A program made the translations under genes and the position numbers. Below, piece by piece: positions 1 through 64,000 of a stretch of 64,000 nucleotides of DNA. Numbering within the stretch: position 1 is the stretch's first letter; the number at the start of each line of letters is the position of its first letter. The stretch comes from an uncultured delta proteobacterium (GTDB taxonomy: Bacteria > Desulfobacterota > Syntrophorhabdia > Syntrophorhabdales > WCHB1-27). The stretch is taken from the NCBI GenBank assembly GCA_963810935.1, contig CAWEPK010000005.1:32001-96000 (forward strand), written 5' to 3'. The notes beneath the pieces were generated by a model. That model was not told the origin of the DNA, did no database searches, and saw only the letters and a program-made list of their open reading frames with translations.

Positions 1-3
1 TGG

Positions 4-897
4 TCAATCGCATATTCCCGTCTTGAGAATAGCTTTCCGCATTTTAGGCCACGTATAATATATCAGGCCAAGCCTATCCAAAATCGCGGACGGCGTGATC
101 TTGAGAACTCGTAATAAGAACATGTCTTTGAACATCAGCGACTTTATATCGCTTATAAGTTTTGCATCAACTTTGATCTCACTTTTAATCATCACAAGCT
201 CATGTTGTCGCACCTTGATTCTCGATTCAATGACGTGTATTTTTCCCTCCTTGCCCCTGGTTAACCCACCGGTATGCTCGTAATAACGGACAAGAGGCTG
301 AAGAACGTATTCAAAAACTCCTTTCTTGCGCGCTACCGTGAGCCACATCGGCCAGTCATGGCACGCCGATACGGACAGGGGCACATAATCTTCCAAATAC
401 GATTTACGTACAACCACGGAAGAAGCTACTATGAAGTTCTTTCTTATCAGGTTACCGTAAACCTCCCCTCGATATGGCGTACCTAGCTCGTAACTCCTGA
501 ATGTGGTTTTCGACTGACGGAACATCTCTCCGCACACAAGTGCATCCGAATATACAAGCGCCGTATTCGGCGTGAACAATGCCATTTGTTTTTCCAATTT
601 ATCAGGGGACCACACATCATCAGAATCGCAGAAGGCTAGGAACTCTCCTCGTGCGACGCCTATACCGTTTGCTCTTGCGACGCCCACACCGCTGTTTGAT
701 TGGTATATGTACTTTAACGAGCCGTATTGCGCGAAGCCTTCGACCAGAGACCGGGTCTCGTCCGTCGAACCATCGTCTATCACTATCATCTCAAAATCCC
801 GAAATGTTTGATCAATGATGGATTGAAGCGTGCGGCCAAGGGTATCTGCCCGATTGTAAGTCGGTACAAGGATACTCACAAGCGGAGGTTGTTTCAT
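4..897 (-). CDS. Glycosyltransferase family 2
   Basis: VSILVPTYNR, VIDDGSTD, ARANG, FCDSDD motifs. Confidence 0.9.
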   Translation of the reverse strand: MKQPPLVSILVPTYNRADTLGRTLQSIIDQTFRDFEMIVIDDGSTDETRSLVEGFAQYGSLKYIYQSNSGVGVARANGIGVARGEFLAFCDSDDVWSPDKLEKQMALFTPNTALVYSDALVCGEMFRQSKTTFRSYELGTPYRGEVYGNLIRKNFIVASSVVVRKSYLEDYVPLSVSACHDWPMWLTVARKKGVFEYVLQPLVRYYEHTGGLTRGKEGKIHVIESRIKVRQHELVMIKSEIKVDAKLISDIKSLMFKDMFLLRVLKITPSAILDRLGLIYYTWPKMRKAILKTGICD

Positions 898-1185
898 TTC
901 TTTATTATCTCAAAGGCAAGACAGTTTGTCAAAACTATGAAAGCCACATCGTATTTCGTCTCTCCGCTCGAAGGCTATTTTTCCACTGAAAAAGATACTG
1001 ACTTAAGATTCTATCGAAAAGAAGGACCACCCGCCTCTTCTTCAAGGGCGGACGGATGGCATGATCTTGTGCGTTTACAACAAACGCCATCTCACGAACT
1101 TCCAGATCTGGTCCGCGTCCCTCCTTTGTCCCCTCACGAATAGGAGGGCCTCAACTTCTCACGGTAAGATAATAACGGTTTGACA

Positions 1186-2304
1186 TCAAAGCACATCATG
1201 ATAAAGCAGGGTCGGGGACCACATCGCAGAATCAAGGATACCGGCAGAGGAATGGGCCGCCCGCAGTGGCTTGACAACTAAATAAGGATTGAATTTCAAT
1301 CTGAACTTTCTCCTTTGATATGTCAGGGATTCGAAAGCTGTTGCAAACCCGAACTTGCCTGTTACCCGCCTTAAATCCGCCTCAGTCGGCCGGAACATAG
1401 TGATCCTATCACATTTCCTTCGTCGCAAGAATGTCATTGACACCGATATTGCGTCCTCGAGTATTTGCCTGCTTTGATTCTTTATTCCATAATCTACTAT
1501 CCGCCCGCTCTTCAATCCATGACGATCCCTCATAACGTCAACTACGACATACCAGACGAGCCTCCCTTGATCATTGCCTATCAGGTAGTGGAACGAGCTG
1601 CTCGGGTGGCGATCAACCCGCCATTCCATATACTTTTTAGACCGCACGAGCTCCACGACATCCCGGTTGTATAGATCATCCACTTGATTCATTATTTCCG
1701 GAAATGACCCAAATACATCGACACGTGTGTTTCCTGGGGCTCGGCCTTTACGTGCTCCCCGGCCAAATAGCTTAGCACAGAAACGACTCGTTGCTCCTCG
1801 TAAGGGGAGCTTAGGCAAAAAACGTTCTAAGACCCTTCGCCAGTTAACGACGTAGTTTAACCGTCTAATGGGTATAACCGGCTTCCAGCCACTCTTTAGA
1901 AAACCCGGCATCGAGTTCTCGTTCGGAAAACCAAAGACAAATTCACACCCGAGATCTTGATAACGGTTCTCTCCATACACTAAGAGCCGGGAAAAAATGC
2001 CTCTTCCTCGGTAAGCAGGATGGACTATTGTGTCAGATGACTGTACTGCCTTCACCTTCCTGCCGCCTATCATAAAGCATAAGGGCATGAAGCAATTTGA
2101 GCCCACTATTTTATCCCCGTCCACGGCAATTATGACATCGGGCTCACCCTCTGTAAAAGGATTCTCTAAGTGTTTCCACTGCCATTCCTGTTTTGAAACG
2201 TCAGACAACCCGATTAAGTGCAGAGATAGTACCTCGCCCAAAACCTGCTGACGGCTGGCCGTCTTAATGTCGATTCCATCCTTCAACTTTGTGTTATTGC
2301 CCAT
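1186..2304 (-). CDS. GNAT-family acetyltransferase (EPS-associated)
   Basis: DTIVHPAYRGRGIF acetyl-CoA motif, FGFPNENS; ATG at 2304 preferred over TTG at 2310. Confidence 0.8.
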   Translation of the reverse strand: MGNNTKLKDGIDIKTASRQQVLGEVLSLHLIGLSDVSKQEWQWKHLENPFTEGEPDVIIAVDGDKIVGSNCFMPLCFMIGGRKVKAVQSSDTIVHPAYRGRGIFSRLLVYGENRYQDLGCEFVFGFPNENSMPGFLKSGWKPVIPIRRLNYVVNWRRVLERFLPKLPLRGATSRFCAKLFGRGARKGRAPGNTRVDVFGSFPEIMNQVDDLYNRDVVELVRSKKYMEWRVDRHPSSSFHYLIGNDQGRLVWYVVVDVMRDRHGLKSGRIVDYGIKNQSRQILEDAISVSMTFLRRRKCDRITMFRPTEADLRRVTGKFGFATAFESLTYQRRKFRLKFNPYLVVKPLRAAHSSAGILDSAMWSPTLLYHDVL

Positions 2305-2332
2305 TGACAACCGTAACGGGACTGGTTATTAT
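2304..2332 (+). promoter_or_regulatory. Sigma70-type promoter of the deacetylase gene
   Basis: TTGACA (2304-2309), 17 nt, TATTAT (2327-2332); in-frame GTG 6 nt later. Confidence 0.65.
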
Positions 2333-2338
2333 GACCGC

Positions 2339-3322
2339 GTGAACGTCTCCTTTATTCCTTTTTTTAACAGGATTGTGGTCTTTGTTCACGCGGTGCCGTC
2401 TGTCGCCTGGTTTTCAGATCTGATCAAATTGCTGGGGACACTCTATCGTTTTGTTCCTTTTAAAGCCGTCGAGGACTTCTTCTATGACCCGCCTTTACGC
2501 AATCGCAGGTTCTGCCATATATCGTTTGACGACGGTGAAATCTCTGTGTACGAGAATGCATTTCCCGTCCTGAGACAACTGAATATCCCTGCGTCATTGT
2601 TTGTATCGCCGTCGATTGCCATGAACAGAACCAATTACTGGTTCCAAGAGATCAGGGGTATGGATAAAGAGCTTCTGAGAAAAGCAGTAAGTGATGCGAC
2701 ACAATGCAGCTTTAGCGCTATCGCAAAACACTCCGTCACTTCGCTTCTTAAGTCTATGACTATTGCTGATATTCAAAGCATTATCGATCAAGTACGGAAA
2801 CTCAGCCCTGCATCAGCGGTTCCCTGTAATATGTCGGAAGAGCAGCTGCTCGATTTGCAGAAATCAGGATTGTTTACAATCGGCGCCCACACAATGAACC
2901 ACCCTATTCTGAGCAATGAGCCACATGAAACCGCAAGGTTTGAGATCGTTGAATCAATACGGGGACTATCTGCCCTGTTGAATACCCGGGTCACTAGTTT
3001 TGCCTACCCCAACGGCGTTCCTGGAGTTGATTTCGGAAGGAGAGAAATAGATATACTGAAGGAAGAGGGCATAACAATAGCATTTAGCACCAGAAATAAG
3101 TGGATAGACAAGACGGACGATCCGCTTGCTGTTCCAAGAGTGGGCGTACTTTACAGTAGAGAGAGCCTGTTACCCGGCAAAATCATACTGGGACCTGTCT
3201 GGGAAAAAGCAAAGCGCATTATCAGGAGAATGACCCTAAGTCCGGCTGAAGATACAGAAAGAGCCGAGATACGGAGCATTATGTCGAGCAACAATCGGAA
3301 AAAAGGGCCTCAAGTTTCTTAA
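2339..3322 (+). CDS. Polysaccharide deacetylase (NodB/CE4)
   Basis: ISFDDG, GAHTMNHP, FAYPNG motifs; start placed at GTG 2339 from promoter position. Confidence 0.85.
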   Translation: MNVSFIPFFNRIVVFVHAVPSVAWFSDLIKLLGTLYRFVPFKAVEDFFYDPPLRNRRFCHISFDDGEISVYENAFPVLRQLNIPASLFVSPSIAMNRTNYWFQEIRGMDKELLRKAVSDATQCSFSAIAKHSVTSLLKSMTIADIQSIIDQVRKLSPASAVPCNMSEEQLLDLQKSGLFTIGAHTMNHPILSNEPHETARFEIVESIRGLSALLNTRVTSFAYPNGVPGVDFGRREIDILKEEGITIAFSTRNKWIDKTDDPLAVPRVGVLYSRESLLPGKIILGPVWEKAKRIIRRMTLSPAEDTERAEIRSIMSSNNRKKGPQVS

Positions 3323-4388
3323 TATTCTCCTTGATATCGAATTTTTCTGCAATAAGCCCAAAGCTGTTCTCGGCAAATAGCTCGCTTTTACTCCGGTCGT
3401 TTAGCAAATTCAGTATCTTACGTGCAAGTTCTTCCCATTCACGGGGGCGTACGAGAAAACCGTTTTTGCCATCTTCTATCACTTCGGGGATACCACCGAC
3501 GCTTGAAGCTATTGCCGGTGTCTTTAATGCCATGGCCTCAAGTATGGCCGTAGGAAGACCCTCTCTGATGGAAGGGAGAACAAAAAGATCGGCTTCGGCT
3601 ACCCGTGCATACGGGACACAAACGCCGGGCATGTGAACATTGTCCTCTATGCCGAGTTCTTTCGCGTATTCAGCGAGAGAGGCCCGCTCTGCACCCTCCC
3701 CCAGGATTTCAAGTTGACAATCGGGGTAAGATTTGACCACATCCTTCAAAGCCCTGAGAAGGAATCGGTGACCTTTGATGGAACGAAGGCTTCCTACCGA
3801 CACGATTGTCGGCTTTCTTTTATCGGTGCGGTCGCGAGACACTTGAAATTCCCTGATAGCCTCAAAATCAATCGAATTATAGATTACCTTGACTCTGTCC
3901 TCGGCGATCCCGAAGTTGGAAATAAGGTCCTGCTTTGACGCCTCGCAGGGCGCCACTATGCAGTCGATGCTGCCATACCTGTTTCGGAGCCATAGCTTCA
4001 ATATGGGCGCCAGGCGTGATTCCGTAAGCTGCTGCGAGAGTATGGTCTCTTCATTGGCTACGTGTTTGGGCCGTTTGTTGCCGGATAGTTTTACGGCCAG
4101 GGACGCTACGCTGCTTGCATAGTCCACTCTGCTGTATAGTATATCCGGCTTTTCCTCACGTATCACGCGGGCGAGCTTTAAGACAAGGCTGCCTATGCTC
4201 CAGCGGCTCTTCTTTTCCAGATCATATATTTTGATGTTCGCCGGAACGGTTTCTGAGGTTTCATTGAAAAGGCACAATGCGGTGGAAAACCGTGATGCCG
4301 GCAAATTGTGAAGCACCAGGGCCATCTGTCTTTCCGCTCCGCCATACCCTATGCCGCCCGGCATCACGCATAACACTTTCATGGCCAT
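3279..4388 (-). CDS. Glycosyltransferase family 4
   Basis: GGAER, KGHRFLL, EGLPTAILEAM motifs. Confidence 0.9.
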   Translation of the reverse strand: MAMKVLCVMPGGIGYGGAERQMALVLHNLPASRFSTALCLFNETSETVPANIKIYDLEKKSRWSIGSLVLKLARVIREEKPDILYSRVDYASSVASLAVKLSGNKRPKHVANEETILSQQLTESRLAPILKLWLRNRYGSIDCIVAPCEASKQDLISNFGIAEDRVKVIYNSIDFEAIREFQVSRDRTDKRKPTIVSVGSLRSIKGHRFLLRALKDVVKSYPDCQLEILGEGAERASLAEYAKELGIEDNVHMPGVCVPYARVAEADLFVLPSIREGLPTAILEAMALKTPAIASSVGGIPEVIEDGKNGFLVRPREWEELARKILNLLNDRSKSELFAENSFGLIAEKFDIKENIKKLEALFSDCCST

Positions 4389-4456
4389 TCGAAACGCCTT
4401 TTTCTTAATTCATTGGCTTTATTCGTTGTAGCCCATCTTAACAATGGGGTAGGCTA

Positions 4457-5275
4457 TCATTTTACCGCCGCATACAAACAACCTGTAAAGACAACGTCAG
4501 CAACATATTTGAGAAATTTACTCCTCCTTACCACTCTGAGCGGCAAATTGTATCTCCCCATATTCGAATCCTCCGCCAGGATGTCCCACCGGTCAAATAC
4601 TTTTCTAAAGCCGTGCTCAAAAAGCAGCCGTCGTCCTTTGGCGGGCGTAAACCAATTGATGGCCGGCGTATCTGTATATCCGACCAGCTCGGGTCTATTC
4701 AATTTTGCCCAATTCATTATCTTCAGCTTGAGAGGGTTGGGATACCATCCGAAAAAAGGGAAACCACTGATTTCAGCTTGCTTAGGGCACATCGCGCTCG
4801 CCGCGTTGAACACGAAAACACCCCCTGGCTTGAGCACCCTATAGACTTCCACAAAGGCTTTCTCGACGTCGTTTACATGCTCTATTACAGACATTGCAAT
4901 TACGAAATCGAAGCTATCAGCTTTGAATGGCACTGCCTCCACCACGCCACCCGCCATCTCTATAGTTATTCCCATATAATCCGACAACCGTTTGGCGTTA
5001 TGACGGGCCATATCAACCGGCTCGAGACCGACGCAACGATAACCCAGTTCCCGGCTGGCTATAAGGAACTCTCCCTGTGCAGCGCCAACCTCCAGTATGA
5101 CTATGTTTGGGCATGAGGGCTTCAGAATACCCAAGCGCGAGATCATCTTTTCAGCTACATGCCTTTTGGCCTGCAAGCCTTCGAGGATTTCGTCGAAGCT
5201 CCTTTTTTCCTTTGCGAAACATTTCTTTACAGGTGCTCCGGAAGCCGCCCGTTTTGTCGTTCTCATAACCATCAT
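4457..5275 (-). CDS. Class I SAM-dependent methyltransferase
   Basis: ILEVGAAQG, SFDFV, VIEHV, RVLKPGG. Confidence 0.85.
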   Translation of the reverse strand: MMVMRTTKRAASGAPVKKCFAKEKRSFDEILEGLQAKRHVAEKMISRLGILKPSCPNIVILEVGAAQGEFLIASRELGYRCVGLEPVDMARHNAKRLSDYMGITIEMAGGVVEAVPFKADSFDFVIAMSVIEHVNDVEKAFVEVYRVLKPGGVFVFNAASAMCPKQAEISGFPFFGWYPNPLKLKIMNWAKLNRPELVGYTDTPAINWFTPAKGRRLLFEHGFRKVFDRWDILAEDSNMGRYNLPLRVVRRSKFLKYVADVVFTGCLYAAVK

Positions 5276-5385
5276 CTCCTTCCGAGGGGAGGATCTACAA
5301 GGTACATCTGTTGGGCGTGGTTTTTACGAGTGGGCGCGATCTCAATACTCCTTTGAAATGGTCGGCTTTCAAAGGAATGCATCCG

Positions 5386-6756
5386 TCAACCAACCCGTCT
5401 TATAAGATGTCTGTAGTTTGGGGAATAACCTAAATGAGCCGCCTTTGAAAAACCTGAATGAGACATGTCCGCATCTGCTCGTTTCAGCGAAGAGCGTATG
5501 CTCTTCGATAAAACCACTCCTGCCGGTATCCACACGAACCATTGAAAGAGCGCGTTTGTCTCCGAAAAACCGATAACGAGCGTGCACACAAAGTAAGCCG
5601 AATACGCCAATACGAAGTTCTTCTCGATACCGGGCTGCGAAGACCTGTAGGCCCTGCGAAGAGCTTTAAGAAGGCTTAAGATAAGGCACAGAAAAACTGT
5701 CCAGCCCAGAAAGCCCGTTTCGAGAAGAAGTCTGACATGGTCGCTTTGAGTATATGCGGTGAAATTGCTCAGCCCACGACCCAGAAATGGATGATCCATG
5801 ACGAGAGGCAGCATGATGCTCCAGGCGCCAATCCTCCCACTGAAGGTCAAGTTACCCGTACCAAATTCTCCAAGACGCATTGACTCTAACGGCACAACAA
5901 GCAGCACGAACAATGCCAGGAGGGGCACCGCCAGGAGCAGACCCTTATTTCTCTTCAGGCCAATAACCATAATGCCCGCCATTACGCCGAACCATGACGA
6001 CCTTGTATAAGTGAGAAACAAAAAGAAAAACAATAATACAACGCAAGATGCAAAAAATAACCGGCGTTGTTGCCTCATTTTTCTGTCCATGGCCATTGTA
6101 ATACATAAGAGCAAAGGAAAAGTGAGATACGATGCGAGTTCCACTGGATTGCCAAACGTGCCCATGATCCTATTGTAATGCTCCCACGATGGAACATCGG
6201 CAAGGAAGCCGGCGTGGAAGACGATCTGATATATACCCAGCGCCAGCGGAATCACCAGGGACAAAAGCAGAACTTTTATGAATCGGGCTATGTTTTTCTC
6301 TCCCGTAAACGTAAGCCCTGCAAGTATATAAATAAAAATGAAGCTGCCGATTCTGTTCCATTCCTTTATTGCTGACACGTAGTCCGTAGTCCTTGGCACG
6401 AACTTGCTGAGCCAACCTATCCTCAGCCCCGCGTTGCCTGGAGCTAATATGATACTTATGCCCATGACCAGCCAGAGAGCCGTGAAGACCTGCACAGCAG
6501 GCATTTTTGAGAGCCTCACCTTCGATGACACCACCATCCACATGCCGGCCAGGAGCATCATCGTCTGCAGCGGCCCACCCAAGGCAATCGTTGCTGCGGA
6601 GCCTGGGATGGCCATGGTCATTCTCATGAGTGGCTGAAGTGCGGGCATCGCAAGCACGTAAAGCAGAAGACCCGCATTTGCATTTATCAAAAGCAGAATA
6701 GCCAAAAAGAAGCCGAAAGGGATGCCGATAACCCATACCCAGACGTCGTGCATCAA
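5386..6756 (-). CDS. O-antigen ligase / Wzy polymerase family membrane protein
   Basis: Polytopic; RIMGTFGNP, TYTRSSW, HPFLGRG, ETGFLG. Confidence 0.85.
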   Translation of the reverse strand: MMHDVWVWVIGIPFGFFLAILLLINANAGLLLYVLAMPALQPLMRMTMAIPGSAATIALGGPLQTMMLLAGMWMVVSSKVRLSKMPAVQVFTALWLVMGISIILAPGNAGLRIGWLSKFVPRTTDYVSAIKEWNRIGSFIFIYILAGLTFTGEKNIARFIKVLLLSLVIPLALGIYQIVFHAGFLADVPSWEHYNRIMGTFGNPVELASYLTFPLLLCITMAMDRKMRQQRRLFFASCVVLLFFFLFLTYTRSSWFGVMAGIMVIGLKRNKGLLLAVPLLALFVLLVVPLESMRLGEFGTGNLTFSGRIGAWSIMLPLVMDHPFLGRGLSNFTAYTQSDHVRLLLETGFLGWTVFLCLILSLLKALRRAYRSSQPGIEKNFVLAYSAYFVCTLVIGFSETNALFQWFVWIPAGVVLSKSIRSSLKRADADMSHSGFSKAAHLGYSPNYRHLIRRVG

Positions 6757-6795
6757 TCCCTCTCAGGCAGCCCAATGGCGGCAGAGCGCAACAAG

Positions 6796-7737
6796 CTATA
6801 GCATTCCTTTATTGCGGGCCAGTTTCTGAAATAGCATCTTGGGCGGCAGGAACGAAAAACTATGCCTCATAACATTCTTGCACGCCCGAATCCATACCTT
6901 CTTCTTGTCATCTCCCCTCCTGAAGTGCCAGGCCAGATAGAGCAAAAAATGGAGTCCAAACGTATAAGCCCTGAATATCATTTCAACGGCACGGCCGTAT
7001 TGTCTCCCAATCAGAAGAGAGGTTCCCCGCAGGGCCACGGGCAAGATGATATCATGGATCGGTCCCGCCGTACCCGCATGTTGATGAATAAGGGTTCCGG
7101 CCGTGTTTACGTAAATACCGTAATTCTTCTTTTCCGCCTCTACGGATAAAGCAACATCTTCGGGGCAGAAAAAATAATCTTCACAAAAGAAACCCAAATC
7201 TGCAAGCGTATCTCTTCTAACCATGAAACAGCACCCCGTTAAGCCTTCCGTTTTAAAGATCGTCATGTTTTTTGGGCGGGGTGTCTTTCTGCATAAATCC
7301 ATTCCCCCGGGCGTTCCCAGCAAGAACCAGGTTAGCAGTCCATACCGCTCTCTGCCACACGTCTGGACATTACCGTCGCCATATAGAACAACAGGCGATA
7401 CGAAATGAGCGTCAGGCACGCTTTCAAAGGTCTTTATCAGTATGTCTATTGTGTTGTCGACAAAAAAGGTATCATCGTTCAAAACAAGGCAGTACCTGCC
7501 CTGCGAGTTCTTCAGCGCGAGATTATGGTTTTCCGCATAGCCTCTGATTTCATTGCTTTCAATAATCCTTACGTCAGGGAAGGCATTTCGTAAGGCTATT
7601 AGATTTTCGGGAGTGAAACGATACGCCACAACAATGATCTCATAATCAATACCGTCGCCGTACTTTTGCAAAGACGTGATGCATCTTGACAGGTTCGGTA
7701 GCTGATTATACGACACTATTGAGATACTTAAGTCCAT
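6796..7737 (-). CDS. Glycosyltransferase family 2
   Basis: LSISIVSYN, GYAENHN, VLNDD, GCCFMVRR, EDV. Confidence 0.85.
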   Translation of the reverse strand: MDLSISIVSYNQLPNLSRCITSLQKYGDGIDYEIIVVAYRFTPENLIALRNAFPDVRIIESNEIRGYAENHNLALKNSQGRYCLVLNDDTFFVDNTIDILIKTFESVPDAHFVSPVVLYGDGNVQTCGRERYGLLTWFLLGTPGGMDLCRKTPRPKNMTIFKTEGLTGCCFMVRRDTLADLGFFCEDYFFCPEDVALSVEAEKKNYGIYVNTAGTLIHQHAGTAGPIHDIILPVALRGTSLLIGRQYGRAVEMIFRAYTFGLHFLLYLAWHFRRGDDKKKVWIRACKNVMRHSFSFLPPKMLFQKLARNKGML

Positions 7738-8735
7738 TCAATCTTCTCTTCGCAAGTAAAAACAGGCGGTGTCGCCCTCATTCCTGTCGTTCAACTCCCT
7801 GGCTCTTACACGAAACTCATCCAACTCGTCTCTCGAGAAAAATCCTTTCAGTGCTTCCTCACCACCAACTCCTAAATTCACCTTGATAGAGATATGCCCC
7901 GCGAATAGAGTTCGCTTGCCCAGAATTGGAAGTCAGTCGAGTCGTAAATAATATTCTCTATGCTGAACTCCGTTTGTTTAGCTAGAATCGTCATACTCTC
8001 AGTTGAATGTAAGAACAAGTGCCGCGGAGCATCCAGGGCGACCCAATTAGTCCGGTACTTACGCCAGGCGTATGACCTGCTCACCGGGATGCGTATCAAG
8101 ACATAGTGTCCGGGTCTGAGAATGCGATGTATCTCCTGAAGGATTTCAAATGGATTGGGCATATGCTCGAAGGAATGACTGAGGAGAACGAAATCATACG
8201 AACCTGAAACGTCGCTCAAGTCGCTACGGTAAATTTTAATACCGTCCTTGTAAATAACATCTTTGTCTACGTATTGATCGATACCGGCAAGGCTCGTAAA
8301 ACCGACCTCTTTTAGGTCAAGGAGAAAATCCCCGTTGCCGCAGCCAACGTCCAGTATCGAGTCGCCGAAATCTACTTTTGCATTCTTTAACCATTCACAA
8401 TAGGCTGGGAAACCATACATCTTCGAGAGAATCCTTCCAAGGGAACCTGCCCCATGCAAAGCATATTTCATCCTTTGCTTTTTCAAAGCACGTCTCAGGA
8501 AGTTATTGCTCCGCTCCCTATTAGCAAAAGAATAGTAGTTCGCAGGATAGTAATCAGAAAGACGCTCCGGGACGGTCTCAATTTGAAGGCACCCGCACCC
8601 GGCACATTCGAAGTACGTAAATTCATCGCCACGTCCGAACATCATTTCTCGCCCTACATATCGCTTATTGCCATGCATGCTACCGCATATCCTGCAAACG
8701 GGCATGCCCTCTATTTGAGATAGGTCTTTTTCCAC
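7738..8735 (-). CDS. SAM-dependent methyltransferase with N-terminal Zn ribbon; frameshift near 7880-7900
   Basis: CRICGS...CAGCGC, ILDVGCGNG, DAPRHL; C-terminus (ARELNDRNEGDTACFYL) continues in another frame to TGA at 7738, abutting the next ATG. Confidence 0.75.
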
Positions 8736-8849
8736 GTATGTCTCCGTTGCTACTTTATAAGCGTCGCTGATATCCCGAGCAACTAAGTACTTAGAGGTTG
8801 CAACGCCGTCAAAAACGGTGACGACTCCCTCTGGAAGATAATCGTAAAT

Positions 8850-10136
8850 TCACCCAAATTGTTCTTCCTTCGCTCGGCTTGCTTCGGGGACCGATACTCG
8901 GCCATATCTGCGCCAGCAGAAATAACCGGCAATCGAAAGTATGATTCCTTGTGAAACAAAGTTAACGAGGGCGGCAGCTATCGCTCCGTACCGCGGAATA
9001 AAATACACGTTGCCACATAGACTGAAGACTGCACCAGTAAAGCTGGCTATCACAAAGAGTTTGTCGCGACCCGACGCCATTATCCCCCATGCGAAAACGT
9101 CGCTGATTAACAATTCAATCTTCGAAACGAATAGAATTAGAAAAGGCCATGTTGAGGCGCTGAATCGAGGGCCAAAAAGAAGGTTAACCAAGCGCGGACC
9201 TATGGCAAACATAGCTCCTGCTACAACAGATCCCACGCATAGGTACAACAGGCCTATCTTTTTCTGCCTGTGCCAGATTTGCTGCGGGTTCTGTTTAAGC
9301 CAGACTACAAATCTTGGATAGAGCAACATTCCGGAGGTGGCTGTCAAAAAAGATAGCGGAGCAATCAGAGAAGTTGCAGCTCGATATACCCCGGCCTGCT
9401 CGAAGCTGGCAAATCGGGCCAGCAATATCATGTCTAACTGGACATAAGCGAACACCGTGCATACTACTGCAAATGCCCATCTGCTTTCATACAACAGCGC
9501 TTTAACCTCACTATAATCAAAACGACCAAAGATAGAGGCACTTGTTCGTCTTCGTACGTACCTCCATGTGAGACACAGGCCGACAACGTTCGAAACGGCC
9601 AGTACCGCTATATCGGAGCCGGCAGGCATTCCGGGCCGAAAGAAAGATACATACGCTGCCGCCGCCACGAAAGACGTAAGGCACATAACGCGATTTTGAA
9701 CGGGAAGTTCTTCCAGACCCTGCAAAATCCATCCTGTATTTATGGCAGAGGTGAACATAAAAAATGCGCCCATCAGCCACGCCATGCCGAACGGTAATCT
9801 ACTGAGCAATAAGTAAATACTATAGAATACCCATAAGACAAACATGCATGCGCCTATACGCCACCGCAGGCCTACAATTACTTCTATTGTTTCCTTCGCC
9901 CTCTCTTTCGCGCCTGCTATCTTCCTGGTGCCAACAATATCAAGGCCGAGGTTAACGAATAGAGAACATGCAGCGGAGGTGGCGAGGATAAGGCCGGAAA
10001 CACCCAAATTCTTTGGCCCCATGCATCGTACCATCCAGGCAGTCGTGAGGAAGTTTATAGCCTTCATCACTACCTGCCAGCCGACCAATTCTGTCGCCTG
10101 ACGAAAAACATTATTCTTAATAACAGCGCGTATCAT
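8850..10136 (-). CDS. Wzx-type polysaccharide flippase
   Basis: Polytopic; D.ILL...AGVYRAA and IPRYGAIAAA motifs. Confidence 0.85.
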   Translation of the reverse strand: MIRAVIKNNVFRQATELVGWQVVMKAINFLTTAWMVRCMGPKNLGVSGLILATSAACSLFVNLGLDIVGTRKIAGAKERAKETIEVIVGLRWRIGACMFVLWVFYSIYLLLSRLPFGMAWLMGAFFMFTSAINTGWILQGLEELPVQNRVMCLTSFVAAAAYVSFFRPGMPAGSDIAVLAVSNVVGLCLTWRYVRRRTSASIFGRFDYSEVKALLYESRWAFAVVCTVFAYVQLDMILLARFASFEQAGVYRAATSLIAPLSFLTATSGMLLYPRFVVWLKQNPQQIWHRQKKIGLLYLCVGSVVAGAMFAIGPRLVNLLFGPRFSASTWPFLILFVSKIELLISDVFAWGIMASGRDKLFVIASFTGAVFSLCGNVYFIPRYGAIAAALVNFVSQGIILSIAGYFCWRRYGRVSVPEASRAKEEQFG

Positions 10137-10199
10137 AATCTATATTCTATATACAATCACCGAGTAGCTGATTGCAGTCGGATTCGACCGTGAGTACTA

Positions 10200-11273
10200 T
10201 CAATCCGACTGTGACAGGTGTCGCAGGATATCGGCGACGACAATTTTCGGTGTATACTTCGATTCGAAAGTGGCTATGTTGGCCTGACTGAGCTTTGCCT
10301 GTCTTTCCGGGTCCTCCAGCAGCTTGCAGGCCTCTTCAGCGATATGCTCGGGACCCTCGAAGCAAAACTGCTCGTCAAAGTATTCGTTCTTATACAGGGC
10401 TTGCTCGTTATTGTAAAGTTTTTCACCAACAATAGGAAGGCCAAGCGCCAGCAGCTCGCCCAGTTTAAAAGAAAGGCAGTCATACACCCCTCGCACGTAA
10501 ATACCTATTCTAGCCCGAGACATAAGACGAAGGTAGGAATAGTGACGCATAGGATCGACCCTGAGATCGTCAAGACCATCCGGCAGTTTTTGCGCGCTGA
10601 GCAGGCCGACAATCCCGTTCAGATTCCTCTTCCTGATCTCGCGTACAAGTAGGTAGCGATCTTGATTAATATCTGAATCAAAATTCTCGTAAAAGCGTAT
10701 TAAAAATAACAGATCGAGATCTTTGACGCTTCCGCGCCATGCCCTAAACTGGTCCAGTTTTCTCAGACTCAGCATCGTTTTAAACCTTCTGACAGCGCTG
10801 TTTAGGGGCCATTGCATACGGCTGGAGGGAAGTGCACGGGGCCAGAAAAGCCATGGCTTTGGCGGTTGCAGAGGAAAGACAATAGGTACCGGAACAATCT
10901 TTTCTTTGAATGGCTGAAGATATTGATTGTCGTTTACTACGGTTTCTTTAAAATTGACTTTGAAATATAGTTTTACCTGATTAAGAAGAGGGAGATGATA
11001 CTCGGAGCCAAGGTTGCTGTCTTTAGTGTCGATGCAGAAAAAGAACTCGTCCTCTCCCGCCCTTGCACGAAACAACATAATCGAGGACAAGATTTTCCTG
11101 CATTCCTCAGACAACTTCATCTCCTCAAGAAGCCCCGGCATCTTTCTGGAAATGGACATCCGGTACCCAAGCTCTTCGCTGTTTTCAAGAAACCCGGCAA
11201 GAAAGAAACTGGAGTAATTTAGATCACTGAAGTCGTAGAAAGTGATTCTATCAATGCGCCCCTTTTTCAGCAA
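10200..11273 (-). CDS. Putative GT-B glycosyltransferase-like protein
   Basis: C-terminal YLRLMSRARIGI...SFKLGELLALGLPIV; cluster context. Confidence 0.55.
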   Translation of the reverse strand: MLKKGRIDRITFYDFSDLNYSSFFLAGFLENSEELGYRMSISRKMPGLLEEMKLSEECRKILSSIMLFRARAGEDEFFFCIDTKDSNLGSEYHLPLLNQVKLYFKVNFKETVVNDNQYLQPFKEKIVPVPIVFPLQPPKPWLFWPRALPSSRMQWPLNSAVRRFKTMLSLRKLDQFRAWRGSVKDLDLLFLIRFYENFDSDINQDRYLLVREIRKRNLNGIVGLLSAQKLPDGLDDLRVDPMRHYSYLRLMSRARIGIYVRGVYDCLSFKLGELLALGLPIVGEKLYNNEQALYKNEYFDEQFCFEGPEHIAEEACKLLEDPERQAKLSQANIATFESKYTPKIVVADILRHLSQSD

Positions 11274-11346
11274 ATGTTACCTCCCTGCCTCGGTCTTTCG
11301 TGAGTCGGACCACGCTAACTCGTAGTTATTTAAATTACATGTCTGC

Positions 11347-11601
11347 TTAATTGCTGACTATATATCCCATGTCCGGCTGAAGCGTGGGCTGTTTTGCAAT
11401 GCCCGTCGCCGCAGCAGTGTTCGAGGGGTCTACAAAAACCATAGCCTTTTGAAAGGCCCTTTTGAACCATCGGTGTACCGGAACAACCGAGTTGACCTGC
11501 AGGTTCTGCACCCATCCGATCCCTGACGCCGAGGGGAAGAAACCGAGCACGGCGATGCAATAGTGATCCGTGCCGGGCGGCAATTGATAGGACACTATAG
11601 G
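11347..11601 (-). pseudogene. Diverged duplicate of the 3' end of the 11786-13411 gene
   Basis: LPPGTDHYCIAVLGFFPS...WFKRAFQ...GIAKQP aligns to LPPGTDHYCVAALGVFPS...WFKRAFQ...GIAKQP. Confidence 0.85.
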
Positions 11602-11789
11602 ATACCGAAATCGGAGAACATTGCGATAAAGCCGATGAAGATCTTCGCAAAATTAACGATCCCGTAATCCACTGACGAAAGGTGGCGGGCCAGGATGATA
11701 TTCGAAAGCACCGCCGAACCAAAAAACACGCCGGATACGATTGCGTTGTATCCGATATTAACAGTCGTCCTGGCCCCGATTCCGTTCAT
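11595..11789 (-). pseudogene. Truncated Wzx flippase N-terminus (64 codons)
   Basis: IILARHLSSVDYG...FSDFGI flippase N-terminal motif then TAG; ATG overlaps upstream stop (ATGA). Confidence 0.8.
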
Positions 11790-13411
11790 GCCTTTTTTGT
11801 GGAAATATAGTATCGATAAACGAGGAGGGGGCGCACTGACAAAAGAGCTTCCTGTTTCCTTTCCTGACTGCCGACAACTGCTCCGGTGGTCCGTTGAAGC
11901 ATAGGCTGTTTCGCTATGCCCGTTAGCGCCGCTGTGTTCGAGGGATTTAAAAAAACCGTAGCGTTTTGGAAGGCCCTCTTGAACCATTGCCTGGCAGGAA
12001 CTATCGAATTGATCTGCAGGTTCTGCACCCAGCCGGTGCCCAACGCCGAGGGGAAGACCCCGAGCGCGGCCACGCAGTAGTGGTCCGTTCCGGGGGGCAA
12101 CGGCAAGGAGACGTTATAGGCTTTCCAGTCATAGGTGCCCAGATCGAAAGGCAAATCGGCGCCCGCCTGAAGGAGCGCATTGTTCGCATCATAAAACTTT
12201 CCCAGAAGCGCGAACCTCATCCAGGAGACAGAGCCCGCTCGCACATTGGAACCCTTGGCCGAGCACGATATGTTGAGGGTGCCCCTATTCGAGCCGGCAA
12301 GACCGATGCATCGGCTCGTGTATGCTCCGTTCGACCCCTTGCTCGCAAATTGCAAGGCCGGAATTCCGTTGTCTTGGACGATACTGACACCGCTCGTCGC
12401 TGCCCAGCCTGTCATGCCGTTTGACATCGGACGCTGGATTACCGTTGATGCGAACGATGAAGGCGGCAGCGACTCCAGTGCCGGACCCAAATCCGATGTA
12501 TACTCCGCCCACGAGGTCAACGGTGTGCCGGATGCCGGGGCGTCGAAGGAGAAATAGGCGTTTTGGTTACATAGCAGCAGGAAGCTCGCAAAACAGAAGA
12601 GGAATTGTCTATGAAGCGCATCCCCGCTCCCCCGTGAGCCGCTGTGGACCAGCGCCATCTTATTGAGCTTCAGGAGGTCGGCAAAAGCTTGCATTTCCGA
12701 AAGCCACTGTACGCTGTCCTCGTAATGATCAACCGCCTGCCAGGACCCGTGGACGAACCCCTCCATCATTATCCCATCCACGTGCTCGATATATTCTTTT
12801 GCGTCGTCACAATTGATGATAATCGTCTTGTCCGGTAAAGCGGCCTTAACATCCTTCAGAAAGGAAGAGACGGCGGCGCTGTACGACTGAACGTAAGCAG
12901 GGTTTACGGTAGCGGGGGTTTTTCCGCCTTCGACGACAAAACCTTCCGGATTTATCTTTGCATACACATCGTCGAGGAATATGCCGTCAAACATTGGATA
13001 AGCAGCGAGTTTCTTCCCGAGGTACCGCATGAGATGCCGGCGGAACCCGGCATTGGTTATATCCATGAGGTACCAGCCGAAGGGTTCCTTTACCAAACGT
13101 TTGTTTGTCGCCGCGTCCCTTACGAACCAGTCGGGGTGTTTCGAGGCCTCGCTAAAATCGTCGTAAGAGGTTATCATGCCGGCCAGATCGCGGTAGAATA
13201 TCACCTTGATGGCCGGATTTATTCGCTTGACCTTTGCAACCGAGGCGCTCTTCCACCATTCCGTTATAACGAGATCGTAGGTCTTCGCTATACCGGCCGG
13301 ATACTTGTCCAATAAGGGAGAAGAGCCGTAAACCGTTATGTGACGTTTGAACGGTTCATGGGCAAACCCCGCCGAAGTAAAACCGATTAAAAATAAGGCA
13401 CGCAAGGGCAA
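11786..13411 (-). CDS. Secreted putative glycoside hydrolase (TIM-barrel-like) with CBM-like insertion
   Basis: Signal-like N-terminus; HPDWF, FDGIFLDD, DGIMMEGF; beta-rich segment GTYDWKAY. Confidence 0.65.
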   Translation of the reverse strand: MPLRALFLIGFTSAGFAHEPFKRHITVYGSSPLLDKYPAGIAKTYDLVITEWWKSASVAKVKRINPAIKVIFYRDLAGMITSYDDFSEASKHPDWFVRDAATNKRLVKEPFGWYLMDITNAGFRRHLMRYLGKKLAAYPMFDGIFLDDVYAKINPEGFVVEGGKTPATVNPAYVQSYSAAVSSFLKDVKAALPDKTIIINCDDAKEYIEHVDGIMMEGFVHGSWQAVDHYEDSVQWLSEMQAFADLLKLNKMALVHSGSRGSGDALHRQFLFCFASFLLLCNQNAYFSFDAPASGTPLTSWAEYTSDLGPALESLPPSSFASTVIQRPMSNGMTGWAATSGVSIVQDNGIPALQFASKGSNGAYTSRCIGLAGSNRGTLNISCSAKGSNVRAGSVSWMRFALLGKFYDANNALLQAGADLPFDLGTYDWKAYNVSLPLPPGTDHYCVAALGVFPSALGTGWVQNLQINSIVPARQWFKRAFQNATVFLNPSNTAALTGIAKQPMLQRTTGAVVGSQERKQEALLSVRPLLVYRYYISTKKA

Positions 13412-13565
13412 GTGAAAAAGCGCTTTTCATCATTATCATCATTACCCTTGGCGGATAGCGGGTAACTTCACCAATATCAGGACAAATGGGATATCGAATC
13501 AGGAAGGGCTACAAAATTACTTGATACTGTTTGTTTTTAAAACCAGCGTTTTGATGTTCTTGGAG

Positions 13566-13577
13566 CAGGCTACCGCC
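13566..13577 (-). promoter_or_regulatory. ops-like antitermination element
   Basis: Minus strand GGCGGTAGCCTG matches GGCGGTAGnnTG, in the leader of the polysaccharide genes. Confidence 0.6.
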
Positions 13578-13771
13578 GCTGGGTGATTCTCAACCCTTTG
13601 GACCTGCGAATTAAAATGTTAGTAAACATACTACTACCCAAATGCATTACACAACAGTACGTATTGTATTACGAACTTTATGGCGACGCAAACTATATTA
13701 AGTACGCAGCACAGAGCAATCACCATGAACCTGGATGAGCGACCGGACAAGCCCACCCGGCCACAAATATG

Positions 13772-13799
13772 TTATCGGTAGAAAAAACAAAAAATTTTA
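13772..13799 (-). promoter_or_regulatory. Possible sigma28-type promoter
   Basis: Minus strand TAAA-N16-ACCGATAA. Confidence 0.35.
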
Positions 13800-13960
13800 G
13801 TACGGTGGGTATCGTCTAAGGGGCGCCGTCTTAAGCTATCCGTTCAGGTTCAGTAAAAAGAGATACTTTTTACTCCAGTGGTACTCTAAGAAGCAGTGAA
13901 CGGCGAGACCGGAATAGAAGCCTGGGTTGCCTGGCTATGAAACACTCAACGGTGGCACGC

Positions 13961-15226
13961 TCACTGGAGGATCGCGTGCTGCACAAAAAACCGGACCATG
14001 ACCATGTTCCTGTGTGCTATGCTGGCAGGGCTCGCCGCCTTGTTGTCAATCCACACATAATTATAGGACCCTTCCATGTACAAGTCCCTGTTGAACTGGT
14101 ATCGGATGCCTGCGGAGCCATATACCGTATCTGAATTGATTGCTGTTGCCGAGAATTGCCCCGCCTGTGATTTGTTTAAGAAGTATCCGCTGCTCAGAGA
14201 GCCGGAAAGCTCATAGGTAAATTTGCGGCTGATATCGGCAGTGACAAACGTACGCTCGACAGCACCGAGCGAGCCGTAGGCAGGCATTACGTCCCGGCCG
14301 GAGGCCAGGTTCGCCGTTGTTTTCTCCCCGGCATATGCTAACGTCGCTTTCCCGACAAATCCTTGTCCCGTGCTCGTCACGTTTTGCGTAGTAAGTATCG
14401 GCGATATAGAAACCAGAGTGCCTCCAACAACAGTGCCCGTAAAGCCAGCCAATTGGGCCTGTTGGAAATATGCTTCCGTGTAGCGGCCGCCAACATCCAA
14501 CAGGATCTTCCATTTTTCCTGGATTGCGTATTCGAGGCCGGTTGTAGCCTCATAATTATCGAGCGTCAGCCCGGTGTAGCTGTACCTCGTATATCCAAGC
14601 GTAAACCGGGCCTTCGTGTTTTGCACGAAGTCTGAGACGTCCCGTAAAAAGGTGAGCGAGCTGGCATCGTACACTGTATCGACGCCGCGGTTGTCCCTGT
14701 ACCAATACTGCCCGTGGTCGTATGAGAGCGAAGCCGTTGTCAGGCTGGTAAGGGCATAATCGGTCGTGAAACCTTCCGACGAAACCTCTCTTCTTAATGC
14801 ATTCAATACAAGACCTGATGTAAAGAGCTCTCTATCCGGTCTCGAATCGCGGTCGAATGCGCCCCGCAGGGAGACAGTCAGCTTGGGGGTGAAAGCATAT
14901 TTTAAGGCAGCCTTGTAGAACTGGTCCGTGGAATTGAAATCGGGGTTGTCCTTGTAAAGAAGCTGATCGACCCGGGCGCTCACGTCCAGGTTGAGTTTCT
15001 CGGTATTCGTCAGGAGCTGCAAGCCCCCGGACGTCGTGCTTATGTAATCGTGGAACTTCTGACTTGAAGGAGCGTTGTTCGGGGCCAGGAAGATATTGTC
15101 GCTATATTCCAGCTTTTCCGCCACGGACGGCAGGAGACGGAATTCGGCAGCACGTGCAAAAGACGGTAAACATATTAAGGCAAACAGCAGGAGGGAGAGT
15201 ACATCCCATTTCCCTGTCTTGACCAA
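13961..15226 (-). CDS. Outer-membrane beta-barrel protein (EPS export associated)
   Basis: Signal peptide, EYSDNIF motif, alternating aromatic beta strands; follows OPX gene. Confidence 0.75.
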   Translation of the reverse strand: MVKTGKWDVLSLLLFALICLPSFARAAEFRLLPSVAEKLEYSDNIFLAPNNAPSSQKFHDYISTTSGGLQLLTNTEKLNLDVSARVDQLLYKDNPDFNSTDQFYKAALKYAFTPKLTVSLRGAFDRDSRPDRELFTSGLVLNALRREVSSEGFTTDYALTSLTTASLSYDHGQYWYRDNRGVDTVYDASSLTFLRDVSDFVQNTKARFTLGYTRYSYTGLTLDNYEATTGLEYAIQEKWKILLDVGGRYTEAYFQQAQLAGFTGTVVGGTLVSISPILTTQNVTSTGQGFVGKATLAYAGEKTTANLASGRDVMPAYGSLGAVERTFVTADISRKFTYELSGSLSSGYFLNKSQAGQFSATAINSDTVYGSAGIRYQFNRDLYMEGSYNYVWIDNKAASPASIAHRNMVMVRFFVQHAILQ

Positions 15227-15250
15227 GCAGACCCCCTTTCCGGCCCCGCA

Positions 15251-15883
15251 TCACGGCACGACAACGATGTCGCCTCGCTTGAGCTCGATATTTTCTTCCA
15301 GGTTTTTCCCATCTACCACATCGTCATAGTGGAACCGGAAAATCTTCGTCTTGCCGTCCTCCTGGCGGAAAACCTTGATGCTCTGCCGCTTGGCGAAGGG
15401 GTTGAGCCCCCCCGCTATTGCCAGGGCCTGAAGGACATTGGTATTTGTGTTCACTGTAATCCTTCCGCTTGCAATTGAGTTCACCCGCCCTATGACGTAG
15501 ATAAGCATGCTGTTGATCTGCCTGACGTCTACGTTAAGCACCGGCTCGGAGACATATTCGGATATCTTCTGCTCCACCTCGGCCTTCAGCTCTCTCAAGG
15601 TCTTGCCTGACGCCTTTATGAGGCCCAAAAGAGGAAAGGAGATGGTGCCGTCCGGCAGTACCACCACGTCTTTTGTCAGGGCCTCGTCTTTCCAGACCGA
15701 GATTGCGACAACGTCGCCGGGACCGATCTGGTATTTGGAATCGACGCTTTCGGTGCCGGTTGCAGGGTCTACTTTCTTGACGGTCACACTGTTTTGTGAA
15801 GGAGCGGCCGGCTTCTTTTCCGCCGACCAGGCAAAAGAGGCCGCCATGAGGACCAAAAAGAGGGCCAAAAACAACTTCTTCAC
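15251..15883 (-). CDS. Polysaccharide export OPX (Wza-like) protein, short type
   Basis: YQIGPGD, VLPDGTISFPLLG, ALAIAGGL, LKRGDIVVVP. Confidence 0.9.
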   Translation of the reverse strand: MKKLFLALFLVLMAASFAWSAEKKPAAPSQNSVTVKKVDPATGTESVDSKYQIGPGDVVAISVWKDEALTKDVVVLPDGTISFPLLGLIKASGKTLRELKAEVEQKISEYVSEPVLNVDVRQINSMLIYVIGRVNSIASGRITVNTNTNVLQALAIAGGLNPFAKRQSIKVFRQEDGKTKIFRFHYDDVVDGKNLEENIELKRGDIVVVP

Positions 15884-16082
15884 TTTGTTACACCTCCGTT
15901 GAAGCTATAACGGAACGAAGGGAAACGCCTCGTCTCTTGAATCAAGAAGAACATTACCAAATATGACCGGTTTAATGCAACAACAAAATATGAAAAAACC
16001 AGGCTACGGCTCGCAAATCGGGTGGAACAAGGTCGGTGCGGGCTGAAGAGTAAGCAATTCGCAGGGCCACACCCGGCTCCCG

Positions 16083-17021
16083 TTACTTGCCTTGTCGCTT
16101 CCCGCGCCTGTACCACTCTATCGTCTTTTGCAGTCCTTCCCGAAAAGCCGTCTTTGCGGTAAACCCGAACTCCGCACCGGCCCTGGCGGTATCGAGCATC
16201 CTTCGGGGTTGTCCGTCCGGCCTGGCCGTATCCCAGGCTACCTTGCCGCTAAACCCTGTGAGCTCCACTATTAAAGCAACAAGGTCTTCGATCGATATCT
16301 CGAAGCCCGCCCCGATGTTCACAGGCTCGCTCTTGTTATAACGCTCCGTCGCCAGGATTACCGCCTCGGCGGCGTCCTCGACGTAGAAAAATTCCCGCGT
16401 GGCCTTGCCCGTTCCCCAGACTACGATCTCGTTCTCTCCGCTGTCAATTGCATCGACACACTTCTTAATCAGGGCCGGGATCACGTGTGAAGACGAGGGG
16501 TCGAAGTTGTCTCCCGGTCCGTAAAGGTTGACGGGCAGGAGGAAAATGGAATTGAAACCGTACTGCCGGCGATACGCCTGCGACTGGACGAGCATCATCT
16601 TTTTGGCCAGGCCGTACGGCGCGTTCGTCTCTTCAGGGTAGCCGTCCCAGAGATTGTCCTCCCTGAACGGCACGGGGGTGAACTTAGGGTAGGCGCAGAT
16701 CGTGCCGAGAGCCACGAACTTATCGATGCCGTGCGTGTAACCTTCGTGGAGGAGCTGGACCCCCATCATCGCGTTCTCGTAAAAAAGGGAGGCCGGGTTC
16801 TCCTGGTTGAAGCCTATCCCGCCCACCTTCGCCGCGAGATGAATCACTATATCCGGCCGCGTCTCCTCATAAAGACGCCGCACATCGGTCATATCGACGA
16901 GGTTGTACCCGGGCACGTCCGCTATAGCAAGGTTGCCATAGCCCAACTCCCGCATCCGCCTGACGAGATGCGTGCCGAGAAAACCCTTACCGCCGGTGAT
17001 GGTGATCCGCTTATCCTTCAT
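16083..17021 (-). CDS. fcl: GDP-L-fucose synthase
   Basis: [39 protein letters not shown]. Confidence 0.95.
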
Positions 17022-17039
17022 CGCCGTTCGCAAGCTGCT

Positions 17040-18182
17040 TTAATGCTCCCTGATCTGCTCGTAGATCGAAAAGTCGTGGTTCGTATAGTCGAAACCCTTG
17101 CTCCTGCATGCAGCCAGGCCCTCACGTGCGGAAGACAGCCCCACCGATTGGACGTCGCAGTCAACCATAATCTTGACCAGCTCTCCGAAGGTCACCCGCG
17201 GCTCCCAGCCGAGGACGCGGCGGGCCTTCGAGATATCGGCATGGAGTGCCTCGACTTCCGTCGGCCTGAAATAGCGGGGATCGACGTGGACCAGGGCCGC
17301 GCCCGGCGCAAGGTGCTCCCATCTGGAGGAGGCGACTATGCCTACCTCGTTCACTCCCCCATCGCGCCATTCGAGCTGCACGCCCATATACGAGAAAGCC
17401 GCATCGATGAACTCCTTAACCGTGTGGCTCTCTCCTGTCCCTACAACGTAATCGTCGGGCCGCTCCTGCTGGAGCATCAGGTGCATCATCTCTACGTACT
17501 CCGGGGCAAAGCCCCAGTCGCGCAAGGCACGCAAGTTGCCCATGTAGAGTTTCTTCTGGGTACCCTTGAGGATGTTCGCCACGGCGCGGGTAATCTTGCG
17601 CGTGACGAACGTCTCGCCCCGCCTCGGCGATTCGTGGTTGAAAAGGATGCCGTTGCAGGCGAAAAGTCCATAGCCTTCCCGATAGTTGACCGCCATCCAG
17701 TAAGCATAGAGCTTCGACGCAGCGTAGGGGCTTCGAGGGTGGAAGGGCGTCTTCTCGCTCTGTGGGGGCGGCGATGCGCCGAAAAGCTCTGATGAAGAGG
17801 CCTGATAGTACCTGGTACTGATCCCGCTCCTGCGTATCGCCTCAAGGAGCCGCGTGGTCCCCATGCCGGTCGCATCTCCGGTGTACTCGGGCATATCGAA
17901 GCTCACCCTGACGTGGCTCTGCGCGCCCAGGTGGTATATCTCCTCGGGCCTGATGTTATAGACAAGGTTGCCAAGCTGACCGGAATCGGAAAGGTCGCCG
18001 TAATGGAGGAAAAGGCGTGCGCCCGGCTGGTGCGGGTCCGTGTAGATATGGTCGATCCTGCCTGTATTGAACGTACTCGCCCGTCTGATCAGGCCATGCA
18101 CCTCATAGTCCTTTGACAGGAGGAATTCCGCCAGGTAAGAGCCGTCCTGACCCGTTATGCCCGTGATAAGAGCGCGACGCAT
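17040..18182 (-). CDS. gmd: GDP-mannose 4,6-dehydratase
   Basis: [39 protein letters not shown]. Confidence 0.97.
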
Positions 18183-18407
18183 TGCACTACCTTCCACTTT
18201 CCTTTAACCGTGAGGATTATCATTCCCCCAGGCTGCGCGAAGTAACTTAATACGAACCTATAGAAGCGTAAATAGTATTTATCTTATTACAAAGTCCCGA
18301 CGACAGGCAAATAATATCGAACCGGGCAGATATCGACTACGCGCCCTTTTCGCATCTTTTCGCTTGCTTTTTGCCTCTCAGGCGTTAAAATGGGTAAGGC
18401 AAAGGCC

Positions 18408-18743
18408 ATGCATATACTGATAAACTGGTTCGTCACTACCGTCGCAATCCTTATCGCCGCCTATCTTCTGCCCGGAATCGCCATCAAGGGCCTGGCAGCC
18501 GCCATTGTTGCCGCCCTCGTCCTGGGTCTTATCAATGCAGTCATCAAGCCCGTGCTTATCATCCTGACCCTGCCCCTAAACATCCTTACCCTCGGTCTTT
18601 TCACATTCGTGCTGAATGCCCTGCTCGTCCTTCTGACGAGCGCCATCGTCCCGGGCTTCTACGTGCGAAGCTTCCTGTGGGCCCTCCTTTTCAGCTTTGT
18701 TTTTTCAATAGTGAGCTTCGTTATCCATCGCATAGTAGGTTAG
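18408..18743 (+). CDS. Phage holin family 4 / YvlD-like membrane protein
   Basis: LGLINAVIKP.L..LTLPLNILTLGLF.FVLNA signature. Confidence 0.85.
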   Translation: MHILINWFVTTVAILIAAYLLPGIAIKGLAAAIVAALVLGLINAVIKPVLIILTLPLNILTLGLFTFVLNALLVLLTSAIVPGFYVRSFLWALLFSFVFSIVSFVIHRIVG

Positions 18744-18867
18744 GCAGTTTCTCCTCCTTTTGTGCCGCATTACCACTTTCTTTCCTTTTCTTTCCGCTGG
18801 GATTGACATGCCCCGAAACATAATTACATTACGATTAATTTTTCGGTATGAAAGGAGGTTAGAAAGA

Positions 18868-19208
18868 ATGAACAGAAACAGGATTTTCATCATCATGCTC
18901 GTCCTCGGTCTCATGGCCGCGTGGTCCCTCGGTGTCTCCGATGCGCTCGCGGGAGGCAAGAAAAGCCAGGACCAGCAGAACCAGCAGAGCAGTGGCTCGG
19001 ACCGCTCGATGACGAACTCGGCATCGAGCCCTGACGCGAGCGGGGCGACCGGCAGGCTCAAACAGTAACATGGGCTCGCGGGCGGCTCCCCAGGGAAGCA
19101 GCGGGGGGTATGGCGCCGGCTCCAGCGGGATGTCCTCCAGCGGAAGCAGCAACCCGAACAACCCGAGCAACCCACCGAGCAGGCTCTACCGACTCCAGTA
19201 CAAGGTGA
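18868..19208 (+). CDS. Small secreted Gly/Ser-rich low-complexity protein (two apparent frameshifts)
   Basis: AGGAGG RBS, signal peptide; frame restored by removing one G at 19055 and at 19182. Confidence 0.55.
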
Positions 19209-19274
19209 GCTGCAAAAAGAAGGGCGCCCGACTTTCCGCAAGACGTCCTCGAATAGGACAGGCAGGTAAAGAAA

Positions 19275-19314
19275 GGCCACCCCGTTGCGACATCACAGTC
19301 GGCGCGGGGTGGCC
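19275..19314. terminator. Hairpin between convergent genes
   Basis: GGCCACCCCG...CGGGGTGGCC. Confidence 0.4.
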
Positions 19315-19356
19315 CGTGCAATGCTGGTTTCTTCTTTTTTGCGGCCTCTCTTTCGG

Positions 19357-20560
19357 CTACAATTCTATTAGGTCGATGGGTGTGCCGGTAACACGCTCCA
19401 GCTTCTCTTTACGGGCGATGAAATCGACTTCTATGCCTATTGCGCCTTTGCCCGGAAAGACGAATTTGGGCTCGAAGGCAAACACGTGGCCTTCAACGAG
19501 CATCCTTTTGTGGCGCCCCGTTACAACCGGCAGCTCGTTGATCTCAAGACCGAGCCCGTGGCCGATGAAGGATACCCGCTCGGGGCCGAAGCCCATAAAA
19601 TGCTGCTCCAGGCCGGCTTTTTTCGCAGCCGCGTAAGCCCTTTCGTATATGGCGGTGCAGTCTACGCCCTCTTTTCCGAAGGACCCCGCATCCTCCACGA
19701 TCTCCCGCGCGACCTCGAACGGTTTCCGGAACGTCTCGTCCAATGGCCCGACTACAAAAGACCTCGTCTCGTCCGTGATATAGCCGTTGTAGCCGCCGCC
19801 GTAATCGACCAGGACGGGGATGCCTTTTTGCACTGCGTGCATCGATGACCCCTGGGCAATTGCAGGTGTGACACCGAGGCCCGCAATAGGCACATCGCCC
19901 GCAGAAGCTACCGTCCCCGAGTATCCGGCCGTGACGTACAGGTTCATCATCTCCTGGTTGAGGCCCCTCATCCGCAGCATTCCCTGGTGGCCGTGCCGCC
20001 GGCCGGCCGCTACCAGCGCAGCGTCGATGTCGACCTCTCTCACGCCCTCTCTTATGACCTTCGGCGCTTCGGCGAAGATTGCATCACAGATGGCCCCCGA
20101 CCGGCGCACCTGCTCGATCTCGAACGGGCTTTTTACGATCCGGAGTCTCTTTTATAAGGTCTGATACGTCCACAAAATCGTTGAAGCCCATAAGGCCGCA
20201 AAGCCTCTGAAAAACCGCTACAGGGACGACGTCGAACTCCATGCCGCCCTTCCCCTTGAGGATCCCTTTTGCCCGGAGCGCATTCGCCATATCCCTGTCG
20301 CTCTTCGCTTCCATGACTGCAAGGGGCGTCTCCACCCGCGCGCGTCCTACGCTCCTTGCGACGAAGTAGAGCGGCTCGTCGTCGAGCGGGACGACGAGGG
20401 TGGCCCTCTGGGTCGAGCCGGTGAAATAGAATAGATCGACGTGCTGCACTATCACGCAGAAATCGATCCCCGACTTCGCCATCAGCGCCTTCAGGCCTGC
20501 TATCCTTGCGGCGATTTCTTCCTTAGGCGTGTGCTCACCCGCGGCGTGCTCTCTCAACAT
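19357..20560 (-). CDS. Xaa-Pro peptidase (M24) family; frameshift at about 20146
   Basis: Creatinase-like N-domain plus [22 protein letters not shown]; joined as IKELRIVKS. Confidence 0.85.
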
Positions 20561-22247
20561 GCTCCATCACCTTTCCGAAGACGTCTTCTTTCCGCACCCT
20601 GACGGGCGCTTCCTCGGCGCGCAGCTTGATATCGACGTTTCCTTCCTTGAGGCCCCTTTCGCCTACCGTGACGCGCAGGGGTATGCCGATAAGGTCGCAG
20701 TCCTTGAACTTGACGCCCGGCCTTTCGTCCCTGTCGTCCAAGAGAGTATCGACCCCGGCCGCCGAAAGGGCGCCGTAAAGGTCCGTGGCTATTTCCATGC
20801 TCTCGGCGTGGGACGTGTTTACAGGCAGGACCTCCACCTCGAAAGGCGCGATGGCGAAAGGCAGCGCGATGCCGTTGGCGTCATGGTTCTGCTCGATGGC
20901 CGCCGCAACCGTCCTACCCACCCCTATGCCGTAACAGCCCATGACGAACGGCCGTTCCTGTCCTTCGGAATCAAGGAAGGTCGCATTCATCGCCTCGCTG
21001 TATTTCGTCCCCAGCTTGAAGATATGGCCGACCTCGATGCCCCGTGTTGCGGTGAGGCGGCCGCCGCAGCGCGGGCACGCATCGCCGGCGCGCGCCACCT
21101 TGAGGTCGTAATAGCCTTCGACTTTGAAATCTGCGGGGTTGACTCCCGTTATATGGACATCCTTTTCGTTTCCGCCTACGACGAAATCCTCCATCGAAAG
21201 GATGTCGTTGTCTGCAAAAAGAGGGATGGAAAGGCCGATGGGGCCTGAAAAACCCAGGGGTCCGCCGGTGGCCTCTTCTATGATCGACTCGCCCGTAAGC
21301 TCAACGAATTTGAAGCCGGCGACGTTCTTGAGCTTGATCGGGTTTATCTCCCTGTCGCCCGCCACAAGGGCGCCCACAACCCCCCTGTCCGTCATAAAGA
21401 GAAGCGTCTTTACGAGCTTATCCGGGGGCACATCCAGGAATGCGGCCACTTCCTCAACCCGTTTCTTACCCGGCGTCTCCACGCGCTTATACGACCCGCC
21501 CGCCTTTTTCGCTGAAACCGGGGCAGCGGCCCCGACCTCGGCCCGCTCCAGGTTCGCCCCATAGTCGCAGGAATCGCAAGAGATGATAGTATCCTCGCCC
21601 GTGTCGGCAAGGACCATGAACTCATGCGAGAACTTGCCGCCTATCTCTCCCGTGTCTGCCTCTACTGCGCGGAACCGGAGGCTGCACCGCCTGAAAATGT
21701 TCTCGTAAGCGTGGTACATCTCCATGTAGCTCTTTTCCGCCCCCCGCTCGTCCGCGTCAAAGCTGTAAGCGTCCTTCATGATGAACTCTCTGGAGCGCAT
21801 CACGCCGAACCTGGGCCTTATCTCGTCGCGGAACTTCGTCTGTATCTGGTAAAGGTTGCGGGGCAGCTCGCGATATGAGCGCAGTTCCTTCCGAACGAGG
21901 TCGGTAATAACTTCTTCGTGCGTCGGGGCGAGGCAAAGCTCCCTGTCGTTCCGGTCTCTGAACCGCAAGAGCTCTTTGCCGTAGAAGTCCCACCTGCCGC
22001 TCTCCACCCACAGCTCTTTCGGCTGCACGGCAGGCATCAGTATCTCCTGTGCCCCGGCACGGTCCATTTCTTCTCTTATGATCCGCTCCACCTTCCGCAA
22101 CGACTTGAGGCCCAGCGGCAGCCACGTGTAGATGCCGGCGGAAAGCCGCCTTATAAAACCTGAGCGGAGCATAAGCTTGTGGCTTACTACTTCAGCCTCC
22201 TTCGGCTCCTCCTTCATCGTCGGCAAGAACATGCGAGAGAACAACAT
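20535..22247 (-). CDS. proS: Proline--tRNA ligase
   Basis: [39 protein letters not shown]; editing insertion. Confidence 0.97.
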
Positions 22248-22297
22248 CGGCTTACCCCCAGTCTTTAAAAGTCCGTCCTGCGTCTGTTTTTCAGAAG

Positions 22298-22715
22298 CTA
22301 TTTTGCTACGGCGTAACCCCTGGCCGTCCAGGCAGGGTAGCCGCCCGAAAGCAGCCCGACCTTCAGATAGCCTAAATTCAGGGCCGCGACCGCGGCCTGT
22401 TTGCTAGAATCTCAGGCCAACCCCCTGCAATAGAAGACAACTTCTGTCTCCTTGTCGGCAGGGAGCAGCGTAGAAAGCTTTTCGAACTCGTACGGCGGTA
22501 TATTGACCGCCCCCGGCAGGTGGCCCTCCTGCCTGTATTCATATTCGGTCCTCGTATCGACCACAAAAGGCCCGCGGCCCGCTTCGATCCTCTCCTTGAG
22601 CCTGCTCAGGGGTCAGGTTCTCGATGCGCCCCTGCTGTCCGACCGTTGCGCAGGAAAAGGCAAGCAACGCGGCCAGTAAACAGAGGGCGGCAGACGCATG
22701 GCGACCCGGTTTCAT
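22298..22715 (-). CDS. Rhodanese-domain lipoprotein, probable selenoprotein (UGA at 22412-22414; frameshift at about 22601)
   Basis: LAFSC lipobox-like; VVDTR..EY...[18 protein letters not shown][TGA]DSS; L.GGY.AW continues in frame after TGA. Confidence 0.8.
22382..22414 (-). promoter_or_regulatory. Bacterial SECIS element
   Basis: UGA, 14 nt, GGCCGC-GGUC-GCGGCC hairpin. Confidence 0.7.
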
Positions 22716-22721
22716 GTGTTA

Positions 22722-22750
22722 AATCTAACAAATAACGGGCTTATTGTCAC
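22722..22750 (-). promoter_or_regulatory. Sigma70-type promoter of the rhodanese gene
   Basis: GTGACA-N17-TAGATT with TGn extension; ATG 6 nt later. Confidence 0.5.
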
Positions 22751-22851
22751 TATTTCCCGGCCGTAAGGCGGCCGCTGCCGCTTCAGGCCAGCCGGTAAGG
22801 ACCCCAAACACATGTTGTCGAAGGATTTGCGCCGTGGTAGGATAGGAGCTT

Positions 22852-23316
22852 ATGAATCCTATCGACGACAAGCCGGCAATGGACGAAACGGTCATATACC
22901 GGACAAAATGCCATGGGGCCATGATGCTCGGGCCGATAGTGGTTGTTATCATAGGGTGTCTGGCCTTGCGCTCGCAAGGGTTCAACGCAGGGGTGCTCAT
23001 TGCTTTCGGCCTGATCTGGGGCGCCCTCGCATACAATATCCTGCGCCGGTCGCACCTGGAGCTGACCCGCTCCGGCGTTTCGATCACAGCCGGTTTTCCG
23101 GTACCGGTGCATTACGATATCCCCACGGCCAGGATAGAAGCGATCGATTTTTACCAGCCGGCTCTCGGCTCGATGCTCGATTTCGGCAAGGTCCTCATCG
23201 TCGATAAACAGCGGGGGAAAAGTATTATCAAATTCGTCTCGGGCCCAGCGGAATTCGTGATGAGGGTCCGCGAGCAACTGATCGCACTCGCAGCGCCGCC
23301 CACGGACAACCCGTAG
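22852..23316 (+). CDS. Bacterial PH-domain membrane protein
   Basis: ETVIY, two TM segments, IEAI...Q..LGSMLDFGKV.I. Confidence 0.65.
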   Translation: MNPIDDKPAMDETVIYRTKCHGAMMLGPIVVVIIGCLALRSQGFNAGVLIAFGLIWGALAYNILRRSHLELTRSGVSITAGFPVPVHYDIPTARIEAIDFYQPALGSMLDFGKVLIVDKQRGKSIIKFVSGPAEFVMRVREQLIALAAPPTDNP

Positions 23317-23330
23317 CTCTGTCCGCCGAA

Positions 23331-23807
23331 TTACAGGGATTTCACCTTTTCAGCCAGTAATGAGGCAAAGACAAATTTCTTGTCCAGGCGGTATTTGGTG
23401 AGATAGCCGATAGTCAGACCCAGCACTGCGCCTGCGTATTTCGCTTTGCCGGACTGGAAAACCGCGTTAAAAGCAAGCTCCGAGCCCCAGAAGATCATCG
23501 TCGTAATAATACCCATCGCCGAATAGAGGACGAAGCGGCAGACGTCGTCGGTGCGCGTCTCCACCCGGACATAGAAAATGTACTTCTTGTCCAGCACGTA
23601 TTTCACGAGCAGACCGGCCAGGGTGCCGATTGCCATGGCAGCGTAGAGGGCCGGAGGGCCGCTATAGAGGGCAAGAGTGAAGCGCTGGGCTGCCACATTG
23701 GTTAAGATGGCGATACCGGCAAAAAACGCATACTTTGTCGCTAGCAGCAAATTACCCGATCCTGCACCCATAGGGTCCTTTTCAGTAGATAATGATCCCG
23801 AACGCAA
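23331..23807 (-). CDS. GtrA-family small flippase (start uncertain)
   Basis: Four TM segments; KYVLDKKYIF / KYRLDKKFVF. Confidence 0.8.
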   Translation of the reverse strand: MRSGSLSTEKDPMGAGSGNLLLATKYAFFAGIAILTNVAAQRFTLALYSGPPALYAAMAIGTLAGLLVKYVLDKKYIFYVRVETRTDDVCRFVLYSAMGIITTMIFWGSELAFNAVFQSGKAKYAGAVLGLTIGYLTKYRLDKKFVFASLLAEKVKSL

Positions 23808-24645
23808 CCAGCCAGGCGACGAGGATGGATTGGATAAATCGGTCCTTCAGAAGGACGTCGGTGGGCGAACCCGATCCGTTCCCTACGAGGGCTACCTGCA
23901 TGTACCTGAGAACGCCGAGGATCACAAATAAAGAGGTGAGAAATAGCTTGTCCGTCTGGAATTTCTCGATGACATCGGGCGACTTGGTGTACATGATGTA
24001 GCAGACGATGGTTACAGCGGCCATAGCCATCATCGCCGAATCGATAAACGCCAGATTATAACCGTCAATGACCTTTCTCGTCTTTACGTCCGTCTCGTTG
24101 AATATCAGCACGTCATTCCTGCGCTTGCCGAGGGCGAGGAACATGGCAAGCAGGAACGTCATGAGGATTATCCAGGAAGAGACCGGCACTCCCGTCGCCG
24201 TGCCGCCTGCGTATACGCGGATGACGAAACCGCAGGCGATTATGAAGATATCGAGCACCGGCACGTGCTTGAGCCCCAGTGTGTACGCAACATTTACGAG
24301 CGTATAAACAATGCAGGGATAGAACGCGTTTTTCTCGAAGAAGAAAGCCGCCGCGAGGCCCGCTGCCTGGAGCAGCACCATTGTCGTGATTGCCGTTTGT
24401 CTGGAGATGCGGCCTGCCGGGATAGGCCGGTTCCTTTTTACAGGATGGAGCCGGTCGGCGGACACGTCTAAAAGGTCGTTGAAAATGTATACCGAGCTTG
24501 CAACGGAGCAGAACATGAGGAAGGCAACGACCGCCTTGCCTATCAAGTCGAACTCGACGAACCGACCGGCGAAGAATAACGGCAGAAAAATGAACAGGTT
24601 CTTCGAATACTGGGAGGGACGCAGGATGCGGACGATATCGCCCAA
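23782..24645 (-). CDS. UbiA-family polyprenyl-phosphate phosphoribosyltransferase
   Basis: RP.Q..KNLF, YIFNDLLD..ADRLHPVKRNRPI.AG, KRR. Confidence 0.88.
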   Translation of the reverse strand: MGDIVRILRPSQYSKNLFIFLPLFFAGRFVEFDLIGKAVVAFLMFCSVASSVYIFNDLLDVSADRLHPVKRNRPIPAGRISRQTAITTMVLLQAAGLAAAFFFEKNAFYPCIVYTLVNVAYTLGLKHVPVLDIFIIACGFVIRVYAGGTATGVPVSSWIILMTFLLAMFLALGKRRNDVLIFNETDVKTRKVIDGYNLAFIDSAMMAMAAVTIVCYIMYTKSPDVIEKFQTDKLFLTSLFVILGVLRYMQVALVGNGSGSPTDVLLKDRFIQSILVAWLVAFGIIIY

Positions 24646-24658
24646 GGATGCCTCTTTT

Positions 24659-25751
24659 TTAGCTTTCGGGGTACTGCTCGAAGAGCCGCCCCCATTTAGT
24701 ACCGCCCACGTGCGCTTTCTGGATGCTCTTGCCTTTGGTCGGCCACCAGCAATAGTCGTGGTACAGGAATGAGCCCAATATCAGGCAGTATACGAGCGGG
24801 GTGTGCGTAAAGAGGTTCTGAATAGGCTTGAACGGCCCGAACCAGAGCGAATCCCCCACTTTGCTCGCCAGGTTATCGCCGACGGAGAAACGGAAGTCGA
24901 TCTTCGAGATATCCTCACCCACGACCTCTATCTCACCCGGCTTGCCCACACCCAGCCCGTCCTCGTGGGCCATGCGGATGTACGGTATGCTCATAGGATC
25001 GAACCCCATCATTTTTGCAGCCACCGCGTCGATCGCTACACAGTCCGCCCCGGCCAGGACATAGTCTTTTTCGACGGGTATCATTGTCCTCGGCCCCGGA
25101 CCGTTCCCGCAGATCGTCCCGTCCATCACGGCGAATATACCCGTATGTATCTCCTTCTGGATGGCAAGAAGGTCGACAAGCGTCTCATGTATCCAGCTAT
25201 GCGTATAATGGCGCTTCGTGTTGAGGAGACCGCCGAAGGCATTCTTCATCGCCCCAGTAGTGGTCGTATAGATGTGGGTCTTCACTGTCGGCAGGTGCAC
25301 GATATTCTTCCCGATAAAATAATCGGGTATCCGTATCCCCTCGGGATAAATACGGTCGAGGGACCTCATCTTCGCCTTGGGCTTATAGACGGTCCAGGTG
25401 ATATCCTCAGGGAGAAAATTATACAGCTCCCGTATGCCGTACTTCTTGTAGACCGGCGTTAGCCTGTTCAGGACCCCGCCTTTTACCGGGTTGGTAACCA
25501 CGGTGTTATTGTGCACGGCGACAATGTTCCCTAACCCCGCGGCCTTGAGCGCAAGGATCACCCCCTCGAGCCTGCCAGGGCGTCGTGTTGGCGCTGAGGT
25601 AGGGGAAGTGCCAGGAGATATTGTCCTTGAGGATCGTCTCTCCGTCTTTCGGGAGGAAATCTTTCATCCCGGCCGACTGCATCACCTTCTCGATATCGTC
25701 GAGCACGCCCGCCGGCTTTGTCTTGATTACAGCTACTATAGGCTTTGCCAT
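24659..25751 (-). CDS. DUF362 family protein; frameshift at about 25571
   Basis: ILKDNISWH, NTTPWQ(LEG), HLPTVKTH, TGAMKNAFG, AIDAVAAKMMGFDP. Confidence 0.8.
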
Positions 25752-25869
25752 TCCGTGACAGCTCCAACCTCATTCTTATCGGACATTACGTACCACAGGG
25801 CAAGCGATAATAGCAAGCGCAAAATAGAGTACAACCCCTCGCAACACCTCGGGAAACGCACCCGGCAGC

Positions 25870-26481
25870 CTAAGAGCCGGCCTTCTCCTTGGCAAGGTTG
25901 CGCAGGGGTCTCGGAAAACCTTCCGGGTACGTAAGGTGGGCCTCAAAGAGGGCGTGCATCTGGCGGACCATCAACCTCGCCGAGGCGACCGCGACCGCGT
26001 CCTTCGCTATCACTCCTTTTTCCACGGCCCACGCCATTGCGAACTCGGCCGTAAACATGTGGTTGTAGCTGAAATACATGTGGAAGGGGTTAGACGCGCT
26101 TACGCAGCCCCGGGTCGCGGCGACGAGTATCAACCCGCCGATCTTGCCCGCCTGTTGAAGCGTAGGGAAGGTAAGGGCGTAGGTGCGGTCGAGGGCATTC
26201 TTGGTCAGACCCGACATCGACCAGAAGTAGACGGGGCTGGCCCAGATGATCCCGTCGGCCTCCCGTATCTCCCTGTGAAGCTCTTGCATGTCGTCATTGA
26301 TGACGCATTCACCTGTCCGGACGCATCCCATGCACCCGTGGCAGGGGGCTATTGCCTTATCACGCAGGACGAACCTGGACACGCTGTTTCCCGTCTGCTG
26401 CGCCTCCTGCAATGCCTCGTCCAGAAGGACCTCCGTGTTGCCGCCTTTCCTCATGCTCCCCAGGATACCGAGAACCTTCAT
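25870..26481 (-). CDS. Flavodoxin-family iron-sulfur flavoprotein
   Basis: GSMRKGGNT, CHGCMGC...C, ASPVYF. Confidence 0.88.
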   Translation of the reverse strand: MKVLGILGSMRKGGNTEVLLDEALQEAQQTGNSVSRFVLRDKAIAPCHGCMGCVRTGECVINDDMQELHREIREADGIIWASPVYFWSMSGLTKNALDRTYALTFPTLQQAGKIGGLILVAATRGCVSASNPFHMYFSYNHMFTAEFAMAWAVEKGVIAKDAVAVASARLMVRQMHALFEAHLTYPEGFPRPLRNLAKEKAGS

Positions 26482-26552
26482 GTTCCACCTCCTTGCATAC
26501 GCTTGCTTTAATGCCCTGCTGCCTATTTATCCACACCCGTTGGGCGGCGATC

Positions 26553-26580
26553 AAAAAAGGCGGCCTCGTACGAGGCCGCC
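26553..26580 (-). terminator. Intrinsic terminator
   Basis: GGCGGCCTC-GTAC-GAGGCCGCC followed by T6 on the minus strand. Confidence 0.75.
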
Positions 26581-26601
26581 GCGAAATAGACGTTCTGCTC
26601 G

Positions 26602-27342
26602 TCAGGAGCGCTTTCCGGCCGGTGCGATGCCCCCGCACGTATCCATGAAGAGACGGTCTTCGGTCGTATCGTCGTAAAAACGGGACCACGAGGTGGGCGT
26701 TTTCGACGTCTCGTGCCTGCCGTCCCAGTAAATGCCTTCTGTTTCCATGGTCCTGTACCTGCTTTTGCGGCAATCTACTTCCTCCCGGGATATGATCTCT
26801 TTCTGGTATGAACCATCGGAGAAAGTCCTTCTGCGCCAGAACTGAAGCGTGCCGTCAGACCCACGGGTGATGCTGCGCCTGTCGAAGAGAAGGCTTACGC
26901 CGCTCGCACTCATCCCGACGACTTCCCACCGCCTCTCCCTCGGCTGCCCGGGCGCCTGGTCGACTTCCTCCTGCAGAAGGCCCTCGTTCACCTCCTGCTC
27001 GAGCTGGGCGAGCCGCTTCCTCAACGCGTCCGTCTCCTTTTTCTCTATGGCCAGCCTTTCCTTTATGGCCTGGTCACGGCTTTGCAGATAATCGTCTTTC
27101 TTGAGCCAGATAAACTCGGGCTGATAGGGATCGGACATGTACCGGTTGTTCCGGGTATAGACGTATTCGACGCCGCTTACGACCTTCCTGTCTCCCTCGC
27201 TGGGCCCTACGGCATTCTTTTCTTTGGCAGCCTGCTTCGCATCACCGCCCGGCCCGCCGAATGCCCAGTCATGTAGCGTCGTGCAGGAAGCGAGGAACAA
27301 CGCACAGAGCACAACCAACAACAACGCCGGACGGGAAGACAT
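26602..27342 (-). CDS. Lipoprotein with coiled coil and surface-adhesin-E-like C-terminal domain
   Basis: GGAGG RBS; LASC lipobox; W......LFDRRSI...VDC motif. Confidence 0.6.
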   Translation of the reverse strand: MSSRPALLLVVLCALFLASCTTLHDWAFGGPGGDAKQAAKEKNAVGPSEGDRKVVSGVEYVYTRNNRYMSDPYQPEFIWLKKDDYLQSRDQAIKERLAIEKKETDALRKRLAQLEQEVNEGLLQEEVDQAPGQPRERRWEVVGMSASGVSLLFDRRSITRGSDGTLQFWRRRTFSDGSYQKEIISREEVDCRKSRYRTMETEGIYWDGRHETSKTPTSWSRFYDDTTEDRLFMDTCGGIAPAGKRS

Positions 27343-27403
27343 ATTCACCTCCAGGAAACATATGCCGGCGCCCCGACTCGGGATCTCTTTCCGGCACGAC
27401 ATC

Positions 27404-28780
27404 TTACGCGATACCGTACTTCTTTTTCAAGAACTCCATTCCGGTCATCGGATAGAGGGCGTAAATCAGTATGTCCTCCATCTTGTCCGATATGCCTTTC
27501 AGCGCCTCGGCCGCCTTCGGAAGCTCCGGCCCGATCACATCGCCGGGCCGCGCGTCCATTGGCGTCTCTCCCCTTGGATAGCCCTTCAGAGCCTTCTTTC
27601 TTATCTCCTCATCGACGGGGGCCGGGGTACGGCCGTAAAGCCCGTAGAAGTAGTCCTTCACCTCTTTCGTGATCACCTTGTACCTGCCCATGAGGACGTT
27701 CATAACCGATTGAACCCCGACGATCTGGCTCGTAGGGGTGACCAGCGGAGGATAGCCCATCTCTGCCCTTGTCCTGGGTATCTCTTCATAGACCTCGCCT
27801 ATCCGGTGGAGGGCCTTCGCCTGCTTCAACTGGCTCACCAGGTTGCTTATCATGCCGCCCGGTATCTGGTGCATCAGCACGCCGATGTCGATGGCGGAGA
27901 ACTTCGTCGTGTCGGCGAACTGCATGTACTTCTCCACGATGCTCTCCAGGTACTCGTTGATCTCCGGGAATTTTGACAGGTCCAGACCCGTGTCGCGCTC
28001 CGTCCCTGACAACGTCACGATAAAGGGCTCGACGGCTGGGTGGGAGCTGCGAAGGGCGAAGGGCGCCACGCACGTGTCTATGCCGTCCGCTCCCGCTTCT
28101 ATCGCTTTCAGAAGCGCCATGGAGGCCATCCCGCTCGTATAATGCGTATGGAGATGGACGGGGATGCCGATCGTTTTTTTCAGCGCGGACGCCAGCTCGT
28201 AAGCGTCATAAGGAGATATGATGCCTGCCATGTCCTTTATGCACAAGGAGTCGGCGCCCATCTCCTCCAGCTTCCTGGCCTTGTTTACGTAGTAGTCGAG
28301 GTTGAAGATGGGACCGCCCATCCTCCTTTGAGTCAGCGCGTAGGAGAGCGTGCCCTGGATGTGCTTGCCCGCTTTCTTCACCGCCTTGTACGCGGTGATG
28401 AAATTCCGCTCGTCGTTAAGGGCGTCGAAGATGCGGAAGATATCGATGCCGACCTCCGCCGCCTTGGCGACGAACGCCTCGACCACGTCGTCCGCGTACT
28501 GGCGGTACCCGACGAGGTTCTGGCCGCGAAGGAGCATCTGGAACCTGGTATTCGGCATGCGCTCCCTGAGCACGCGCACCCTGTCCCACGGGTCTTCGTT
28601 GAGGAAACGCGTAGTCACGTCGAACGTAGCCCCTCCCCAGACCTCCGCCGAATAGAAGCCGATATCGTCGAGCTTCCCCGCTATCGGAAGCATATCTTCC
28701 GTAGTCATCCTCGTGGCGAAAAGCGACTGGTGCCCATCCCGCAGGGTGGTATCGGTTATCAGAACCGGATTTTTTGCCAT
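27404..28780 (-). CDS. Carboxyltransferase subunit (PycB/OadA/transcarboxylase 5S family), no biotinyl domain
   Basis: LRDGHQSLFATRM, WGGATFD, IKDMAG, HTHYTSG, GYPPLVTPTSQIVG. Confidence 0.9.
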   Translation of the reverse strand: MAKNPVLITDTTLRDGHQSLFATRMTTEDMLPIAGKLDDIGFYSAEVWGGATFDVTTRFLNEDPWDRVRVLRERMPNTRFQMLLRGQNLVGYRQYADDVVEAFVAKAAEVGIDIFRIFDALNDERNFITAYKAVKKAGKHIQGTLSYALTQRRMGGPIFNLDYYVNKARKLEEMGADSLCIKDMAGIISPYDAYELASALKKTIGIPVHLHTHYTSGMASMALLKAIEAGADGIDTCVAPFALRSSHPAVEPFIVTLSGTERDTGLDLSKFPEINEYLESIVEKYMQFADTTKFSAIDIGVLMHQIPGGMISNLVSQLKQAKALHRIGEVYEEIPRTRAEMGYPPLVTPTSQIVGVQSVMNVLMGRYKVITKEVKDYFYGLYGRTPAPVDEEIRKKALKGYPRGETPMDARPGDVIGPELPKAAEALKGISDKMEDILIYALYPMTGMEFLKKKYGIA

Positions 28781-28828
28781 ATTTACGCCTCCTTATCCCC
28801 GATGTATGAATTCATCCCCCAGGCACGT

Positions 28829-29017
28829 CTACCGGTTCTCCTCTATGAATTTCCGGAACGACCTGTCGTATGTCCTTTCCCCTTCCTTCGAGAAGAAACA
28901 ACCGGGCAACTGCTTCATGCTCCTGTGGTACGCCACGCATAGGCAGCACTTGCCCCGTTTCTCGCAATCGTACGTGCACGTGCACGCGGCCATGTTCTTT
29001 TCTACGATACAATCCAT
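28829..29017 (-). CDS. Small Cys-rich protein (DUF6485-like)
   Basis: CTCTY.C..RGKCC.C..YH....LPGCFF....ERTYDRS. Confidence 0.7.
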   Translation of the reverse strand: MDCIVEKNMAACTCTYDCEKRGKCCLCVAYHRSMKQLPGCFFSKEGERTYDRSFRKFIEENR

Positions 29018-29039
29018 ACCGGCACCCCTTGTGATAAAA

Positions 29040-31594
<2,555 letters not shown>

Positions 31595-31646
31595 CTAACT
31601 GGTAAGGCGGAAAACCACGTAGGTTCATTATATGGCCGATTTAGTG

Positions 31647-31675
31647 AGAATATCATATGAGCCGGTAGGGGTCAA
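31647..31675 (-). promoter_or_regulatory. Sigma70-type promoter of eno operon
   Basis: TTGACC-N17-TATTCT with TGn extension. Confidence 0.55.
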
Positions 31676-31813
31676 TCTTTTGCGCACAAGGCGGACGTCA
31701 CGTTTTCGAGCGTTTCCCGACCTGTAACCGTGTTTTTTTACGCGGTCTTTTGTCGTATAATAGATGCCCGTGGGCAAAGCGGCATCAGGTAAACCCCGGT
31801 CAAAGGAGGCACT

Positions 31814-33486
31814 ATGAGGTCGGACAGGATGAAGAAGGGGATCGAGAAGGCGCCGCACAGGTCGCTTTTCAGCGCGCTGGGTCTTTTGCCCGAAGAGCTT
31901 GAACGGCCTATCATCGGCATCGCCAATTCCGCCTCCGAGCTTATCCCCGGCCACATGCACCTCGACAGGATAGCGGCCGCGGTCAAGGACGGCGTCCGCC
32001 TCGCAGGCGGCCTGCCCCTGCAATTCTCGACCATCGGCATCTGCGACGGCATAGCCATGAACCATGAGGGGATGAAGTATTCTCTCGGGTCGAGGGAGCT
32101 TGTAGCCGACTCCGTCGAGGTCATGGCCAAGGCATATCCCTTTGATGGGCTCGTCCTCATCCCGAACTGCGACAAAATAATCCCCGGCATGATGATGGCC
32201 GCCCTCCGTCTCAACATCCCCGCCATTATCATCAGCGGTGGCCCTATGCTATCCGGCCGCTTCAAAGGGCGTACGGTCGACCTGATCTCCGTATTCGAGG
32301 CGGTCGGCAAGGTGGCCGCAGGCTCAATGAGCGAGCAGGAGCTTACCGAGCTGGAAGGCTGCGCCTGCCCCGGCGCCGGCTCCTGCGCAGGCATGTTTAC
32401 GGCAAACTCGATGAACTGTCTGAGCGAGGCCTTAGGGATAGCGCTGCCGGGCAACGGCACCATCCCGGCCGTCCACGCAGACCGTATCAGGCTCGCAAAG
32501 ACTTCGGGGAAAGCCATCGTCGCCCTCGTCAAGGCGCAGCTTCACCCCCAGGCAGATCATGAATGAGAGGGCCTTCAGGAACGCGATCACGGTAGACATG
32601 GCCTTCGGCGGCTCGACGAACACGGCCCTGCACCTGCCGGCAATCGCCAATGAGGCAGGCATGAAACTGCCCCTGGCCCTTTTCGACGAAATTTCGGAGA
32701 AGACGCCGCACCTGTGCTATATGAGCCCCGCAGGCCCCCACCACCTTGAAGACCTTTACGAGGCGGGCGGTGTTTACGCCATCATGAAGGAGCTGTCGAA
32801 AAAACGCCTTGTAGACAAAACCTGCAAGACCGTCGCGGGGAAGAAGGTTGGAGGAGCTGATGGCACTGGCGAGTGTAGAAGACTACAGCGTGATCAGGCC
32901 CATCGACGAGCCGTATCACCCGAGGGGCGGCCTCGTGGTCCTCTCCGGAAGCCTCGCACCGCTTGGCGCCGTCGTCAAGGCTGCGGGAGTCGCGGACAAC
33001 ATGCGAAGGTTCGCAGGGCGGGCGCGGGTCTTCGAAAGCGAAGAGCAGGCGATGAAGGCCATCATGGAGAACAAGGTAAAGGCAGGAGACGCGATCATCA
33101 TCCGGTACGAAGGCCCAAAGGGAGGGCCGGGCATGCGGGAGATGCTGACTCCGACGAGCGTTCTGTGCGGCAGGGGGCTCGACCTCGATTGCGCCCTTAT
33201 CACGGACGGCAGGTTCTCCGGGGGCACCAGGGGCCTTTGCATAGGCCACGTCTCGCCGGAAGCGGCGGAGATGGGCCCCATTGCATTCGTCAGGGAGGGA
33301 GACAGCATCACGATCGATCTCGACAAAAAGTCGATAGATCTCCTGGTTACCGAAGCGGAGATGAACAAGAGGCGGAAGGGCTGGAAAAGGCCCGAGCCTA
33401 ACATTAAAAAGGGCTATATGGCGCGCTACGCAGCGATGGTGACCGGGGCTGCCGGCGGCGCCGTGTTCCAGCTTCCCGAGGAATAA
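31814..33486 (+). CDS. ilvD: Dihydroxy-acid dehydratase; frameshifts at about 32541 and 32848
   Basis: [51 protein letters not shown] over three frames. Confidence 0.92.
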
Positions 33487-33504
33487 AAAGACCGGACCGG
33501 CCAC

Positions 33505-34884
33505 ATGCCTATGGACGCAGCGACTATAGATAAGATAAGGGCAATCTGCGGCGCGGAGAACGTCAAGGAGTCGCTCGAAGAGCGCAAATGCTACGCCTAT
33601 GACGGAAGGACGGAAGGCACGATCCCCGACCTTGTCGTTTTCCCCGCGTCCGCCGGAGAAGTATCGGAGATACTCAAGCTCGCCAACAACCTCCTTTTCC
33701 CCATAATCCCCAGGGGGCAGGGCTCCGGCCTTACGGGCGGGTCCGTGCCCGCGAGCGGCGGGGTCGTCCTGTCGTTCATGCGCATGGACCGCATTCTCGA
33801 GATCGACACGGCAAATCTGGTGACCGTTGTGGAACCTGGGGTCATCACGTTCGTCCTGCAGCAGGAGGTCGCAAAAAAGGGGCTTTTCTACCCGCCGGAC
33901 CCTTCTTCGTATAAATATTCGAGCATCGGCGGCAATGTGGCCGAGTGCGCCGGCGGCCCGAACTCGCTTAAATACGGCGTGACCCGCGACTATGTGCTTG
34001 GACTTGAGATCGTGCTCCCCACCGGAGAGATACTGAACGTGGGCGTCCGGACGATGAAGGGCGTAGTCGGCTACGACCTGACAAGGCTCTTTGTGGGCAG
34101 CGAGGGCACCCTCGGCGTCATTACGAAAATAACGCTCAAGCTCATCCCCCTGCCTGAGGCGAAGGTGACCCTTCTGGCCCTGTTCGGCGACGTGGAGGAG
34201 GCGGCGCAGACGGTCTCGGCCATTATCGCCGCAAAGATAGTACCGGCTACGATAGAGTTCATGGACAAATCGTCTATACAGTGCAGCGAGAAGGCATCAC
34301 CCATGGGCCTGCCCGAGGGCGTAGGCGGCCTGCTTCTGATCGAGGTCGATGGGACACGGGAAGGGGCGCTCGCCCAGGCGGAAAAAGTCCGCTCGATTGC
34401 CGCCGCCCGCCGCGCTGTCCGCTGCGACCTGACGGAAGACCCCGTCGAGGCGGACAAGCTATGGCAGGCGCGCAGGGTCCTCTCGCAGGCGACTTATAAC
34501 ATCAACCCCGTCAAGATAGCGGAGGACGTGGTAGTGCCACGCTCCGAGATACCGGCTTTCATCCGGTCCCTCGAGGCGCTGCAGGAGCGCTTTGGCGTGC
34601 CTATCCTGAGCTTCGGCCACGCGGGCGACGGAAACTTCCACGTCAGCCTCATGATAAAAGACACGGCCGAAGACAGGCAAAAGGCCGAAGAGGCGGTGAA
34701 AGAGATATTCGCCGAGGCCTTGAGGCGCGGAGGCACCATGTCCGGCGAACACGGCATAGGGCTCTCAAAAGCGCCATATCTGGGCATGGAGCTGTCGGAC
34801 GACGTGATAGCGACCATGAAAAAGATCAAGGTGTCGTTCGACCCGAACAATATTCTCAACCCCGGCAAGATATTCCCTAGTTAA
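33505..34884 (+). CDS. FAD-linked oxidase, GlcD / D-2-hydroxyacid dehydrogenase family
   Basis: YPPDPSS, GSEGTLG, GHAGDGNFH, SGEHGIG, NPGKIF. Confidence 0.9.
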   Translation: MPMDAATIDKIRAICGAENVKESLEERKCYAYDGRTEGTIPDLVVFPASAGEVSEILKLANNLLFPIIPRGQGSGLTGGSVPASGGVVLSFMRMDRILEIDTANLVTVVEPGVITFVLQQEVAKKGLFYPPDPSSYKYSSIGGNVAECAGGPNSLKYGVTRDYVLGLEIVLPTGEILNVGVRTMKGVVGYDLTRLFVGSEGTLGVITKITLKLIPLPEAKVTLLALFGDVEEAAQTVSAIIAAKIVPATIEFMDKSSIQCSEKASPMGLPEGVGGLLLIEVDGTREGALAQAEKVRSIAAARRAVRCDLTEDPVEADKLWQARRVLSQATYNINPVKIAEDVVVPRSEIPAFIRSLEALQERFGVPILSFGHAGDGNFHVSLMIKDTAEDRQKAEEAVKEIFAEALRRGGTMSGEHGIGLSKAPYLGMELSDDVIATMKKIKVSFDPNNILNPGKIFPS

Positions 34885-34888
34885 TGTG

Positions 34889-35013
34889 GGGCCTGGCTCT
34901 TTCCGCGCCTTTCGCGTCGTTTTCTCGGGCGCGAGTCCTCACGTACACAAAACGTACGCTGCGGCTCGCTTCGTCGAAAAGCAACGCGAAATCCATCGGA
35001 AATAGCCAGGCCC
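34889..35013 (+). repeat. Structured intergenic repeat family A, copy 1
   Basis: Terminal IR GGGCCTGGCT/AGCCAGGCCC; aligns to reverse complement of 38235-38358. Confidence 0.8.
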
Positions 35014-35064
35014 GTTGCAACTCTTTGGCCGGTTTACCTGAGGCTTTGGAATCTTTCAACGCTG

Positions 35065-35589
35065 TCACGGACTCTTGATAATCTGCCGAATCAACTTAGC
35101 TACATCAGGTGGCAACGCGTCCTGACGTGCCTCTGATAGGAAGGCAGCGAGCAGCGGTTGGACTTCAGCAAGAAGCCCAGAGAAGTCCCACTGTTTTGTC
35201 ACCGGTGTACCAAACTGTCGGCCAGTTGTTAGATGCGCCATTTCTTTGTTTGCACGCGTGCGAGCTTCAGACAGTGTCTGGCTCATGGCCGGCCGGGCGG
35301 TATCCCAGATCCCAGGTTTACAGAAATCGGATGCCGACAGGTCGGTTGGTTTTGGGCTTATATACAGGAAGTCAATCACGTTCCGAAGATGGAGTACGAA
35401 CCCTTCTATTTTAAGATTTCTCATTAGCGCTGCGTCGGCCGCGCTTGACACCCCGACCATTGTGGGTTTTGAAAGAAGCGTGCCGACCCCAAAAAGCATG
35501 TCAATCTCGTAGAATAGGTGCTCCTCTGAATAGGCTTGAAGGTAACTATCGCCGAAGGGCCTTTTAGGTTGGGTCTTGACTGTAGCCAT
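35065..35589 (-). CDS. Hypothetical protein, possible HEPN-like domain
   Basis: AGGAGG RBS; helical; RANKEMAH motif. Confidence 0.55.
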   Translation of the reverse strand: MATVKTQPKRPFGDSYLQAYSEEHLFYEIDMLFGVGTLLSKPTMVGVSSAADAALMRNLKIEGFVLHLRNVIDFLYISPKPTDLSASDFCKPGIWDTARPAMSQTLSEARTRANKEMAHLTTGRQFGTPVTKQWDFSGLLAEVQPLLAAFLSEARQDALPPDVAKLIRQIIKSP

Positions 35590-35740
35590 GATCATCCTCC
35601 TGTCTAGAGAAAACGAAACGGTATGATGCTTTTCGGCCTTGTCTCTACTATTCTGCTCATGCTCCACGCTTCCAAATAGATATTTACCACCCACATTCTC
35701 TAAACACAAGTAAACTGTCCCAATAACCTCTCAACTGATA

Positions 35741-35769
35741 TTGACACTTTCCCATCCCCATGCTAATTT
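35741..35769 (+). promoter_or_regulatory. Sigma70-type promoter of AOR
   Basis: TTGACA-N17-TAATTT with TGn extension. Confidence 0.55.
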
Positions 35770-35823
35770 TTCTTTTCATTTCCGGACATTTCTGTGCCGA
35801 TGGGGAGGAGAGGCTTTTAGACG

Positions 35824-37962
35824 ATGTGCGCCTTTACGCTGAGAGAGATCAAACGGTTTGACTACAAGAGGCCGGATATACGGAACGGGTACGCCAACCA
35901 GACCCTTGACGTAAACCTCTCGGACCTGACGATCGATATAAAACCCGTGACCGAACAAATGAAGGAGACCTTCATCGGAGGAAAAGGCTTCGACCTTTGG
36001 CTCCTCTGGAACGCGGTGCAATCGTCCACGCGATGGAACGACCCAGAGAACGCCATCTGCATTGCCTCCGGCCCGATGGGCGGCACGTCGGTCTACCCCG
36101 GGTCCGGCAAGAGCATCGTCACGTGCATCTCCGCGACGACCGGCTCCGTAATGGATTCGAACGTGGGCGGTTATTTCGGCCCGTACCTCAAGTTCTCAGG
36201 CTTCGACGCAATGGCGGTTCAGGGCAAATCGAAGGCACCGGTTGTCGTCTACATCGACGGCGTCGATTGGCATGTAGAGATTTTCGAGGCCGAGGGGCTG
36301 CCGGATCAGTCGCACGACCGGACGACCGCGCTGACGGACCATTTCGGCAAGGGAGCGCAGAAGGACATCTCCGTGGTAACGACGGGGCCGGCCGCGCACC
36401 ACACCCTCATCGGGTGCCTCAATTTCTCATGGTACGACCAGAAACGGGGAAGGGCAAGGCTCAAACAGGCCGGCCGCGGGGGCATAGGCACGGTCTTCGC
36501 GGACAAGGGGATCGCCGCCCTCGTCGTGCGCTGGCACCCGGTAAAGCTTGAGACCAATGACCCGGCTGACACAGCATTGTTGAAACGGGTGGCGAAGCTC
36601 CACTCTGCCGAGATCCTCGAACAGGACCCGAAGCAAAACCATATGTCCACGGTGGGGACGGCGCACCTCGTCACGATCATGAACGATTACGACCTGCTGC
36701 CGGTCCGCAACTACCGTTACGGCAGCCACCCGGACGCGCCCCTGATGGGCGAAGACGTCTTCCTGAAACTCTTCGATAAGGGCTTCGACGGCTGTTGGAT
36801 CGGCTGCACCCTCTCGTGCGCGCACGGCGTCAAGGATTTCGTGCCGGTGAGCGGGCCGCGCAAGGGAGACAGGGTATTCGTAGACGGACCGGAGTATGAG
36901 ACCATCGCAGGGTGCGGATCGAATTGCGGCATCTTCGACCCCCATCACGTAGTCGAGATGAACTATTATTGCGACACCTACGGGCTCGACTCGATCTCCG
37001 CCGGCACGGGCATCGCCTTTGCGATGGAATGCTTCGAGATGGGCCTCATCGACAAGACGCACACGGAAGGCCTCGACCTTTCCTTCGGCAACAAGGAAAG
37101 CGCCCTGGAGCTGATGCACCAGATGGCCGCAGGCGTTGGGTTCGGCAAAATCGTAGGCCAGGGCGTCCGAAGGATGAAAGAGATATTCGCCGGCAGTTTC
37201 GGCGCCGACATTGCCGTGCTCTCCGACATCGGCATGGAGGCAAAGGGCCTGGAGTTCTCCGAATACATGAGCAAAGAATCGCTCGCGCAGCAGGGCGGCT
37301 ACGGCCTGGCCCTCAAAGGCCCACAACACGACGAGGCCTGGCTGATCTTCCTCGATATGGTGCATAACCTGCTGCCGACCTTCGACAAGAAGGCCGAGTC
37401 GCTTCATTGGTTCCCCCTCTTCCGCACCTGGTTCGGCCTGTGCGGGCTTTGCAAGCTGCCGTGGAACGACGTCAGCCCGGCCGACAACAAAGAGACGGCG
37501 GAGCCTGCGAAGGTCATGAAGCACGTCGAGTGGTATGCGCAATACTATGGCGCAGTCACCGGCAAGGAGGCGACGCCCGAAGACCTCATAATGATGAGCG
37601 AGAGGGTATACAACTTCCAGCGCATCTTCTGCGTCAGGATGGGCTTCGGCCGCAGGGAGCACGATGCCATCCCTTACCGGGCCATGGGGCCGGTAACCGT
37701 TGACGAATACGAGTCGAGGGCGGAGCGCTACGACGGCCAGTTGAAAGAATTATACAACGTGGACATCGACGGGAAGGCAACCGCAGAGAAGGTGGCGCTT
37801 TTGAGGCGCCTGCGCGAGGATAGGTACGAGCAGCTCAAGGACGCTGTGTACGAGCGCAGGGGCTGGACGGCGGACGGCATCCCTACCCTTGCAACCGTAA
37901 GGCGGCTGGGCATCGACTTCCCCGAGGTAATCGACGTATTGAATAAGCACGGGGTAGCGTGA
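35824..37962 (+). CDS. Aldehyde:ferredoxin oxidoreductase family (W/Mo-pterin)
   Basis: DSNVGG.FG..LK..GFD, AGRGGIG, C.IGC...C, GPEYET, D.YGLDSI, GWTADGIP. Confidence 0.92.
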   Translation: MCAFTLREIKRFDYKRPDIRNGYANQTLDVNLSDLTIDIKPVTEQMKETFIGGKGFDLWLLWNAVQSSTRWNDPENAICIASGPMGGTSVYPGSGKSIVTCISATTGSVMDSNVGGYFGPYLKFSGFDAMAVQGKSKAPVVVYIDGVDWHVEIFEAEGLPDQSHDRTTALTDHFGKGAQKDISVVTTGPAAHHTLIGCLNFSWYDQKRGRARLKQAGRGGIGTVFADKGIAALVVRWHPVKLETNDPADTALLKRVAKLHSAEILEQDPKQNHMSTVGTAHLVTIMNDYDLLPVRNYRYGSHPDAPLMGEDVFLKLFDKGFDGCWIGCTLSCAHGVKDFVPVSGPRKGDRVFVDGPEYETIAGCGSNCGIFDPHHVVEMNYYCDTYGLDSISAGTGIAFAMECFEMGLIDKTHTEGLDLSFGNKESALELMHQMAAGVGFGKIVGQGVRRMKEIFAGSFGADIAVLSDIGMEAKGLEFSEYMSKESLAQQGGYGLALKGPQHDEAWLIFLDMVHNLLPTFDKKAESLHWFPLFRTWFGLCGLCKLPWNDVSPADNKETAEPAKVMKHVEWYAQYYGAVTGKEATPEDLIMMSERVYNFQRIFCVRMGFGRREHDAIPYRAMGPVTVDEYESRAERYDGQLKELYNVDIDGKATAEKVALLRRLREDRYEQLKDAVYERRGWTADGIPTLATVRRLGIDFPEVIDVLNKHGVA

Positions 37963-38159
37963 TGGTGCGGGTAGACGGCAGGGGCGTGCCGTGGCGCGAT
38001 GGGATGACCATCGCCGACCTTTTGAAGGAGCTTAACGACCCCTTCCCCTATCCTGTCGCACGCATAGACGGCCGCGCAATCACCGCGCAGGAATTCGACA
38101 GTTTTCCCCTTCCTGACGACATAGAAGTTCACCTGATACCGCTGGTCGCAGGCGGCTGA
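37959..38159 (+). CDS. ThiS/MoaD sulfur carrier
   Basis: 66 aa, C-terminal AGG, overlaps AOR stop. Confidence 0.85.
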   Translation: MMVRVDGRGVPWRDGMTIADLLKELNDPFPYPVARIDGRAITAQEFDSFPLPDDIEVHLIPLVAGG

Positions 38160-38234
38160 ACCGGTATTATCCGGACTATCAGAGCCCGAGAAAAACCATA
38201 TTGTTGTAAAGCGGGAAATAACTGAAGCGCAAGC

Positions 38235-38358
38235 GGCCGAGGCGATTTTCGATGGAATTCGCGTTGCTTTTCGAAGGCGCGCGGCGGAGCGTACGTAGTG
38301 GGTACGTGAGCAAGCCGCGCCGAGAAAACGGCGCGAAGGCCGCGAAAAGCGCCCGGCC
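38235..38358 (-). repeat. Structured intergenic repeat family A, copy 2 (inverted)
   Basis: Shares CTCACGTAC...ACGTACGCT and TCGAAAAGCAACGCGAA with copy 1. Confidence 0.8.
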
Positions 38359-38367
38359 CTCAACCCA

Positions 38368-38607
38368 CTAGGGGGCGAAGTTGGAGAGCTGGTATGGTAT
38401 CTCCTTCTCTTCCAGCTCCTGCTTCTTTTCGAAATAGACCTCGCCGGCGGCGATCTCCCTCAGGGAAGTTACTACCTCCCGGTTGGTCGATTTTACCATC
38501 GGCTTCGATCCCTTGACGAGTTGTTTCGATCTCTTCGCAGCGAGGTGGACAAGCTCGAAGCGGTTTTCAACCTTATCCATGCAATCTTCAACGGTTATCC
38601 TGGCCAT
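38368..38607 (-). CDS. rpoZ: RNA polymerase omega subunit
   Basis: [22 protein letters not shown]. Confidence 0.95.
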
Positions 38608-39169
38608 CCTGCTGCCTCCTTACGCCGGCGATAATTGATTTAAACTCGCCGTACGCCTTGTTAAGATTATCATTTATGACTACATAAGTAAAGAGGTCCT
38701 TCTTTGCGATCTCCTCTCTGACACGCTGCATGCGCCGCTCGATCTCCTTCTCCCCCCTGGCCGAAAGCCTTCTCACAAGCTCGTCCATCGACGGCGTATC
38801 TACGAATATAAGCACCGCCTCGGGCAATTTCTCTTTTACTGTAAGGGCGCCCTTGACGTCGATGTCGAGGATGACGTCGAGCCCTTCCGACAAAGGGCCC
38901 GATATTTCCTTGCCGGGCGTGCCGTACAGGTTGTCGTGGACGCTTTCCCACTCCAGGAATTCTCCTTTTGCAATCATGGCCCGGAACGTCCCTTCGTCGA
39001 CGAACCGGTAGTCCCGCCCGTCGACCTCCTGCCCTCTCTTTTGGCGCGTTGTATATGAGACGGAGAAGCGGCTGGATGCGTCTTCCGCCAGGAATTTTTC
39101 TATGAGGCTGCTTTTCCCCGTTCCCGACGGGCCGGAAACTACAAAGAGACGCCCGCGCTTATTCGACAT
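38588..39169 (-). CDS. gmk: Guanylate kinase
   Basis: [25 protein letters not shown]. Confidence 0.95.
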
Positions 39170-40019
39170 TCTGCACTTGCTCCCGCATCTTCTCTATCTC
39201 CACCTTGATCAGGATCGCCTTCTCGCTGATGGAAAGGTCGCCTGACTTGCTCGCTATCGTATTGGTCTCCCTCACCATCTCCTGGATGACGAAGTCGAGC
39301 TTCCGGCCTATCTCTTCTTTGGAAGCCAGCGTCGTCCTGAAGAGGTCCAGGTGCCCCTTCAGCCGCGCTATCTCTTCCGCGATATCGAGCCTTTCCATGT
39401 AGAATCCCATCTCCTGGAGCAGCCTCGCCTCGTCACCGGCGGTCCCGCTTATCTCGGCGATCTTCTTGCGCAGCGTCTCCTGGTGGCTCTTTACCGCCTC
39501 CGGCCAGCGCTCCTCGATCACTATCAGGTAATCACCGATGTTAGAGAGCCTTTCGGAAAGGTCTTTTTCAATCAGCGCGCCTTCCCGTTCCCGCTCCCCG
39601 TTCAGGCCGGCAAGGAGCGTCTCAAGACAGGAGAATAACAGCGCCTCGGGCAGGGCCTCTTCCTCGTAAACCAGGATATCCTTGAGACCGAGCAGGTCGG
39701 CGACGGTCAAATCCCCTTCGAGGCCGTATGACTCCTTCAATTTGCGGGCAAGACCGACGTACCACCCGATGGCCTCTTCGTTCGCCTTCGGCACGCCGCC
39801 GTCCGCGCCTTTGTCCCACTTTATCGTTATGTCTAGCCTGCCCCGTTTTATGAGCTTCTTGGCGGCTTCCCGCAGGCGCGACTCGTAGCCGGAGGCGCTC
39901 CTCGGCAGCCGCAGCGAGACCTCCAGGTAGCGGCTGTTGAGCGACCGCGCCTCACCGTAACACTTCCCTTCCCCGCTCTCCATCTCGACTTTCGAAAAAC
40001 CCGTCATGCTCTTCGGCAT
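39159..40019 (-). CDS. YicC/YloC endoribonuclease family
   Basis: [32 protein letters not shown]. Confidence 0.92.
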   Translation of the reverse strand: MPKSMTGFSKVEMESGEGKCYGEARSLNSRYLEVSLRLPRSASGYESRLREAAKKLIKRGRLDITIKWDKGADGGVPKANEEAIGWYVGLARKLKESYGLEGDLTVADLLGLKDILVYEEEALPEALLFSCLETLLAGLNGEREREGALIEKDLSERLSNIGDYLIVIEERWPEAVKSHQETLRKKIAEISGTAGDEARLLQEMGFYMERLDIAEEIARLKGHLDLFRTTLASKEEIGRKLDFVIQEMVRETNTIASKSGDLSISEKAILIKVEIEKMREQVQNVE

Positions 40020-40537
40020 CTCAGCAACCCCTTATAGTCTTCTCTCCATCCGTTAAAAAGACCGACCAGACGGCCGCCCCCGTAATCGGGATAGGTCCAC
40101 TTCAGCGGCCTATAGCTTCCGTTCTCATAAATGAGCGTCAGGTCCGCGAAAATGCCGCCCCCTAAGTAAATCCTGTGGGCGAAACCCTTGGTCGTGCCGA
40201 GCACTAAGTGCTCAAGGGCGATATATCCAGGGTCCACGTTCACCTGCCGCTTCTCGTCCGATGATGCAGCCGCCTCTATACCGTTCGACGCGACCTTGAA
40301 AGCGGCCAGCTTATCGCGGTCGAGGAGGGGTTCGAAGAGGACGAAATAACGGAGCAGACCGGCGCCCATCTCGGCCTCATAATAGTTTGACTCCGAAAAA
40401 GGCATGACTTCCGTCTTCTTCAGGATGGGGCCGACGATGCCGGCAAGCCCTTCCTCCACCCCCTTCAGTATAACCGGGTCCTTGTAGATAATGCTCGAAA
40501 AAAAGAGAACGGGGGGAGGCGGCTTCAACGTTCCCAC
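40004..40537 (-). CDS. DUF4416 family protein
   Basis: YYEAEMG, R.VN.DPGY, HRIYL..GI, WTYPDY. Confidence 0.75.
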   Translation of the reverse strand: MGTLKPPPPVLFFSSIIYKDPVILKGVEEGLAGIVGPILKKTEVMPFSESNYYEAEMGAGLLRYFVLFEPLLDRDKLAAFKVASNGIEAAASSDEKRQVNVDPGYIALEHLVLGTTKGFAHRIYLGGGIFADLTLIYENGSYRPLKWTYPDYGGGRLVGLFNGWREDYKGLLRCRRA

Positions 40538-41256
40538 AGTATAAAATACTCCCTGTTCTTCTTTTCTTTGCCCCTCGGCGCCTCCACCGTATCGACCGCG
40601 CGCAGCCCGCACGTGCCTCCGAACTCCCGTATATCGTCCAGCACTTCCCTGATCCGTTCGGCGTCCTTTACAACGCCGCCTTTGCCCACCCTGTACCTGC
40701 CCACCTCGAACTGGGGTTTGACGAGCGTAATGAGGACGCCCCCCGGTTTCAGCAGAGGCAGCAGCACAGGGATGATCTTCTTCAGTGAAATGAAGGAAAC
40801 GTCGACCGTAATGATATCGGCCGTCTCGCCCACCGATTCCGGGGAGAGATAGCGGGCGTTCACGTTTTCCTTAACTACGACCCGCGGGTCCGCCCGCAGC
40901 TTCTCGTGGAGCTGGTGGGTGCCCGCGTCTATCGCGTAGACCCTGGCCGCCCCGGATTTGAGCAGGTAATCGACAAAACCGCCCGTCGAAGACCCTATGT
41001 CGATCGCTGTCTTCCCGGCCGCGTCGAGTCCGAAGCGCCCGGCCGCGTCCGCCAGCTTGACGCCGCCGTAACCCACGTACGGCAGGCCCTTGCCGCGCAC
41101 TTCCACGGCCGACTCCTCGTCCACCACCCTGTCCGCCCGCAGGACGCGCTGTCCCTCCAGATAGACCTCTCCCGCCATGACCAGTATTTTTGCCTTTTCT
41201 CTTGATTCGACGAGGCCCTTCCGGGCAAGGAGAGTATCTATTCTGAGCTTAGCCAC
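40525..41256 (-). CDS. tlyA: TlyA-family rRNA methyltransferase
   Basis: S4 domain, DIGSSTGGF, DVSFISL, VKPQFE. Confidence 0.9.
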   Translation of the reverse strand: MAKLRIDTLLARKGLVESREKAKILVMAGEVYLEGQRVLRADRVVDEESAVEVRGKGLPYVGYGGVKLADAAGRFGLDAAGKTAIDIGSSTGGFVDYLLKSGAARVYAIDAGTHQLHEKLRADPRVVVKENVNARYLSPESVGETADIITVDVSFISLKKIIPVLLPLLKPGGVLITLVKPQFEVGRYRVGKGGVVKDAERIREVLDDIREFGGTCGLRAVDTVEAPRGKEKKNREYFILWER

Positions 41257-43106
41257 TGCTTTACAGTCTTCTTGATGCCGTCCTTGTCCAGGCCGGTCTC
41301 CTGCCGCAGCGCCTTCTGCGACGCATGGCCCAGGAAACGGTCCGGCAGGCCGGTCCGCCTGACGGGCATCACTACGCCTTCTTCGGAGAGCGCTTCCATG
41401 ACTCCGCTTCCGAAGCCGCCTATTGCCGCATTCTCCTCGAACGTAGCTATCCGCCCGACGGTACGGCCCAGGCGGGCAAGCATCTGTCTGTCCATCGGCT
41501 TGGCGAACCTTCCGTTGACGACTGCGCAGTCGATCTTGTCTTCAGCTTCCAGCTCGGCCGCCGCTTCCAGGCAGGTATAGACGACCGGTCCGCACCCGAT
41601 CAGCGCTATATCTTTCCCCTCCCGCAGAAGCTCCCAGCTACCCATCGGTATCTCGCCGGGGTCGCCCTCCGTCGCAAGGCCCCTCGCCTCCCCTCTCGGA
41701 TAACGTATGGCCACTGTCGTCTCGTAACGGGCGGCGGAGAAGAGCATGTCCCTCAGCTCTCTTTCGTCCTTGGGACACATGATCACCATGTTCGGGATAT
41801 GGCGCAGGTAGGAGATATCGAAGCTGCCGTGGTGGGTCGCCCCGTCCGCCCCTACGATGCCGCTCCTGTCTATGGCGAAGACGACCGGAAGCTGCTGGAG
41901 ACAGACGTCCTCGATTATCTGGTCGAAACCCCTCTGGAGGAACGTCGAGTACATGGCGACGAAGGGCCTCATCCCGCCGAGCGCCATGGCGGCCGCAAAG
42001 GTAACGCCGTGCGCCTCCGCTATGCCTATATCGTAAAAACGGCCTGGAAAGATCTTCGAGAATTTTTCGAGGCCCGTGCCCAGCCCCATAGCGGCAGTGA
42101 TGGCTATTATCCTTTCGTCCTCCGACGCGAGCCGGATGAGCGTCTCGCCGAAGACGTCCGTATAGGTCATCTTGCCGTTATTCATCGCCTCGCCGCTTTC
42201 GAGGTTGAACTGGGAGATGCCGTGAAAGCGCGCAGGGTCCTTCTCGGCGGGCCCGTACCCCTTCCCTTTCTTCGTTACTACATGGACCAGTATCGGACCT
42301 TTGAGCTTTTTGACGTTTGCGAGGTTGAGGATCAGGTGGTTCAGGTTGTGGCCGTCCACCGGACCGACATACTGAAAACCCGACTCTTCGAAGAGCAAGC
42401 CCGGGGTCACGAGACCCTTAACCGCTTCCTCAAAATAACGGGCGGCCTTGTAAACCTTGTCGCCGAAGGCGGGCAGGTTGCGGATCGTCTGCTTGATGTC
42501 TTCTCTGAGGCCGCTCATGAACTCGCCCGTCATAATCCTGTTAAGGTGGGCGGAGAGGGCGCCGACGTTCTTGGAGATCGACATCTCGTTATCGTTCAGG
42601 ATGACGATAACGTCGCTCTTCAGGTGTCCCGCGTGGTTCAGCGCCTCGAAGGACATGCCCCCGGTGAGGGAGCCGTCGCCTATAACGGCCAGGATGCGGC
42701 AGTCTTTCTTCCACTTCTTCTTCGCCTCGGCAAGCCCCGTCGCAATCGATATGGAGTTGGATGCATGGCCCGTGTCGAAGGCGTCGTAAACGCTCTCCTT
42801 CCTGCACGGGAAGCCTGAAAGGCCGCCGCCCTGCCTGATAGTCCCGAAGCGGTCCTTCCTCTCCGTAATGATCTTGTGCGTGTAGCACTGGTGTCCCACG
42901 TCCCAGACGATCCTGTCTTCCGGCGTGTTGAAGACGTAGTGGAGCGCAAGGGTTAACTCGACGACGCCCAGGTTCGACGAAACATGGCCGCCGGTTTTCG
43001 AGATGGTGCGGATGATCAGCTCCCGGATCTCGTCAGCGAGGACCTGAAGCTGGGCCGGTGTAAGCTCGCGTATATCCCGAGGGCTGTTGATTGTCTCAAG
43101 AAACAT
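41238..43106 (-). CDS. dxs: 1-deoxy-D-xylulose-5-phosphate synthase
   Basis: WDVGHQCY.HK, GDGSLTGGM..EALN, DNEMSI, YSTFLQR. Confidence 0.97.
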   Translation of the reverse strand: MFLETINSPRDIRELTPAQLQVLADEIRELIIRTISKTGGHVSSNLGVVELTLALHYVFNTPEDRIVWDVGHQCYTHKIITERKDRFGTIRQGGGLSGFPCRKESVYDAFDTGHASNSISIATGLAEAKKKWKKDCRILAVIGDGSLTGGMSFEALNHAGHLKSDVIVILNDNEMSISKNVGALSAHLNRIMTGEFMSGLREDIKQTIRNLPAFGDKVYKAARYFEEAVKGLVTPGLLFEESGFQYVGPVDGHNLNHLILNLANVKKLKGPILVHVVTKKGKGYGPAEKDPARFHGISQFNLESGEAMNNGKMTYTDVFGETLIRLASEDERIIAITAAMGLGTGLEKFSKIFPGRFYDIGIAEAHGVTFAAAMALGGMRPFVAMYSTFLQRGFDQIIEDVCLQQLPVVFAIDRSGIVGADGATHHGSFDISYLRHIPNMVIMCPKDERELRDMLFSAARYETTVAIRYPRGEARGLATEGDPGEIPMGSWELLREGKDIALIGCGPVVYTCLEAAAELEAEDKIDCAVVNGRFAKPMDRQMLARLGRTVGRIATFEENAAIGGFGSGVMEALSEEGVVMPVRRTGLPDRFLGHASQKALRQETGLDKDGIKKTVKQWLSSE

Positions 43107-43985
43107 CTAAAAGGACCTGTTGCCTATAAAGTTTGCGATCTGCACGAGCATCTTTCCCTTGGGTCCGAGGAACGCGACCGATGTGACGGCCTTGTCGGTC
43201 AGCGCGTCTATTCGTGCCTTAGAGGCGGCGATGCCGTAATGCTTCACGTACGTCTGCTTATCTCCGTCCTTTTTGAGCTTCTTCCCGACCTCCGCTTCCT
43301 TACCCTCCACGTCGAGCAGGTCGTCCTTGATCTGGAAGGCCAGACCGATCGAGTCGCCGAAAGTCGCAAAATTGCTGAGGGCGCGCCCTCTCGCATTGCC
43401 GACGATCGCACCGGTCAGCACCGATGCCCTGATAATCGCGCTCGTTTTGTTGCGATGGATGAAATTAACGATCTTTTTCGTCCCCGCCTTGTTTTCGTAA
43501 ATGACGTCCATCACCTGGCCAGCTACCATCCCTTCGGCGCCCGCTGCTGCCGCTACTTCGTAAATCACCCTTTGGACAACGCCCGGCGCTGCGGCCTTTC
43601 CCGGCGAGGCCATGACCCGGAACGCCTCGGTGAGCAGCGCATCCCCGGCGAGGAGTGCGACCGCCTCCCCGAATACCTTGTGGCACGTGGGTCTTCCCCG
43701 TCTCATAGCATCGTCGTCCATGCACGGCAAATCATCGTGGATGAGTGAATAGGTATGTATCATCTCGATGGCCGCGGCAAAAGGCAGGACTGCGGCCGCG
43801 TCACCGTCCATCGCCTCACAGGCAGCTATGGCAAGGCAGGGCCTGATCCTCTTACCGTCCGAAAAGAGGCTGTACTCCATCGCTTCGGTGATCGCCCTTG
43901 AGGAAGCCGGATAGGCCGAAAAAATCTGCCTCAGCTCCTTCTCGACGAGCGCCCTTTTCTCCGCCAGAAAACGGGTCAGGTCCAC
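43107..43985 (-). CDS. ispA: Polyprenyl (farnesyl) diphosphate synthase
   Basis: GKRIRP, HDDLPCMDDD..RRG, FQIKDD. Confidence 0.92.
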   Translation of the reverse strand: MDLTRFLAEKRALVEKELRQIFSAYPASSRAITEAMEYSLFSDGKRIRPCLAIAACEAMDGDAAAVLPFAAAIEMIHTYSLIHDDLPCMDDDAMRRGRPTCHKVFGEAVALLAGDALLTEAFRVMASPGKAAAPGVVQRVIYEVAAAAGAEGMVAGQVMDVIYENKAGTKKIVNFIHRNKTSAIIRASVLTGAIVGNARGRALSNFATFGDSIGLAFQIKDDLLDVEGKEAEVGKKLKKDGDKQTYVKHYGIAASKARIDALTDKAVTSVAFLGPKGKMLVQIANFIGNRSF

Positions 43986-44206
43986 TATGGCTCTTCCTGT
44001 AAGAAAGGTCTTTTCTCCAGCGTGCCGTCTTCCTTTTTGACGAGGATCTCTACCTTGTGTTCTATGTCGTCGAGCGTCTTGGAAAGCTTTTTGGTAAGGC
44101 CCACGCCTTCCTCGAAAAGACGCAACGCCTCGTCGAGGGGTACCTTCCCCTCGTCGAGCGAGCTTACGATTTCCTCGAGCTTGCGCAGCCCGTCTTCGAA
44201 TTTCAT
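43985..44206 (-). CDS. xseB: Exodeoxyribonuclease VII small subunit
   Basis: FE....LEEIV..L.....L.EA...FEEG; xseB-ispA-dxs order. Confidence 0.92.
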   Translation of the reverse strand: MKFEDGLRKLEEIVSSLDEGKVPLDEALRLFEEGVGLTKKLSKTLDDIEHKVEILVKKEDGTLEKRPFLQEEP

Positions 44207-44212
44207 CCCTAA

Positions 44213-44242
44213 ATTATAGAATCTTGGCGGACACTTTTTCAA
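44213..44242 (-). promoter_or_regulatory. Sigma70-type promoter of xseB operon
   Basis: TTGAAA-N18-TATAAT, ATG 6 nt later. Confidence 0.65.
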
Positions 44243-44421
44243 GTACATTGGTTCGTTGGTCGCCGGAAGCCCTAACCCGGCGGGCTGCGTTCCCGCCAGG
44301 ACCGCGGGTGCGCGAAGGTGTAAATCCGCACTGTTAGGGGCTAAACGGCAGGTTTGCCCGCCGGCTTCGGCCCCGGATATTATCTGTTGCCATGCCCGGC
44401 GCCTCCGGGGTAGAATGGAGC

Positions 44422-44808
44422 GTGACCGAAATCGGCATCAAGACGTCTAAAAGGATAGAGGCGCGGGACATCACGGATGAGGTGCGCCGCGCCCTGGAAG
44501 GCAAAGAAGGTCAGTACGTTCACCTCTTCTGCCTGCATACGACCTGCGGACTGACGATCAACGAGAACGCCGACCCGGCGGTGATGAAAGACGTGATCGA
44601 CGCACTGGGCAGGCTGGTGCCCGCCGACTATCCTTACAGGCACGGAGAAGGGAATTCGGACGCGCATATCAAGTCCTCCATGATGGGCTGCTCCCTCACT
44701 GTCCCGCTTTCAGCGGGCAGGCTCGTTCTCGGGACCTGGCAGGGGATTTATCTGATGGAGTTCGATGGCCCGCGCGAAAGAAGGGTCGCCCTGACGGTGG
44801 TCAGGTAA
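44422..44808 (+). CDS. YjbQ / UPF0047 family protein
   Basis: HTT.GLTINENADP, H.EGNSDAHIKS, LGTWQGI...EFDGPR. Confidence 0.9.
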   Translation: MTEIGIKTSKRIEARDITDEVRRALEGKEGQYVHLFCLHTTCGLTINENADPAVMKDVIDALGRLVPADYPYRHGEGNSDAHIKSSMMGCSLTVPLSAGRLVLGTWQGIYLMEFDGPRERRVALTVVR

Positions 44809-44820
44809 CATGAGGAGTAT

Positions 44821-45297
44821 GTGATGAAATCGACGCAAAATCTCGCTCGATGCGCCGCCGTTGCGGCCCTGGCGGTCTTTTTTCTGGCCGGTACGCTCTT
44901 GGCGGCCACAGCCAAGGAGAACGTGCAAAAACCCAAAGAATTCGGCGTATATGTGAAGACGTCCAAAAAGCTCGTCAGGATAATGCCCAATATCGTATTC
45001 GACCAGGAGTCGATGCTTTATATCGAGACCAACAACCCTCCCCATTTCCCCCTGAAAGACATAAGGTATTTCATAATCTACGGGAAATACAACATGCAGG
45101 TCCTGACCGTAAACACGCTCCTGTTCGCCAATCAGTCGCCTCTGGGGATGGCCCGCTTCATCTTCGGGAAAGAAGCGGACGTGGACGTGAAAAAGGTGGG
45201 GGAAGACTTCTATTCCGTCAGGCCCAAAGGCCTCTTCGGGCGCGGCTACTACGCCATATGGATAGAAGATTCCGCTTGGGACTTTATCGTGGAATAA
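44821..45297 (+). CDS. Hypothetical secreted protein
   Basis: GAGGAG RBS, signal peptide. Confidence 0.6.
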   Translation: MMKSTQNLARCAAVAALAVFFLAGTLLAATAKENVQKPKEFGVYVKTSKKLVRIMPNIVFDQESMLYIETNNPPHFPLKDIRYFIIYGKYNMQVLTVNTLLFANQSPLGMARFIFGKEADVDVKKVGEDFYSVRPKGLFGRGYYAIWIEDSAWDFIVE

Positions 45298-45357
45298 CAG
45301 TCGCGAGATTACCGTCCGGAGGCAAAACCGGCCTTTATTCCTGTGGGCAACCAGGCT

Positions 45358-46430
45358 ATGACCGTTGCGCCGAAAAGGATCTATGAGGCTCGATCTTCTG
45401 CGTCTGATCGGGGCAGCTATGGTGGTGTTTTACCATTATGCGTTTTTCATCCGATATGCCGCTGCCGGGAAGATAATAATACCTTATCCATGGCTGGCGG
45501 CCTATGCAAAATATGGATATCTCGGCGTAGACCTTTTTCTTTATAATCAGCGGTTTCGTCGTGTTTATGGGAACGGCGTCCATGGGCTCGCCGCAACGTT
45601 TTTTGATGGCCCGCATCGTTCGCCTGTACCCGGTGTTCCTGGTGTGCTGCTCCATAACTTTCCTCGTAACGGCCCTGATCGGCGCTCCCTACTATGCTGT
45701 AACATTTCGGCAGTTTATAGCCAACTTAACGATGCTGAGCGGTTTTTTCGGTGTTGACGCTATAGACGGCGTATACTGGACTTTGTTCATAGTCATACAA
45801 TTCTACTTCATAGTGTTTGTGATGTTGGCGCTTCGTATCGGACGATATTGGGAAGCTTTTCTCGGCCTCTGTCTCCCCATATTATTGATTTTGATAATTT
45901 CGCATGTGAAGTGGGTGAACGGTTCCGCTGCAATCTACTACGCTCCCCACCTCGTTGTCGGAGCCATGTGTTATGTCATTTACGATCGGGGCATCAACTG
46001 GTACCGTGCTCTTGTTACGGGTTTTGCCGCGATTTGCGCTGTCCTCGTAGCTGTGCGTCAAACCTCCTGGCTGTCGTCTCACTTTGCCGTGCCGTTTAGC
46101 CCGGCGATATCGGCGATTATCGTGGCTTCTTTCGTTATGATTGTTTTCTTCATTTCCGTCAGCAGGGCCAAATGGTTGTCTTCACCTAAATGGCTGCTGC
46201 TGGGCGGCATTACGTATCCGCTTTATTTGATACATGCAAAAGTGGGCTCCATACTTTTTTATATCCTCTCTCCCTATCTGAATATTCATCTGCTTTTGTG
46301 GGCCATTATCCTGGCGGTGTTGCTTTTTGCATACTCCATCCATATGCTTGAACGAAAGTATTTGAATCCCTACAAGAGTCGCGGAATGCGGTCTGCCGAG
46401 CCGGTCCGTAAAGTACGGACAGCGGCTTAA
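45358..46430 (+). CDS. Acyltransferase family 3 (OafA-like); frameshifts at about 45387 and 45535
   Basis: LDLLR, GVDLF(FIISGF), R..RLYP, YWTL, LG.ITYPLYLIH. Confidence 0.85.
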
Positions 46431-46467
46431 GCGGTGCATCTCTCTACATCTGCTATGGGCGGATCGA

Positions 46468-48207
46468 TCAGATATTTGACGGATCGGGCGGCCCCTGCGT
46501 TCCTTCCCTGTCGAAGAAATGGAGGGAACATGAGTCGGGTAGAAAAAGACCGTATTCTCTCAGGTTTCTGGCCAAAAGAACTTTTTCCGAGGGCTCCAGG
46601 GCAAAAAACCCTATTTTCGTATTTCCGAAGCCGGTAACCCTCGGCATTTGCATCTCCGCTACCTTTATCCACGCCGCCGGTATCACGTCCCCAATCTCAC
46701 TCCACTCTGTTTGCAGGATCGCGATCCTAGCCGCTTTGGATTTCGCCCATCGAAATACTTCATCTTTCGAGAAGCCGCCGGGCCGCCCCCTCAAGGCCAG
46801 GGGCTCCAGGCTGGCGAGCCCGTAAACATCCAGAATGCGGCAGTCCGAGTAAAATGAGACGGCCCCGATGTCATTGACCGCAATGGTGGAGCCGCTGTAG
46901 TAGCGGTCGGCAAACCTTGCCGCGAAAACGTGCTCGACAAACCTGTCGTGCATGGCCCTTGGAGGATGGAGAAGCGATTTGACGCTCAGCTCCGCAAACG
47001 GCCATAAGATCATCGCAGCCGCAAGCGCGGCCGCAAAGTAATGGGAAGGAGAACGTCTACAGAGCATCGAGATTGACTCACGTATCCGGGGCAGCAAATA
47101 ACAGCCCGAAATCATGGCTGTCTCTATGCCCAGCACGACGATATATGCTTCATACCTGAAAGGCCATATACCGGCCAGGCTAAATTGTACATGGAACAGC
47201 AATAGAAAAAGGAAGATAAGATTCAGCCACCGTATGCGGACGCTCGATGCGTCTTCTCCGGCGGCGGAGAATATGAGGCTGCATACACTCATTAACGCAA
47301 GCATAAGCATGTGGGGATTGCTTTCCAGCTTGTCTATGCCCGAAAAAAGAAACTTGACCATTGCTTTCGAAGAGAGCGTGCCTGGCATGGGGCTTTTGAG
47401 CAGGATGGAATTGGGAAAAAAATACCACCCCTTGGCTACCGACACGAGGCCGTACGCCACGATCGGCGCCATGCCCAGACACAACATAGCCACGGCTGGA
47501 ACGTATCTCTTTTTGGCCGCCATTACTATGCTTACAATCAAAACCAGCGCTGCCCCTTCGGGTCGAGCCGCTGTAATAAGAGGCGAGCAAAGGAGTAACA
47601 AGACCGCGGTCCTCGTCGGTTTTCTCTCGTCGTTCGAAAGGATGTTCATCGCCAGCATCAAACAGGATACGGACAGAAGGATTTGCAGAATATGCTCCAT
47701 GCCCGACATAACCAGCGAGGGCAGGCCGGCAGCCAGAGTCACCGAAATGAGAGTTCCGAAAAGAATAAAAGGTGACTCGACATAATTCCTCAGGAAGATA
47801 AAAGAGACGAACAGGACCAGACTTCCCAGAATGATGTTAAGCACAAGGGGTGCGAGCTCGTTGCCGCCCGAAAGATAACCGGCCGGCGCCAACACAAGGG
47901 GCCATAATATGGAAGTGCCTGAAGAGGAAAAGGCATACCGCGTAACACCCCATACGCCGTACCGGGCTAAATTCTTTGCTATGGCCAGATTGATATACGT
48001 ATCATCGAGGGAGTAGACCAACTCACCCCGGTTTTGGGAGACAGATACGGCAAGGATAATGAAAACGGCCAACCAGAAAAGAGGTATTGTCGCGAGTAAC
48101 GGCCAGTACTTCTTCAGCAATTTCCTTCCCCGGTGACTCCCGCTTGCGTAACCATATGAGCGGTTCCCCAATGAGCCTCCTGAGGGCACGAGGTCCATGT
48201 CTGTCAA
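46468..48207 (-). CDS. Polytopic membrane protein, GT-C glycosyltransferase-like
   Basis: DDTYI after first TM, GME, RPEG, DIGA...D..GL motifs. Confidence 0.6.
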   Translation of the reverse strand: MTDMDLVPSGGSLGNRSYGYASGSHRGRKLLKKYWPLLATIPLFWLAVFIILAVSVSQNRGELVYSLDDTYINLAIAKNLARYGVWGVTRYAFSSSGTSILWPLVLAPAGYLSGGNELAPLVLNIILGSLVLFVSFIFLRNYVESPFILFGTLISVTLAAGLPSLVMSGMEHILQILLSVSCLMLAMNILSNDERKPTRTAVLLLLCSPLITAARPEGAALVLIVSIVMAAKKRYVPAVAMLCLGMAPIVAYGLVSVAKGWYFFPNSILLKSPMPGTLSSKAMVKFLFSGIDKLESNPHMLMLALMSVCSLIFSAAGEDASSVRIRWLNLIFLFLLLFHVQFSLAGIWPFRYEAYIVVLGIETAMISGCYLLPRIRESISMLCRRSPSHYFAAALAAAMILWPFAELSVKSLLHPPRAMHDRFVEHVFAARFADRYYSGSTIAVNDIGAVSFYSDCRILDVYGLASLEPLALRGRPGGFSKDEVFRWAKSKAARIAILQTEWSEIGDVIPAAWIKVAEMQMPRVTGFGNTKIGFFALEPSEKVLLARNLREYGLFLPDSCSLHFFDREGTQGPPDPSNI

Positions 48208-48696
48208 AACGTACTCCTGGGATAGCGGCCCCCGGAAGGCAACATCCGATCTTTAGAGCAGACACGAGGTAGGCGCCGTGGACAGTTTAGCATCACGGTC
48301 GGTCGGATTCTACAATTTTTCGCTCTTCTCGAAAGATATTTGACACTACCTCCAAGGACAGCCCTTTACCTGTTTTTGGATGCAGAAAACTCATATCTAC
48401 TATACAAAAACAGGATAGACCGACGCCCTGCTAACCTTTTGACAAGCACACTGGTTTTGAAGAGCATAAAACACCGAAAACGAAGTTCTCACAAAACCCG
48501 CACAATTCCTCACAATCCGTTCATTATGAGTGAATGGTTTTCCGGTTTTCCTTTATCGATAGGAATCGGTGATAAATGGTTGTATTCGAAGCGGGATGGG
48601 CATAAGGCAGCCATAAAACCCCAGAAGTCAAACAGTACTGAAACGACTCACGGCCGAGGGTCGACGAAAACTTTTGTGATAGGGCACGCGTCAGAA

Positions 48697-48757
48697 TGTC
48701 TTGTGCTTCAAGACAAACCAATCCATTCGACAAGATTCTGTCTTGAGGTACAAGACG
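48697..48757. promoter_or_regulatory. Twin palindromic sites GTCTTG-N5-CAAGAC
   Basis: 48697-48715 and 48739-48757, 42 bp apart. Confidence 0.5.
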
Positions 48758-48781
48758 TTTATGCTCAATTTAGCGAATGAG

Positions 48782-49155
48782 TCAGCCTATGTTGTTTGCC
48801 AAAGATCCCAGCATAGACACCATCTCTCCTTGCCACTCTTTCAAAAGTTCTTCGCCTTTCTTCGTCAACCTCCAACAAGGTTTTTTGTTTATCTCCTCCC
48901 GTTTAACAATGTCCATTTCACGATATCTTCCGAGTTCCTCAGCAAGGCCAGACCCAATCGACCAAGCAACGTAGAATGTCGGAATCTCCTTATTCGCTTT
49001 CTGCCAATTCTCTGCCAGTTTCCTCTGACATCTCGTCTGAACAAACCCCACTATTGTTGTGAATTGTGTAAAGAAGCAGCCACTCAGACGCCCTGAATAC
49101 GCCTCGTTGTAGGGTTTCGGAAGCTTTCCCTTACCGCAGCCTCTTGCATCGCCAT
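48782..49155 (-). CDS. Winged-helix (PadR-like) protein, apparently frameshifted twice
   Basis: AGGAGG RBS and ATG at 49155; C-terminal WRLTKKGEELLKEW wing motif. Confidence 0.55.
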
Positions 49156-49178
49156 GGAACCCTCCTATGTTCTTGTGC

Positions 49179-50849
49179 CTACCTATGTTTCTCTTTGCTT
49201 CTAAGCAAATCTTGTGCCCAAAGTTGTTTCATATGATCCTTGATTCGAGTTCTATTGTCAGCTATGATCGCCTGCCACTCTGATGATGCGGGTTTTTTCT
49301 TCCTAACGACAAAAAGGAACAGTTGCATATCATTACCCCAGGCATCCTGCAATTGTTTTACGCTCTCCGATAGGTCTGACAATGGAACTGCACGTTTATT
49401 GTTATCGATCAAGCAAGTCAAAGTCTTAAATTCCGTTCTTACCAGACGTGATGCTTCTCCAGATATCATCGCCGTTTCCTCATACCGTATGGCCGAGTAG
49501 CTCTTGAATTTGCCCCTATCAGTTTCGAGAATAAACTGCTCGTCAGTGAAAAGGACTTCCTTCAGGCGATGTTCGTCCCTAATAACGAGATGTTCATTCG
49601 CCTTTTCGACATAATCGTTGAGCAGCGGCCTTCTTGAGGACAAATTATCCCCATATACACCCTCACTTCTTATCAAAACCTTTAGTTCTTCATCGAAGGC
49701 ACGGTACTCACTTATGTTTTTGAAGACCGCTTTAGCGTACTTTTCCCTAAAAAGAACTATCCGAAGAAGTGGACATAATATTTCGAAATCATTTTTGAAT
49801 TCCTCATCGGTTTGCTGGCAGATGCGAAACGCCTCCCTCAGCTTCGACGTGAGAACGTCATCGTTGAAAGGAAGTTCATCTATGATATATCTGCTATAGT
49901 GAAAGTCGTCAATCTTAAGCAAATTTCCCAGAGGATGGCCAGGCTGTTTCGAATGCCTTAGCAACCTCATGATGATCTGCTCCATAGCCGTATCCGTCAG
50001 CACCACGTGCGGATGGTAGTAAAGCCATTTGTACAACTTGTAACGCTCAAGAAAGAAGGCTTCGACCGTGCTAAGGGCAGACATGGAGGGCATTACTTGA
50101 TAGTATTTTCCCGCATTATCCCAAAATAAAACCATTGACTCCACGAGTCGAGTAAGGTCGTATTGGCCAAATCCAATTCCACTCGCAATGCCGTCCCTGA
50201 TGATGAAGTCAGCGCGATCAGCGTCCACGTCCGACGAAACAATGCCATGAATTGTAGCAAATACGTTCAAAGGTTGAGGGCCAAAAATGTTTAGCAACTT
50301 GTCCTTGTAGTCATAGCCACCTTTCAATAAAGGATCAAGCTCCGCGTTATCTCGTATCAGACAGAAGGTCGCAAATTCATGAATGGGTGGCGCTTTTCCA
50401 TCAGCCTTCTCTGCAAAGCGGTTGAAGGCAGGATCTTTGCTATACAAATCAACCCCATCCTCTCCTATAACCGTCTCGCTCAGGTGGGACAGAGGTAAAT
50501 GACCAAGGTCATGGAGCAAGCCGGACAACCTTACGAGTTGCAAGAACAGTTTTTTACTTTCCTCCAAGTCCTTTCCGCCAAGGGACTTCTGACAAAGCTC
50601 AAGGAAGTGAAGCCGATCATCCTTGTCTGACATCTCTATTGCATAGGATGCCATTTTGCCCGCTAATTCCATCGTTCCCAAACTGTGTACGAAGCGATCC
50701 ACATGGTGAGATGGATACGTGAAATATGCGGTTGAGCTTTGTTTGATGTTCTGAAGCCGAAGGAAGATTCTGGTGTTTATGATCTCTGTCTCAAGGGGGC
50801 TTAAGTGTATATAATTATGTACAGGGTCTCGAATTACTTTCTGGGCCAT
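49179..50849 (-). CDS. HD-domain phosphohydrolase, SAMHD1/dNTP triphosphohydrolase-like
   Basis: IRDPVH, RL..IKQ, RF.HSLG, LLHDLGH.PLSH, HE, DADRAD...RD, YYHP. Confidence 0.88.
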   Translation of the reverse strand: MAQKVIRDPVHNYIHLSPLETEIINTRIFLRLQNIKQSSTAYFTYPSHHVDRFVHSLGTMELAGKMASYAIEMSDKDDRLHFLELCQKSLGGKDLEESKKLFLQLVRLSGLLHDLGHLPLSHLSETVIGEDGVDLYSKDPAFNRFAEKADGKAPPIHEFATFCLIRDNAELDPLLKGGYDYKDKLLNIFGPQPLNVFATIHGIVSSDVDADRADFIIRDGIASGIGFGQYDLTRLVESMVLFWDNAGKYYQVMPSMSALSTVEAFFLERYKLYKWLYYHPHVVLTDTAMEQIIMRLLRHSKQPGHPLGNLLKIDDFHYSRYIIDELPFNDDVLTSKLREAFRICQQTDEEFKNDFEILCPLLRIVLFREKYAKAVFKNISEYRAFDEELKVLIRSEGVYGDNLSSRRPLLNDYVEKANEHLVIRDEHRLKEVLFTDEQFILETDRGKFKSYSAIRYEETAMISGEASRLVRTEFKTLTCLIDNNKRAVPLSDLSESVKQLQDAWGNDMQLFLFVVRKKKPASSEWQAIIADNRTRIKDHMKQLWAQDLLRSKEKHR

Positions 50850-51146
50850 AATAGCTTCATATCAATGTTGCGAGCAATTAAGAACGGCATCAGCAGGCAA
50901 GCACAAGGTACATGGGCCTCTCCGTTACATGCGTTGTCTTCTCCATTTGTTTTGCGCCGATGCCCATACCTGCACACTTTCTATTATACTTACCACACTG
51001 AAGCAGAAAACAAAACATTAAAAGTTGTTGTTTTTGCTGGCCACCGCCTGTCATGCTCTTAATTATCTTGATAATAAGCGCTTTTCCGCCTCTGGGATTC
51101 CTGAAACTCCGGCGCTATTCTTGAGCACAGTGGATCGCCCTGGTTT

Positions 51147-51240
51147 TCACGACAACTGGCTTATCATCCTAGGCAACATCAGTGGGTCTTTGCATACCAT
51201 GAAATCCCATTTCCCCAGCCGTCCCCAGTTGTTCACTACT
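51147..51240 (-). pseudogene. Possible C-terminal remnant of a type III restriction (Res) subunit
   Basis: VVNNWGRLGKWDFMVCKDPLML then TGA; recognised from memory only. Confidence 0.4.
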
Positions 51241-51484
51241 ATGGGCCTTAACCTGTGAATTTAAAAGGGTTTTGGAAAGACTGTATAGTGAAATGTATAG
51301 GAGGGGTAAGTATGAAGATCGCAGAGATTGACAAGAATAAAACAGAGAAAATCTTTATCAGCATTGAGGAATACCGGAGTCTCTATGCTATAAAAGCCCT
51401 CTTCCACAGGGACGGATAAAAAGGCTACCCTCTTTCTCTTAAGCGATGGATGCACATCGCAAACCAAGGAAAGGGAGGTAGCCA

Positions 51485-52558
51485 ATGGAGATTGATAGGG
51501 TACAGGATTTTGTGGTTGAAGGTAAAGAGGTTTTTATCGGTTTGGAAGACTCAAAGAAGACCTGGAAGATAGCAGTTCGGTGCGACAGGATGGTGATCCA
51601 CCAGGTATCCATGGAGGCAAAGTATGTCTTGCTGAAGCAATACCTGAGAAACAGGTTCCCCGGTTGCACGGTCCATTTGATGTACGAAGCAGGCTTCAAG
51701 GGGTTCAACCTTCACGATCTTCTTGCCGAAGACGGCATCGACTGCGTGGTGATCCCTCCCCATATGGTGACGGAGCCGAAGGCAAACAAGGTTAAGACCG
51801 ATAAAAGGGATGCAAACCGTCTCGCCCGCATCCTGGAGAGCCACGATTACGGGGACCCCTGCTGTGTACCCGACAAAGAGAGGAGGGAGGACCGGCAGGT
51901 AAGCCGTACCATAATCGCCATACAGAAGGATATCATCGGTAACCGCAACCGCATCCGCAAGCTCCTCGACTTTCACGGGATCGAGGGCCCCTTTGCCGGT
52001 AAGAGCGAAGGGGCGAAAGGAGTTCGAGGGTCTTCGGACATTACCCCTGAGCGATCCCTTAAGGGCAGCTCTGGGCTCGCTTTTGACCATACTGGAGGAA
52101 CTGTGGGGCCAGCGTGCGGTCTTGAGGGACTATCTCCGGGGTCTGTGCAAGAAGGAGCGTTATAGAAAGCCCTACGAGGTCGCAAAGAGCATCCCCGGCA
52201 TAGGGTGGTTCACAGCCATCCGCCTGATATTAGAGTGGGGGAGGATCTCTCCCGTTTCGGAAGCGGGAAGAAGATCGCAGGCTTCGTGGGGTTGGGCTGC
52301 AGCGAGCATTCGACGGGCCAGACCGAACGGAAAGGTCGTATCACGGGCATGGGGTCGGGGTTCATACGGCATATCCTGGTCGAGAATGCCTGGATAGCGA
52401 TCAGAAAGGACCCGGCCCTGCTGTCCAAGTTCTCACGGGTATGGCGGTCGAGCGGCAGTAAGAAGAAAGCCATAGTGGCAGTTGCCCGTACTCTTATTGT
52501 GCGCCTTCGGGCCTGCATGCTTTCGGGCAGGCCTTATACGGTCGGAGTTATTAGATAG
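51485..52558 (+). CDS. IS110-family recombinase; frameshifts at about 52010 and 52240
   Basis: FIGLED, YEAG, KTDKRDA (RuvC-like), SIPGIG, GL...EHSTG, A.VAVAR. Confidence 0.9.
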
Positions 52559-52564
52559 GATGAG

Positions 52565-52720
52565 CCTGACGGAAGAGGACCTTAACGGAACAAGGGCGTA
52601 CAACGCCACGTACGCTGTATTAAAGAACGGCCCGGAGTATGTTGACGCCCGTTCCTCTTTTTTCGAAAAGCAGACACATGTGGGTTGGACCACGAATAGC
52701 AGCTTGCAAAGAACCTCCTC
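52565..52720 (+). ncRNA. Candidate bridge/seek RNA in the IS 3' non-coding region (limits approximate)
   Basis: Two stem/internal-loop/hairpin modules with matches to reconstructed target and donor. Confidence 0.65.
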
Positions 52721-53136
52721 TTCAAAAAGGCTCGCGCTTCGGCCGCGGACCTGTGTAAGGTCGTCGGCCTCGCGCTCGCTATCGGATATGTACTCATAAT
52801 AACAAGGGAAAGTCATGGACTGACCCATAAAGAAAAGGGGGTAGCAAAAGCCCGCTGGAAGAATCCGTTGACTTTTATCATAGCAGGCGTACGTTTGTAG
52901 ACCTTCGGGTGTACTGGAAGGATGAAGTGGGCGAGTATAAGTCGTCAAAGAAAGGAATTGCCCTTTACGATGAGACCATTGACCCGGTTATCGAGGCGCT
53001 CAAGAAAGCGAGTAAGGCCCTTGAAAAGTGAGACAACCTATTCCTCTCGCGCCCGCGTATATAAATCACGGAATCTATCCGTGGTCCCCTTCAACCGGCT
53101 GTATCCTAGTCCTATACCTCTCGCGTTTTTTGTCAT

Positions 53137-53712
53137 TTGCGCGTCAACCATCATCCCTATGCACCTTCAACGAAGCTTATCGAACGGTACCAAACCGACT
53201 GTCTTGAACAAGGGCATCAGAGAGATAAAGAGGGCAAGGTTGTACCAGGAAACATGCCAGCGACGATAAACCGGCATGTCGCTGTCATGAAACAAATGTT
53301 TACCAAGGCCGCCGAGTGGGAAATGGTCGAAGAAGAACGCTCAAAGATCGTCCACAAGGTGAAGCTGCTTGAAGAGAACAACAACAGGCTACGTTTTCTG
53401 TCCAAAGACAAATGCCAAGCCCTTGTGAAGGCTTCTGACGCGCACCTCAGACCCATTGTTATCTGTGCCCTTAATGCAGGGGTGAGAAATGGCGAAATCT
53501 TTGGGCTAAAGTGGGACGATGTAGACCTGAAGCACAGTTTCATCCTTCTACAAATCACAAAGAACGGGGAGGGCCGCGAGATACCGATCAACAGGACACT
53601 CAGAGCAACCTTCGATGACCCTCTACGCGGGAACGAAAGAACGGCCCAGGCGTCTCGATATCCCATACGTCTTCCAGGTATACAAAAACTATACAATCGG
53701 GAAGATGTATGA
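53137..53712 (+). pseudogene. Tyrosine recombinase (integrase) remnant
   Basis: ATINR, RFLS, ALNAGVRNGEI.GLKW.DVD, TKNGE.REIPIN; HxxR and catalytic Tyr region missing; abuts tRNA-Cys 3' end. Confidence 0.85.
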
Positions 53713-53744
53713 TCGGGTGATGTTAGTTAAGTTGTTGAAATTAG

Positions 53745-53819
53745 TGGAGGCGGCATCCGGATTTGAACCGGAGAATAACGGTTTTGCAGACCGCTGCCTT
53801 ACCACTTGGCTATGCCGCC
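53745..53819 (-). tRNA. tRNA-Cys (GCA)
   Basis: GGCGGCATAGCCAAGTGGTAAGGCAGCGGTCTGCAAAACCG...GGTTCAAATCCGGATGCCGCCTCCA. Confidence 0.97.
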
Positions 53820-53825
53820 ACTTGA

Positions 53826-53890
53826 GGAGCGGGCACGCTTTCACCCGCGACATATGTGTTTTTGGAGCGGGCAACGTCTCCACCCGCGAC
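53826..53890 (-). repeat. Two tandem degenerate copies of the tRNA-Gly 3' end
   Basis: GTCGCGGGT...CCCGCTCC(A) at 53863-53890 and 53826-53851; 38-39 nt period. Confidence 0.85.
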
Positions 53891-53901
53891 GCTTTTGTAT
53901 T

Positions 53902-53976
<75 letters not shown>

Positions 53977-53986
53977 TAATGCTGTA

Positions 53987-54015
53987 ATGATACCGAAAAT
54001 CCCGGCCTGTGTCAA
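53987..54015 (-). promoter_or_regulatory. Sigma70 promoter of the tRNA operon
   Basis: TTGACA-N17-TATCAT. Confidence 0.75.
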
Positions 54016-54016
54016 C

Positions 54017-54424
54017 TCAGTATTCCGACAAATCGGGCTTTGCCCGTCTCGCTTTCTTGCTCGTCTGCAAGTGCTTCATCTCCAGCACCTTTTCTTTCGC
54101 GCGTCTGGAGCGTCGCCTTTTCTGCCGCCTCACCTTTTCTATGGCCTTTTGCTGTTCGCTCTGCCTGCCCTCGACCATGTTCTCGATCTTCTGCACAAGG
54201 AGCCTTCGCGCGAAAAACCGGTTAGCGGCCTGGTAGCGCTCCTGCTGGCACTTCACTTCCAGGCCCGTAGGCAAATGCTTCAGATAAACGCAGGTGTTAA
54301 CCTTGTTGACGTTCTGGCCGCCGTGGCCCCTCGACCGCACGAAGCGCTCGATTATGTCCGTTTCCCGTATACCGAGACGCTCCATCCGCTCCTGCAGGGC
54401 CTTCTCTTTTTCGCTGCTTACCAT
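54017..54424 (-). CDS. Peptide chain release factor-like GGQ protein (ArfB-like)
   Basis: RSRGHGGQNVNKV, H.PTG..V.CQ..R.Q..NR, basic C-terminal tail. Confidence 0.85.
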   Translation of the reverse strand: MVSSEKEKALQERMERLGIRETDIIERFVRSRGHGGQNVNKVNTCVYLKHLPTGLEVKCQQERYQAANRFFARRLLVQKIENMVEGRQSEQQKAIEKVRRQKRRRSRRAKEKVLEMKHLQTSKKARRAKPDLSEY

Positions 54425-54543
54425 CTGCTCTATCTCCACGAAAAGTATAAACCTTAAAGGGGGCTGCTGTGAAGTCCCCACCGGAATCAATGACCGTTTT
54501 GCAAGCATCTCACCTATCCAGGACAACGAGCGAAGCGAGTCAT

Positions 54544-54673
54544 TGAGGGGGTGGCTCCGCGCGCTTTGCGCGCGGAGGGGGCGACGCGAGCCCCGGTATC
54601 TTTTAATGCCTCTTCTTTTTGATGAGGGGGTGGCTCCACGAGCTTTGCTCGTGGAGGGGGCGACGCGAGCCCC
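54544..54673 (+). repeat. REP-like repeat family B, two direct 51-bp copies
   Basis: TGAGGGGGTGGCTCC-hairpin-GGAGGGGGCGACGCGAGCCCC at 54544-54594 and 54623-54673. Confidence 0.85.
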
Positions 54674-54678
54674 AATAG

Positions 54679-54708
54679 TTGACGCGCTTCACCCAAGTCC
54701 CTTACAAT
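54679..54708 (+). promoter_or_regulatory. Sigma70-type promoter of dusB
   Basis: TTGACG-N18-TACAAT, GTG 6 nt later. Confidence 0.6.
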
Positions 54709-54714
54709 TAACCC

Positions 54715-55713
54715 GTGTTTTCATTGGGCGCCCTGCAACTGTCCACTCCCGTTATCCTCGCCCCCATGGCGGGCGTGACGGACCTGCCTTTCCGGCTGAT
54801 CGCGAGGGAATTCGGCTGCCGGCTGGCCTTTACCGAAATGGTGAACGCAAGGGCGCTCGCCTTCGAGAACCGGGCGACCGTCGGCCTTCTCAGGTCCGCG
54901 CCGGAAGACCGCCCGCTGGGTGTCCAACTGCTCGGACGGGACCCGGACTTTCTCGTGCGGGCCGTCGAGACGCTTAGAGGCTACCCCTGCGACCTCATCG
55001 ATCTTAATGCGGCCTGCCCGGTCCATAAAGTCACGAAAAAGGGAGAGGGGGCAGCCCTTTTGCGCGAGCCGGCCACACTATCCCGGCTGGTGCAGGCCCT
55101 CGTCAGATGCTCGCCCGTGCCCGTCACCGTCAAGATACGCTCGGGATGGGATGCGGCATCCATCAACGCGCCGGAGATAGCAAAAATCGCAGCCGGCGCG
55201 GGGGCGGGCGCAATCTGCGTGCACGGCCGCACAAGAAGGCAGGGGTACGCGGGCACGGCCGATACGGCCGTAATTAAGGCCGTCAAGGAGGCCGTCCACA
55301 TCCCCGTCATCGCATCCGGGGACATATGGTCGCCCGACGCAGTAATCAAGACCTTCGAGACGACAGGTTGCGACGCGGTCATGATAGCAAGGGGCGCATT
55401 GGGTAACCCCTGGATATTTCAGGACCTGGCTGCTTTCTACGCGGAGGGGGAGGCGCCTGCGGGTTCGTTCTCCCTGGCAGAGCGGCATGAGGTCAGCCGG
55501 ATGCACGCCCGCTCGATAGAGGAGGTCAAGACGGTGATGGCGCGCCACCTGCGGCTGTCCGTAGCCCACGACGGGGCCGAAAAGGGCGTTATCGCTTTTC
55601 GCAAAGCCTTCGTCTGGTACAGCCGGGGGCTGCCGAACGCGCGCACCTTGCGGCCGAAGGCCGTGCGCGTGTCGGGAGTCGAGGAAATGCTGGCCCTCAT
55701 CGACGAGCTATAA
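54715..55713 (+). CDS. dusB: tRNA-dihydrouridine synthase
   Basis: LAPMAGVTD..FR, TEMV, DLN.ACP..KV, VTVKIRSGW, HGRT, ARGALGNPWIF. Confidence 0.9.
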   Translation: MFSLGALQLSTPVILAPMAGVTDLPFRLIAREFGCRLAFTEMVNARALAFENRATVGLLRSAPEDRPLGVQLLGRDPDFLVRAVETLRGYPCDLIDLNAACPVHKVTKKGEGAALLREPATLSRLVQALVRCSPVPVTVKIRSGWDAASINAPEIAKIAAGAGAGAICVHGRTRRQGYAGTADTAVIKAVKEAVHIPVIASGDIWSPDAVIKTFETTGCDAVMIARGALGNPWIFQDLAAFYAEGEAPAGSFSLAERHEVSRMHARSIEEVKTVMARHLRLSVAHDGAEKGVIAFRKAFVWYSRGLPNARTLRPKAVRVSGVEEMLALIDEL

Positions 55714-56425
55714 ACGCCTCAATCGCACGGTTGGTCTCTTCCGGCTTCTCGATCATGACCATGTGGCCTGCGCCGGGGACCACGGAAAGACGCGCGCCGG
55801 ATATCTGCGCGGCCAGGTATTCAGCGTACCTGGGGGGCGTCAGCAGGTCGTTCTCGCCTGTTATGATGAGCGTGGGGAGCGTTATGGACCCTATCTCCTT
55901 CATCATATCCACGCCGTCGCAGGCCGAGAAGTCGCCGTGAATAATCTCTTCAGGCGCAGCCGTCATCATCGAGATGCCTTCCTCGACGAGGTCCGGCGGA
56001 GCTTTTTTCGAGAAGGCAAAGCCCATAATGCCCCTTACCGCTTTCTCCTTGTCCTTGAGGATGCCTTCCAATATCTCCGGGAATACCCGAAGCCGCGCCC
56101 CCGTCCCCAGAAGGATCAGGCCGGACAGGAGGCCGGGGCGGTCGAGGGCGAGACGGGCCGCTATGGCCCCGCCCATGGAATGGCCCGCAAGGCAACACCC
56201 GGCGAGGCCGTTCTCTTCGATTGCAGCAGCCACGGATGCGGCGTAGCCGCCGATTTCCCGGCAGCCCTCACCAGGCGATCTCCCGTGACCGGGCAAATCC
56301 ATGAGGATTACTTCACATACCTTATCGAGGCCCTTTTGAAAACGCCAGGCAGCGCGGCTCCCCCCTGCGCCGTGCACGAAAAGCACCTTCTCCCCACTGC
56401 CGCATCTCTCCAGGTAGACGCCCAT
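55697..56425 (-). CDS. Alpha/beta hydrolase
   Basis: HGAGG, DLPGHG.S, GHSMGG, GH. Confidence 0.9.
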   Translation of the reverse strand: MGVYLERCGSGEKVLFVHGAGGSRAAWRFQKGLDKVCEVILMDLPGHGRSPGEGCREIGGYAASVAAAIEENGLAGCCLAGHSMGGAIAARLALDRPGLLSGLILLGTGARLRVFPEILEGILKDKEKAVRGIMGFAFSKKAPPDLVEEGISMMTAAPEEIIHGDFSACDGVDMMKEIGSITLPTLIITGENDLLTPPRYAEYLAAQISGARLSVVPGAGHMVMIEKPEETNRAIEAFIARR

Positions 56426-56481
56426 CGCAACCTCCCAGAATTGTATTGCAAAAAGACGGATAGCCATTATAGTATGACGAC

Positions 56482-56758
56482 ATGAGGGTTTTTGCAACGG
56501 CGATCGCCGTCTCCCTTCTCTTCTGCGCGTGCCAGAAAGCGCCCCACGCCACCTCCACCAAAGTCCGTCCACGAAGTACAAGCGGACGACCAGTATGCCC
56601 AGGAGCTGAACGAGATAAAGAAGAACATCAAGGGCGAGATCAGAATCAAGCTGAAAAGGGACGGAAAAGGCGAATCCTATAGCTGGGAGATCACCGGTAA
56701 AGACCCGCGCGAAATCCTTAAAGCCAACGACGTGCTGGCAAAAAAGCTAGGTAATTAG
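56482..56758 (+). CDS. Small lipoprotein; frameshift near 56543
   Basis: Signal with FCAC lipobox-like site, continuing as TPPPPKSV...IRIKLKRDGK..YSWEITG in another frame. Confidence 0.55.
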
Positions 56759-56773
56759 TGAGGGAGTGAGGCG

Positions 56774-57796
56774 TTACGGATATTGCGGGAGGAACGCGAG
56801 CCCCTTCGTCTCATCGATGCCCAGGCAAACGTTCATATTCTGCACCGCCTGGCCGGACGCCCCCTTGACGAGGTTGTCTATCGCCGAGATCAGTATAAAC
56901 CGCCCGTCCTCGAAGGTCTTTACGCCGATATCGCAGTAGTTCGAGAACCGCACGAACCGCGTGTCCGGGAAAACCCCTTCATCCAGGACGCGCACAAACG
57001 GAGCGTCTTTATACGCCTCCCGGTAGAGGTCGAGCAGCTTTCCTGACGGAACGTATTGATTAAGGCTCCCGTATATAGTCGTCAGGATGCCTCTGTTTAT
57101 AGGCAGCAGATGAGGTGTGAAGGTCGTCGTGACGTCAGCAAGCTTCGACAGCTCCTTCTGTATTTCCGGCTCGTGCCTGTGGGTGCCGACGCCGTATGCC
57201 CGGAAGCCTTCCGCGACTTCGCAAAAGAGGTTCCCCACCTTTGCCTCCCGGCCCGCGCCGCTCACGCCGGACTTAGAATCGACGAAAATGCGCCCGCCGG
57301 CCAGACCGGCCTTAAGCATGGGGTAAAGGGCAAGGATGGCGCTCGTCGGGTAACAGCCCGGATTCCCCACCAAGCGCGCACCCGAAAGCTTTTGCCGATG
57401 GATCTCAGGAAGGCCGTAGACTGCCTTCGGCAACAGGTCTGCGGCGGGGTGCGGACCGTAGGTCTTCTCGTAGAGGGCTTTGTCTTCGAAGCGGAAAGCG
57501 GCGGCAAGATCGATGATAAGGGCCCGGTCGTCGAACAGGCCCCTGGCTGCCGATGCGGAGACGCCGTGGGGCAGGCAGAGGAAATAGACGTCGCAGGCGC
57601 CCTTGTAATCCGCGTCGGTCGCCTCGAGGGGCATCTCCAGCCGCCCCCTGAAGAGGGGGAAGACCTCCGAGATCTTTTTCCCCCTGTAAGTGTTCGACGT
57701 AATAAGTGTGACTTGCACGTCGGGATGACCGAGCAGAATGGACAGGAGGACAGCTCCCGTATATCCGGTGGCCCCGAGGACCCCTGCGCGCAACAT
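56774..57796 (-). CDS. argC: N-acetyl-gamma-glutamyl-phosphate reductase
   Basis: GATGYTG, NPGCYPT, KSGVSGAGR, HRHEPEI, DNLVKGASGQAVQN. Confidence 0.96.
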   Translation of the reverse strand: MLRAGVLGATGYTGAVLLSILLGHPDVQVTLITSNTYRGKKISEVFPLFRGRLEMPLEATDADYKGACDVYFLCLPHGVSASAARGLFDDRALIIDLAAAFRFEDKALYEKTYGPHPAADLLPKAVYGLPEIHRQKLSGARLVGNPGCYPTSAILALYPMLKAGLAGGRIFVDSKSGVSGAGREAKVGNLFCEVAEGFRAYGVGTHRHEPEIQKELSKLADVTTTFTPHLLPINRGILTTIYGSLNQYVPSGKLLDLYREAYKDAPFVRVLDEGVFPDTRFVRFSNYCDIGVKTFEDGRFILISAIDNLVKGASGQAVQNMNVCLGIDETKGLAFLPQYP

Positions 57797-57802
57797 GGTC
57801 TG

Positions 57803-58195
57803 TTATCTCTTGGAGAACTGGAAGCTTGCCCTTGCAGCCTTCTTCCCGTACTTCTTTCTTTCCTTGACCCTTGGGTCTCTGGTGATGAGACCCTGTTTCT
57901 TCAAAAGTACCCTGAGTCCTGCGTTGAACTCGAGGAGCGCTTTCGCTATTCCGTGTCCGAGGGCCCAGGCCTGGGCAGGCACGCCGCCGCCGTAGATGTT
58001 GGCGACGACATCGAATTTGTCGGCGTTCCCGGTGATCGCGAAAGGCTTATTGACCATCAGGCGCCACTCTTCCAAGGGAAAATAATTGTCGAGGGTCCTG
58101 CCGTTGACGACGTAATGGCCCTCGCCCGGCTTTATCCATACCCTCGCAACTGCGGTCTTCCTTTTCCCCGTTGCGTAAAACCTCTTATCAGGCAC
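57803..58195 (-). CDS. rpsI: 30S ribosomal protein S9
   Basis: [30 protein letters not shown]. Confidence 0.97.
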
Positions 58196-58634
58196 TCCTT
58201 ACCTCCTTCACGTCGAGCGTCTCGGGCATCTGTGCCTTGTGGGGATGCTCACCCCCCCGGTATACCTTCAGCTTCTTCAGCATCCGTCTCCCGAGCGCGT
58301 TCTTGGGAAGCATGCCCTTCACCGAAAGCCTGATAATATCTTCCGGCTTAGTGGCAAGAAGCGTCCTTGCGTTCACCTGCCGCAGCCCCCCGGGGTAACC
58401 GCTATACCGCGCATAGGTCTTCTGATCGATTTTGTTGCCGGTCAGCCGCACCTTTTCTGCGTTGACTACGACCACATAGTCCCCGGTGTCGGTATGCGGA
58501 GTATAGATGGCCTTATGCTTCCCCCTCAGAATAGAGGCAATCCTGGCTGACAACCGCCCGAGGACGGCGTCGCTGGCATCCGCCACGTACCACTTCTTAT
58601 TCAGGTCTTCTTCTTTCGGAAAAAACGTATCCAT
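58188..58634 (-). CDS. rplM: 50S ribosomal protein L13
   Basis: LGRL, LRGKHK..YTPH.DTGD, SGYPGG, GMLPKN. Confidence 0.97.
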
Positions 58635-58691
58635 CCGCACACCTTTAGCTTAAAACGTAATATACTTGTGGGTCCAAGTCAAGAAAGGAGG

Positions 58692-58976
58692 TTACTTCTT
58701 TCCTGCGGCTCTCTTCGAAGCCTTCAGGGGATTGATCTTCTGCTCCTCTGCTTTAGCCGCTTTCTTTATATGTGTGGCCATCGAACAGTTTGCGTTCTGC
58801 CACTTCTGCGCCGGATAAGGAAAGTTGCTGCAATACTTACCCGTCGAGAACTCGACGGTCCTGGTGCAACCCTCACAACTCTCTATGACGGCGTGGCACT
58901 TCCCCCCATTATACGAACAGCCTGTCTTTTTCATGAACAGGCATTCAACACCTGGTTTTTGCGTCTGGCACTGCAT
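58692..58976 (-). CDS. PxxKW-family Cys-rich protein
   Basis: PAQKW, C.MATH, KINPLKASKR. Confidence 0.8.
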   Translation of the reverse strand: MQCQTQKPGVECLFMKKTGCSYNGGKCHAVIESCEGCTRTVEFSTGKYCSNFPYPAQKWQNANCSMATHIKKAAKAEEQKINPLKASKRAAGKK

Positions 58977-59292
58977 AACGGCATCACCTCCTTTTTCTAT
59001 TTCGGACGAATATTTAACTATAAATTCGCAGTAGTGTCAAATGGTTTTTCGGCCTCCCGCCTACCGGCCGGCAAAACTATTGTATCCAGACCGGAACTTC
59101 ATGGGGCAAGTGCGGCGATGGAACGCAAGCGCGGCCGGGGCGCCGCTCAAAGGCCGGCCTTGACGTACGGAGGTTGGTGCTTGGAAACATCCGGTCCCCT
59201 ATCGCGTTATTAGCACGAAAACGTTGAAACTTTAGGCCCCGTAAGGGCTTTCCCGACCTCCGGCCGTCCTTGAGAGTACCGCACGCCTCCGC

Positions 59293-59319
59293 TTAATTTT
59301 TTCCTCCGTCCGTCGATAA
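59293..59319 (+). promoter_or_regulatory. Possible sigma28 promoter
   Basis: TTAA-N15-GTCGATAA, ATG 9 nt later. Confidence 0.45.
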
Positions 59320-59328
59320 AAATGTTAC

Positions 59329-60138
59329 ATGAAAACGCTTACACCAAGGGAAGAGCTATTTTCAACAGCAGAAACGCTAAAGGTTCTGCCCACTTTAAGC
59401 ACGATTATCGACGAAGTCTTGCGCATCCTGGCTGACGATAACTCCTCTTTTCACAGCCTTTTCAATGTGGTCAGGTACGATCAGGCCATATCCTCAAAGA
59501 TCATCAGCATAGCGAATTCGGCCTATTTCAACAGGGGGTCGCAGATAGTCCACCTGGAAAGGGCCATGGTTGGCATAGGCTTCGACGAGATACGGAGGGT
59601 CGTAATGTGTCTCGTCTTCCTGAAGGAAATGCTGGGCCGATGGAAGCTGAGCCAGGAGGACCTCGCGTCCCTCTGGAGCCACACGCTCTCGGTTGCCTGC
59701 GCGGCCAAGGTCCTCGCGGAGAAAACAATGACGGAGGACCGGGAGAAGGTCTTTACGGTCGCGATCCTCCACGACCTGGGCAAGGTCCCCCTCTTCCTGT
59801 ACGGCGATCTCTACCGCAAGATGCGGGCGGAAGCGGCCGCAAACGGCGGTGACATCTGCTCCATGGAAAAAGAGGCATTTGACATCGACCATACGGAGCT
59901 GGGCCATTTTATAGCGGTAAAGTGGAGGTTTCCCGAAGAGTTTGCCGACGTTATACTGAAGCACCATTCCGGCGGAGCGGAAAGCGCCGTACCTCTCATC
60001 GACATAGTAAGGAAGGCAGACATATTCGTCGAGAGGCCGACCGTGGACCTGGGACCGGCCGGCGCGCTCTTGCGGGAAGAGGCCGCTAACATAGCGGCCG
60101 AGACAAACAGGATTTCGGAGCTGCTCGGGGTGTCATGA
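59329..60138 (+). CDS. HDOD-domain protein
   Basis: LP.L, D.AI..KI...ANSAYF, LHDLGK, H.ELG......W.FP. Confidence 0.9.
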   Translation: MKTLTPREELFSTAETLKVLPTLSTIIDEVLRILADDNSSFHSLFNVVRYDQAISSKIISIANSAYFNRGSQIVHLERAMVGIGFDEIRRVVMCLVFLKEMLGRWKLSQEDLASLWSHTLSVACAAKVLAEKTMTEDREKVFTVAILHDLGKVPLFLYGDLYRKMRAEAAANGGDICSMEKEAFDIDHTELGHFIAVKWRFPEEFADVILKHHSGGAESAVPLIDIVRKADIFVERPTVDLGPAGALLREEAANIAAETNRISELLGVS

Positions 60139-62123
60139 TGCACGCGAAAGCCCTTCCCGCCCAGTCACTTCTGTTCCAATGGGACTTCTATGAAAGGACC
60201 ATAAGCAACTACTCCGTCATCATACGGATGTTCCAGCATATGGAAACCGAGGAAGACTTCCTGTCCCATATGCCCAGGGTATTCGTCGAGGAGACGCTCT
60301 TCGACGCCTGCCAGCTCGTGCTCCGGGGCAACGGCACACAGGGCTTCTTTGCCGTGGACCGCAAGCTGCAAGGGATCGACTGGGAGGAGCTGGAGCGCGA
60401 AAAAGGCAAGCTTTTCTCTCCGGCCGTGATCCACGACGCCCTAGGTTACGGCACGCTTTACATTTATCCTCTCAAGCGGTCCATACACGTGTTCGGCTAC
60501 CTTATCTTCGGAAAAAAACAGCCTATCACCCTCGAGGCGAACATCATCCGCGATCTGGAGCTGTTGAGCGAGATCATGAACCGCTTCATCCTCCTTAATA
60601 TGCGTATAGACGAGCTTAAGAGCGCGGAGGATGCGAAGGTGCGCACCCTCGACACGCGTCTTGCCACGACCAAGACGCTCCTGGAGAACGTCATAGACCA
60701 ATTCCCCCACGCCATGTTCCTCGTCGACCGGAGTGGGGCGGTCTGCTTCGCCAACATCAACGCGAGACAACGGTTCATGGGGGGCAACGACCCTACAGGC
60801 GAGAAGATCGTAGACGTGCTGCCCGGAATTGAAAAGGGCCTGTTGGAGAAAGACCTCTTCGTCCAGGGAGAGCTGCACCACAGGCAGGGGGACACCTACC
60901 GTATCTATAACCTGGAGAGTTACCCCATAAAGGACGATCACGACGCGATATCCTTCAAGAGCATCGTTCTGAAGGACGTAGCCGACGAAAGGGCCCTCGA
61001 TGAAGAGAACATTTACAAGGACAGGATGGAGAGCATCGGCAAGCTCGCGGGCGGCGTCGCGCATGACTTCAACAACGTGCTGACCGGCATACTGGGCTAC
61101 GCCTCGCTGGTCAAGAAAATGGCGCCCAAGGAGGGCCATCTCGGAAGGTACGCCGAGGTCATTGAGAACTCCGCGAAAAGGGCGGCGAGCCTGACCGAGC
61201 ACCTTCTCAATTTCTCGAGGAGGCAGCGCGCAAAGACGATAGACATGGTCGACCTCAACAGCCTGCTCGGCGACGTGCTGTTCCTCGTCCGGGAGAGCTT
61301 CAGGACGATCAAGGTGGAAAAAGAGTTCGAGGAGCCGCTGCCGCCGGTCAGCGGCGATGCAGGCGAGCTTCAGCACGTCTTCCTCAACCTCTGCGTCAAT
61401 GCGAAAGACGCGATGGGCGAGGGAGGCACGCTCACGATAAGGACCAGCAGGGCCGCCATCGGACGTTCGGTGTACGTCGCGGTGAAGATAGAAGATACGG
61501 GCCCCGGCATCGATGACGCCGTAAGGGCAAAAGTTTTCGAGCCCTATTTTACTACCAAGACGGAAGGGACGAAGCTCGGCATGGGTCTTTACCTGGTGCA
61601 GAAGACGGTCAAAGCCCACAGAGGCTTTATCGAGATGGAAAGCAAAAAGGGCAAGGGGACTATCTTCACCCTCTATTTCCCCGTTGCCGACATTGAAAAA
61701 ACAGTTGACCCCGACCCCGACCCTTTGCCACAGGACGGTCCCGGGAAGAGGACGGTCCTGGTCGTCGATGACGAAGAAGTCGTAAGGGAGCTTCTGACCA
61801 GTTTGCTTGCGAGCGAAGGCTTCAAGGTGCTGAAGGCCGGTAACGGGACAGAAGCCGTCGAGATATTCAAGGGCAAGACGCACTCGATAGACCTCGTGAT
61901 CCTCGATATGATCATGCCGGGCATGAAAGGGGAAGAGGTGCTCAGGAGGCTGCGCCGCCTATCGAAGTCAATCAAGGTCGTCGTATCGAGCGGCTTTATG
62001 AGCGAGGACCAGCGCGACAAGCTTCGGGAATACGGCGTGGACGGCTTCCTCGACAAGCCCTACGGCGACGGCGACGCGATCAGGACCGTCAGGTCGGTGC
62101 TCGCAAACAGCAAGGAAGCCTGA
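60135..62123 (+). CDS. Hybrid PAS histidine kinase / response regulator
   Basis: LAGGVAHDFNNVL, NA.DAM, DTGPGI, FEPYFTTK, receiver LVVDDE...DMIMPG. Confidence 0.93.
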   Translation: MMHAKALPAQSLLFQWDFYERTISNYSVIIRMFQHMETEEDFLSHMPRVFVEETLFDACQLVLRGNGTQGFFAVDRKLQGIDWEELEREKGKLFSPAVIHDALGYGTLYIYPLKRSIHVFGYLIFGKKQPITLEANIIRDLELLSEIMNRFILLNMRIDELKSAEDAKVRTLDTRLATTKTLLENVIDQFPHAMFLVDRSGAVCFANINARQRFMGGNDPTGEKIVDVLPGIEKGLLEKDLFVQGELHHRQGDTYRIYNLESYPIKDDHDAISFKSIVLKDVADERALDEENIYKDRMESIGKLAGGVAHDFNNVLTGILGYASLVKKMAPKEGHLGRYAEVIENSAKRAASLTEHLLNFSRRQRAKTIDMVDLNSLLGDVLFLVRESFRTIKVEKEFEEPLPPVSGDAGELQHVFLNLCVNAKDAMGEGGTLTIRTSRAAIGRSVYVAVKIEDTGPGIDDAVRAKVFEPYFTTKTEGTKLGMGLYLVQKTVKAHRGFIEMESKKGKGTIFTLYFPVADIEKTVDPDPDPLPQDGPGKRTVLVVDDEEVVRELLTSLLASEGFKVLKAGNGTEAVEIFKGKTHSIDLVILDMIMPGMKGEEVLRRLRRLSKSIKVVVSSGFMSEDQRDKLREYGVDGFLDKPYGDGDAIRTVRSVLANSKEA

Positions 62124-62149
62124 GAAACAGACAACACCTGCGCCTTTTG

Positions 62150-62917
62150 TTATTCCTTCTTATAACCCGCGGCTATCCTTCTTCTCACCTTTTTCCACGA
62201 TGGCGTGACGAGGAAGCTTTCCTCCATGTTTTCAACCATCCGCACGAATTTCTTTAAGGGCGCTGCAAAGGTAAGGGTATCGGGCTGCACGCAGGGGCGC
62301 GCAGATACGTCGAGCATCCCGAGGACGGCCCTCGGCCTGTCTGCGTCTTTTTCGAGCCAGGGATATTGCACGATAGTCGCGCAGCCGGCCCCGAAAGGGG
62401 AGAAGACGGCGTTGGGGTCCGCCTCGTCGAACCCCGCCAGGGTGAAAAGACCGGAGAAGACGTCAGGGGCCGCGAAAAAGATGACCACGTCCGGGTAGTC
62501 CGATTCGAGGAGCTTGTCCCATCGCTTGAAGACGATGTATTTGGCCGGCGCGGTGAATGCGGGTTGTGTCCTCATCACCTCCCTGACGAGCTCAGGTGAT
62601 TTCTTGTACCGTTCCCCCTCCAGCTTCCCCGGTTTTCCGTAAGACAGAAAATATTCGAAGTCCGGCGCAAGATCGCTCGAGAAACCGAGGTACCTTTTAC
62701 CGCCGAAGCAGCCGACGGATTTGACGTCGAATGCCACGTTCTTTCCGCGCCTCACCTTTGCGATGTCCGCGATCAGGCACCTGTGTTCCGCGCCGGGTTT
62801 CGGCATGTCTGCCGCCGGCGGCTTCTCGCCCGTATAGAAAAACGTTATGGGGAGGTCGCTGCCGCCGAAATATTTCTTCCAAAGACGCTCGAATTTTTCC
62901 TTGGTCGGCATATCCAT
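62150..62917 (-). CDS. DUF169 family protein
   Basis: C.GG..YLGF, EGERYKKSPE, PF.AGC, G..D.SARP. Confidence 0.75.
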   Translation of the reverse strand: MDMPTKEKFERLWKKYFGGSDLPITFFYTGEKPPAADMPKPGAEHRCLIADIAKVRRGKNVAFDVKSVGCFGGKRYLGFSSDLAPDFEYFLSYGKPGKLEGERYKKSPELVREVMRTQPAFTAPAKYIVFKRWDKLLESDYPDVVIFFAAPDVFSGLFTLAGFDEADPNAVFSPFGAGCATIVQYPWLEKDADRPRAVLGMLDVSARPCVQPDTLTFAAPLKKFVRMVENMEESFLVTPSWKKVRRRIAAGYKKE

Positions 62918-62948
62918 AATCGATGCCTCCTTTTAATATTAGTACAGT

Positions 62949-63021
62949 TATTGGGGTTCAGCACCCCCTCCACCGGCAAAGCCGGATGGAGCCTCCCCGC
63001 TCGGCGCGGCGCTTCGCTTGC
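62949..63021 (-). repeat. REP-like repeat family B, diverged third copy
   Basis: Minus strand GGGGAGGCTCCA-TCCGGC-TTT-GCCGG-TGGAGGGGG...CCCCAATA. Confidence 0.65.
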
Positions 63022-63083
63022 TTTATTATTCCAGAAGAACGGCCCAGCCGCGCGATTGCCGCGTGCTAGACCCTTCCTTCGCT

Positions 63084-63626
63084 TTAGATGCCCCGCTCCG
63101 CCAGCTCCGCGAGCCTGTCCAGGTCTGTGCGTATCGCCTCCGGATCGAACGCGCCGCCGCCCCATTTCCACAGAAGCAGGCCGGGATTGTACCAAAACCC
63201 GAGGGGCCTGGTAATCAGCCTCGCGGGCAGCGGCGTGCCGGCCGAGGTGACGAAAAGGGCGCGGAAGTCCTCGACATCGGATAGTGCAGCCATGGTCTCC
63301 CTCACCGGTGCGTCGAGGAGCCCTACGTCGCCGCCCTGGTAAAACCGGAAATTACCCTTCACGGGGTATTCCAGGAGCAGATACGAGCTGACGGGGCCTT
63401 TCCTCTCATCCCCGAAGACACTATAACGCATGGGCCGGCCGTTGACCTTTCCGGAAAGCAGGAGCGTGCGCACGAAGAACGACACGCGGCAAGCACCCGC
63501 TTCACAGAGCGATGCGGCAACGGCCAGGTATTTTGCGTGATAACGGCGATATTGAAGCCAGGCGCCCGCTGTTATCATGGCAACTATAAAAATAAGAGAG
63601 ACTACTATAATCAGTAACGGACTCAT
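63084..63626 (-). CDS. Hypothetical membrane-anchored protein
   Basis: N-terminal TM; ATGA overlap with upstream gene. Confidence 0.6.
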   Translation of the reverse strand: MSPLLIIVVSLIFIVAMITAGAWLQYRRYHAKYLAVAASLCEAGACRVSFFVRTLLLSGKVNGRPMRYSVFGDERKGPVSSYLLLEYPVKGNFRFYQGGDVGLLDAPVRETMAALSDVEDFRALFVTSAGTPLPARLITRPLGFWYNPGLLLWKWGGGAFDPEAIRTDLDRLAELAERGI

Positions 63627-64000
63627 ACCCCGAAGGTTCCTTCCAGGACGACCGCCGCCGTCTCCACATCAAAGATCTTTACCGTGCCTTCCTTCGAATC
63701 GAGAACGCCTGCCGTCTTGCCGTAAGGGCTCGACGGGTTGGGGATCGTGGGCGTCCCCGGGTTTACGATAAGGCCCTTCCCCGCCTTCCTGATGCGCGCT
63801 ATATGGCTGTGGCCGTGCACCAGGACGGCCAGGTCGAACCTGCGTACGAAGTTTTCGAGGTCCTCGTCGCTCTTTCCATCGCCATGTATGACGAGGAGTC
63901 TTCTGCCGTCGATCTGGAGGAAGGCGTAAGGGGACATTATAGGGGTGTTGAGGACAAGCTGGTCCACGTCTGCATCGCAGTTTCCCCTGGCGATCACGAT
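63623..64000 (-). CDS. YfcE-like metallophosphoesterase (5' end outside window)
   Basis: RGNCD, HG, GHSH, NPG. Confidence 0.85.
   Translation of the reverse strand: MVIARGNCDADVDQLVLNTPIMSPYAFLQIDGRRLLVIHGDGKSDEDLENFVRRFDLAVLVHGHSHIARIRKAGKGLIVNPGTPTIPNPSSPYGKTAGVLDSKEGTVKIFDVETAAVVLEGTFGV

Follow-up and report, generated by a model that had tools for sequence, protein, structure and literature searches.

Does the non-coding DNA downstream of the recombinase gene of an IS110-family element encode an RNA whose loops specify both the site of insertion and the ends of the element itself? The question is raised by positions 51380-52886 (+) of the window, i.e. the 64,000-nt stretch of DNA analysed here, where the original prediction had placed a candidate RNA-guided recombinase with recombinase, RNA, target and donor all recoverable from one locus. 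The interval is confirmed as a 1507-bp IS110-family insertion sequence of IS1111 type, and it is very probably one of four IS1111-group copies in which a two-loop bridge RNA in the 3' non-coding region (NCR) guides both target and donor. The evidence consists of the copies and their flanks, of a conserved and covarying scaffold, and of the covariation of all four guides with the flanks and the element ends; this covariation, seen in sequence comparison, supports the candidate as originally read. The mechanism class has been known since 2024, and specific to the present locus are the element, its target and a set of natural variants.

Element, copies and recombinase

A search with the whole element detected four copies in the genome from which the window is taken, at 99-100% identity, here designated L001 (the window copy) to L004; a copy of the RNA region standing alone was not detected in this search. 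The element ends are identical in all four copies, and CCGGAG lies directly to the left of each. In the window the left junction reads ...TACCGG-AG/TCTCTATG (left end at 51380-51387) and the right junction CATAGC-AG/GCGTACGT (right end at 52879-52886). All copies follow the pattern CCGG-AG/element/AG-(G)C(G/A)TACG, i.e. insertion is specific in site and orientation, with a 2-nt core at both junctions and no longer duplication. Empty sites in the genome carry a single AG.

As a correction to the original prediction, the window copy is a pseudogene. A private 2-nt deletion and a 1-nt deletion (Table 1) divide its recombinase gene among three frames, and three 1-nt deletions occur in its 3' NCR. 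The gene of L004 is frameshifted by one extra A, while the frames of L002 and L003 are open and give a 358-aa product (358-359 codons). Because of its two frameshifts L001 is unable to make the recombinase and could at most be mobile in trans. Its RNA region (52560-52740) differs from that of the other copies only at 52587 and by one base missing at 52725, so that the guides are the same in all four copies, the intact ones included. The frame-corrected recombinase envisaged earlier is not needed, since two sister copies are intact.

The two non-coding regions are of unequal length, 105 nt at the 5' side (51380-51484) and 328 nt at the 3' side (52559-52886). The longer one lies downstream of the recombinase gene, which agrees with the IS1111-type placement of the RNA that had been suggested. 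Subterminal inverted repeats of 12 bp, with a bulge of 2 nt, begin 3 nt inside either end, the left one being CTATG(CT)ATAAAAG and the right one CTTTTATCATAG; they were read directly, the ungapped arms being below the length limit of the automated repeat search. When the ends are joined, the -35 sequence TTGACT of the right end comes to lie 17 nt from the -10 sequence TATGCT of the left end, and the arrangement TTGACT-17 nt-TATGNT is found across the joined ends of all 11 elements examined.

The assignment of the recombinase to the IS110-family DEDD/Tnp proteins is supported by its sequence. The intact protein of L002 (P0001) matches PF01548 (DEDD_Tnp_IS110, N-terminal RuvC-like DEDD domain, E 1.6e-9), PF02371 (C-terminal Tnp domain, E 6e-18) and the NCBIfam equivalog NF033542 'IS110 family RNA-guided transposase' (173.6 bits, cut-off 140). 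In an alignment with 11 intact relatives E21/D22, E68, D106 and D109 are invariant, and T278-G279, located in GLGCSEHSTG, correspond to SG or TG. The assignment of catalytic residues follows the IS621 literature. Among the candidates scored, 1756 related proteins were found at E <= 1e-20, and the nearest protein other than the query itself is 78% identical. By the usual naming convention for insertion sequences a nearest relative at this identity denotes a new element, and the present one would thus be new with respect to the candidates scored.

ISCro4 is an IS621-like element with a 5' bridge RNA. Its transposase (PDB 9t56) is the best match among solved structures to a profile built from the 11 intact relatives (7e-12, residues 147-306), with only the C-terminal domain aligning significantly; the IS621 transposase follows at 7e-10, again indicating homology in the C-terminal domain. 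In the profile alignment GLT..Y.SG stands opposite the Ser/Thr-Gly motif (...YESG of IS621 and ISCro4) and KTD..DA opposite D106/D109, the KTDKRDA of the present recombinase aligning with KTDTVDA of IS621. A phmmer search of PDB with the single recombinase gave no match, and the relation to IS621 is therefore distant.

Table 1. Features of the window copy and its flanks, including the predicted parts of the bridge RNA (MFE, minimum free energy structure)
Feature	Position	Strand	Details
Left target half TACCGG and left AG core copy	51372-51379	+	Read directly
Insertion sequence, decayed copy	51380-52886	+	1507 bp, right-hand AG core counted in; 4 genomic copies
Left subterminal inverted repeat	51383-51396	+	CTATGCTATAAAAG; starts 3 nt inside the end
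-10 half of putative junction promoter	51384-51389	+	TATGCT, within left subterminal repeat
Predicted 5' UTR hairpin	51423-51483	+	GGCUACCCUCUUUCUC (51423-51438) pairs with Shine-Dalgarno region GGAAAGGGAGGUAGCC (51468-51483)
Recombinase gene, broken in the window	51485-52558	+	2-nt deletion near 52009, 1-nt deletion near 52235; intact 358-aa form in L002
Closing helix P1, 5' strand	52562-52579	+	Core GGAAGAGGA (52571-52579); MFE folding
Target-loop stem, 5' strand	52587-52607	+	GGAAC..GGGCGU-A-CAACG; 11 pairs, 6 compensatory, 99% of cells paired
Predicted target guide ('RTG' in recombinase-strand frame)	52608-52616	+	ACGUACGCU, ACGUACG plus CU for the core; complementary to top strand
Small inner hairpin of target loop	52617-52629	+	Consensus UGUG..CACG (columns 79-82 with 94-97); weak here
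Predicted target guide ('LTG')	52630-52637	+	GCCCGGAG, GCCCGG plus AG; identical to left flank and core
Target-loop stem, 3' strand	52638-52655	+	UAUGUUGACGCCCGUUCC; RNAalifold and pair counting
Predicted donor guide CAGACAC	52671-52677	+	Pairs with core G and TCTCTA of left end at 5/7; C:C mismatch at +2
Donor-loop hairpin	52679-52694	+	UGUGG-loop-CCACG; 5 pairs, 2 compensatory
Predicted donor guide AUAGCAG	52696-52702	+	Identical to right end ATAGC and core AG
Closing helix P1, 3' strand	52716-52733	+	UCCUCUUC (52716-52723); MFE folding
Conserved hairpin after the bridge RNA	52734-52775	+	GCGC-GGCCG-GACCU / AGGUC-CGGCC-GCGC; in MFE and centroid
3' tail complementary to 5' NCR	52830-52863	+	Three helices with 51396-51440, anti-Shine-Dalgarno segment included
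Right end	52868-52886	+	-35 TTGACT (52868-52873), repeat CTTTTATCATAG (52872-52883), then C and core AG
Right target half	52887-52894	+	GCGTACGT; read directly; continues PC4-like reading frame

The genome contains further members of the family: in total 16 matches to the IS110-family model were recorded. Among these are four copies of equal score (229.4 bits) with open frames of 316-318 aa, single matches whose frames are open over 339, 400 and 456 aa, and one fragmentary match, located on C13. The 400-aa match is on the minus strand at C17:103179-104252, some 300 bp upstream of copy L002.

Predicted two-loop RNA

Folding of the 328-nt 3' NCR gave z = -4.2, and 0 of 100 shuffled sequences fold as well. 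Structure prediction confirmed a fold into a two-loop RNA of about 170 nt (approximately 52562-52733), the length being given by the closing helix P1, which joins sequence 5' of module 1 (target loop) to sequence 3' of module 2 (donor loop). P1 was assessed by folding each sequence separately, because the shorter linker in this element makes a column alignment unsuitable. A long-range closing helix of at least 11 pairs occurs in the MFE structure of 18 of 20 sequences, with L005 and L012 as exceptions.

Related loci were taken from public genomes (n=32, recombinases 42-79% identical), and the RNA region of 19 non-redundant relatives with recombinases 48-79% identical was aligned. Of 16 scaffold pairs counted in this alignment 8 show compensatory changes, and 99% of the cells are paired; when the 3' partners were slid by 1-3 columns as a control, only 20-48% of the cells pair. 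All sequences quoted in the original prediction are present at their positions. Its stem of module 1, GGGCGU-A-CAAC (52594-52604) with GUUG-ACGCCC (52641-52650), and its hairpin of module 2, GUGG/CCAC (52680-83/52690-93), both recur in the RNAalifold prediction. The compensatory changes of the donor-loop hairpin lead from GG/CC to AC/GU in a distant clade. Two further helices, the small hairpin inside the target loop and a stem at the base of the donor loop, emerge from a wider alignment of 15 sequences. The AAGC/GCUU stem that had been drawn in module 2 is particular to this element and is replaced by a family basal stem, CUUU..GC.AG with UUGU.AAAG.

A scan of positions 51000-53300 against Rfam matched no family, the two hits obtained being at chance level (E 7.7 and 8.3) and on the opposite strand. 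The stretch from the stop codon to the RNA showed no internal promoter, as would be expected if the RNA is transcribed together with the recombinase gene. The hairpin following the RNA is G+C-rich, and as judged by eye it is retained in relatives with paired changes, e.g. GCAC/GUGC and GGCCA/UGGCC in L006.

Guides, insertion sites and element ends

The 5' guide of the target loop, ACGUACGCU, is the reverse complement of AG+CGTACGT, i.e. of the core together with the right flank. The original prediction had recognised it as the 8-nt sequence ACGTACGC (52608-52615), which is present, with its extent to be corrected to 9 nt including the core. ACGTACGC occurs five times on both strands of the 64-kb window, versus 1.1 expected, with the loop and the flank accounting for two of these occurrences. 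The proposed left match CCGGAG (52632-52637), covering flank and core, is likewise present. Together the two guides would specify the 15-bp site GCCCGG-AG-CGTACGT.

Within the own genome the 9-nt guide agrees with the right flank of L002 at 9/9 and of L003 at 8/9 positions at offset 0. At offset +1 it agrees at 8/9 positions with the flanks of L001 and of the relative L017, and at 7/9 with that of L004. At these three sites one additional base, a G in L001 and L004, separates the AG core from the right half-site, while the left guide stays in register; in L001 the pairing is shifted by one base because the window site has one extra G compared to the best-matching target. This one-base shift is a deviation from, and not predicted by, the simple pairing model. 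A 'GG' core was considered as its explanation and rejected, as the left junction CCGGAG/TCTC leaves no room for it. Among 23 right flanks the 9-nt guide agrees at offset 0 with at least 7/9 positions at 17, three more fit at +1, and three (L018, L028 and L030, all frameshifted) show no fit. A reading of the flanks suggests that DNA adjoining the right end of L028 has been lost, and such a loss would explain its mismatch. The 8-nt left guide agrees with the flank of L002 at 8/8 and with the other three own-genome copies at 6-7/8 positions; at least 5/8 positions agree at 20 of 22 left flanks, and only 2/8 in L013 and L018.

The target guides were compared with cognate and non-cognate sites in a permutation test with one site per element family, non-core positions only and 20,000 permutations. 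The cognate mean is 5.07/7 versus a non-cognate mean of 1.86 for the top-strand guide (14 families) and 3.58/6 versus 1.42 for the left guide (12 families), and none of the 20,000 permutations reaches the observed value in either case, figures that overstate the number of independent events because L008-L010 are related to each other, as are the six L020 copies. Thus the covariation expected from the original reading was found, the loops changing together with insertion sites and element ends, and relatives with different targets do not keep one and the same set of loop sequences, the observation that would have spoken against that reading.

The donor loop behaves in the same way towards the element ends. 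The 7-nt match ATAGCAG (52696-52702) to donor plus core, as first noted, is present and covaries with the right end: the match is 7/7 in 8 of 13 relatives, guide and end agree in 13/13 on the C or G that precedes the core, and in the distant clade both guide and end have GG at the core where the others have AG. For the left end the AGAC at 52672-52675 is present, while its proposed AGAC:GTCT register was rejected, as the relatives share another register with compensatory changes. In that register the core G and six left-end bases pair with a heptanucleotide that ends two bases ahead of the hairpin, making the guide by homology CAGACAC (52671-52677). At the three variable positions of this guide 23 of 30 combinations pair versus a permuted mean of 10.0 (1 of 20,000 permutations reaches the observed value), and at position +3 of the left end four pair types occur in the relatives, T:A, A:U, C:G and G:C, each of them complementary.

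Two other explanations were weighed against a two-loop bridge RNA. According to one of them only module 1 is a guide ('seekRNA'), module 2 serves as a scaffold for protein binding or processing, and the recombinase recognises the ends through the subterminal repeats. The conserved repeats at the element ends and the left-end donor guide, which in this element pairs at only 5/7 positions, would suit this explanation, as would the report that the 82-nt short seekRNA of ISEc11 was by itself enough for transposition, which was more efficient than with the long form (PMC11187229). Yet a mere scaffold does not account for both donor guides covarying with the ends, be it the 23/30 pairs against 10.0, the four pair types at +3, the 13/13 agreement on C or G at the right end or the shared GG of the distant clade, and we regard this explanation as improbable. 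The matches might alternatively be features of the DNA without any role in an RNA, such as internal copies of the target or binding sites of the recombinase, or part of a 105-codon ORF (52482-52799) that spans the guide region. The ORF was rejected, since the loops vary freely in sequence and contain indels of lengths not divisible by three. Such indels and loops, combined with stems that change in a compensatory manner, are the signature of an RNA and not of a protein or of a binding site in duplex DNA; the mechanism published for the family is also RNA-based, in the accounts of both groups (PMC11187229, PMC11208160). A DNA-level origin of the matches is accordingly very hard to credit.

With a two-loop bridge RNA guiding both target and donor, the cycle would begin with excision of the element as a circle, whose joined ends probably assemble the promoter described above (-35 TTGACT, -10 TATGCT). 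This junction promoter would drive a transcript containing the DEDD/Thr-Gly recombinase gene followed by the structured RNA of about 170 nt, with its two internal loops held by the closing helix. In the target loop ACGUACG-CU would pair with the top strand of AG+CGTACGT, and with the second guide specify GCCCGG-AG-CGTACGT; in the donor loop AUAGC-AG and CAGACAC would act likewise on the joined ends ...CATAGC-AG-TCTCTA.... Exchange of strands by the recombinase at the common AG core would then leave AG on both sides of the inserted element. That the RNA is made, is bound by the recombinase and directs the chemistry is what we infer by analogy from the published work on IS621 and ISEc11.

Known systems, further pairings and natural targets

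Durrant et al. 2024 (PMC11208160) give 93.0% as the share of IS1111 elements with a predicted bridge RNA. The seekRNAs described for IS1111-type elements lie in the 3' NCR, with the match complementary to the top strand located 5' of the other and the two overlapping in the target, and the 'long seekRNA' of the group is given as 145-170 nt (Siddiquee et al. 2024, PMC11187229), close to the approximately 170 nt predicted here. As far as that description goes, the present element resembles ISEc11, ISKpn4, ISPa11 and ISPst6 in the long NCR downstream of the gene, the order of the guides and their overlap in the target. It shares with the IS1111 group the subterminal repeats with a short terminal extension (7-17 bp repeats in the group), Ser/Thr-Gly in the C-terminal domain, the junction promoter and the site- and orientation-specific insertion (PMC11187229). 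It differs from the named elements, compared by their published description, in sequence and in its target GCCCGG-AG-CGTACGT within a REP-like repeat; its recombinase has 358 aa versus 330-350 aa stated for the family (PMC11187229), and in the motif GL-P----S(t)G the P of the consensus is replaced by C (GLGCSEHSTG). Another element, ISPpu9 of Pseudomonas putida (PMC12288879), comes from a different host and was set beside the present one by its description only.

With IS621 (PMC11208160; PDB 8wt6) the element shares, according to the published account, a target loop and a donor loop with two opposite-strand guides each and a 2-nt core in both; the core is part of every guide pairing in IS621 (PMC11208160). 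Read on the opposite strand, the core is CT, as the original prediction had pointed out, and the order and lengths of the guides (9 nt, then 6-8 nt) match those of IS621. Unlike IS621, the element carries its RNA 3' of the gene, in the right end instead of the left one, reads AG at the core of the coding strand and has longer subterminal repeats.

Taken with its sister copies, the locus represents a complete and internally consistent predicted system: the recombinase of 358 aa is intact, the bridge RNA measures about 170 nt, and the 15-bp target, of which natural empty sites exist, is defined, as are the donor ends. About 19 natural variants indicate which positions of the RNA are programmable. 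They also offer natural covariation evidence for a donor-binding loop in IS1111-type elements, a question that was left partly open when the short seekRNA of ISEc11 proved sufficient. The picture of how IS1111-type elements work is unchanged by this element.

Two further predicted pairings involve the NCRs. In the 5' NCR an anti-Shine-Dalgarno duplex of -21 to -27 kcal/mol is predicted in 7 of 10 relatives tested, and the 5' UTR hairpin may block translation of read-through transcripts. The same anti-Shine-Dalgarno segment has an alternative partner to the ribosome binding site (51468-83), namely the 3' tail (52830-52863). Pairing of the 5' NCR with this tail amounts to -37.4 kcal/mol versus -23.4 +/- 4.0 kcal/mol for shuffled sequences; it is kept with different sequences in the closer relatives and is weak or absent in L017, L018, L020 and L030. 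The complementarity could be an extended inverted repeat acting at the DNA level or an RNA pairing that competes with the hairpin. It is conceivable, though on balance improbable, that a 5'/3' switch allows translation of the recombinase only from complete transcripts with bridge RNA and 3' end and, jointly with this, that the left-side guide sets the cut while the long guide tolerates a 1-nt slip. Both the switch and the slip, if true, would lie beyond the published model.

As regards natural targets, the pattern CCGGAG-(G)-CGTACG has 13 sites in the own genome and a relaxed pattern has 27, and unoccupied sites include CCGGAGCGTACGT and CCGGAGGCGTACGT, four of each. Nearly all target sites fall within a REP-like repeat, in three of its subfamilies, each containing an imperfect hairpin, and L002, L003 and L004 are inserted in such repeats, with the window copy as the exception. 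L015, from another genome, is inserted a few bases upstream of ACCGGAGGCGTAC in a repeat of this kind, the position expected from its own guides. The repeat family, of at least three subfamilies, forms a hairpin around CCGGAG...(C/G)(A/G)TACG...GTA(C/T)GT(G/C)(A/G)GG, e.g. at 38285-38310 of the window (C5:70285). A similar repeat flanks the relatives L006, L007, L013, L014 and L015 in other genomes.

The window copy interrupts a small PC4-like gene containing ACCGGAGGCGTACGT. Joining the flanks with one AG, as in the empty site reconstructed earlier, restores an open frame, whose right half matches positions 17-51 of Pfam PC4 (E 1.2e-7). The reconstruction is borne out by this restored frame, by the three other copies with the same ends and related flanks, and by genomic sites that have this sequence and are unoccupied. 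In the window the element occupies an off-register site within a gene, the usual target being the REP-like repeat. Neighbours of the PC4-like gene are a 556-aa ORF (49179-50849, minus strand) with an HD-type motif HDLGH and a 191-aa ORF (53137-53712, plus strand) that resembles a truncated tyrosine recombinase, both judged by eye. L011 and L028 are apparently inserted in the transposase gene of another insertion sequence, their flanks translating to sequence that by eye is similar to an integrase core.
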